Virus record (IMG/VR): IMGVR_UViG_2617270947_000009
DNA length: 6,437 bases
Reading direction: 5' to 3' (one strand)
DNA from: a virus
Lineage: Duplodnaviria > Heunggongvirae > Uroviricota > Caudoviricetes
Below, piece after piece: positions 1-6,437 of this stretch. The notes beneath the pieces were generated by a model. That model had not been told where the DNA came from and did not search any database. It was given only the letters and a program-made list of their open reading frames with translations. A program made the translations under genes and the position numbers. Numbering within the stretch: position 1 is the stretch's first letter; each line of letters opens with the position of its first letter.

Positions 1-341
1 CCCGTCGACCGTCCGGCACGGTCCATCACAGTGATAAAGGTTCTCAGTATGTATCGCTGGCCTACACACAGCGGCTTAAGGAAGCCGGATTACTGGCATC
101 AACAGGAAGTACAGGCGACTCGTATGACAACGCGATGGCGGAGAGCATCAATGGTCTTTACAAAGCGGAGGTAATACACCGTAAGAGCTGGAAAAACCGT
201 GCAGAAGTGGAACTGGCCACACTCACGTGGGTGGACTGGTATAACAATCGACGATTGCTGGAAAGGCTGGGCCATACTCCTCCGGCAGAAGCAGAAAAAG
301 CTTATTATGCTTCCATCAGAAACGATGATCTGGCAGCCTGA
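1..341 (+). CDS. IS3-family transposase OrfB (DDE integrase domain), C-terminal portion; 5'-partial at window edge
   Basis: Open frame 3-341, TGA stop at 339-341; conserved HSDKGSQY and YDNAMAESINGLYKAE motifs; the ATG at 135 in the ORF track is internal, not the true start. Confidence 0.85.
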   Translation, partial: RRPSGTVHHSDKGSQYVSLAYTQRLKEAGLLASTGSTGDSYDNAMAESINGLYKAEVIHRKSWKNRAEVELATLTWVDWYNNRRLLERLGHTPPAEAEKAYYASIRNDDLAA

Positions 342-383
342 GTTCACAGATAAAACACTCTCCAGGAAAACCGGGGCGGTTCA
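1..383 (+). mobile_element. Partial IS3-family insertion sequence (3' part of transposase gene plus terminal inverted repeat); the copy continues beyond the window start
   Basis: Frame-3 translation from nt 3 gives RRPSGTVHHSDKGSQYVSLAYTQRLKEAGLLASTGSTGDSYDNAMAESINGLYKAEVIH..., a DDE integrase-core signature (HSDxGSQY, DNAxAES..K..E) typical of IS3-family OrfB. After the TGA at 339-341 comes an approx. 42-bp terminal sequence ending ...CCGGGGCGGTTCA at 383 (outside-in: TGAACCGCCCCGG, the TGA...-type terminus of IS3-family elements). The same sequence occurs reverse-complemented at 6009-6437. Confidence 0.85.
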
Positions 384-386
384 CTG

Positions 387-2204
387 GTGGATAAATCCGG
401 CGCAGTCACAGCAGCACAGACTATTACCTCACATGGTGAAAAAAGACTCCTGACAGGTTCGGCAAAGCGGGGGGCATATCACGCCATAAACGCACAGAAA
501 CGACCTCACAGCATCATAATTGCTGAGGGGGTGGCTACCGCCCTGTCGTGCCATTTAATTCGCCCTGACGCAATGACAGTGGCAGCAATCGACGCTGGCA
601 ACCTGTTGCCAGTAGCGGAAGTCATGCGCAGAACATATCCACAGGCACAAATCATCATTGCCGCAGATAACGATCACCAGCAAGGAAACTCCGAAAGTGG
701 AGGGATCAACACGGGGAAAGATGCCGCAGAGAGGGCCGCTATTTCCGTAGCTGGCTGGGTGTCTCTGCCACCGACTGACTATAAAGCCGACTGGAACGAC
801 TATCACCAACAACACGGGCTGGCGGCAGCCACAGCAGCATTTAAAGATTCGATGTACCAGCCACGGGGGAAAGGGGCGCAGGTGAAAAATCACAAACAGT
901 CAGTCGGGGCGCTGAATGAGATCAGTTCTGGCGAGGTGTTAAGCGATGATGAAATTGCTGTCCTCGAAGAAATCAACCGGACGTTTACGCATGTCACCAT
1001 CGGCGGGAAACACAAGGGGGGGTCGCTAAAGCCTTCTCAAAACGGCGGGGTATCGCACCTTTTTGAGGGTTTATCACAATTTCAGCATTATTTTCATCAT
1101 AAACCGAGAGTCGCCAGAAAGCTGGCGGGATCGGCGTGGCTGTCATGGAGTGGGAAGAACTACAAGCCAGGAGGCGTAGGATTTTATCCAGTACCAGACA
1201 AATGCCCTGACGATGTTTTTAATCTGTATGAGGGGCTGGCACTGGAACCAATTGAAGGAGATTGCACGGTATACCTTAATCACCTGTTGCAGGTTGTCTG
1301 TGCCGGTAATGAAGAGGCATACCAATATCTTATCCAGTGGATGGCGCACATTATCCAAAAGCCTGATGAAAAACCGTCCGTGGCAATCGTGATGAAATCT
1401 GTCCCGGGCACAGGGAAAGGCACAACGGTTAAACCGCTGCTGCAAATACTGGGGCAGTACGCCGCCCACATTAACGGGGCGGGACATATTTCAGGGCGCT
1501 TCAATTCAATACTTGCTAACAAACTACTGGTATTTGCTGACGAAGTGACGATCCACAAGCCGTCTGAAGCTGACAGACTTAAAGCGATTATTAGTGAACC
1601 GACGTTTAACCTTGAGCGCAAGGGAATTGATGCTGAACCAATGCCGAATTTTGCCCGGTTGATATTTGCCAGTAACAGCACACAGGTATTACAGGCAGGG
1701 ATAAGAGAGCGTCGCTATCTCGTGCTTGAGCCATCTCCTGAAAAAGCACAGAGCCGGGAGTATTTTGATCGGCTGTACAGTTGGCTTAATGATGGCGGTG
1801 CCGCAAAGTTGCTTTGGCATCTTAAAGGGGTGGATCTCTCAGGTTTTGACCCTCAACGAGCGCCACAGACCGATGCCTTACGTGAAGAAATCTTGCTGGG
1901 GCTGTCTGGCGTTGAATTGTTTCTTTATGGCGAGCTAATCAATGAACCTCCGTTTAATGGCGAAGTCCGTTTGTTTGCAAAGGATATGGTTAGTCGGTTT
2001 GTAGCGTGGTCGCTTGAGCGTGGGGAAAAGCTTAAAGAACCAGCTGCCAGATCACTACTGGGTAAATCACTTGCACAAATGGGGCTGGTGAAGCATGGAA
2101 GACCAGACCGAGGGAATGGCGTGTTCTACGAACTACCAGAGGTCGGAGTTCTACAGGCTGCGTTTGCCCGTCTGATCGGTATGGGGGGTTATGATGTTTT
2201 TTAA
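387..2204 (+). CDS. P4 alpha-type primase/helicase, N-terminally truncated at the IS junction (likely pseudogene or remnant)
   Basis: Toprim motif AEGVATA (E codon at 525-527) and IIIAADNDHQ DxD motif (D codons 666-668 and 672-674); Walker A VPGTGKGT (approx. 1404-1424) and Walker B LLVFADE (approx. 1525-1545). The open frame begins immediately at the IS end (384), with GTG at 387 as first possible start. In P4 alpha the EGYATA motif lies about 170 residues further from the N-terminus, so about 170 aa including the zinc-binding region appear missing. Stop TAA at 2202-2204. Confidence 0.8.
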   Translation: MDKSGAVTAAQTITSHGEKRLLTGSAKRGAYHAINAQKRPHSIIIAEGVATALSCHLIRPDAMTVAAIDAGNLLPVAEVMRRTYPQAQIIIAADNDHQQGNSESGGINTGKDAAERAAISVAGWVSLPPTDYKADWNDYHQQHGLAAATAAFKDSMYQPRGKGAQVKNHKQSVGALNEISSGEVLSDDEIAVLEEINRTFTHVTIGGKHKGGSLKPSQNGGVSHLFEGLSQFQHYFHHKPRVARKLAGSAWLSWSGKNYKPGGVGFYPVPDKCPDDVFNLYEGLALEPIEGDCTVYLNHLLQVVCAGNEEAYQYLIQWMAHIIQKPDEKPSVAIVMKSVPGTGKGTTVKPLLQILGQYAAHINGAGHISGRFNSILANKLLVFADEVTIHKPSEADRLKAIISEPTFNLERKGIDAEPMPNFARLIFASNSTQVLQAGIRERRYLVLEPSPEKAQSREYFDRLYSWLNDGGAAKLLWHLKGVDLSGFDPQRAPQTDALREEILLGLSGVELFLYGELINEPPFNGEVRLFAKDMVSRFVAWSLERGEKLKEPAARSLLGKSLAQMGLVKHGRPDRGNGVFYELPEVGVLQAAFARLIGMGGYDVF

Positions 2205-2233
2205 TATAGTCTTTTTACAAGAAGATCGTTTTT

Positions 2234-2337
2234 ACCTGTACCACCTATACCACTTTGATAATTCAGCATTAAAAACAATGCGTTATAGTGGTACAGGTCA
2301 ATATCTTACCTATACCAGACCTGTACCACCTATACCA
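2234..2337. repeat. Iteron cluster downstream of primase (candidate origin): 19-bp direct repeat ACCTGTACCACCTATACCA at 2234-2252 and 2319-2337, inverted core copy GTGGTACAGGT at 2288-2298, partial copy CCTATACCAG at 2308-2317, flanking an AT-rich stretch (2254-2287)
   Basis: Repeats read directly from the sequence; the arrangement of iterons next to an AT-rich segment just 3' of a primase/helicase gene resembles P4 ori and SaPI/PICI origins. Confidence 0.6.
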
Positions 2338-2380
2338 TTAACAAACGCATTTCTTCTGGCTGGCTGAAAGGGAACAACCA

Positions 2381-2611
2381 ATGATGAGCACACCATTTTA
2401 CAAAGTGCGCCAGTTAGCTTCTTCCTCTGGCTGGCAGCTACGGTTTGAGGGGCGTTCAGACTGGCTACCCATTGCGGCATGGGCGAATGTTGAAATGTGT
2501 ATTGACGGCGATACCGTTGAAATCATTATTCCCTGCGTGGCAAGTCGGGACGGCTGTATAGAGCCAACAGATATGGCAGCAGAAATCAGAGAGGTAAAAC
2601 ATGAACAATAA
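2381..2611 (+). CDS. Hypothetical protein, 76 aa
   Basis: ATG at 2381 preceded by AAAGGG (2368-2373) at appropriate spacing; overlaps the next gene by 11 nt (translational coupling); no family recognised by eye. Confidence 0.55.
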   Translation: MMSTPFYKVRQLASSSGWQLRFEGRSDWLPIAAWANVEMCIDGDTVEIIIPCVASRDGCIEPTDMAAEIREVKHEQ

Positions 2612-3338
2612 CTATTGCATACCGCAGGGAATGACCAGAACGGAGCGCGAAGAATTAAAAAGTTTCGCTACACAGTGCGGGAATGCTGGCGACATCCAAA
2701 GTCTGGAACGCACTTTAATTATGATTACGCACTGGATGCGTCAGGGGCAAAGGGTTTCATTTACTGAATATGCCAGCCAGTGGACAGAGGCACAGCGCGA
2801 ACGGAGCGACGGTAATCACTCAACACCCGAAATGGCGAAGCAATGGCCTTTCAGTGGTAAACGCTGTATCAGTCCCGGTGGTTCAGATTATTACCCTGCT
2901 GGTGTGGGAGATGAGCCATGTTGTGACGAGACTGAAATCCGCCACGCAGTGACAGTAATTACCGCTGAATACCCACAATTTAACCTTGACGGACTGGCGC
3001 TCCACAACCGGAATGCGGACTGGGAAAACCCGCTTGATAACCCGTCATTTATCGTATCGGCGAAAAGCTGCCTGAGATGGATCAGAGACAACGGGATGAG
3101 TAATGCCCAGATTGAGAGCTTCCCGCAGGATAACCCCACATCTGACACGTTGAAGCATGAAGTGGAGCGATATAACCAGATAAACCACCAGCACAGTGAT
3201 CACCCGCACTATATCCCCAACGGAGCATTTATTGCGGCGATGGTGGCAAGCGGCTACAAGGTTAAGCCAGCGGGAAGAATGAACGCATTTTTCAATATTT
3301 CAAAAAAGGGATTATGTGCTGCTATGGGTAAAAATTAA
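2601..3338 (+). CDS. Hypothetical protein, 245 aa
   Basis: ATG at 2601 preceded by GAGAGG (2588-2593); open frame to TAA at 3336-3338; ORF of this length in the same orientation as neighbours; no recognisable catalytic motif. Confidence 0.6.
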   Translation: MNNNYCIPQGMTRTEREELKSFATQCGNAGDIQSLERTLIMITHWMRQGQRVSFTEYASQWTEAQRERSDGNHSTPEMAKQWPFSGKRCISPGGSDYYPAGVGDEPCCDETEIRHAVTVITAEYPQFNLDGLALHNRNADWENPLDNPSFIVSAKSCLRWIRDNGMSNAQIESFPQDNPTSDTLKHEVERYNQINHQHSDHPHYIPNGAFIAAMVASGYKVKPAGRMNAFFNISKKGLCAAMGKN

Positions 3339-3343
3339 ATAAA

Positions 3344-3447
3344 TGGTACAGGTCTGTACAGGTGGGGAGAGGTCATTTTTACCCACCTGTACCACCTGCA
3401 GGCCGCGTCACAAAAGGGTTTGTGACATGGTGGTACAGGTGGTACAG
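3344..3447. repeat. Second iteron cluster with the same core (CCTGTACCACC / GGTGGTACAGG): GGTACAGGT 3345-3353, TGTACAGGTGG 3355-3365, CACCTGTACCACCTG 3384-3398, GGTGGTACAGGTGGTACAG 3429-3447; the last two form an inverted repeat around the palindrome at 3407-3426
   Basis: Read directly from the sequence; same core motif as the 2234-2337 cluster, present in both orientations. Confidence 0.6.
3407..3426. promoter_or_regulatory. Perfect palindrome GTCACAAA-AGGG-TTTGTGAC (8-bp arms, 4-nt spacer) nested between inverted iterons; candidate protein-binding site
   Basis: Exact reverse-complement arms at 3407-3414 and 3419-3426; not followed by a T-run, so unlikely to be a terminator. Confidence 0.4.
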
Positions 3448-3611
3448 CAAAAACAGCGATTTTCTTTATAAGGTTTTATAAGGTATGTTTTGCTCATCTG
3501 GCAGACGGAGGTATTCGCTGCGGTTTGGCACATAGCCCAGAACAGCAAAGAGTTTTACGAGACTTTTGTAAAATCCAGTGTACAAGGGCGTGACGTTTTT
3601 GAAGGAGGGAC

Positions 3612-3628
3612 CTACGAAATTTTCGTAG
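3612..3628. promoter_or_regulatory. 17-bp perfect palindrome CTACGAAA-T-TTTCGTAG; candidate operator
   Basis: Arms 3612-3619 and 3621-3628 are exact reverse complements; AT-rich centre; preceded by a GAAGGAGGG stretch (3601-3609) with no start codon following. Confidence 0.35.
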
Positions 3629-3822
3629 TTCAAAAAATAGCCTCTGAGATGTTGTTATGCCTGTTCAGCAAACCATCCGCATAGCTGATCGCGAATCAAA
3701 TTACCAATGGAGCCAGAAGCAAGGGCAGAACTGGAAAGCGCCTGCCGTGAAGAGTAATGCGACATCGTAAATATAGTTTTTAGAGTCCATAAAAAAACTG
3801 TCAAAACCTGACATACAGAACG

Positions 3823-3855
3823 ATGCCACCAGCTACTGAACGGTGGCATTTTTTT
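3823..3855 (+). terminator. Rho-independent terminator (8-bp GC-rich stem ATGCCACC/GGTGGCAT, 11-nt loop, run of 7 T)
   Basis: Stem 3823-3830 pairs with 3842-3849; T-run 3849-3855; orientation fits + strand transcription only. Confidence 0.6.
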
Positions 3856-3874
3856 GTGCTATTTGTTTCATATT

Positions 3875-3917
3875 TTGCAATCACAATGATGAATGTTGCG
3901 TTTTATGAAACTATAAT
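3875..3917 (+). promoter_or_regulatory. Putative promoter for the downstream operon: consensus -10 TATAAT at 3912-3917; no good -35 at 16-18 bp spacing (TTGCAA at 3875-3880 is 31 bp upstream)
   Basis: Perfect -10 hexamer 34 nt upstream of the 3951 start codon and downstream of the terminator; the lack of a -35 suggests activator dependence or a misplaced call. Confidence 0.35.
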
Positions 3918-3950
3918 GACTGTTGTTTTATACAGTTCTAAGGGGGCGTT

Positions 3951-4124
3951 ATGGCTATTTCAGTAAAGCCAGTATTGATAAGTGAGAAGCAAATGGAAGC
4001 GATAAAGAAAATTCAGGAGGAGCAGCGTAAAAAATCAGAGGTAGGAGTTGCGCCAACGATCCACGAAATTGCTCGGGGATTAATGGATAAGGCGCTGGCT
4101 TACACTTTAACTGGACGTGGGTAA
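3951..4124 (+). CDS. Small hypothetical protein, 57 aa (MAISVKPVLISEKQMEAIKKIQEEQRKKSEVGVAPTIHEIARGLMDKALAYTLTGRG); possible small DNA-binding (ribbon-helix-helix-like) protein; absent from the supplied ORF track
   Basis: ATG at 3951 preceded by a strong Shine-Dalgarno AAGGGGG (3940-3946); stop TAA at 4122-4124, 4 nt before the ATG of the next gene; predicted strand-helix-turn-helix layout is inferred by eye only. Confidence 0.55.
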   Translation: MAISVKPVLISEKQMEAIKKIQEEQRKKSEVGVAPTIHEIARGLMDKALAYTLTGRG

Positions 4125-4128
4125 ATCA

Positions 4129-5595
4129 ATGGCTACGTGGCAACAGGGTATTAATTCTGGTGGTTTTCTGGCTGGCATCGGTACGCAAAATGAGAATGCG
4201 CCAAAGGCAAGCGACATTAACGCAACGCTTGGTCTGATCCGCGAAAACAATGAACTGGCTCGATCAGGTGCAAATAACGTTGCTCTGACAGGTCTTCGTG
4301 GTCTGGCTGGAGTTGCTGATATTTATAAGCAGCAGCAACAGCAGGAGCGTAAAGCGGCATTCCAGAAAGGTTATGCAGATGCTTATGCGTCCGGTGACAG
4401 GGAGCAGATGCGTAATCTTATTACAGCATTCCCAGAAGAGTTTGAGGAAGTCCGTAAAGGGATGAGTTATGTCGATGATGCTCAAAGGGATGATTATGGC
4501 AATCTGGCGCTCAAAGCACAGGTAGCCTCATCGCTTGGTCAGGGCGCATTTGGCAGGTTCATGATGGATAATGAGCAGGAGATGCGTCGTTTAGGTATCC
4601 CTCCAGAAACTATTGCTGAAATGCAGGTTAATGACCCGCAGGGCTTCCAGCATTTCGCAGGTAATCTGGCGCTGTTTTCTCTCGGTCATGAGAAGTATTT
4701 CGATATCAAAGATCAAATGGAAGGTCGGGATATTGAACGTGGCAAGTTGGCAGAGACAATCCGCAGCAATCAGGCCAGCGAAGCACTTCAGGCGAGAGGG
4801 CAGGATATTAGCCGAGCAAATGCGTTAACGTCAGCATATGCACCAACAGCAGCAATGCAGAATTACAATCAGTACGCTCAAATGTTAAAGGCGGATCCAG
4901 AGGGGGCGGCGGCATTTGCGGCAGCGGCTGGAATTAATACAAACGCCAAAAAATTAATGAGTGTTAGAGAAAACGATGATGGCACTGTCACAAAATACTA
5001 CACAGACGGAAGTGAAGAGCAGGGAAAACTAAACCAGCCAATATCTGGAGATGGGTTTCGTCCAATAGCTTTGCCAACAGCCCAAAAGATCATGGAAAAG
5101 TCGCCAGAAGGGGCTAAAAAAGCTGCTGGATTTGCATACAGAGTTAGGGATGCTCTTGATTCAATGGATACACTGAAAGGCCAGCTTAGCCCACAGCGAG
5201 TGGCGATCATTAATAATGCTTTGGGTAATGGGACGCTGGCTAACTTAACGCTCACCCCAACAGAGCAGCAATACGTTGTTAATGCTAATGACGCAATAAT
5301 GGCAATACTCCGTCAGGAAACAGGGGCAGCTATCGTACCTGCTGAAATGTCAAAATATTATCAAATGTATTTCCCTCAGCCTGGCGACTCCACAAAAACC
5401 ATTGATACCAAGCGCCGGAAGATGGAAAACCAGTTCAATTCGCTGAAAGCTGCTTCTGGTCGAGCTTATGATGCTTTGCGGGTTATTTCAGCAGTTGACA
5501 GAGGGACTTCTTCTTCGTCGCAGACATTGCCGCAATCTGAGCAGGTATCACAGCCAGCAGCCAGCAGTAATTTTTCTTCACTATGGGGTGATTAA
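4129..5595 (+). CDS. Hypothetical protein, about 488 aa (492 aa if the GTG at 4117 is used); Ala/Gln/Gly-rich, low complexity with a QQQQQ run, no catalytic motif recognised
   Basis: Long uninterrupted frame; ATG at 4129 closely follows the upstream stop; stop TAA at 5593-5595 overlaps the next start (TAATG); the composition is the kind seen in phage scaffold, ejection or tape-measure-like proteins, but the family is not identified. Confidence 0.65.
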   Translation: MATWQQGINSGGFLAGIGTQNENAPKASDINATLGLIRENNELARSGANNVALTGLRGLAGVADIYKQQQQQERKAAFQKGYADAYASGDREQMRNLITAFPEEFEEVRKGMSYVDDAQRDDYGNLALKAQVASSLGQGAFGRFMMDNEQEMRRLGIPPETIAEMQVNDPQGFQHFAGNLALFSLGHEKYFDIKDQMEGRDIERGKLAETIRSNQASEALQARGQDISRANALTSAYAPTAAMQNYNQYAQMLKADPEGAAAFAAAAGINTNAKKLMSVRENDDGTVTKYYTDGSEEQGKLNQPISGDGFRPIALPTAQKIMEKSPEGAKKAAGFAYRVRDALDSMDTLKGQLSPQRVAIINNALGNGTLANLTLTPTEQQYVVNANDAIMAILRQETGAAIVPAEMSKYYQMYFPQPGDSTKTIDTKRRKMENQFNSLKAASGRAYDALRVISAVDRGTSSSSQTLPQSEQVSQPAASSNFSSLWGD

Positions 5596-6011
5596 TGGCT
5601 AAAGCATGGAAAGATGTTATCGCCTCTCCACAGTATCAGGCGTTAGCACCAGAACAAAAAGCGCAGGCTCAGGAGCAATACTTCAATGAAGTCGTGGCCC
5701 CGCAAGCCGGAGAAAGTGTAGCGCAGGCTAAGCAGGCTTTTTATGCTGCCTATCCACTACCATCAACGAATGAAATAGACCGATCCCAATCAGCAACTCA
5801 AAATATTCAACATACATCATCTGATAATTCTCTTGCGTCAGGGTATGCAAAGTTAGCGACTCAGCAAAGAGAGGGGCTTGAGCGTTCAGCAGAACAGGGA
5901 GCCAGTCTTGGGGCTGCGATGCGCGATGCTATAACAGGCGAAAGCCGAATGACTCCAGAGATGGAGAGACTGCAAAATGTCGACCTTGCCCCAGAGTTAA
6001 CCTCACTCTGA
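5595..6011 (+). CDS. Hypothetical protein, 138 aa as it stands; probably C-terminally truncated, because the stop codon TGA (6009-6011) is the first three bases of the IS terminus
   Basis: ATG at 5595 overlaps the preceding stop (translational coupling); the last native codon ends at 6008 and the IS end TGAACCGCCCCGG begins at 6009. Confidence 0.55.
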   Translation: MAKAWKDVIASPQYQALAPEQKAQAQEQYFNEVVAPQAGESVAQAKQAFYAAYPLPSTNEIDRSQSATQNIQHTSSDNSLASGYAKLATQQREGLERSAEQGASLGAAMRDAITGESRMTPEMERLQNVDLAPELTSL

Positions 6012-6437
6012 ACCGCCCCGGGTTTCCTGGAGAGTGTTTTATCTGTGAACTCAGGCTGCCAGATCATCGTTTCCGATGGAAGCATAATAAGCTTTTTCTG
6101 CTTCTGCCGGAGGAGTATGGCCCAGCCTTTCCAGCAATCGTCGATTGTTATACCAGTCCACCCACGTGAGTGTGGCCAGTTCCACTTCTGCACGGTTTTT
6201 CCAGCTCTTACGGTGTATTACCTCCGCTTTGTAAAGACCATTGATGCTCTCCGCCATCGCGTTGTCATACGAGTCGCCTGTACTTCCTGTTGATGCCAGT
6301 AATCCGGCTTCCTTAAGCCGCTGTGTGTAGGCCAGCGATACATACTGAGAACCTTTATCACTGTGATGGACCGTGCCGGACGGTCGACGGGCCCATAACG
6401 CCTGCTCCAGTGCATCCAGCACGAATGTCGTTTCCAT
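6009..6437 (-). mobile_element. Partial IS3-family insertion sequence, second copy in inverted orientation (terminal repeat plus 3' part of transposase gene); continues beyond the window end
   Basis: 6009-6391 is the reverse complement of 1-383, with two mismatches found by eye (6022 and 6074); terminal sequence TGAACCGCCCCGGGTTTCCTGG at 6009-6030. Confidence 0.85.
6051..6437 (-). CDS. IS3-family transposase OrfB (DDE integrase domain), C-terminal portion; 5'-partial at window edge
   Basis: Translation ...RRPSGTVHHSDKGSQYVSLAYTQRLKEAGLLASTGSTGDSYDNAMAESINGLYKAEVIH...ASIGNDDLAA matches the copy at 1-341 except one residue (G vs R); stop (TCA on + strand) at 6051-6053. Confidence 0.85.
   Translation of the reverse strand: METTFVLDALEQALWARRPSGTVHHSDKGSQYVSLAYTQRLKEAGLLASTGSTGDSYDNAMAESINGLYKAEVIHRKSWKNRAEVELATLTWVDWYNNRRLLERLGHTPPAEAEKAYYASIGNDDLAA

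What the first reader, a model, noticed from the sequence alone, without database searches (positions are those of the whole stretch)
1..6437. Two inverted, near-identical IS3-family ends bracket the 5.6-kb segment, both facing inward
Nt 1-383 and 6009-6391 are reverse complements of each other, with two mismatches found by eye (318/6074 and 370/6022). Each shows the 3' end of the transposase gene plus the same terminal repeat pointing into the central segment. This is either a composite-transposon-like unit carrying a satellite-element fragment, or the footprint of IS-mediated inversion or deletion inside a P4-like island. The mismatches argue against a very recent duplication of a single copy.
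Basis: seen in the sequence. Interest (0 to 1): 0.55.

Follow-up and report, generated by a model that had tools for sequence, protein, structure and literature searches.

The report
Two IS629 copies inserted in an island
The window is a whole short-read contig from a commensal E. coli in which two separate copies of the common insertion sequence IS629 landed, at different times, inside two genes of a phage-satellite-like island; this is ordinary gene decay, not a new mobile unit.

Summary
Nt 1-383 and 6009-6391 are reverse complements, with mismatches at exactly 318/6074 and 370/6022. The element is a 1310-bp IS3-family IS629 isoform, and both IRR ends face the 5.6-kb core.

The window is an entire Illumina/MaSuRCA contig of E. 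coli 1-110-08_S3_C2, so the repeat stops at nt 1 only because the contig ends inside the IS.

The core is collinear with an intact ~18-kb integrase/AlpA/Ash/primase/P22-gp20/gp16 island found in 51 complete E. coli genomes. The left IS splits the primase-helicase gene. Its outer junction lies on another contig of the same assembly and shows a 4-bp target duplication, CTGG.

The right IS truncates the gp16-like gene at codon 138. This identical junction occurs in many other samples, including one whose primase is intact and whose island is otherwise identical. In another sample its outer junction shows a 3-bp duplication, CTC.

The two IS alleles differ, and each is common across E. coli. The best reading is two independent, sequential in-situ insertions. 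There is no sign of movement as a composite transposon. A later inversion or a right-flank deletion cannot be excluded from short-read contigs. The result is ordinary and of low interest.

The parts
1..383 (+). Last 383 nt (IS positions 928-1310) of the left IS629-isoform copy. It holds the orfB 3' part (3-341, stop included) and the right terminal inverted repeat (about 359-383, ending GGTTCA). It carries allele-specific bases 318A and 370A; 370 is IRR position 14.
   Evidence: The complete 1310-bp copy is seen in sister contigs L004/L005. The allele is exact in 954 records.
384..387 (.). Inner copy of the 4-bp target-site duplication CTGG made by the left IS. The outer copy precedes IRL on contig JHDM01000077.1 (L023 10532-10535).
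   Evidence: The intact island has a single CTGG here (L001/L003). The outer junction reads ...GCTGGCGCTGG|TGAACCGCC. The predicted 187-aa read-through product was found exactly in the three sister assemblies.
384..2204 (+). 3' fragment (codons 178-783) of the island's primase-helicase gene (Toprim_3 + DUF5906), cut off from its Zn-ribbon N-terminal part by the left IS.
   Evidence: The intact 783-aa gene is present in L001-L003 and L006.
2381..3338 (+). Two island genes of unknown function (76 aa at 2381-2611, 245 aa at 2601-3338), bracketed by ACCTGTACC/GGTACAGGT repeat clusters at 2230-2340 and 3339-3453.
   Evidence: no Pfam hit. The same genes are annotated in intact islands.
3951..4124 (+). 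57-aa island gene preceding the ejection-protein genes.
4129..5595 (+). Intact P22 gp20-like ejection protein gene (Inj_translocase, 488 aa).
   Evidence: PF16928, 279 bits; about 51% identity to APSE phage gp20
5595..6011 (+). 5' fragment (138 codons) of the P22 gp16-like ejection protein gene. The reading frame is closed by TGA, the first three bases of the right IS (6009-6011).
   Evidence: The intact gene encodes 701 aa (PF26808 in L013). The exact 138-aa product is indexed in 37 blocks of the collection.
6006..6008 (.). Inner copy of the 3-bp target-site duplication CTC made by the right IS. The outer copy is seen in sample ERZ27268539, contig L025.
   Evidence: The intact island reads ...CCTCACTC|AGCATGG. 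L025 reads ...GGGGCGGTTCA|CTC|AGCATGG. The inner junction from the same sample is on L012.
6009..6437 (-). Last 429 nt (IS positions 882-1310) of the right IS629-isoform copy, inverted. It holds IRR (6009-6033) and the orfB 3' part (6051-6437 on the - strand). The contig ends inside the IS.
   Evidence: (100% matches in many genomes)

Best explanation
Two copies of an IS629 isoform (IS3 family, 1310 bp) inserted separately and in place into an integrated, phage-satellite-like island next to yicC in E. coli 1-110-08_S3. The older insertion hit the P22-gp16-like ejection protein gene after codon 138 (3-bp duplication CTC, IS inverted). It is shared by many E. coli lineages. The younger insertion hit the primase-helicase gene after codon 178 (4-bp duplication CTGG, IS forward). 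It is seen only in this strain, in three colonies from one stool sample, and came from a different IS629 allele. Because both are multi-copy repeats, the 100-bp-read MaSuRCA assembly broke inside them. That left the 5.6-kb stretch between them as a separate contig with inverted IS ends. The biological effect is inactivation of the island's replication gene and one ejection-protein gene. Shown here: both inner junctions, the left outer junction with its duplication in the same assembly, the right outer junction with its duplication in another sample, and the strain that has the right IS only. Inferred: that the right IS is complete, and that the island continues normally to its right in this strain.
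For: The window equals the whole contig JHDM01000006.1 of GCA_000601175.1, from E. coli 1-110-08_S3_C2. Strain names of this form belong to a study that used Illumina HiSeq 100-bp reads and MaSuRCA (PMC6222053). IS identity: 1310 bp; TG...CA ends; 25-bp IRs; orfA, with orfB in the -1 frame overlapping at an A6 run; rve domain; NF033516 at 314.6 bits against a cutoff of 160; and 97.4-98.0% identity over full length to copies annotated IS629 in Stx phages. The core 384-6008 is collinear at 98.3-99.4% with intact islands in 51 complete genomes. The left outer junction, with the CTGG duplication and the island's left half next to yicC, lies on JHDM01000077.1 of the same assembly. It was predicted in advance as a 187-aa read-through protein and then found exactly. 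That island half is 100% identical to L003, whose primase is intact but which has the identical right junction. The right junction is identical in 10 of 10 contigs examined, and the product is indexed in 37 blocks. The right outer junction with the CTC duplication lies in ERZ27268539, the same sample as inner-junction contig L012. IS629 is reported to make 3-4-bp duplications and to sit mostly in prophage-like elements (PMC3271280). The IS alleles differ, and each is widespread.
Against: The right outer junction was not found in the source strain itself: six guessed products were absent from the collection. A later deletion to the right of that IS therefore remains possible. The orientation of the core relative to the rest of the island cannot be read from short-read contigs. 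The IS tail of JHDM01000077.1 differs at 3 positions from the left IS in L004, and one of these (1094T) matches neither copy over the part where both are known. So IS-internal SNPs in these assemblies are mixed among copies and cannot link contigs. No complete genome carries either junction.
Confidence: 0.85

Rival explanations
1. After both insertions, homologous recombination between the two inverted IS copies flipped the 5.6-kb core, either fixed or as a mixed population. The island now reads primase-5' / IS / inverted core / IS / gp16-3'.
For: Inverted repeats of 1.3 kb at more than 99% identity over the known 451 nt are good recombination substrates. All junction sequences found would be the same in either orientation, so nothing excludes it. 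JHDM01000077.1's IS tail is not identical to the left IS of L004.
Against: It needs a third event with no positive evidence. At IS position 887, the only copy-discriminating site covered, JHDM01000077.1 carries the left-type base, as expected without inversion. That support is weak, because the tail is visibly mixed.
Confidence: 0.08
2. The IS-core-IS structure is a functional composite transposon that arrived, or can move, as a unit carrying the primase 3' part and the ejection-protein genes.
For: The architecture resembles inverted-IS composite transposons. From memory, not checked here: the IS629 isoform IS3411 flanks the citrate transposon Tn3411.
Against: Each IS has its own duplication (CTGG at both flanks of the left IS; CTC for the right IS) rather than one shared duplication at the outer ends. 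The cargo is the native, collinear continuation of the surrounding island. An intermediate with only the right IS exists (L003). The left junction occurs in one strain only, and neither junction occurs in 5,426 complete genomes. Both outer ends are IRL, whereas IS3-family copy-out normally joins an IRL to an IRR (established knowledge, not tested here).
Confidence: 0.02
3. In the source strain the right IS has caused an adjacent deletion, so the gp16-like 3' part and perhaps the rest of the island are gone. This reading can coexist with the main explanation.
For: No contig of the source assemblies with the gp16-like 3' part was recovered. The 562-aa product is on record only from other samples, and the guessed variants are absent. 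IS629-associated deletions are well known in EHEC (PMC9943667 abstract).
Against: Absence of an exact-match protein is weak evidence, because the allele or the called start may differ. The original insertion was simple, with a CTC duplication, in ERZ27268539.
Confidence: 0.1
4. Assembly artefact: one IS copy on a circularly permuted or chimeric contig.
For: The window is a small contig that ends in repeats.
Against: The ends are inverted rather than direct. Two different unique sequences abut the same IRR end. The copies differ at 3 positions, reproduced in three independent assemblies. The right junction is found independently in many other samples.
Confidence: 0.01

Closest known systems
IS629 and its isoforms IS1203 and IS3411 (IS3 family), as described in E. 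coli O157:H7, other EHEC and Shigella
   Same: Length of 1310 bp. TGAACCGCCCCGGG... terminal repeats. orfA and orfB in frames 0 and -1, with an rve-domain transposase. 97.4-98.0% nucleotide identity to copies annotated IS629. 3- and 4-bp target duplications and a preference for prophage-like elements, as reported in PMC3271280.
   Different: Nothing essential differs. The left copy carries a G-to-T change at IRR position 14 (window 370), which is itself a common allele. The two insertion sites, in the primase-helicase and gp16-like genes of this island, are not present in any of 5,426 complete genomes.
Composite transposons bounded by inverted IS copies (Tn10/Tn5 type; Tn3411 for this IS group)
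   Same: Two near-identical IS copies in inverted orientation bracket a unique segment.
   Different: Each IS has its own duplication. The cargo is native to the locus. A single-IS intermediate exists. There is no second location. It resembles a composite transposon only in layout.
P4-like phage satellites / phage-inducible islands (the host element)
   Same: Tyrosine integrase next to a conserved chromosomal site (yicC or tRNA-Thr), AlpA-type regulator, Ash-family protein, and a Zn-ribbon/Toprim/helicase primase.
   Different: No sid, psu or delta genes are annotated. Instead the island carries P22-type ejection protein genes gp20 and gp16, and some variants also carry gp7. The TIGR01613 P4-family primase hit is far below its cutoff (21 against 108.7 bits).

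Membership tests
IS3 family, IS629 isoform | Element length of about 1.2-1.55 kb (IS629: 1310 bp) | tested here: met
   The complete left copy in sister contigs L004/L005 is 1310 bp from TGAACC... to ...GGTTCA.
IS3 family, IS629 isoform | Imperfect terminal inverted repeats ending 5'-TG...CA-3' | tested here: met
   IRL and IRR align over 25 bp with 21 matches (left copy) or 22 matches (right copy), and the ends are TG/CA.
IS3 family, IS629 isoform | Two overlapping ORFs, with orfB in the -1 frame relative to orfA and an A-rich slippery run at the overlap | tested here: met
   orfA lies at 55-381 and orfB starts at 381 in the -1 frame. The sequence GGAAAAAATAATG spans the overlap. The frameshift itself cannot be tested in silico.
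IS3 family, IS629 isoform | DDE (rve) transposase matching the IS3-family model | tested here: met
   Pfam rve, HTH_21 and rve_3. NCBIfam NF033516 scores 314.6 bits against a cutoff of 160.
IS3 family, IS629 isoform | Target-site duplication of 3-4 bp | tested here: met
   CTGG flanks the left IS within the same assembly. CTC flanks the right IS in sample ERZ27268539. The literature value is 3-4 bp (PMC3271280).
IS3 family, IS629 isoform | More than 95% nucleotide identity to the reference IS629. This isoform threshold is the ISfinder convention as I recall it; it was not checked here. | tested here: inconclusive
   97.4-98.0% identity over 1310 bp to copies annotated IS629 in Stx phages.
Composite transposon | Two IS copies bracket the cargo | tested here: met
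Composite transposon | One target-site duplication shared by the two outer ends of the whole unit | tested here: not met
   The outer-left flank ends in CTGG, which matches the inner flank of the same IS. The right IS has CTC on both sides. The outer-right flank was seen only in another sample.
Composite transposon | The unit is found in a second genomic context, or the cargo is foreign to its surroundings | tested here: not met
   The cargo is collinear with the intact island. The flank on JHDM01000077.1 is the island's own left half. A single-IS intermediate exists, L003. Neither junction occurs in complete genomes.
IS-mediated inversion | Linkage of the primase 5' part to the gp16-like 5' part through one IS copy (duplication halves exchanged between copies) | not testable with these tools
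   All contigs end inside the IS, and the IS-internal SNPs are mixed among copies. Long reads or PCR are needed.
P4-like satellite (host island) | Integrase, AlpA and a primase-helicase (alpha-like) | tested here: met
   Annotations and precomputed Pfam hits for intact islands.
P4-like satellite (host island) | The sid, psu and delta capsid-size and decoration genes | tested here: inconclusive
   None is annotated and none has a Pfam hit in the intact islands. No dedicated remote-homology search was run.

The most novel reading that the evidence does not exclude
The two inverted IS629 copies turn the 5.6-kb core into an invertible or mobilisable cassette. IS-IS recombination, or IRL-IRL transposition, could flip or move the truncated primase-helicase and the P22-type ejection-protein genes. 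Read-through from the left IS could express an N-terminally truncated Toprim-helicase with some new role.
Probability: 0.04. Interest if true: 0.3.

Novelty: already known. Interest (0 to 1): 0.08.

Why it matters
It matters little beyond bookkeeping. It shows that a contig with inverted IS ends in a short-read assembly is simply the unique stretch between two repeat copies, not a mobile unit. It also documents stepwise IS629-driven decay of a widespread E. coli satellite-like island: first an ejection-protein gene was hit, then the replication gene. The two insertions can serve as lineage markers. The shared gp16-site insertion marks a broader clade, and the primase insertion marks this Tanzanian child's strain.

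Tried and rejected
1. I searched both 120-nt junctions against 5,426 complete E. coli genomes and found none. Outer flanks therefore had to come from draft contigs.

2. I searched papers for the WGS prefixes JHDM, JHDN and JHDL. The results were nil or swamped by histone-demethylase papers. The strain was instead identified from protein names.

3. A homology search with the primase N-terminal 178 aa returned only cluster representatives. P0004 turned out to be contig-end partials and P0003 a frameshift variant; neither is the junction. The junction was then found by exact look-up of predicted read-through products.

4. A homology search with the gp16-like C-terminal part gave two candidates. 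P0062 is a contig-start partial of another allele. P0172 is a split pseudogene in other strains.

5. Six guessed products for the right outer junction in the source strain were absent from the collection.

6. I tried to link contigs through IS-internal SNPs and rejected the approach. JHDM01000077.1's IS tail carries a base (1094T) found in neither copy, so repeat tails in these assemblies are consensus mixtures.

7. I looked for literature on satellites that carry P22 ejection proteins and found nothing relevant.
Full report
**Observation.** The repeat finder reports arms 1-383 and 6009-6391, 383 nt, 99% complementary. Complementarity ends sharply at 383/384 and 6008/6009. Each arm holds the 3' part of an rve-domain transposase ORF, at 3-341 on + and 6051-6437 on -. 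Each is followed by the same terminal repeat ending ...GGTTCA, so the same end (IRR) of both copies faces the core.

**What the window is.** An exact-protein look-up of the 138-aa ORF that runs into the right IS showed that the window is the entire 6437-bp contig JHDM01000006.1 of assembly GCA_000601175.1. The strain is E. coli 1-110-08_S3_C2. Names of this form belong to a study of Tanzanian children's E. coli, sequenced with 100-bp Illumina reads and assembled with MaSuRCA (PMC6222053).

Two sister colonies from the same stool sample, C1 and C3, have equivalent contigs L004 and L005. These contain the complete left IS and begin exactly at its first base. So the left arm stops at nt 1 only because the assembler stopped inside a repeat. 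Both mismatches recur in the sister assemblies. A third difference between the copies appears at IS position 887, giving 3 differences in 451 nt.

**The IS.**
- The complete copy is 1310 bp with TG...CA ends.
- It has 25-bp imperfect terminal repeats.
- orfA lies at 55-381, and orfB starts at 381 in the -1 frame, overlapping orfA at an A6 run.
- OrfB has HTH_21, rve and rve_3 domains and scores 314.6 bits on NCBIfam NF033516, 'IS3 family transposase', against a cutoff of 160.
- It is 97.4-98.0% identical over its full length to copies annotated IS629 in Stx phages.
- IS1203 and IS3411 are regarded as IS629 isoforms, subtypes differ by 4-5%, the element makes 3-4-bp duplications, and 62% of copies in O157 lie in prophage-like elements (PMC3271280).
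- Related sequence occurs in 4147 of 5426 complete E. coli genomes, with a median of 3 places per genome.

**The core.** Nt 384-6008 match 51 complete E. coli genomes over at least 80% of their length. The listed best hits match collinearly at 98.3-99.4%. There the core forms the middle of an island of about 18 kb integrated next to yicC or tRNA-Thr. Its gene order is integrase, AlpA-type HTH, AntA, DUF4222, Ash, small genes, a 783-aa Zn-ribbon/Toprim/DUF5906 primase-helicase, small genes, a P22 gp20-like protein (488 aa), a P22 gp16-like protein (701 aa), more genes, and PerC.

In the window the primase-helicase gene begins at codon 178, directly after the left IS. The gp16-like gene ends after codon 138, with its stop codon supplied by the first three bases of the right IS. 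No complete genome has either junction.

**The right junction is older and shared.** The exact 138-aa truncated product is indexed in 37 blocks of the collection, and the junction sequence is identical in all 10 contigs inspected. One of them is L003 (ENA ERZ1743135, a 63.7-kb contig). Its core differs from the sister contigs at only 2-4 positions, and its left island half is 100% identical to that of the source strain. Its primase gene, however, is intact. This is the state before the left insertion.

**Outer flanks.** I predicted what a simple insertion of the left IS would leave behind: primase codons 1-178 reading into IRL. That gives a 178-aa product with a 3-bp duplication, or a 187-aa product ending VNRPGNPGD with a 4-bp duplication. 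The 187-aa product with the L003 allele exists exactly, and the only three accessions recorded for it are from E. coli 1-110-08_S3 colonies.

Its contig in the same assembly as the window is JHDM01000077.1 (59 kb). It reads dut-slmA-pyrE-rph-yicC-integrase-...-primase 5' part-CTGG|TGAACCGCC (IRL)-orfA-orfB, and then ends inside the IS. The intact sequence has one CTGG here, and the window starts its core with CTGG. The left IS is therefore a simple forward insertion with a 4-bp duplication in an island in its normal chromosomal setting.

For the right IS, the predicted 562-aa C-terminal product is on record. In sample ERZ27268539 its contig reads IRL(reverse)...GGTTCA|CTC|AGCATGG, and that sample also has the inner junction on L012. 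The intact sequence is ...CACTC|AGCATGG. This is a simple insertion with a 3-bp duplication. I did not find this outer junction in the source strain itself.

**Are the copies related?** The left-type allele (318A with 370A) is exact in 954 records, and the right-type allele is exact in many genomes. In ERZ27268539 the IRL-proximal 139 nt of the right IS differ from the left IS at 5 positions. The two copies thus come from different circulating IS629 alleles.

**Interpretation.** The best-supported history is two independent, sequential insertions in place (confidence 0.85).

The composite-transposon reading fails its defining tests. Each IS has its own duplication. The cargo is the native continuation of the surrounding island. 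A single-IS intermediate exists. No second location is known.

A single-IS or mis-assembly artefact is excluded by the inverted orientation, by two different junctions with the same IS end, and by reproducible differences between the copies.

Two things remain open. First, the core could since have flipped by recombination between the inverted copies. All junctions would look the same, and IS-internal SNPs in these assemblies are mixtures: JHDM01000077.1 carries 1094T, which matches neither copy. Second, the island to the right of the right IS might have been deleted in this strain. Both need long reads, PCR or read mapping.

**Consequence and novelty.** The insertions separate the primase's Zn-ribbon domain from its Toprim-helicase part and remove 80% of the gp16-like protein, so the island is decaying. 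IS629 insertions in prophage-like elements are textbook material. The finding is correct as an observation but ordinary, and part of its appearance comes from contig breakage at repeats. Interest is scored at 0.08.

Noticed in passing
window 2230-2340 and 3339-3453: Two clusters of short ACCTGTACC(ACC) / GGTACAGGT(GG) repeats, direct and inverted, bracket the two small genes just downstream of the primase-helicase gene (D2, D14, I2-I4, I8, I12-I14). They look like iterons, possibly the island's replication origin.
   Followed up: no
window 1018-1151: Seven substitutions relative to L003. Five of them lie within 28 bp (1042-1069) and are private to this contig among the three sister colonies. 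They are likely assembly noise or reads from a paralogous island rather than real mutations. The ORF stays open.
   Followed up: partly
L026 1-90 (GCA_015620415.1, JACXJR010000082.1): In another E. coli a different element abuts the gp16-like gene 4 bp upstream of the IS629 site. Its end reads ...GGGGATCTCTCAG, which I recognise from memory as an IS10-type end. This may point to an insertion-prone spot.
   Followed up: no
L010 (ENA ERZ23880386, 5.6-kb contig, 3.4x coverage): The same gp20-like / truncated gp16-like / IRR junction is joined upstream to genuine P22-like virion genes (Phage_stabilise, DUF2824, P22_gp7) instead of the island's primase. It is either a prophage-island recombinant or a metagenome chimera across the shared 1.9 kb.
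   Followed up: no
window 384-6008; L001 1152-18608; L013; L028: The host island combines a P4-type regulation and replication set (integrase, AlpA, AntA, Ash, primase-helicase) with P22-type ejection protein genes gp20 and gp16; some variants also carry gp14-like and gp7 genes. No capsid or sid/psu genes are annotated. At least part of the core matches in 1539 of 5426 complete E. coli genomes. I found no paper describing it. It may deserve its own look as a satellite that supplies its own ejection proteins.
   Followed up: partly
window 370 (IRR position 14 of the left IS): The left copy has G-to-T inside its right terminal repeat, reducing the IRL/IRR match from 22 to 21 of 25. The allele is common (954 records), so it is presumably still active.
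   Followed up: partly
window 3821-3856: A GC-rich hairpin followed by a T run (GATGCCACC...GGTGGCATTTTTTTG) in the 600-nt gap before the ejection-protein genes. It looks like an intrinsic terminator. It was seen by eye only.
   Followed up: no

Follow-up and report, generated by a model that had tools for sequence, protein, structure and literature searches.

The described systems closest to the locus analyzed here are the replication origins of PICI-type satellite islands and of P4. For the E. coli PICI EcCICFT073, a pri-ori plasmid was maintained at the restrictive temperature, no colonies were obtained with a rep mutant, and significant differences from the pri-ori plasmid were found for both the delta-pri and the delta-ori plasmid (PMC6092414). 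The primase of EcCIATCC25922 equals that of EcCICFT073 in length, product name and gene neighbourhood. SaPI origins have an AT-rich region between iteron sets, immediately 3' of pri/rep (PMC6092414), and the statement of the original prediction that SaPI and PICI origins are iteron arrays next to pri-rep agrees with the summary given in that paper. The same prediction placed the P4 origin just downstream of the alpha gene. An iteron block is indeed present there, but in the P4 record (NC_001609) it is annotated as crr, 45 bp past the alpha stop codon, and the rep_origin lies 4.7 kb away. The alpha protein is said to bind type 1 repeats in both ori and crr by means of a C-terminal winged helix, and both regions are reportedly required in cis.

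The window analyzed here is a stretch of 6,437 nt from a viral record (IMGVR_UViG_2617270947_000009) with a GC content of 48%. It is E. coli DNA: positions 384-6008 are about 99% identical to part of an island that is present in many E. coli chromosomes, and the best E. coli matches span only these positions. The IS fragment at 1-383 is an inverted copy of 6009-6391 (383 nt, 99% complementary), and the primase gene is interrupted by the IS at position 384. A complete relative of the island (NZ_CP029747, locus L001; an intact copy is found, for example, at 4368439-4372100 of this record) is flanked by yicC and dinD; this att site is among those listed for PICIs and is also used by EcCIRM13514 (PMC6092414 Table S1). 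This relative encodes an integrase, a 72-aa HTH protein, an antirepressor, Ash-like proteins, a 783-aa primase-helicase, two hypothetical proteins, P22-type DNA-ejection proteins and PerC; up to and including the ejection-protein genes, everything from the integrase gene onward is on a single strand. It possesses the set of features by which a PICI is recognized, i.e. a PICI att site, an integrase, an AlpA-like regulator, a pri-rep gene and rightward transcription. The features of the window are listed below with coordinates, strand and description.

1-383, no strand: IS fragment with an integrase core domain (rve_3, rve_2), interrupting the primase gene
387-2204, + strand: 3' part of the primase-helicase gene, 605 codons, the presumed initiator (intact protein of 783 aa in L001)
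688-3548, + strand: replication cassette, i.e. the helicase and winged-helix part of the primase, half A, orf76, orf245 and half B
1968-2174, + strand: predicted winged-helix domain at the C-terminus of the primase, the presumed iteron-binding domain
2234-2337, + strand: putative origin half A, six iterons CCTRTACCA at 2235+, 2244+, 2289-, 2309+, 2320+ and 2329+
2253-2288, no strand: AT-rich spacer of 36 bp with 28% GC, from the first iteron pair to the inverted iteron
2381-2611, + strand: orf76, a small gene between the origin halves, no family match
2601-3338, + strand: orf245, the second gene between the halves, with only a weak match to phrog_9576
3344-3448, - strand: putative origin half B, iterons at 3344-, 3386+, 3431- and 3440-, and a degenerate palindromic unit CTGTACAG at 3354-3361
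3395-3430, no strand: half-B spacer, GC-rich (58% GC)
3400-3410: box AGGCCGCGTCA in the half-B spacer
3407-3426: palindrome GTCACAAA-AGGG-TTTGTGAC in the half-B spacer

The iteron array lies directly 3' of the primase gene, as originally proposed, and starts 30 bp past the stop codon (ORF end at 2204). The predicted 19-bp repeat ACCTGTACCACCTATACCA is present twice in direct orientation, with exact copies at 2234-2252 and 2319-2337 (85 bp start to start); an inverted core TGGTACAGG at 2289-2297 and a partial copy CCTATACCA at 2309-2317 were likewise located where they had been described. The copies are real, but the unit of repetition is the 9-bp iteron CCTRTACCA, and the 19-mer corresponds to a tandem pair of it. 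The start-to-start gaps between the six units of half A are 9/45/20/11/9, a spacing pattern that is found also in the relatives, in EcCICFT073, in EcCIRM13514 and in P4 ori1. These repeats are far more frequent than expected by chance: the window contains seven copies of CTGTACCA where 0.15 are expected, and 11 copies of CCTRTACCA with at most one mismatch where 1.9 are expected, and for either motif none of 200 shuffles reaches the observed number. Four of the seven exact CTGTACCA copies lie outside 2234-2337, in a second cluster at 3344-3448. The interpretation of 2234-2337 as a candidate origin gains support from the comparison with related loci, but this interval would represent only one half, with 3344-3448 as the other.

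As in an iteron origin, sets of two and four units enclose a spacer, and its GC content of 28% (36 bp), compared with 48% for the window, accounts for the AT-rich tract of the original prediction. Among 16 loci in which the corresponding spacer was measured, it is 34-37 bp long in 13 and 25-27 bp long in the other three. Its GC content is below the locus mean in most of these 16 relatives; in L020 (GC 0.46), L024 (0.51) and L037 (0.49) the spacer is not AT-rich. An AT-rich spacer beside the repeats is therefore present here and common in relatives, but not universal among them. The window contains no DnaA box (TTWTNCACA), either next to the iterons or elsewhere, and a DnaA-dependent iteron plasmid origin was rejected on these grounds. 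No RNA family was found in an Rfam scan of the window (E <= 1), and a full-text literature search for the iteron sequence gave matches that, among those listed, all concern unrelated subjects.

Half B follows directly after the 245-aa ORF, at a distance of 1015 bp from half A, and marks the start of a gene-free stretch of 500 bp that precedes the ejection-protein genes. Its layout is the inverse of that of half A and equals that of one P4 crr unit. Furthermore, once halves A and B of the window are joined, half B aligns collinearly with the second half of the contiguous origins of Rahnella, Hafnia, Buttiauxella and Methylomonas. A box [AG]GCCNCGNCA occurs at the position of the half-B spacer in 10 of 41 loci that represent three iteron specificities, and only three times elsewhere in these loci. 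This box is independent of iteron specificity and may bind something else. The two genes between the halves gave nothing useful in searches of Pfam, PHROGs, NCBIfam and PADLOC. Homologs of orf76 (41-74% identity) are present directly after half A in 8 of the 35 best loci analyzed (see below), and in five of them (L004, L006, L007, L008 and L010) the gene is flanked on both sides by iteron clusters; homologs of orf245 are present in three of the 35.

Searches of 5426 complete E. coli genomes with the array, half B and the 3' part of the primase gene as separate queries found each of the three in exactly 130 genomes, always in chromosomes and in a median of one place per genome; the repeats occupy one or two places per genome. 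Among the array matches listed, the gene annotated alongside is the primase gene, with the exception of one record that has unnamed proteins there. None of the 130 copies falls below 95% identity (90% for half B), and a sensitive blastn search within the species revealed no divergent relatives. Because E. coli alone offers no evolutionary depth, relatives were sought in other species. Some E. coli copies of the island carry large deletions in the primase gene, such as L003, where a remnant of 259 aa is left. In a few E. coli matches (H92-H95), coverage is limited to the 3' part of the primase gene, and these were considered as possible recombinants; H92, the one inspected, is a deletion remnant.

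A protein search yielded about 1400 homologs of the primase, with full-length ones extending to identities as low as about 40%. When one genome per species was then scanned, 80 loci were obtained, and the 35 best, with primases 42-76% identical to ours, were analyzed. The core motif was found 3' of homologous primases in about 30 species, so that the motif search proposed with the original prediction had a positive outcome. CTGTACCA is the commonest 8-mer in the 500 bp past the stop codon in most of the 35 best loci; 29 of them possess at least four copies of CT[GA]TACC within 600 bp past the stop codon, and the density of this motif there is 48 times that elsewhere in these loci (224 copies in 21.9 kb versus 63 in 294 kb). 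The host range extends from Enterobacterales (Buttiauxella, Xenorhabdus, Pantoea, Proteus, Providencia, Moellerella, Rahnella, Hafnia, Erwinia) to Methylococcales (Methylobacter, Methylomonas, Methylomicrobium) and Alteromonadales, with marine hosts including Alteromonadaceae, Colwellia, Glaciecola and an Oceanospirillaceae MAG, as well as an Osedax symbiont. The primase gene is the only gene common to all 35 best loci.

The geometry of the array is as recurrent as its sequence. In half A, two direct units 9 bp apart are followed at 45-46 bp by an inverted unit and, 20 bp further on, by three direct units (gaps of 11 and 9 bp). In half B, one to three inverted units are followed at 32-42 bp by a direct unit and at 45 bp by two inverted units 9 bp apart. 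According to a strict rule of one mismatch, the triple of half A is present in 17 and the triple of half B in 16 of the 35 relatives. The two halves adjoin in most relatives and form a block of about 230 bp, for instance in Rahnella, Hafnia, Moellerella, Buttiauxella (L020) and Methylomonas; they are about 0.3 kb apart in Xenorhabdus and about 1.0 kb apart in the window and in Buttiauxella L004. When 2205-2340 of the window is joined to 3337-3470, the composite sequence aligns collinearly with the contiguous origins. This alignment is most conserved in the iteron columns; divergence is seen in the spacer that follows the first pair and precedes the inverted iteron.

In their order and spacing, the units are also collinear with those of the functionally tested EcCICFT073 origin, and their gap patterns match P4 ori1 and crr. 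In EcCICFT073, as in our locus, the initiator gene is immediately followed by two sets of 9-bp iterons that enclose an AT-rich spacer, and the island is of the same type (integrase, AlpA-like HTH protein and primase, all rightward). The gaps are 9/49/19/11/9, then 34, then 11/19/49/9 in EcCICFT073, compared with 9/45/20/11/9, the gap between the halves, and 42/45/9 in ours, and the two origins have the box AAGCCGCGCCA in the spacer of half B in common. They differ in the iteron itself (CTGTCTACC in EcCICFT073, CCTRTACCA here) and in continuity, since the EcCICFT073 origin is contiguous and ours is split by 1 kb containing two genes. Moreover, the EcCICFT073 origin was tested experimentally, whereas ours is known from its sequence. 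EcCIRM13514 resembles our island in the yicC-dinD att site, an integrase with 89% identity and the origin layout 3' of the primase; its primase, however, is unrelated (no match with E < 1e-3), and its iterons are of the P4 type, TGTTCACC. The resemblance to SaPI would be one of analogy only; host phylum, initiator and iterons all differ.

What is more intricate is the relationship to P4. Alpha and our primase-helicase have the same overall build; the N-terminal primase part of alpha is 33% identical to ours over 335 aa (E 4e-41), and a zinc ribbon and Toprim are present in both. The helicase and C-terminal regions show no similarity to alpha by BLASTP or profile comparison; TIGR01613, which describes the helicase and C-terminal region of the P4 family, scores 21 bits on our primase against a cut-off of 108.7, and the origin-binding domain of alpha is absent from the top structural matches of the C-terminal model. 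The P4 type 1 iteron TGTTCACC is replaced by CTGTACC or CTATACC, a difference in the core that had been noticed before and that would imply a specificity distinct from that of P4. Although the cores are related (P4 CTGTTCACC, ours CTGTACCA), a P4 replicon proper was rejected, as neither the type 1 iteron nor the TIGR01613 or alpha C-terminal region was found; the capsid-size and helper-control genes of P4 are also absent from our element. The architecture, by comparison, corresponds closely. Read in the frame of alpha, P4 ori1 (+10+43-22+11+10+) matches half A unit for unit, and each 120-bp repeat of P4 crr (-14+18+43-9-) matches half B. Both elements thus have two separated iteron regions in cis, 4.7 kb apart in P4 and 1015 bp apart here, and a DnaA box is lacking in both. 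The arrangement relative to the initiator gene is reversed: the block adjoining alpha is of the B type (crr, duplicated) with the A-type ori at a distance, whereas in our locus half A lies beside the primase gene and half B 1 kb downstream.

Evidence on the partner of the iterons comes from sister islands in E. coli. L087 and L088 have the same upstream genes as our island and downstream DNA that is 97-98% identical to the window. L087 matches the window only at 384-687 and 3727-6007 (98.5%), and L088 only at 384-687 (83%), 3549-4770 (97%) and 5533-6007 (97%). The block replaced relative to L088 is accordingly 688-3548, which takes in half B and ends 100 bp past it. The primases of L087 and L088 have the N-terminal part in common with ours, followed by C-terminal two-thirds of the DUF927 type; their iterons are six copies of GTTGGTTCA, three direct and three inverted, on either side of an AT-rich spacer, and CT[GA]TACC is absent from the 8.7 kb read in these two islands. 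In L089, a third sister type, the C-terminal part is of the D5_N/Pox_D5 kind, and ten copies of TATCCCTAC are arranged in the same layout. Conversely, the tblastn match to 14 loci (L015-L027 and L037) covers only residues ~317-783, i.e. the helicase and C-terminus, and most of these loci keep CTGTACC. In both groups the iteron follows the specificity module of the initiator. Together with EcCIRM13514, the sister-island swaps lead us to conclude that the iterons are tied to the helicase and C-terminal portion of the initiator, and not to the integrase, the regulators or the genes downstream. In these natural swaps, helicase, winged-helix part and origin move as one cassette. A further case is the Vibrio plasmid pMP1 (7.6 kb), which encodes a homolog of the primase (36% identity over 96% of the C-terminal 367 aa) followed by arrays of TTCCACNTT in both orientations. 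This plasmid is consistent with the idea that the helicase and the iterons downstream of it may constitute a self-sufficient replicon.

The primase-helicase itself belongs to a family that is widespread in satellite-like islands of gammaproteobacteria. In the ORF of the window, Pfam predicts Toprim_3 (aa 43-144) and the SF3-helicase core DUF5906 (aa 337-436); the full-length protein, WP_016234635, additionally possesses an N-terminal zinc ribbon (Pfam: PF08273 and PF13362). BLASTP revealed no similarity to the primases of EcCICFT073, EcCI042 and EcCIRM13514, so that the family, with its zinc ribbon, Toprim and DUF5906 domains, stands apart from all three published initiator types of E. coli PICIs that were compared. 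A sequence search of the PDB with the full primase matched only the SF3 helicase core (6k9e), with no match for the C-terminus. In an AlphaFold2 model, the last 134 residues (mean pLDDT 84) adopt a strand-helix-helix-hairpin-helix order, and the C-terminus models as a winged helix; a Foldseek comparison of this model with the PDB gave winged-helix matches that are all non-significant (E >= 0.1). Two motifs are near-invariant among homologs: the hairpin carries "GR..RG.G..Y.LP", and the helix-helix pair has "PAAR" where its second helix begins. A homolog with 34% identity from Sansalvadorimonas (L028), whose array carries CTGTTCCA at every position, differs in both. Among the homologs, no clean pattern of co-variation between recognition-helix residues and iteron bases was found; a simple residue-to-base rule does not hold, because L030 has lost the conserved Arg and keeps CTGTACC iterons.

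Repeats of conserved sequence and geometry, linked to the C-terminal part of the primase, are thus found on both sides of a 1-kb insertion. Judging from these comparisons, 2234-2337 very probably represents half A of a vegetative replication origin that belongs to a PICI-type satellite island, with CCTRTACCA iterons presumably bound by the primase and with half B 1 kb downstream. The 9-bp units would be bound by the predicted C-terminal winged-helix domain of the adjacent primase-helicase. By analogy with P4 alpha, initiators on the oppositely oriented iterons at either side of the 36-bp spacer would assemble into helicase rings, the DNA might open in the spacer at 2253-2288, and the primase domain of the same protein would supply primers for the host polymerase without DnaA. 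The site of melting is a guess, since the half-A spacer is not AT-rich in every relative. Half B would act as a second cis element equivalent to P4 crr. As the insertion of orf76 and orf245 splits the halves, their cooperation would require looping, as for P4 ori and crr over 4.7 kb, and from this analogy we infer that an origin split by 1 kb could function. This particular copy can probably not fire unless the initiator is supplied in trans, because its primase gene is interrupted by the IS.

The insertion could also be taken as evidence of decay: orf76 and orf245 would have split and inactivated the origin, leaving a dead relic whose repeats persist by recent common descent. Conservation within E. 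coli says little against this explanation, given the high identity of all 130 copies, and the IS in the primase gene of the window and the large deletions in copies such as L003 fit it. Yet the split form, with intact iterons in both halves, is kept in Buttiauxella with a primase of 64% identity and, with orf76 alone, in five Xenorhabdus species with primases of about 50% identity, and P4 works with its halves 4.7 kb apart. Neutral decay is hard to reconcile with a split form that is intact at such distances, and we regard a relic as unlikely. The iterons might instead be operator sites by which the primase or a regulator of the island controls transcription into orf76, orf245 and the downstream genes, with no part in replication. 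A promoter and terminator scan of 2100-4200 predicts a terminator near 3832-3856 and none in or beside either iteron cluster; without an intrinsic terminator between the primase stop codon and orf76, transcription probably crosses half A. The position of half B at the start of the gene-free stretch before the ejection-protein genes would suit an operator as well, and plasmid iteron arrays often also autoregulate. However, the scan predicts no sigma-70-like promoter within or beside the two clusters, the geometry of the array is constant whatever genes follow, and the same layout is part of the tested origin of EcCICFT073 and of the annotated origin of P4. Control of transcription in place of replication is for these reasons quite improbable, and an operator role could in any case coexist with origin function.

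Were the repeats the target of another protein, for example the integrase, a packaging protein, or a nucleoid or partition factor of the host, they would represent a centromere, an arm site or a pac site. The box [AG]GCCNCGNCA in half B, being independent of iteron specificity, could be seen in this light. But no other gene of the island is common to the loci that keep the motif, EcCIRM13514 has different iterons despite its closely similar integrase, and the sister islands, in which the flanking genes are the same and the C-terminal part of the primase differs, lack the motif; a host factor would moreover leave unexplained why the motif changes within the single host species E. coli. Such a binding partner is very improbable. 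That the repeats arose by chance or are generic repetitive sequence of the host is hardly credible, given the shuffle tests for CTGTACCA and CCTRTACCA and the occurrence of the array in few places per genome, in 130 of 5426 genomes, with counts that equal those of the 3' part of the primase gene. A host repetitive extragenic element, which the original prediction had named as a finding that would speak against it, was excluded by this tie to the primase gene.

The computational evidence therefore supports the reading as a two-part origin of the PICI and P4 kind with what seems to be an iteron specificity of its own, in which the 1-kb split is the variation that deserves attention. A specialist would expect to find an iteron origin downstream of a satellite primase; what our analysis adds is the conservation of motif and geometry, the cassette swaps, and the correspondence with P4 ori1 and crr. 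For the zinc ribbon/Toprim/DUF5906 primase family, a candidate origin and its full extent are supplied, and with the iterons and both halves defined they are available for cloning, copy-number assays and the annotation of islands. Together with the CTGTACC iteron and its winged-helix domain, which persist from Enterobacterales to Methylococcales and Alteromonadales, the sister specificities on one layout (CTGTCTACC, CTGTTCACC, CTGTTCCA and TATCCCTAC) would provide a resource for the DNA-recognition rules of initiators. Equating halves A and B one to one with P4 ori1 and crr, respectively, offers a simple structural reading of the two-site requirement of P4. More tentatively, and with rather less than even confidence, we hypothesize that the window preserves an intermediate between the contiguous PICI origin and the divided ori and crr of P4, i.e. 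that an ancestral origin composed of A and its inverse B was separable by insertion and still worked. If this is true, the distances of 0.3 kb in Xenorhabdus, 1 kb here and 4.7 kb in P4 form a series of separation, the cis requirement for crr in P4 is explained, with crr as the missing half of a single origin, and orf76, as a conserved gene within an origin, could be a replication accessory instead of cargo.

Two inverted copies of an IS fragment bracket the island segment of the window; one breaks the primase near codon 178 and its counterpart truncates the gene next after the ejection-protein gene. The paired copies could represent a true double insertion or a contig ending in repeats. One relative carries IS1203 at the equivalent downstream position. 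Features of the window and of its complete E. coli relative (L001) are:

Window 1-383 and 6009-6391: inverted copies of the IS fragment with integrase-core domain (383 nt, 99% complementary)
Window 2381-2611: orf76, encoding a 76-aa protein, directly after half A (the iteron cluster 3' of the primase)
Window 3395-3430: box [AG]GCCNCGNCA with a short palindrome after it, in the spacer of half B (the second iteron cluster)
Window 3449-3950: stretch of about 500 bp without an annotated gene
Window 3832-3847, plus strand: stem of a terminator-like hairpin found by scan, followed by a T-run to 3856
Window 4117-6011 and L001 17736-21307: P22-type DNA-ejection genes (Inj_translocase, gp16-like 701-aa protein)
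L001 13470-15821: complete primase gene, compared with proteins P0040-P0120

The P22-type ejection genes, which in one relative also include DUF2824, are an unusual cargo in a PICI-like island; no capsid genes accompany them (window 4117-6011; L001 17736-21307). The gene-free stretch at 3449-3950, for which an Rfam search returned no match, may contain a small RNA or a leader; its part from 3549 on is 97-98% conserved in sister islands having a different replication cassette. The RefSeq name of an 87-aa island protein in L001 (12381-12644), 'nicotinic acetylcholine receptor subunit beta', is almost certainly a misannotation.

The product of orf76 matches no family, and the gene is kept at 41-74% identity directly 3' of half A in eight loci from E. 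coli to Xenorhabdus (L004-L010, L014), five of which have iteron clusters flanking it on both sides. The homologue of orf245, the other ORF between the two halves, lies 3' and not 5' of half B in Xenorhabdus L005 and L007.

The box [AG]GCCNCGNCA occurs in the half-B spacer of 10 out of 41 loci with three different iteron specificities (the window, L012, L020-L023, L025, L084, L086 and L089), and just three times elsewhere in the same loci; it is absent from P4 and EcCIRM13514. The palindrome that follows reads GCCA-N4-TGG in most loci and GTCACAAA-AGGG-TTTGTGAC in the window. Possible roles for the box are a site for a second factor or a priming site.

The primase has a modular build, with ~350 N-terminal aa (zinc ribbon and Toprim) that share 73-86% identity with E. 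coli and Klebsiella proteins whose helicase and C-terminal parts are very different (DUF927, or D5_N/Pox_D5). Two further loci carry arrays of other iterons:

L028 (Sansalvadorimonas) 4871-5080: iteron array, all units CTGTTCCA, 3' of a 34%-identical primase
L093 (Vibrio vulnificus plasmid pMP1) 2180-2480: 9-bp repeat arrays (TTCCACNTT), direct and inverted, 3' of a helicase-homologue gene

In L028 the layout matches that of the window, with each unit replaced by CTGTTCCA; the winged-helix motifs of its primase differ as well, the conserved Arg being replaced and the hairpin shorter. The 7.6-kb pMP1 codes for a 478-aa protein homologous to the helicase and C-terminal regions of the primase; together with the downstream TTCCACNTT arrays, its gene likely constitutes a minimal replicon of the same design.

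Follow-up and report, generated by a model that had tools for sequence, protein, structure and literature searches.

The function of the second of two iteron clusters in a 6,437-nt stretch of DNA (the whole of which is called the window below) is the question raised by this locus. One cluster follows a primase-helicase gene and the other lies downstream of it. The first-pass annotation likened the pair to the ori and crr of P4 and offered, as an alternative, an operator for the genes on either side of the second cluster. The reading reached here, with moderate confidence, is that cluster 2 would be a crr-like second initiator-binding array in a bipartite P4-type origin used by the upstream primase-helicase. 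The ori and crr of P4 are already known, whereas a P4-style two-part origin of variable spacing in a replicon family of phage-inducible chromosomal islands (PICIs) is new. At least 130 of 5426 complete E. coli genomes carry this replicon family, which also occurs in several other genera.

Island context of the window

IS3 sequences bracket the window, which is a fragment of an EcCIMP1-like PICI, a phage-dependent element of E. coli. The end of an IS3-family element is present twice, at 1-383 and, in inverted orientation, at 6011-6437, and the two copies remove the first 178 codons of the primase-helicase gene and most of a gp16-like ejection-protein gene. Since the insertion truncates the primase, the window copy cannot fire without primase in trans. 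The order between the IS copies is cluster 1, orf76, orf245, cluster 2, a leader of approximately 400 bp, orf57, and a gene similar to P22 gp20 (Pfam Inj_translocase). The features upstream of cluster 2 are as follows.

387 to 2204, plus strand: primase-helicase gene (Toprim_3 and DUF5906 in Pfam), 5' end cut by the IS3-family insertion
2234 to 2337, plus strand: cluster 1, ori-like, with iterons in the order + + (34-nt run, 76% A+T) - + + +
2236, 2245, 2290 (minus strand), 2310, 2321 and 2330: CTRTACC cores of cluster 1
2381 to 2611, plus strand: orf76, between the two clusters
2601 to 3338, plus strand: orf245, between the two clusters

Intact relatives (L001 and L003) are located between yicC and dinD in E. 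coli and have the order int, AlpA-type HTH, AntA/B, DUF4222, Ash, primase, ejection-protein genes, and PerC. The same order is found in L002 and in EcCIMP1 (L098), and the window covers only its primase-to-ejection part; islands of the window type have the Gram-negative PICI gene order (int, alpA, ..., primase, ..., PerC). EcCIMP1 is a PICI that was mobilised experimentally by the P22-like phage Kapi1, in a study that does not include an analysis of the origin (PMC11773190). EcCIMP1 and L002 have another primase type (TOPRIM + DUF927), and their origin is one compact cluster in which three copies of GGTTCAGTT, an AT-rich stretch and three copies of TGAACCAAC follow one another. A second cluster was looked for in this DUF927-type sister replicon (L002, EcCIMP1) and none was found.

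Family and fold searches gave no assignment for orf76 or orf245. Their homologs in X. ehlersii are 45% and 44% identical, respectively, and the order there is primase, orf76, cluster 2, orf245; the two genes travel with the replicon. The leader (3450-3960) was considered as a captured phage late-promoter region, and blastn against 50,697 phage records returned only short irrelevant matches.

Iterons of cluster 2

The motif of cluster 1 had been said to reappear about 1.1 kb downstream in both orientations, and CTGTACC-type iterons do occur on both strands at 3342-3447. The positions given for CACCTGTACCACC (3384-3396) and for its reverse complement (3429-3441) are exact, and in a repeat search of the window the two belong to 14-nt inverted-repeat arms (3383-3396 and 3429-3442) that are 100% complementary with 32 nt between them. 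Cluster 2 is richer than first listed, having additional iterons at 3342-3352 and 3353-3365 and a tandem pair at 3429-3447. Its parts, from left to right, are listed below.

3342 to 3352, minus strand: leftmost iteron, CCTGTACCATT on the minus strand, core GGTACAG at 3345-3351
3353 to 3365, minus strand: degenerate second iteron, CCACCTGTACAGA on the minus strand
3383 to 3396, plus strand: iteron CCACCTGTACCACC, core at 3387-3393, left arm of the 14-nt perfect inverted repeat
3394 to 3431: spacer, 38 nt, 45% A+T (window mean 52%)
3429 to 3447, minus strand: tandem iteron pair GGTGGTACA GGTGGTACA G, cores at 3432-3438 and 3441-3447, 9 nt apart
3448 to 3464: A-run/T-run flank CAAAAACAGCGATTTTC, kept in L018, L027, L031, L034, L099 and L100

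The iterons are far more frequent in the window than chance would provide. With up to 2 mismatches CCTGTACCACC has 12 matches where 1.19 are expected, a number that none of 200 shuffles reached, and exact CTGTACC occurs 7 times on the two strands (0.77 expected; maximum of 5 in 1000 shuffles). All 7 exact cores fall within 2236-2327 or 3345-3447, forming two clusters of about 100 bp each. The iteron consensus of the window family is (A)CCTRTACCA(C).

Each part of cluster 2 has counterparts elsewhere. The core of the leftmost iteron is unchanged in 8 E. coli copies, and a minus-strand counterpart is found in L007, L008, L009, L011, L014 and L015. The degenerate iteron at 3353-3365 becomes a canonical GGTACAG in copy L095, where T3355 is replaced by G, and Buttiauxella L007 has two minus-strand iterons at the place of the 3342-3365 pair. 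The offset of 44-45 nt from the plus-strand iteron (3383-3396) to the minus-strand pair is also present in 9 relatives. The pair itself (3429-3447), in the form GGTACAG-NN-GGKACAG, is the best-conserved piece of cluster 2 across all relatives.

An Rfam scan of the whole window (E up to 1) had no match and hence gave no pointer to a structured RNA. Scanning 2150-4150 for promoters and terminators predicted neither at cluster 2, and no sigma-70-like promoter was predicted within or adjoining it. Just past the cluster, the A+T content is 63% (3448-3510). The window copy also has a private 10-bp duplication at 3465-3474.

A unit common to both clusters

Both clusters are built on one unit, in which two iterons 9 nt apart are separated by a 38-nt spacer from a convergent iteron, the offset being 45 nt. 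Cluster 2 is the core unit of cluster 1 turned round, so that the strand pattern is + + - + + + in cluster 1 and - (-) + - - in cluster 2. The pair at 3429-3447 corresponds, in the opposite orientation, to the pair of cluster 1 (2234-2252), and the flank at 3448-3464 mirrors the TTTTTA that precedes the latter. An inverted repeat between 2230-2253 and 3430-3453 corresponds to the iteron pair together with its T-run/A-run flank. Cluster 1 begins 30 nt and cluster 2 1138 nt from the stop codon of the primase gene.

The clusters differ in the A+T content of their spacers in most lineages. In the window the spacer of cluster 1 is 74-76% A+T. The fractions by lineage are as follows.

E. coli: cluster 1, 0.74; cluster 2, 0.45
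Buttiauxella L007: cluster 1, 0.68; cluster 2, 0.38
Methylobacter: cluster 1, 0.67; cluster 2, 0.24
Xenorhabdus: cluster 1, 0.82-0.87; cluster 2, 0.84-0.89

Conservation and linkage to the primase

Homologs of the window primase were gathered, and the positions of CTGTACC cores, with their strands, were counted from the primase stop codon. Percentages below are primase identities.

Window: cluster 1, 32+ 86- 117+; cluster 2, 1141- 1183+ 1228- 1237-
Buttiauxella L007 (64%): cluster 1, 44+ 89- 120+ 130+; cluster 2, 1187- 1206- 1238+ 1282-
Xenorhabdus L009 and L011 (50%): cluster 1, 30+ 75- 105+ 116+; cluster 2, 413- 453+ 498- 507-
Buttiauxella L014 (49%): cluster 1, 291+ 336- 367+; cluster 2, 418- 475- 484-
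X. ehlersii L008 (54%): cluster 1, -4600+ -4591+ -4546- -4516+ -4505+; cluster 2, 338- 379+ 424- 433-
Methylobacter L018 (52%): cluster 1, -6776+ -6767+ -6724- -6682+; cluster 2, 59+ 144+ 188- 197-

The clusters are directly adjacent in the IMG/VR contigs L027-L034, and in Raoultella L099 (primase 72%) they are arranged around orf76 and orf245 as in E. coli. Both clusters recur with this primase type in approximately 10 lineages, at primase identities of about 50-72%, and the paired layout is found in E. coli, Raoultella, Buttiauxella, Xenorhabdus, Methylobacter and IMG/VR contigs. The distance between the clusters ranges from zero to 6.8 kb, with 0.3, 1.1 and 4.6 kb as intermediate values, and at 4.6 and 6.8 kb the primase gene lies between them. 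The offset within the unit is 43-46 nt in most relatives; it is shorter in L014, and it is 42 nt in the second unit of L031. In L012 and L032, cluster 1 is present and cluster 2 is not recognisable, so that either cluster 2 may not be essential or these two copies may be defective.

Cluster 2 is lost or decayed where this primase type is missing. In L100 a homolog of orf245 lies behind a foreign replicon with GTGAGGAG iterons, and a relic of cluster 2 remains there in which spacer and flank are kept and every CTGTACC core is gone. Among complete E. coli genomes, 130 have the replicon segment (2190-3560) and 130 have cluster 2, whereas 495 have the region downstream of approximately 3550, which indicates that the cluster travels with the primase type and not with the downstream genes. 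Comparison across related islands had been proposed as a check on the motif positions, and by this comparison the paired layout is retained down to a primase identity of about 50% and lost with the other primase type.

The iterons of the two clusters also vary together. With both clusters counted together, the core is preceded by C in 9 of 10 E. coli iterons and by T or A in all 8 Xenorhabdus iterons. None of the 7-mer cores varies among the 8 E. coli copies, and all 10 variable positions of cluster 2 fall outside them.

The presumed initiator

The full-length form of the primase-helicase in L003 has 783 aa (777 aa in P4 alpha) and, in addition to the domains left in the window, a Zn_Ribbon_Prim domain. 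Zn_Ribbon_Prim, Toprim_3 and DUF5906 occur in the same order and at similar positions in the L003 primase and in P4 alpha (Pfam). BLASTP found 33% identity to P4 alpha in the N-terminal 335 aa (E 9e-41), and hhalign aligned the two proteins with a probability of 100% over the N-terminal 310 residues. This match in domains and N-terminal sequence indicates an alpha-like domain plan. Neither BLASTP nor hhalign aligned the C-terminal half with P4 alpha, a Pfam search of the L003 primase found neither D5_N nor Pox_D5, and the P4 origin-binding domain 1KA8 was in neither fold-search list for the model of the C-terminal part. For the last 150 aa a winged-helix-like fold is predicted (pLDDT 85.8). 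The primase would thus be alpha-like in its domain plan, with a putative DNA-binding part that has no detectable homology to that of alpha.

Comparison with PICI and P4 origins

The origin described for PICIs and SaPIs consists of iteron sets that flank an AT-rich region immediately 3' of pri-rep, a single iteron/AT-rich block beside rep for which no second element is described (PMC6092414). Cluster 1 fits this pattern exactly, including its place 3' of the primase gene, and that it already satisfies the published pattern alone counts against a crr-like role for cluster 2 (PMC6092414). Cluster 2 differs in being a second, separate array, which does not directly follow the primase gene and has a spacer that is not AT-rich.

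The comparison with P4 covers both clusters. In the P4 record (L021), crr is annotated as 'cis required region for replication', and type 1 repeats are annotated in ori and in crr. The P4 iterons were mapped in the orientation of the alpha gene and are set beside those of the window on the same scale.

P4 ori: 0+ 10+ 53- 75+ 86+ 96+; 35-nt spacer, 83% A+T
Window cluster 1: 0+ 9+ 54- 74+ 85+ 94+
Each P4 crr repeat: 0- 14+ 32+ 75- 84-; 35-nt spacer, then A8..T6
Window cluster 2: 0- (10-) 42+ 87- 96-, then CAAAAACAGCGATTTTC

The two systems have in common one short iteron in two separate clusters of opposite overall orientation. Within each cluster the iterons of a pair are approximately 9-10 nt apart, and a spacer of 35-38 nt separates the pair from a convergent iteron. 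P4 ori and the two crr repeats have an offset of 43 nt, and the two clusters of the window have one of 45 nt. The ori-type unit, which is cluster 1 in the window, has an AT-rich spacer. Cluster 2, like crr, ends in two inverted iterons 9 nt apart that are followed by an A-run and a T-run. Also as in P4, the crr-type cluster lies 3' of the initiator gene on the same strand; in the window it is 1.1 kb away, after cluster 1, orf76 and orf245, and in L018 and L008 it starts 59 nt and 338 nt, respectively, after the primase stop codon. The initiators have the Zn-ribbon, Toprim and DUF5906 domains at matching positions. The ori plus crr interpretation of the first-pass annotation is therefore supported at a finer level, by the layout, the 43-45-nt offset and the conservation linked to the primase.

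There are also differences from P4. The iteron of the window is CTRTACC(A), and the type I iteron of P4 is TGTTCACC. The crr of P4 consists of two 120-bp repeats located 51 nt after alpha, whereas the window has one crr-like unit and no 120-bp direct repeat; one crr repeat is said to suffice in P4. In the window the primase gene precedes both clusters, and two genes separate the clusters from each other, while P4 ori is 4.7 kb upstream of the alpha stop codon, although L008 and L018 have a P4-like split of the clusters around the primase gene. The C-terminal half of the initiator, unlike its domain plan, is not detectably homologous to that of alpha (no D5_N, Pox_D5 or 1KA8 match). Finally, the host element is a PICI with P22-type ejection proteins and not a P4-like, P2-dependent satellite.

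Proposed mechanism and alternative explanations

In the proposed mechanism, the initiator (a Zn-ribbon/Toprim primase with a DUF5906 SF3-type helicase and a winged-helix-like C terminus) would recognise CTRTACC(A) iterons phased by 9 bp. Cluster 1 (2234-2337) would be the melting unit, its iteron pair and convergent iteron flanking the spacer of 76% A+T, and cluster 2, a reversed unit without an AT-rich spacer, would offer the same protein a second array of sites. Protein-protein contacts between the arrays may loop out the intervening 1.1 kb, with the initiation complex being stabilised or activated. P4 alpha is reported to act at ori and crr through contacts between the bound arrays, looping, and support of the initiation complex, and it is from this precedent that primase binding, a positive role in replication and looping would follow for the window. 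A different reading, put forward only tentatively and rather doubtful as it stands, is that the clusters, instead of being an origin with an enhancer, are two halves of one split helicase-loading site, with one initiator oligomer on each and looping to join them. A distance-independent split origin would then be ancestral to the alpha-type primase-helicases of P4 and of this PICI lineage. Joining of the halves by looping would explain why they can adjoin or be separated by as much as 6.8 kb, with orf76 and orf245 nested in the loop.

The same iterons might instead serve to restrain replication. In P1 (incA) and F (incC), origin-type iterons lie downstream of the rep gene, are dispensable and inhibit in cis or in trans, providing copy control by titration or handcuffing, and origin-type iterons are likewise found again downstream of the initiator gene of the window. 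A negative array for copy control or incompatibility, acting by titration of the initiator or handcuffing of the origin, is also in keeping with the two relatives that lack cluster 2, as expected of a dispensable control locus, and sequence cannot separate a positive from a negative role. However, the initiator is a primase-helicase and not of the RepA/RepE type, cluster 2 is a mirrored origin core with the exact 45-nt phasing, as in P4 crr, and not a plain array, and P4 crr is annotated as needed for replication. A brake would also be of little obvious use to a satellite that amplifies fast after induction, and this explanation is considered unlikely. It is similarly improbable that cluster 2 is itself the initiation site, as the true or a second origin, with cluster 1 as an auxiliary and the convergent iterons assembling a helicase pair. 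The two clusters have the same convergent unit, the A+T content of the cluster-2 spacer in Xenorhabdus (0.84-0.89) is as high as in cluster 1, the flank after cluster 2 in the window is A/T-rich (63% A+T, 3448-3510), and the single origin of the sister islands is at the place of cluster 2, just before the conserved downstream region. These points are opposed by the spacers of E. coli, Buttiauxella and Methylobacter, in which the A+T content of cluster 2 (0.45, 0.38 and 0.24) is well below that of cluster 1 (0.67-0.74), and by cluster 1 itself, in which iterons are more numerous and every position has its match in P4 ori.

An operator or transcriptional roadblock, at which bound initiator would control read-through from orf76/orf245 into the leader and the ejection-protein genes, was the alternative first suggested for cluster 2, and it now seems quite improbable. 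Cluster 2 is intergenic, lying between orf245 and the conserved leader (3550-3960), and its inverted repeats are typical of operators, but no sigma-70-like promoter is predicted in or beside it and the palindrome in its spacer is not a terminator. The neighbouring genes vary while the architecture is kept: orf245 precedes cluster 2 in E. coli, follows it in X. ehlersii and elsewhere lies beside cluster 1. Moreover, islands with the same downstream genes and another primase lack cluster 2. The crr-like array thus remains the preferred explanation for cluster 2.

Implications for satellite replication

A two-part origin would connect P4-like satellites and PICIs through their replication modules. 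A prediction from it is that minimal replicons made of the primase and cluster 1 only may replicate poorly. The spacings of 0 to 6.8 kb provide a natural series in which communication between distant sites by alpha-type initiators can be tested.

The spacer of cluster 2 and its palindrome

The spacer of cluster 2 is 37-38 nt long in 10 of 11 pattern-matched loci and 28 nt long in L014. Two boxes and a palindrome can be distinguished in the window.

3401 to 3407: box, semi-conserved GGCCGCG
3413 to 3421: box at the centre, AAAGGGTTT
3407 to 3426: perfect palindrome GTCACAAA-AGGG-TTTGTGAC, a derived state private to the window copy

The spacer motifs GCCGCG and GG(G/C)TT are common to L015, L034, L099 and L100, and the Xenorhabdus spacer is AT-rich in place of these boxes. 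The first-pass annotation emphasised the palindrome, which is present and perfect in the window at 3407-3426 as described; it is imperfect in 8 other copies and falls outside the conserved design. Six other E. coli copies have GC(C/T)ACACA..TTTGTGAC with at most 6 of 8 arm pairs; five of these have GCCACACA..TTTGTGAC (6/8), and the sixth, L024, has GCTACACA and pairs more poorly. L097 (GTCACACA) has 7 of 8 arm pairs, and in L095 the symmetry is lower still. An exact match to the window across the palindrome stretch was found in none of the 130 E. coli genomes, the best match being one of 99.0% that covers the initial 99 nt of a query of 115 nt.

Folding was compared with shuffles for 15 spacers of the family (4 of them E. 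coli alleles) and for both P4 crr repeats. The z value was -2.7 for the window, +0.5 for the majority E. coli allele, and between -1.6 and +0.9 for the other spacers, P4 crr included. A conserved hairpin in the spacer was rejected because the folding signal is confined to the window copy. The scan for terminators found no intrinsic terminator at 3407-3426; the stem is followed by ATGGTGG, and in the absence of a T-run the palindrome is not a terminator.

It is very improbable that the palindrome is the functional centre of the cluster, as a hairpin, a cruciform or a site for a dimeric protein, and that the iterons are no more than its flanks. An 8-bp perfect stem within the 38-nt spacer is unlikely at that position (approximately 0.006, scaled from the shuffle rate of the whole window), and the changes C3408T and C3413A each improve the pairing, with the 7/8 state of L097 as an intermediate. 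However, the palindrome is perfect only in the window copy when compared with 130 E. coli genomes, the majority allele and all relatives have no hairpin signal (z of -1.6 to +0.9), and the window copy is dead, IS-truncated and under relaxed selection. For perfect inverted repeats with a stem of 8 or more and a loop no longer than 10, the window as a whole has 3 where shuffles have 0.95, and the palindrome by itself is weak evidence.

By the comparison of copies, the perfect palindrome is a recent quirk of one copy and not part of the mechanism proposed for cluster 2. Correction of quasi-palindromes by template switching is a known mutational process that needs no function. The stepwise changes that improve pairing could be such a correction, which would be unsurprising in a dead, IS-truncated copy under relaxed selection. 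A conspicuous perfect palindrome can therefore be a recent mutational product without a conserved role. The two bases concerned, T3408 and A3413, are unique or rare among the E. coli copies.

Replication modules and their iterons

In the Xenorhabdus ehlersii island (L008), the crr-like iteron cluster alone comes after the primase gene, and the ori-like cluster lies apart from it:

L008 3686-3790: ori-like iteron cluster, flanked by the AntA and Ash genes, with the primase stop codon 4.6 kb downstream of it

The satellite phage P4 has the same separation of ori and crr, and in Methylobacter (L018) the split extends over 6.8 kb. Sister replicons carry iterons of their own (L002 8840-8960; EcCIMP1; L101 2130-2500; L100, a locus with a foreign replicon). 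The DUF927-type primase is accompanied by three copies of GGTTCAGTT, an AT-rich stretch and three copies of TGAACCAAC (L002 8840-8960 and EcCIMP1), L101 2130-2500 contains GAGACCAC in several clusters and the iteron of L100 is GTGAGGAG. Replication modules are exchanged as cassettes among otherwise similar islands.

Ejection-protein genes and their leader

Window 4117-6011 encodes P22-type DNA ejection proteins, and a non-coding leader precedes them:

3550-3960: non-coding leader, roughly 400 bp long, that precedes orf57 and the ejection genes
3832-3855: terminator-like hairpin with a T-run, inside the leader
3922-3927: TATAAT without a -35 box, inside the leader
within 4117-6011: gp20-like gene (Pfam Inj_translocase, E 4e-83)
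within 4117-6011: gp16-like or transglycosylase protein, start only

Intact relatives additionally carry DUF2824 and gp7-like genes. A P22-like helper has been reported for EcCIMP1 (PMC11773190), with which the P22-type ejection genes agree. The leader is kept in approximately 495 E. coli genomes (94-97% among the matches listed), where it is present irrespective of primase type. It had zero matches in Rfam, and no counterpart was found in phage genomes. Entry into the late genes may be regulated at this leader.

Decay of the window copy

The island fragment is flanked by insertion-sequence ends and carries a private duplication:

1-383 and 6011-6437: 3' end of an IS3-family element, two inverted copies with 2 mismatches
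3465-3484: 10-bp tandem duplication, TTTATAAGGT TTTATAAGGT

The IS3-family copies cut both the primase gene, whose first 178 codons are gone, and the gp16-like gene, of which 138 codons remain. The island in the window is a degraded copy that cannot replicate by itself. The TTTATAAGGT duplication occurs only in this copy; seven other E. coli copies have a single unit.

An over-represented octamer

The octamer CTGGCTGG(C) is in strong excess in the EcCIMP1-like satellite family. The window has 6 matches against 0.24 expected and the Buttiauxella island (L007) 14 against 0.58, counts reached by 0 of 200 shuffles in each case. The window matches are:

751, 2356, 2427, 2773 (minus strand), 4168 and 4303: CTGGCTGG(C)

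The octamer is also seen in L003, L099, L101 and L002, and its copies fall in various reading frames and in intergenic DNA. Among the intergenic copies, TTTCTGGCTGGC lies directly past the ori-like cluster of the window and CACCTGGCTGGC directly past the L002 origin; the 12-mer TTTCTGGCTGGC is present in Xenorhabdus as its reverse complement. In the intact E. coli relative L001, 7 matches fall in the 10-kb island and 2 in the flanking chromosome, of which 15 kb was covered. P4 has 1 match. Chi (GCTGGTGG) is likewise the top-count 8-mer in several islands of the family.

Follow-up and report, generated by a model that had tools for sequence, protein, structure and literature searches.

An ejection-protein cassette, cut by an insertion sequence, in a remnant of an EcCIMP1-family satellite island

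What is the function of the three-gene operon that occupies positions 3,951 to 6,011 of the viral sequence IMGVR_UViG_2617270947_000009? In a preliminary description of the window (the whole stretch of DNA that was analyzed, 6,437 nucleotides), this operon was considered to be of unknown function and the most plausible place for an undescribed module, with no catalytic motif recognized in any of its proteins. Upon comparison with protein families and related loci, this view had to be revised. ORF2 is assigned to the gp20 family of ejection proteins (PF16928) and ORF3 to the N-terminus of a gp16-type protein (phrog_770). Their arrangement is a phage gene order, and it occurs in the published EcCIMP1 family of PICIs. 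The features of the window are as follows.

1–383, plus strand: right-hand end of an IS3-family IS (left copy), which cuts the primase gene; C-terminus of a transposase with rve domains
384–2204, plus strand: primase/helicase, 5'-truncated (Toprim and DUF5906; Pfam PF13362 and PF19263; PHROG DNA-primase families)
3549–3950, plus strand: regulatory "head" of the cassette, conserved; it moves with the leader ORF between island subtypes
3822–3856, plus strand: hairpin and U-run resembling an intrinsic terminator, ahead of the operon promoter; called by a terminator scan
3912–3917, plus strand: -10 hexamer TATAAT, kept in nearly all related loci examined
3918–3937, plus strand: LexA (SOS)-type box GACTGTTGTTTTATACAGTT, which starts 1 nt after TATAAT and overlaps the core promoter
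3941–3946, plus strand: Shine-Dalgarno sequence AGGGGG of the leader ORF, 4 nt before its ATG
3951–4124, plus strand: leader ORF (57 aa), with the stop codon TAA at 4122–4124
4129–5595, plus strand: gp20-type ejection protein (488 aa), intact (PF16928, phrog_917)
5595–6008, plus strand: first 138 codons of a gene for a gp16-type ejection protein, cut by an IS; the intact protein has 701 aa
6009–6437, minus strand: right-hand end of the second, inverted copy of the IS3-family IS; C-terminus of an rve-domain transposase

The window holds a 5.6 kb remnant of an EcCIMP1-family island between two inverted IS copies, which form a 383-nt inverted repeat (1–383 versus 6009–6391, 99% complementary). 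It is collinear with, and 99.4% identical to, part of an intact island of ~17 kb (L002), and the island homology begins at position 384. The primase lacks ~175 N-terminal codons; its alignment starts at position 12695 of L002, where the intact gene (783 aa) is found at 12164–14515. This truncated primase is the only PICI core gene that the window itself has kept. The operon lies downstream of the replication module of a satellite-type element, as had been described. In L002, the gene order is integrase, HTH regulator, AntA, Ash, primase, ejection cassette, Abi and PerC. An integrase, an AlpA-type regulator and a primase at a fixed chromosomal site, within ~15–18 kb, are shared by L001, L002, L004 and L006, and relatives from Serratia and Erwinia have Pfam Phage_AlpA matches. 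The family uses two chromosomal sites, and its architecture is also kept in several genera. No genes for coat, portal, terminase, tail or lysis/holin functions are annotated in the intact islands (L001, L002, L003, L004 and L006). It was observed that islands devoid of capsid genes nonetheless encode internal virion (ejection) proteins or, in other genera, a tape measure protein (TMP) or a baseplate hub. Membership among the P4-like satellites was rejected: sid, psu, delta and a P4 alpha-type primase had no Pfam or PHROG match among the window proteins and several island proteins, and no P4-like capsid-size or late-control genes are annotated in L001 or L002.

The three ORFs (57, 488 and 138 aa) are as tightly coupled as originally described. 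The leader stop codon is followed by a 4-nt gap (ATCA). The frame of ORF2 opens with GTG at 4117, but the real start is the ATG at 4129, which RefSeq also uses in identical DNA; the resulting N-terminus, MATWQQGINSGGFLAG, is that of P22 gp20. ORF2 ends at 5595, and ORF3 starts at the ATG at 5595, within TAATG (5593–5597), to end at 6011. Both P22 (L014) and a P22-like prophage of E. coli (L013) have the same arrangement, with gp20 before gp16 and an overlap of stop and start codons.

In P22, gp20 is a component of the periplasm-spanning tube of the DNA conduit. Based on its profile matches, ORF2 is confidently assigned as a full-length member of this family. It matches PF16928 (Inj_translocase) with 278.9 bits (cutoff 29.7; E 3.8e-83; residues 16–232, profile positions 1–217 of 218) and phrog_917 with an E-value of 7.7e-142 (residues 5–492, profile positions 1–504 of 509). 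RefSeq names the product "phage DNA ejection protein". Similarity to phage alleles is unevenly distributed. Residues 1–60 show 93–96% identity to P22, Kapi1 and an HK620-like prophage, and the N-terminal ~60–70 residues are near-identical to the phage protein, whereas the next 30 residues are 56–70% identical and the remainder, the central and C-terminal regions, only 6–56%. The C-terminal FSSLWGD is common to the allele of the HK620-like prophage. When at least 80% of the window gp20 is aligned, its identity to sequenced phages reaches ~52% at most; for EcCIMP1 gp20, the maximum is ~28%. The protein had been described as Ala/Gln/Gly-rich and of low complexity. The compositional statement is correct (A 13.7%, G 8.4% and Q 8.0% are the three commonest residues), but low complexity is restricted to a single 20-residue window.

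ORF3 is identical to the start of an intact gene in L002 (17896–20001), the product of which matches phrog_770 ("DNA transfer protein") over residues 19–700 (1.5e-154). DNA that is 92.7% identical carries the RefSeq label "P22-gp16 family phage DNA ejection protein". The intact L002 protein has no match in Pfam-A; for a Serratia counterpart, precomputed matches to PF26808 are marked as faint. NCBIfam has no match for any cassette protein, despite the RefSeq product names. The intact protein has a hydrophobic C-terminal segment (residues 625–649), which is lost from the window copy. Signal peptides were found neither in gp20-type nor in gp16-type proteins. The homology to the 701-aa gene ends at 6008, and the stop codon TGA (6009–6011) consists of the first three bases of the IS3-family element, so the third gene is cut by the IS, as had been noted. 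A search of 5426 complete E. coli genomes did not find this IS/gp16 junction in any of them. IS insertions recur in the ejection cassette of other genomes. The cassette of the window is dead: of the 701 residues of gp16, 563 are missing, and only the remnant between the inverted IS copies is left of the island.

The regulatory region upstream of the leader ORF is shared more widely than its neighborhood. Compared to L001, L003 and L004, which have a different primase and/or cargo, the window matches only from 3549 on, and the regulatory head appears as conserved blocks in a cross-genus alignment. The terminator, the -10 element and the Shine-Dalgarno sequence of the preliminary description were all retrieved. 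The hairpin has a G+C-rich stem of 9 bp (3822–3830 and 3842–3850), a loop of 11 nt and a U-run at 3851–3856. Its dG is -19.1 kcal/mol (z = -4.46; 0 of 200 shuffles as stable), and it is conserved in E. coli loci. Only L019 and L029 lack TATAAT in the 70 nt that precede the leader. The -35 element is poor, and a generic promoter scan left the operon promoter uncalled. An Rfam scan of 3300–4200 returned a sole match, a sub-threshold chance match.

The LexA-type box contains an exact ACTGT-N8-ACAGT (3919–3936), for which 0.16 matches per window are expected by chance with up to one mismatch. It agrees with the consensus TACTGTATATATATACAGTA in 14 of 20 positions, both arms (ACTGT and ACAGT) being perfect; the Serratia box agrees in 17 of 20. 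TATAAT-N-ACTGT-N8-ACAG is exact in 9 of the 12 leader-bearing loci compared, including those from Serratia and Erwinia. The canonical spacing CTG-N10-CAG is found in Escherichia, Serratia marcescens, Erwinia persicina, Pantoea (L022 and L030) and Lonsdalea, and CTG-N9-CAG in Klebsiella, Raoultella, Chimaeribacter, Rahnella, Serratia silvae, an uncultured Erwinia MAG (L025) and other Pantoea. Leclercia and Pectobacterium in the wider locus sample have no such box. Universal LexA control was thus rejected: SOS control is not a rule for the family because in many genera the spacing is non-canonical or the box is missing. The box could also be the operator of another protein. Capture of a helper late promoter was considered, too, and a P22-type late promoter or Q-utilization region was sought upstream. 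Phage DNA matches begin only at the start codon of gp20, and for this reason promoter and leader are considered satellite-specific.

The leader ORF is annotated as the conserved, satellite-specific first gene of the operon. Its 45 homologs are all from Enterobacterales. A leader-type ORF of 53–66 aa heads the operon in ~11 enterobacterial genera, with 21 columns invariant across genera. It has no match in Pfam, NCBIfam or PADLOC. In the AF2 model (pLDDT 73.6), an extended N-terminus is followed by helices at residues 12–28 and 37–53, and a Foldseek search of PDB with this model returned no significant fold match (best E 1.9). The secondary structure fits an RHH protein, but this identity found no support, with Foldseek, a PDB profile search, Pfam, NCBIfam and BLAST against Arc/Mnt all negative. 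The leader is possibly a small DNA-binding regulator.

EcCIMP1 (L003 in our comparison) is a PICI of E. coli MP1, which is mobilized by the P22-like phage Kapi1 (Pick, Stadel & Raivio, ISME J 2025, PMC11773190). It is excised only upon Kapi1 induction and is transduced by Kapi1, albeit inefficiently (~4.8e3 particles/ml); Kapi1 titers are not lowered by EcCIMP1 after induction, and only 2 of 21 EcCIMP1-bearing strains have a Kapi1-like prophage (PMC11773190). EcCIMP1 contributes to the immunity of lysogens against superinfection by Kapi1, and no known defense system was detected with PADLOC or DefenseFinder (PMC11773190). The MP1 transcriptome paper reports up-regulation of EcCIMP1 genes in Kapi1 lysogens, with the genes not named in its text. 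EcCIMP1 and the island type of the window share integrase, AlpA-type HTH regulator, AntA, DUF4222, Ash, primase, leader ORF (88% identical), ejection genes in the same post-primase slot and PerC, and have the same promoter, LexA box and terminator. They differ in the primase (DUF927 in EcCIMP1; DUF5906, plus two extra ORFs, in the island of the window) and in the cassette. EcCIMP1 carries gp14, gp7, gp20 and an SLT-gp16 (153, 225, 439 and 906 aa), whereas the window type has only gp20 and gp16 (488 and 701 aa), and the ejection proteins of the two are only ~25% identical. In addition, the window copy is IS-truncated. In the EcCIMP1 study, the genes were not recognized as a P22 ejection set, and a packaging role was suggested (PMC11773190).

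By homology and gene order, the operon is shown to be an ejection-protein cassette of an EcCIMP1-family PICI, a satellite of P22-like podophages. The preliminary description had reasoned that homology to a phage structural or ejection protein, with phage gene order, would make this ordinary prophage structural cargo. Such homology and gene order were indeed found, but the genes are not ordinary prophage cargo because they reside in a capsid-less and tail-less integrase/AlpA/primase island of the EcCIMP1 family. The cassette genes are predicted to be functional in intact copies, because ORFs are intact, dN/dS is 0.10–0.31 and at least 80% of the leader-gp20-gp16 unit is present in 303 of 5426 complete E. 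coli genomes. With P22 (Lederbergvirus) they share, in addition to the gene order and codon overlap, homology over the full length of gp20 and gp16. However, the satellite has no coat, portal, tail or gp7 genes, and the Q-dependent late operon of P22 contrasts with an operon that has its own promoter, leader and LexA-type box. Identities between EcCIMP1 and its helper Kapi1 are 83% for gp14, 57% for gp7, 24.7% for gp20 and 26.4% for gp16. We thus classify the satellite gp20 and gp16 as alternative alleles and not as copies of those of the helper. The cassette that lacks gp7 has a phage-type gp20 N-terminus (93–96%), and cassettes with their own gp7 have a different one. The cargo after the leader is always a virion protein for DNA delivery. 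In place of P22-type ejection proteins, other genera have in this slot lytic internal virion proteins, a baseplate hub or a TMP that is preceded by a small ORF, possibly for a chaperone.

P22-like phages expel internal virion proteins to build a trans-envelope DNA channel, in the order gp10, gp7, gp20 and gp16. We consider the most likely role of the satellite pair to be substitution into helper-built virions, by analogy to what has been shown for the tape measure proteins of PLE satellites. The full proposal, that the pair is made upon SOS induction and substituted into these virions for efficient satellite transfer, appears somewhat more probable than its negation. Upon SOS induction, LexA would leave the box that overlaps the promoter, and leader, gp20 and gp16 would then be made during procapsid assembly by the helper prophage. 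The satellite gp20 and gp16 would be loaded into helper-built particles, replacing or joining the helper's own pair, with docking via the phage-type first ~60–70 residues of gp20, the FSSLWGD motif that is conserved at its C-terminus and the N-terminal ~30 residues of gp16, which are likewise conserved. The chimeric particles would deliver satellite DNA through a channel with a satellite-specified body, and the payoff would likely be efficient transfer of the satellite. One plausible route is entry into cells where a resident P22-like prophage blocks homologous ejection proteins (SieA-type exclusion); such SieA evasion is pure inference on our side.

Several data bear on this proposal. The phage-type gp20 N-terminus of the gp7-less cassette speaks for its compatibility with helper-built particles. 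Published constraints also fit the proposed role: P22-type gp16 and gp20 must match as a pair, gp7 is interchangeable, each assembles into virions independently, and escape from SieA has been mapped to the C-terminal regions of both gp16 and gp20 (PMC10461980). On the other hand, ejection proteins enter procapsids ahead of DNA packaging, unmatched gp16/gp20 mixtures can be non-functional, and very different ejection sets (Sf6, L and CUS-3) are all still excluded by SieA, which argues against SieA evasion (PMC10461980). The inefficient transfer of EcCIMP1, the unreduced Kapi1 titers and the scarcity of Kapi1-like prophages in EcCIMP1-bearing strains also count against substitution. Finally, we know of nothing that would steer satellite proteins specifically to satellite-filled particles.

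Incorporation could also serve to harm the helper. Divergent satellite gp20 and gp16 would enter the helper's procapsids together with its own pair, yield mismatched, non-functional channels and lower the infectivity of helper progeny, a dominant-negative "poison subunit" defense that benefits the host population. P22 particles in which just one of the two proteins, gp16 or gp20, is foreign do incorporate it but are non-infectious (PMC10461980), the satellite alleles are ~25% identical to those of the helper, the phage-type gp20 N-terminus would permit incorporation, and satellites often disturb helper virion assembly (e.g., Tai and PLE Rta; for PLE, PMC12987554). (The "gp20" of the Tai tail-assembly-interference paper is the central tail fiber of another phage and unrelated.) Nevertheless, we consider such interference unlikely: Kapi1 titers are not lowered, poisoned particles would equally disable the satellite's own transfer, the full matched set from gp14 to gp16 in EcCIMP1 exceeds the needs of a poison, and purifying selection extends over the full length of the genes. 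The immunity conferred by EcCIMP1 would be explained by a role in the resident cell instead, with ejection homologs or the leader blocking or titrating the incoming channel of superinfecting P22-like phages. Our PADLOC-DB scan, negative for the three operon proteins, their neighbors and the downstream genes of relatives, agrees with the published one, and the hydrophobic segment of intact gp16 would be compatible with such a block. Yet little expression is expected in unstressed cells if the promoter is repressed by LexA and preceded by a terminator, gp20 and gp16 are made in the cytoplasm without signal peptides, and better candidates are encoded just downstream, namely the lipoprotein of EcCIMP1, the multi-TM protein of L005, which weakly resembles SieA, and the 4-TM protein of L004. 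The tape measure or baseplate hub that other genera have in this slot is also more in line with virion assembly. This makes exclusion by the cassette quite improbable.

It might also be argued that a P22-like prophage has been degraded here and that these structural genes are what is left of it, without present function. The clear homology and synteny with the phage late operon, the IS-bounded fragment with its truncated gp16 and the recurring IS insertions elsewhere would all agree with decay. This is largely refuted for the family and applies narrowly, to the inactivated window copy. The layout of intact islands is conserved across two attachment sites and several genera and is not that of a prophage. 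Genes for coat, portal, terminase, tail and lysis are missing from all of them, and a satellite-specific promoter and leader stand in place of the phage context; their alleles have no close match in sequenced phages, dN/dS indicates constraint, and EcCIMP1 is experimentally mobile (PMC11773190). As a general explanation, decay is thus very improbable. We assign a similarly slight chance to the proposal by Pick et al. for EcCIMP1_017-019 that the post-primase genes redirect helper packaging, as do TerS or Rpp of other PICIs. The genes do occupy the packaging-module position of other PICIs (PMC11773190), and TerS-like genes occur further downstream in some relatives (L009, phrog_51 and phrog_57; L024, phrog_51). 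However, no protein of the window operon resembles a terminase, Rpp or a capsid-size factor, and the matches to ejection-protein families are full-length.

Substitution into helper-built virions has a precedent. The TMP, TAC and baseplate hub encoded by PLE satellites take the place of those of ICP1, to which they are 20–41% identical. They are present in PLE virions, and deletion of tmp lowers transduction by 96–99.9% (Nature 2026, PMC12987554). As in PLE (TMP, TAC and BhuB), the satellite encodes low-identity versions of the helper's delivery proteins, and relatives have a TMP or hub in the slot. PLEs are, however, unrelated Vibrio satellites of a lytic myophage and substitute tail components, whereas the helper of the window family is a podophage and the proteins are internal ejection proteins. 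Incorporation and the requirement for transduction are demonstrated for PLE and predicted for the window family. With respect to regulation, SaPI operon I of staphylococcal PICIs (packaging and morphogenesis) is LexA-controlled according to Ubeda et al. (2007), as cited in PMC6092414. Both would be late virion-related PICI operons under SOS and not helper control, which for the window is suggested by box position and conservation. SaPI operon I contains terS and capsid-size genes, whereas the window operon codes for ejection proteins under predicted LexA control, and the box spacing of its family is non-canonical in many genera.

More tentatively, and with somewhat less confidence than in substitution itself, we propose that a widespread lineage of PICI-type satellites from enterobacteria has a dedicated and exchangeable "genome-delivery slot" (a conserved promoter, under LexA control in some members, and a 53–66 aa leader), with cargo matched to the local helper type. 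P22-like podophages would be matched by gp20/gp16, in some cases together with gp14/gp7; long-tailed phages by a baseplate hub or by a TMP preceded by a small ORF; and other podophages by lytic internal virion proteins.

For the window itself, the result is mostly a clarification: this is the broken ejection cassette of a satellite and not a new defense or piracy system. New are the leader ORF across ~11 genera, the LexA-type box in E. coli, the delivery-protein cargo and the ~25% identity of satellite gp20 and gp16 to those of the helper. EcCIMP1-type islands occur in at least ~5% of complete E. coli genomes, and for their post-primase genes, which had lacked an explanation, a concrete, testable function is now proposed. 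SatelliteFinder treats tail genes as forbidden components, and our data suggest that an entire class of satellites is overlooked by census tools in which tail genes are "forbidden" or three-core-gene elements are discarded. If substitution occurs, this would be the first satellite to replace the helper's internal ejectosome, for podophage helpers, and the PLE finding of satellite-built chimeric virions would extend to such helpers and to internal ejection proteins. The entry properties of chimeric particles (e.g., sensitivity to SieA-type exclusion in lysogens) would then be set by the satellite and not by the phage. If satellite ejection proteins alter which cells the particles enter, this would be relevant to both host range and exclusion when genes are transferred by phages. 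Overall, the cassette points to a wider habit of satellites to bring their own DNA-delivery parts.

The large second gene of the operon (ORF2) is confidently assigned, on the basis of profile matches, as a full-length member of the P22 gp20 ejection protein family. It matches Pfam PF16928 (278.9 bits, cutoff 29.7) and phrog_917 (E-value 7.7e-142, residues 5-492). ORF3 codes for residues 1-138 of a protein of 701 aa, which is intact in identical DNA elsewhere. Along its full length, this intact relative matches phrog_770 ('DNA transfer protein', 1.5e-154), and close relatives are named 'P22-gp16 family phage DNA ejection protein' in RefSeq. The gp20-gp16 order, with overlapping stop and start codons, is the same in P22 and in an E. 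coli P22-like prophage, in both of which the full set consists of gp26 (needle), gp14, gp7, gp20 and gp16.

Features of the operon and its upstream region in the window
3822-3856, + strand: strong hairpin with U-run (dG -19.1 kcal/mol, z -4.46)
3912-3917, + strand: perfect -10 element TATAAT, from sequence
3941-3946, + strand: Shine-Dalgarno AGGGGG, from sequence
3951-4124, + strand: ORF1 (leader), 57 aa
4129-5595, + strand: ORF2 (gp20-type), 488 aa, ATG start
5595-6011, + strand: ORF3 (truncated gp16-type), 138 aa

The layout is as stated in the preliminary description: three co-directional ORFs, a 4-nt spacer (ATCA) between ORF1 and ORF2, and a TAATG stop/start overlap between ORF2 and ORF3. 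The upstream terminator, -10 element and Shine-Dalgarno sequence were also found. The -35 element is poor, and the promoter site was missed by a generic promoter scan of the window. For ORF2, an in-frame GTG at 4117 is an alternative start; the ATG at 4129 is used in RefSeq and yields the N-terminus MATWQQG, which is in common with P22 gp20. The large protein is indeed rich in Ala, Gly and Gln, but its supposed low complexity is only marginal. While these observations are confirmed, the reading as an undescribed module of unknown function falls. Homology of the large protein to a phage structural protein in conserved synteny was given in the description as its refutation, and this is what PF16928, phrog_917, phrog_770 and the phage gene order reveal; the genes can be identified, carry RefSeq annotations and belong to a satellite family already in the literature.

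Window positions 384-6008 are collinear (99.4% identity) with part of a ~17 kb intact island in E. coli SW070919. Its order is integrase, HTH regulator, AntA/AntB, DUF4222, Ash, small ORFs, a 783-aa primase, ORFs of 76 and 245 aa, the three-gene operon, Abi and PerC; no coat, portal, terminase, tail or lysis genes were found in this island. Strain SCEC020007 is another carrier of an intact island of the window type. The same cassette also occurs at a second site, at the tRNA-Thr adjoining proA, behind a DUF927 primase. The architecture is that of EcCIMP1, a phage-inducible chromosomal island (PICI) of E. coli MP1, which excises only upon induction of the P22-like phage Kapi1 and is transduced by it (PMC11773190). 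The post-primase genes of EcCIMP1 were likened by the authors to 'DNA transfer proteins' as well as DUF2824 proteins, and a packaging role was suggested (PMC11773190). Its cassette is longer: leader, gp14-like (DUF2824, phrog_651), gp7-like (phrog_598, 'DNA ejection'), gp20-like and a gp16-like protein of 906 aa that has a lytic transglycosylase at its N-terminus. A third variant, in island L004, combines gp14 and gp7 with a gp20 forming a mosaic with that of the window. The ORFs of 76 and 245 aa overlap in the window (2381-2611 and 2601-3338), between primase and cassette. They accompany DUF5906-type primases, are missing from DUF927-type islands, and have no match in Pfam, NCBIfam or PADLOC and only a weak one in PHROGs (phrog_9576, 7e-4).

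The window copy is damaged. Inverted IS3-family copies at 1-383 and 6009-6437 (383-nt arms, 99% complementary) bound the island fragment. One has cost the primase ~175 N-terminal codons; the other has cost gp16 563 of its 701 codons and provides a TGA stop. DNA delivery cannot proceed without gp16, which also has to match its own gp20 (PMC10461980), so this cassette cannot work. The right ends of the IS copies point inward around the 5.6 kb fragment, like a composite-transposon or inversion/deletion product. The exact IS/gp16 junction occurs in none of 5426 complete E. coli genomes searched. Independent insertions lie within the same cassette in H81 (NZ_OZ040950.1) and H91 (NZ_CP157110.1), involving the IS66-family ISEc23 and another IS3-family element; IS disruption of the ejection cassette is thus recurrent.

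The leader is 88% identical to its EcCIMP1 counterpart, whereas for the cargo that follows, identity is no more than ~25%. Leader homologs occur in Enterobacterales only, with 21 columns invariant across genera. The leader was traced into other genera, and a single scan of species-representative genomes yielded 15 loci. At every leader-bearing locus examined, the genes directly after the leader code for virion proteins of envelope penetration or DNA delivery, and the islands around these loci retain a backbone of integrase, AlpA, AntA and primase.

Cargo directly behind the leader
P22-type ejection proteins: Escherichia, S. marcescens
108-aa ORF plus tape-measure protein (phrog_1107/1538, E down to 0): Erwinia, Pantoea, Chimaeribacter, Lonsdalea
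truncated tape-measure protein: S. silvae
internal virion/'head' proteins with lytic domains (phrog_418, 1044, 992, 3003, 7694): Leclercia, Klebsiella, Pectobacterium, Raoultella
baseplate hub (phrog_196): Rahnella

In front of the satellite tape-measure gene there is always a conserved ORF of 108-109 aa (phrog_19131, unknown function; 10177-10503 in island locus L011, with equivalents in L021, L022, L025, L027 and L030). Its position would suit a tail assembly chaperone, on the model of the tmp-tac pair of the PLEs (Vibrio satellites of phage ICP1).

The leader itself has no match in Pfam, NCBIfam, PADLOC or PDB sequences and one weak match in PHROGs. Its AlphaFold model (pLDDT 73.6) has an extended N-terminus and two helices, which would be compatible with a ribbon-helix-helix monomer; a fold search returned no significant match. 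That the leader is a regulator is a guess, based mainly on its being kept whatever the cargo. In the upstream DNA aligned from five genera, an invariant TATAAT is followed by one base and then ACTGT-N8-ACAGT. The window has GACTGTTGTTTTATACAGTT at 3918-3937, a LexA-type SOS box with perfect arms that the preliminary description does not mention; by chance, 0.16 such sites with up to one mismatch are expected per window. In quality, this box is comparable to the bona fide uvrB box. Nine loci, Serratia and Erwinia among them, have an exact TATAAT-N-ACTGT-N8-ACAG, and the Serratia box (17/20 to consensus) has the same arms with a different spacer. In a wider sample, canonical spacing is seen in Escherichia, S. 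marcescens, Erwinia persicina and some Pantoea and Lonsdalea, in many other genera the spacing falls one base short (CTG-N9-CAG), and the box is absent in Leclercia and Pectobacterium. Because of the N9 spacing and these absences, we limit the inference of SOS control to the E. coli cassettes. A precedent is SaPI operon I, the late operon of staphylococcal PICIs, which is under LexA control (Ubeda 2007, as cited in PMC6092414). A sharp boundary of recombination lies at position 3549: only from there on, up to 4099 or 6008, is window DNA shared by island subtypes with other primases or cargos. The promoter-leader 'head' thus travels as one unit, whether or not cargo comes with it.

The window and EcCIMP1 types are only 25% (gp20) and 24% (gp16) identical, a divergence which, at the sequence level, is on par with that among P22-like phages; dN/dS is 0.10-0.31 where close pairs exist. 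Among 50,697 phage records, none exceeds ~52% identity to the window gp20 (over at least 80%) or ~28% to that of EcCIMP1. For the one validated satellite-helper pair, EcCIMP1 and Kapi1, identity is 83% for gp14, 57% for gp7, 24.7% for gp20 and 26.4% for gp16. By these values, the EcCIMP1 gp20/gp16 are a different pair and not a copy of the helper's. The window-type cassette lacks gp7. Over residues 1-60, its gp20 shares 93-96% identity with P22, Kapi1 and an HK620-like prophage; identity is 56-70% over the following 30 and 6-56% over the remainder, except for the C-terminal FSSLWGD. For the gp16 of this cassette, identity to the HK620-like allele is 90% over 30 residues and ~20% beyond. In cassettes with their own gp7, the gp20 N-terminus differs. 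The channel assembles in the order gp10, gp7, gp20, gp16 (PMC13622523). With this order, co-variation in a few cassette types would fit a gp20 that has an N-terminal end kept compatible with the helper gp7 and a satellite-specific channel body.

Directly after gp16 is a variable slot for envelope proteins, placed like sieA after gene 16 in P22.

Post-gp16 slot
SW070919 island, 20064-20504, - strand: signal-peptide protein
L004 (the third cassette variant), 18258-18647, - strand: 4-TM protein
L005 (a related island), 15485-16099, - strand: multi-TM protein, weakly like P22 SieA (28.7% across 108 aa, E 1.5e-6 against a very small database)
EcCIMP1, 11749-12447: lipoprotein with LAGC lipobox

These proteins are candidates for the unexplained superinfection immunity of EcCIMP1. 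Accessory regions of related islands carry PerC-family regulators and defence-type or toxin genes: Abi_2, RnlA/RnlB, an AAA_15/AAA_21 ATPase pair and an HTH plus Peptidase_M78 protein (SW070919 island 21336-22298; L008 17949-19384; L009 7384-9310; L010 7863-8969).

With moderate confidence, we consider the most likely function to be that satellite gp20/gp16 are substituted into helper-built particles. Substitution may be of benefit by altering entry into cells. SieA-type exclusion targets gp16/gp20; escape from it has been mapped to the C-terminal regions of both (PMC10461980). That altered entry would operate via such exclusion is speculative, because several very different ejection-protein sets are still excluded by SieA. 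Mismatched subunits might plausibly poison the helper instead, with low probability; the case is weakened by Kapi1 titres that are unchanged in the presence of EcCIMP1 (PMC11773190). Exclusion exerted in the resident cell would fit the EcCIMP1 immunity phenotype, but it is less likely still, being a poor match for a predicted LexA-repressed promoter and for a tape-measure protein or baseplate hub in the same slot, and better candidates are encoded just downstream (the EcCIMP1 lipoprotein, the weakly SieA-like multi-TM protein of L005, the 4-TM protein of L004). We give very little credence to the cassette being prophage debris, and equally little to its being a packaging factor.

For substitution into helper-built particles, the closest mechanistic precedent is provided by the PLEs. 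They code for their own tape-measure protein, chaperone and baseplate hub (20-41% identical to those of ICP1), which are built into chimeric tails, and 96-99.9% of transduction is lost without tmp (PMC12987554). The presence of tmp genes in other satellites was likewise noted (PMC12987554). In the literature, we found no paper on podophage satellites substituting internal ejection proteins, nor on the leader-headed slot. SatelliteFinder treats tail genes as forbidden and sets three-core-gene PICIs aside, so that elements of this kind were not analysed in that survey.

Follow-up and report, generated by a model that had tools for sequence, protein, structure and literature searches.

A 57-aa gene of enterobacterial satellites with a predicted ribbon-helix-helix fold and a conserved promoter carrying two candidate operators

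The locus and its island

The window is a stretch of 6,437 nucleotides from IMG/VR virus record IMGVR_UViG_2617270947_000009, in which two copies of an IS3-family element, inverted relative to each other and differing by 2 mismatches, form the ends (1-383 and 6009-6437); the segment between them (384-6008) is 99% identical to part of intact islands located at the tRNA-Thr gene adjoining proA. The order in the intact islands is integrase, AlpA-type HTH, AntA, DUF4222, Ash, DUF5906 primase-helicase, two small genes, a gap of ~600 bp and a 57-aa gene; the genes of a gp20-like 'DNA ejection protein' and of a gp16-like protein with 701 aa come after it. The IS3-family copies truncate the primase and the gp16-like gene, and the window is therefore an IS-bounded fragment without int and alpA. 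On its plus strand, the 57-aa ORF (3951..4124; ATG at 3951, TAA at 4122-4124) encodes a protein with a predicted ribbon-helix-helix (RHH) fold; it is followed by the gene of a 488-aa P22 gp20-like DNA ejection protein (4129..5595; Pfam Inj_translocase, E 4e-83; 'phage DNA ejection protein' in RefSeq) and by the N-terminal 138 codons of the gp16-like ejection protein (5595..6008), which is cut by the right-hand IS3-family copy.

Judged by its gene content, the island is an EcCIMP1-like PICI at thrW; this class is recognised here by an integrase gene located at a tRNA, the presence of an AlpA regulator and of a primase or replicase of its own, the lack of a full set of structural and lysis genes and a length of ~10-20 kb, and the intact relatives agree with this description. 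EcCIMP1 is a PICI of E. coli MP1 that, according to the main text of its description, is excised and transduced by the P22-like phage Kapi1 in experiments, and confers superinfection immunity against Kapi1 by a mechanism left unexplained there (Pick, Stadel & Raivio, ISME J 2025, PMC11773190). The words 'ribbon', 'LexA' and 'ejection' do not occur in that main text, and no discussion of the small gene or its promoter was found there. No paper was found on an RHH regulator in enterobacterial PICIs, nor one that treats satellite-borne ejection or tape-measure genes as a class.

The 57-aa gene and its family

The 57-aa ORF is almost certainly a real gene, as the sequence-only reading had proposed for what it called an unlisted ORF with a strong Shine-Dalgarno sequence (SD). 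RefSeq already holds exactly this ORF in complete E. coli genomes as the hypothetical protein WP_001018522.1, called by the NCBI pipeline, and a 401-bp region around it was matched in 866 of 5426 complete E. coli genomes. The dN/dS of the ORF is 0.08-0.18 wherever dS is unsaturated, which indicates purifying selection; its homologues keep both length and reading frame down to ~35% identity in more than 12 Enterobacterales genera, and the ORF is therefore more than a chance reading frame. Absence of the ORF from homologous loci had been named beforehand as a point that would speak against it, and the opposite was found.

The SD, AAGGGGG (3940..3946, plus strand), lies 4 nt ahead of the ATG, and all loci carry GGAGG or GGGGG at the same place. 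Pairing of this SD with the 16S anti-SD is predicted at -11.1 kcal/mol, the top score among all plus-strand start codons in the window, compared with only -4.4 to -7.8 kcal/mol for the annotated neighbour genes; an internal TTG at 4916 ties with it, and with this one tie the earlier description of the site as the best ribosome-binding site of the window is borne out. The next gene does follow directly, as had also been noted, its ATG (4129) standing 4 nt past the stop codon. Because the SD of the ORF is strong, that of the next gene weak and the gap 4 nt, translation of the gp20-like gene is probably coupled to that of the small gene.

A search of 5.8 billion proteins returned 45 relatives of the 57-aa protein when queried with its sequence alone and 129 when queried with a profile, all of them unnamed or 'hypothetical' and none with a Pfam domain; in an exhaustive HMM search, 1.84 billion cluster representatives yielded no more than 55 clusters for the family. 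The named sources of the relatives are confined to the Enterobacterales (Escherichia, Klebsiella, Raoultella, Serratia, Erwinia, Pantoea, Citrobacter, Enterobacter, Cedecea, Yokenella, Providencia and others). The family pattern is [KR]-P-V-L-L, x3-Q-x2-a-l-x2-I-Q-E-x-E-R-x2-S-x2-G-x-A-P-[TS]-I-H-x-I-A-R-x-L-x-k-A-L, in which R42 is invariant and helix B nearly so; the C-terminal tail is variable, with 4-10 residues. Neither the single sequence nor profiles gave a meaningful match to the ORF in Pfam, NCBIfam, PHROGs, PADLOC or the sequences of the PDB. A tblastn search of 50,697 phage genomes found no homologue of the small protein, which sets the ORF apart from the ejection-gene module of phages; the gp20-like protein, unlike the small protein, does have homologues there (P22-like phages, APSE). 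The same search led to rejection of the idea that the ORF is a remnant of gp7 or gp14. A second ORF of 61 aa in the Raoultella islands, suspected to be a paralogue of the small gene, proved unrelated.

Predicted fold

AlphaFold2 gave a poor model with 15 close homologues (pLDDT 74, pTM 0.31), which were insufficient; an alignment of 37 diverse homologues was needed for a good one (pLDDT 89.1, pTM 0.68). In the latter model residues 1-11 are extended and are followed by helix A (12-28), an 8-residue loop and helix B (37-53); the strand is placed at about residues 5-10 (VKPVLI), the loop runs from S29 through G32-V-A-P-T36, and the variable C-terminal tail follows helix B. The N-terminus of the modelled monomer is extended and unpaired, as that of an RHH protomer should be, and the model shows the strand-helix-helix fold of ~45 residues that is characteristic of the RHH superfamily (MetJ/Arc/CopG). 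G32 and [T/S]36 are invariant or nearly so and stand immediately before helix B; the turn G-V-A-P-T, set in the 8-residue loop, is longer than the classic G-x-S/T/N. The closest structural match of the fold is the N-terminal RHH domain of TraM (pED208 TraM, PDB 3on0/3omy; R1 TraM, 1dp3).

The sequence itself places the protein neither in the curated RHH families (Pfam RHH_1 and its relatives, NCBIfam) nor with solved RHH proteins: no Pfam RHH family was matched at E <= 10 by any of 15 family members, searches of the PDB by phmmer and by profile matched no RHH chain, and hhalign of the family profile against Arc and Mnt of Kapi1 gave nothing. Foldseek returned no significant match for either AlphaFold2 model, TraM (1dp3) being among its matches at E ~7. 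The earlier proposal of an RHH/Arc-type protein thus survives in its structural part, through the modelled fold and the likeness to TraM, while its kinship with a known family finds no counterpart in sequence searches and no significant one in Foldseek. The RHH fold is considered very probable, being well supported short of proof; the dimeric ribbon by which it is defined is invisible in a monomer model.

Promoter and candidate operators

An intrinsic terminator (3823..3855, plus strand) with the stem ATGCCACC / GGTGGCAT, an 11-nt loop and a T-run is predicted to insulate the promoter of the ORF from the upstream replication module, and similar elements occupy the same place in other genera. 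It is followed by two candidate operators: O1 (3866..3880) is a 15-bp palindrome, TTTCATATTTTGCAA, that matches the motif TTKCA-N5-TGMAA at 10 of 10 positions, and O2 (3896..3910) is the promoter-proximal 15-bp palindrome TTGCGTTTTATGAAA, which matches at 9 of 10. A putative weak -35-like hexamer, ATGAAT (3889..3894, plus strand), agrees with TTGACA at 3 of 6 positions and stands between the two palindromes, with 17 bp separating it from the -10 hexamer TATAAT (3912..3917, plus strand); the latter is a perfect consensus and carries 1.6 bits per position across loci. O2 fills the spacer between the two hexamers and ends 1 nt before the -10. A consensus scan reported no canonical promoter, since the -35 does not reach its threshold.

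The promoter architecture is conserved and specific. The 90 bp upstream of the ORF were compared in 25 distinct loci from more than 12 genera, selected by protein homology only, and are built alike in all 25, with a constant position of O2 relative to the -10. O2 keeps 9-10 of the 10 motif positions in 24 loci, and an O1 with at least 8 of 10 stands exactly 30 bp upstream of O2 (start to start) in 18; the other seven, all of the Erwinia/Pantoea type, have a weaker O1 (TTTCATAAATCGGCA-like) at the same 30-bp offset. The information content across the 25 loci is 1.65 bits in the half-sites, 0.96 in the inner spacers, 0.67 in the stretch between the sites and 0.5 in the upstream flank. Perfect (10/10) matches to the motif number 36 in ~370 kb of these loci, and 33 of them are at the O1 and O2 positions. 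When 2.9 million viral contigs were scanned for the DNA pattern only, 27 matches were obtained, 25 of which are directly followed by an ORF of the RHH family (family HMM match at E <= 1e-10); the two exceptions are unrelated loci. No similar motif was found upstream of alpA in the islands, and the helper phage Kapi1 has no O1/O2 pair, its one isolated motif match lying within a gene. The loci outside E. coli carry additional conserved CGATCAAA repeats upstream of O1.

The sequence-only reading had placed possible operators elsewhere, at the palindromes 3612-3628 and 3407-3426. Both lie 300-540 bp upstream, beyond the terminator, and one locus that shares the small gene and the promoter of the window with 100% identity lacks both. 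They were rejected as operators, since they occur only with the same replication module or nowhere else and are absent from other RHH loci. The palindrome 3407-3426 sits within an iteron-like cluster of GTACAGG repeats (3343-3447) that looks like a replication origin, and the two palindromes are assigned to the primase/ori module.

A LexA-type box over the transcription start

The LexA box of gammaproteobacteria is CTGT-N8-ACAG, with the consensus TACTGTATATATATACAGTA. A palindrome resembling this SOS box, CTGTTGTTTTATACAG (CTGT-N8-ACAG), occupies 3920..3935, where it is separated from the -10 by 2 nt and covers the expected transcription start (predicted near 3924); it is the sole match in the window, in which 0.12 would be expected by chance. 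The canonical CTGT-N8-ACAG spacing occurs in 10 of the 25 loci (Escherichia including EcCIMP1, Serratia, Erwinia, Pantoea and Lonsdalea), and the inner sequence differs among them; a spacing that is kept while the inner sequence differs is what selection for a LexA box would produce. The spacing is CTG-N9-CAG in 12 loci (Klebsiella/Raoultella and others), a version that should not bind LexA, and the box is absent from the remaining three. SOS control of the operon is therefore considered likely for the E. coli lineage, and not universal.

A constant leader with exchangeable neighbours

The small gene is the first after the replication module in every locus examined, and the intergenic gap ahead of it usually ends in a terminator-like hairpin. 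The upstream module varies, with a DUF5906, DUF927 or AAA_25 replicase and sometimes SSB, ProQ or PerC. The next gene follows at a tiny gap or with an overlap across loci, and its identity changes from locus to locus: the E. coli and Serratia loci have P22-type ejection proteins; those of Raoultella encode a phrog_7694 protein whose C-terminus resembles a transglycosylase, together with a terS-like gene; Erwinia, Pantoea, Chimaeribacter and Lonsdalea have tape-measure proteins; Leclercia, Klebsiella and Pectobacterium have T7-like internal virion or transglycosylase proteins, to which Pectobacterium adds a DarB-like protein; Rahnella has a baseplate-hub protein, and E. marmotae two unknown proteins. 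Up- and downstream genes thus vary, and the RHH gene is the sole coding partner that always stands beside O1 and O2. Since the small protein is constant while its neighbours are swapped, it is likelier to be a regulator than a chaperone or an antitoxin.

It is tentatively suggested, with the odds on the whole against it, that the RHH gene forms, together with the fixed O1-30 bp-O2/-10 arrangement of its promoter and in some lineages a LexA box, a portable expression switch for interchangeable cargo across a whole family of enterobacterial PICIs. The cargo proposed for such a switch consists of proteins carried inside the virion that would clear a path for DNA, namely ejection proteins of the P22 type, tape measures, T7-like internal or transglycosylase proteins, the baseplate hub and the DarB-like protein. 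If the suggestion is correct, satellites would supply DNA-delivery proteins of their own, or dominant-negative decoys, matched to the type of helper phage, and this could underlie the superinfection immunity of EcCIMP1 against Kapi1.

Proposed function and alternatives

The 57-aa protein is proposed to be an RHH autorepressor that acts through O1 and O2 on a satellite operon, the latter probably SOS-gated; this reading is given a probability of about 0.55. The small gene would be the first cistron of a separate transcription unit that starts after the terminator and carries the virion-internal (DNA-ejection) genes. The protein would dimerise via its N-terminal strand VKPVLI, and RHH dimers would bind the half-sites of both operators; occupancy would exclude RNA polymerase, because O1 and O2 flank the weak -35 and cover the spacer as far as the -10, and the resulting negative autoregulation would cap expression of the operon. 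In the E. coli lineage the LexA-type box over the transcription start would add an SOS gate, such that the operon fires upon induction of the helper prophage and is then limited by RHH feedback. In this scheme we infer the dimerisation, the binding of O1 and O2, the sign of the regulation and the control by LexA.

Half-site centres are 10 bp apart within each palindrome, and O1 and O2 are exactly 30 bp apart. A 10-bp half-site spacing is usual where a pair of RHH dimers sits on the same face of the DNA; it would suit an HTH dimer, a host factor or another island protein equally well. The co-occurrence of gene and promoter is no proof of binding, because the two are adjacent and inherited together. 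No co-variation was found between strand residues and half-sites, and the Erwinia/Pantoea loci have their degenerate O1 without an obvious change in the strand. Several further observations weigh against an autorepressor: the link to RHH proteins comes from no sequence method and from a Foldseek search that is not significant, with an inter-helix loop (8 residues) longer than in classic RHH proteins; the weak -35 would suit an activator too; and about half of the loci have CTG-N9-CAG in place of the LexA-type spacing.

The alternative that survives best, unlikely as it is, is that the RHH protein acts in trans elsewhere, on helper-phage or host promoters or, in the manner of TraM or TraY, on the ori or packaging DNA of the satellite, and that O1 and O2 are not its targets, or not its sole ones. 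Some other factor would then recognise the two sites, whether a regulator of the host, a protein of the helper phage or a further island protein such as PerC or AlpA, and it might activate the promoter, whose -35 is poor. The best structural match, TraM, is an accessory DNA-binding protein and not a simple repressor; O1 would be centred near -51, a position that, together with the weak -35, suits activators, and the CGATCAAA repeats conserved upstream of O1 outside E. coli suggest further inputs. These points are countered by the near-confinement of perfect motif matches to this one promoter within the islands, with none upstream of alpA, and by Kapi1, whose single intragenic match is not a paired site; moreover, no gene other than the RHH gene is constantly linked to O1 and O2, and the 57-aa protein lacks the C-terminal domain of TraM.

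It is a good deal less probable that the small protein does not bind DNA and serves instead as an assembly or chaperone partner of the downstream virion-internal proteins, or as a leader for their translational coupling. Such a role would agree with the constant position of its gene immediately ahead of large virion-internal genes, at a tiny gap or with an overlap, and with the weak SD of the next gene; however, a chaperone should co-vary with its client, and here the protein is highly conserved while the would-be clients are unrelated (P22 gp14, gp7, gp20 and gp16, tape measures, T7-like internal proteins, a baseplate hub and unknowns). The predicted fold matches DNA-binding RHH domains, and no homologue stands beside these genes in any of the 50,697 phage genomes.

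An RHH antitoxin of a type II toxin-antitoxin pair, an option raised by the sequence-only reading, is very improbable. Such a pair is recognised by an adjacent cognate toxin and a neutralising C-terminal region, and neither was found: the next gene encodes the 488-aa P22 gp20-type ejection protein here and large tape-measure or other virion proteins elsewhere, which differ between loci, no toxin family was found, PADLOC gave no match, and the tail of 4-10 variable residues is too short for a toxin-neutralising segment. That the ORF is non-functional, a chance frame or a remnant, has next to no chance of being right: its shortness and the absence of a family assignment are outweighed by the low dN/dS, the frame and length conserved to ~35% identity, the conserved SD, the 129 database relatives and the confident structure prediction.

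The autorepressor reading provides a name and a testable function for a hypothetical protein that is present in ~1/6 of complete E. coli genomes and in many other Enterobacterales. The promoter, the candidate operators and a probable SOS box are pinpointed for the least understood module of EcCIMP1-type satellites, which consists of copies of helper-phage DNA-injection proteins and has as candidate roles an aid to packaging, a host-range tool and superinfection exclusion; a defined regulator-operator pair would allow this DNA-injection module to be switched on and off experimentally.

Comparison with known systems

The RHH antitoxins (ParD, TacA, RHH-type MazE and the CopG family) differ from the small protein, which has no toxin partner and no toxin-binding C-terminal extension. 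TraM of F-like plasmids has a C-terminal domain for tetramerisation and TraD binding and acts at the oriT of conjugative plasmids; the small protein, by contrast, has 57 aa and no such domain, gives no match to Pfam Tra_M, and is encoded with no relaxase nearby in a chromosomal PICI without conjugation genes. It is thus found with neither the C-terminal domain nor the location by oriT and tra genes that mark a TraM protein.

The nearest described satellite is EcCIMP1, which has in common with the island of the window the integration at tRNA-Thr by proA and the int-AlpA-AntA-Ash-primase backbone. EcCIMP1, as present in the genome of MP1, encodes a 53-aa homologue, WP_001018524.1, that is 92% identical over the first 50 residues, and its gene lies behind the same terminator, O1, O2, -10, LexA-type box and SD. 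In EcCIMP1 the small gene is followed by gp14-like (DUF2824), gp7-like, gp20-like and transglycosylase (SLT)/gp16-like genes, whereas in the window only the gp20-like and the truncated gp16-like genes follow; the replicase is of the DUF5906 type in the window and of the DUF927 type in EcCIMP1, and the window has its IS3-family bounds. Helper-dependent transfer is reported for EcCIMP1 with Kapi1 in the main text of its description, while the copy in the window is known here from its sequence.

A functional parallel is offered by the staphylococcal pathogenicity islands (SaPIs), operon I of which is reportedly controlled by LexA (Ubeda et al. 2007, in the reference list of PMC6092414). Both are satellite operons with a LexA-type box, downstream of a replication module, with functions acting on helper virions, and in both the box would time the operon to the SOS induction of the helper prophage. 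The bacteria, the gene content and the proteins are different, and LexA control in the present case is suggested by a consensus match only; to our knowledge, operon I of the SaPIs has no RHH leader gene.

The small protein is proposed to work like the RHH repressors of the MetJ/Arc/CopG type (P22 Arc, Mnt, CopG and omega). It differs from them in having no detectable sequence relationship, including to Arc and Mnt of Kapi1, and in its longer inter-helix loop of 8 residues with the motif S-x2-G-x-A-P-[TS]-I-H, and its gene is marked by two candidate operators at a fixed 30-bp spacing. We file the protein as a new family within the RHH fold; taken by itself it is of an ordinary kind among small repressors, and more unusual than the protein would be its context, that of a conserved switch driving interchangeable DNA-delivery genes in satellites.

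Regulatory sequences at the operon promoter

Directly 3' of the -10 element of the operon promoter lies a LexA-box-like sequence, CTGT-N8-ACAG, at 3920-3935 in the window and at 10843-10858 in EcCIMP1 of E. coli MP1 (L029). This box implies that the ejection-protein operon would be gated by the SOS response independently of AlpA; the main text of the EcCIMP1 paper contains no mention of LexA. Further upstream, conserved (A)CGATCAAA repeats occur 15-40 bp before the candidate operator O1 in non-E. coli loci (L002-L004, L011, L012, L015-L019, L022-L025), frequently as two copies approximately 10 bp apart with a GATC Dam site in each; these may provide an additional regulatory input. The window lacks these repeats; its terminator lies directly against O1.

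Of the two off-target matches of the operator pattern, the pair of TTKCA-N5-TGMAA palindromes, one is found in locus L039 (4564-4615), immediately upstream of a divergent 91-aa ORF (4289-4564, minus strand). The C-terminal half of this ORF (VSVYISPDIIAALNARFEE...PSVGWMVRSHLRAAL) aligns in register with homologues of the small predicted RHH protein, at a non-significant hhalign E-value of 0.09; the ORF may be very distantly related to the family and have similar operators.

Repeats and hairpin near the primase-helicase gene

Just downstream of the primase-helicase gene and two small genes, a cluster of at least six GTACAGG(T) repeats in both orientations, including 14-15-nt inverted arms, spans 3343-3447, and is followed on its 3' side by two tandem copies of TTTATAAGGT (3465-3484). 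Together these look like an iteron-type replication origin of the satellite; the 3407-3426 palindrome, which the sequence-only reading had offered as a possible operator, falls within the cluster. The other palindrome proposed in that reading, at 3612-3628, is a near-perfect hairpin (GACCTACGAAA/TTTCGTAGTTC). It lies in the 600 bp without annotation that separate the terminator from the 245-aa gene, and is seen elsewhere only in L028, an island with the same replication module.

IS3-family copies at the segment boundaries

On both sides the island segment is flanked by a 3'-terminal piece of an IS3-family element (1-383 and 6009-6437). The two copies are inverted relative to each other with their ends pointing inward and differ by 2 mismatches in 383 bp; they truncate the primase gene at the 5' side and the gp16-like gene at the 3' side. 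This exact inverted arrangement has no match among the complete E. coli genomes of the collection.

The gp20-like gene and the cargo slot

The gp20-like protein would gain four codons if translation began at an in-frame GTG (4117), which overlaps the 3' end of the small ORF, instead of the annotated ATG at 4129; translational coupling is compatible with either start. In related satellites of other genera, the slot immediately 3' of the small gene holds varied virion-internal or DNA-delivery proteins; no paper was found that treats such satellite-borne cargo as a class. The cargo is of siphovirus, myovirus or podovirus type, differing between satellites: tape measures (L011, L012, L018, L020, L027), T7-like internal/transglycosylase proteins and a DarB-like one (L014, L015, L026), a baseplate hub (L021), and P22-type ejection proteins (L005-L007 and EcCIMP1). 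This suggests that the islands bear injection proteins matched to their helper, or decoys of such proteins.
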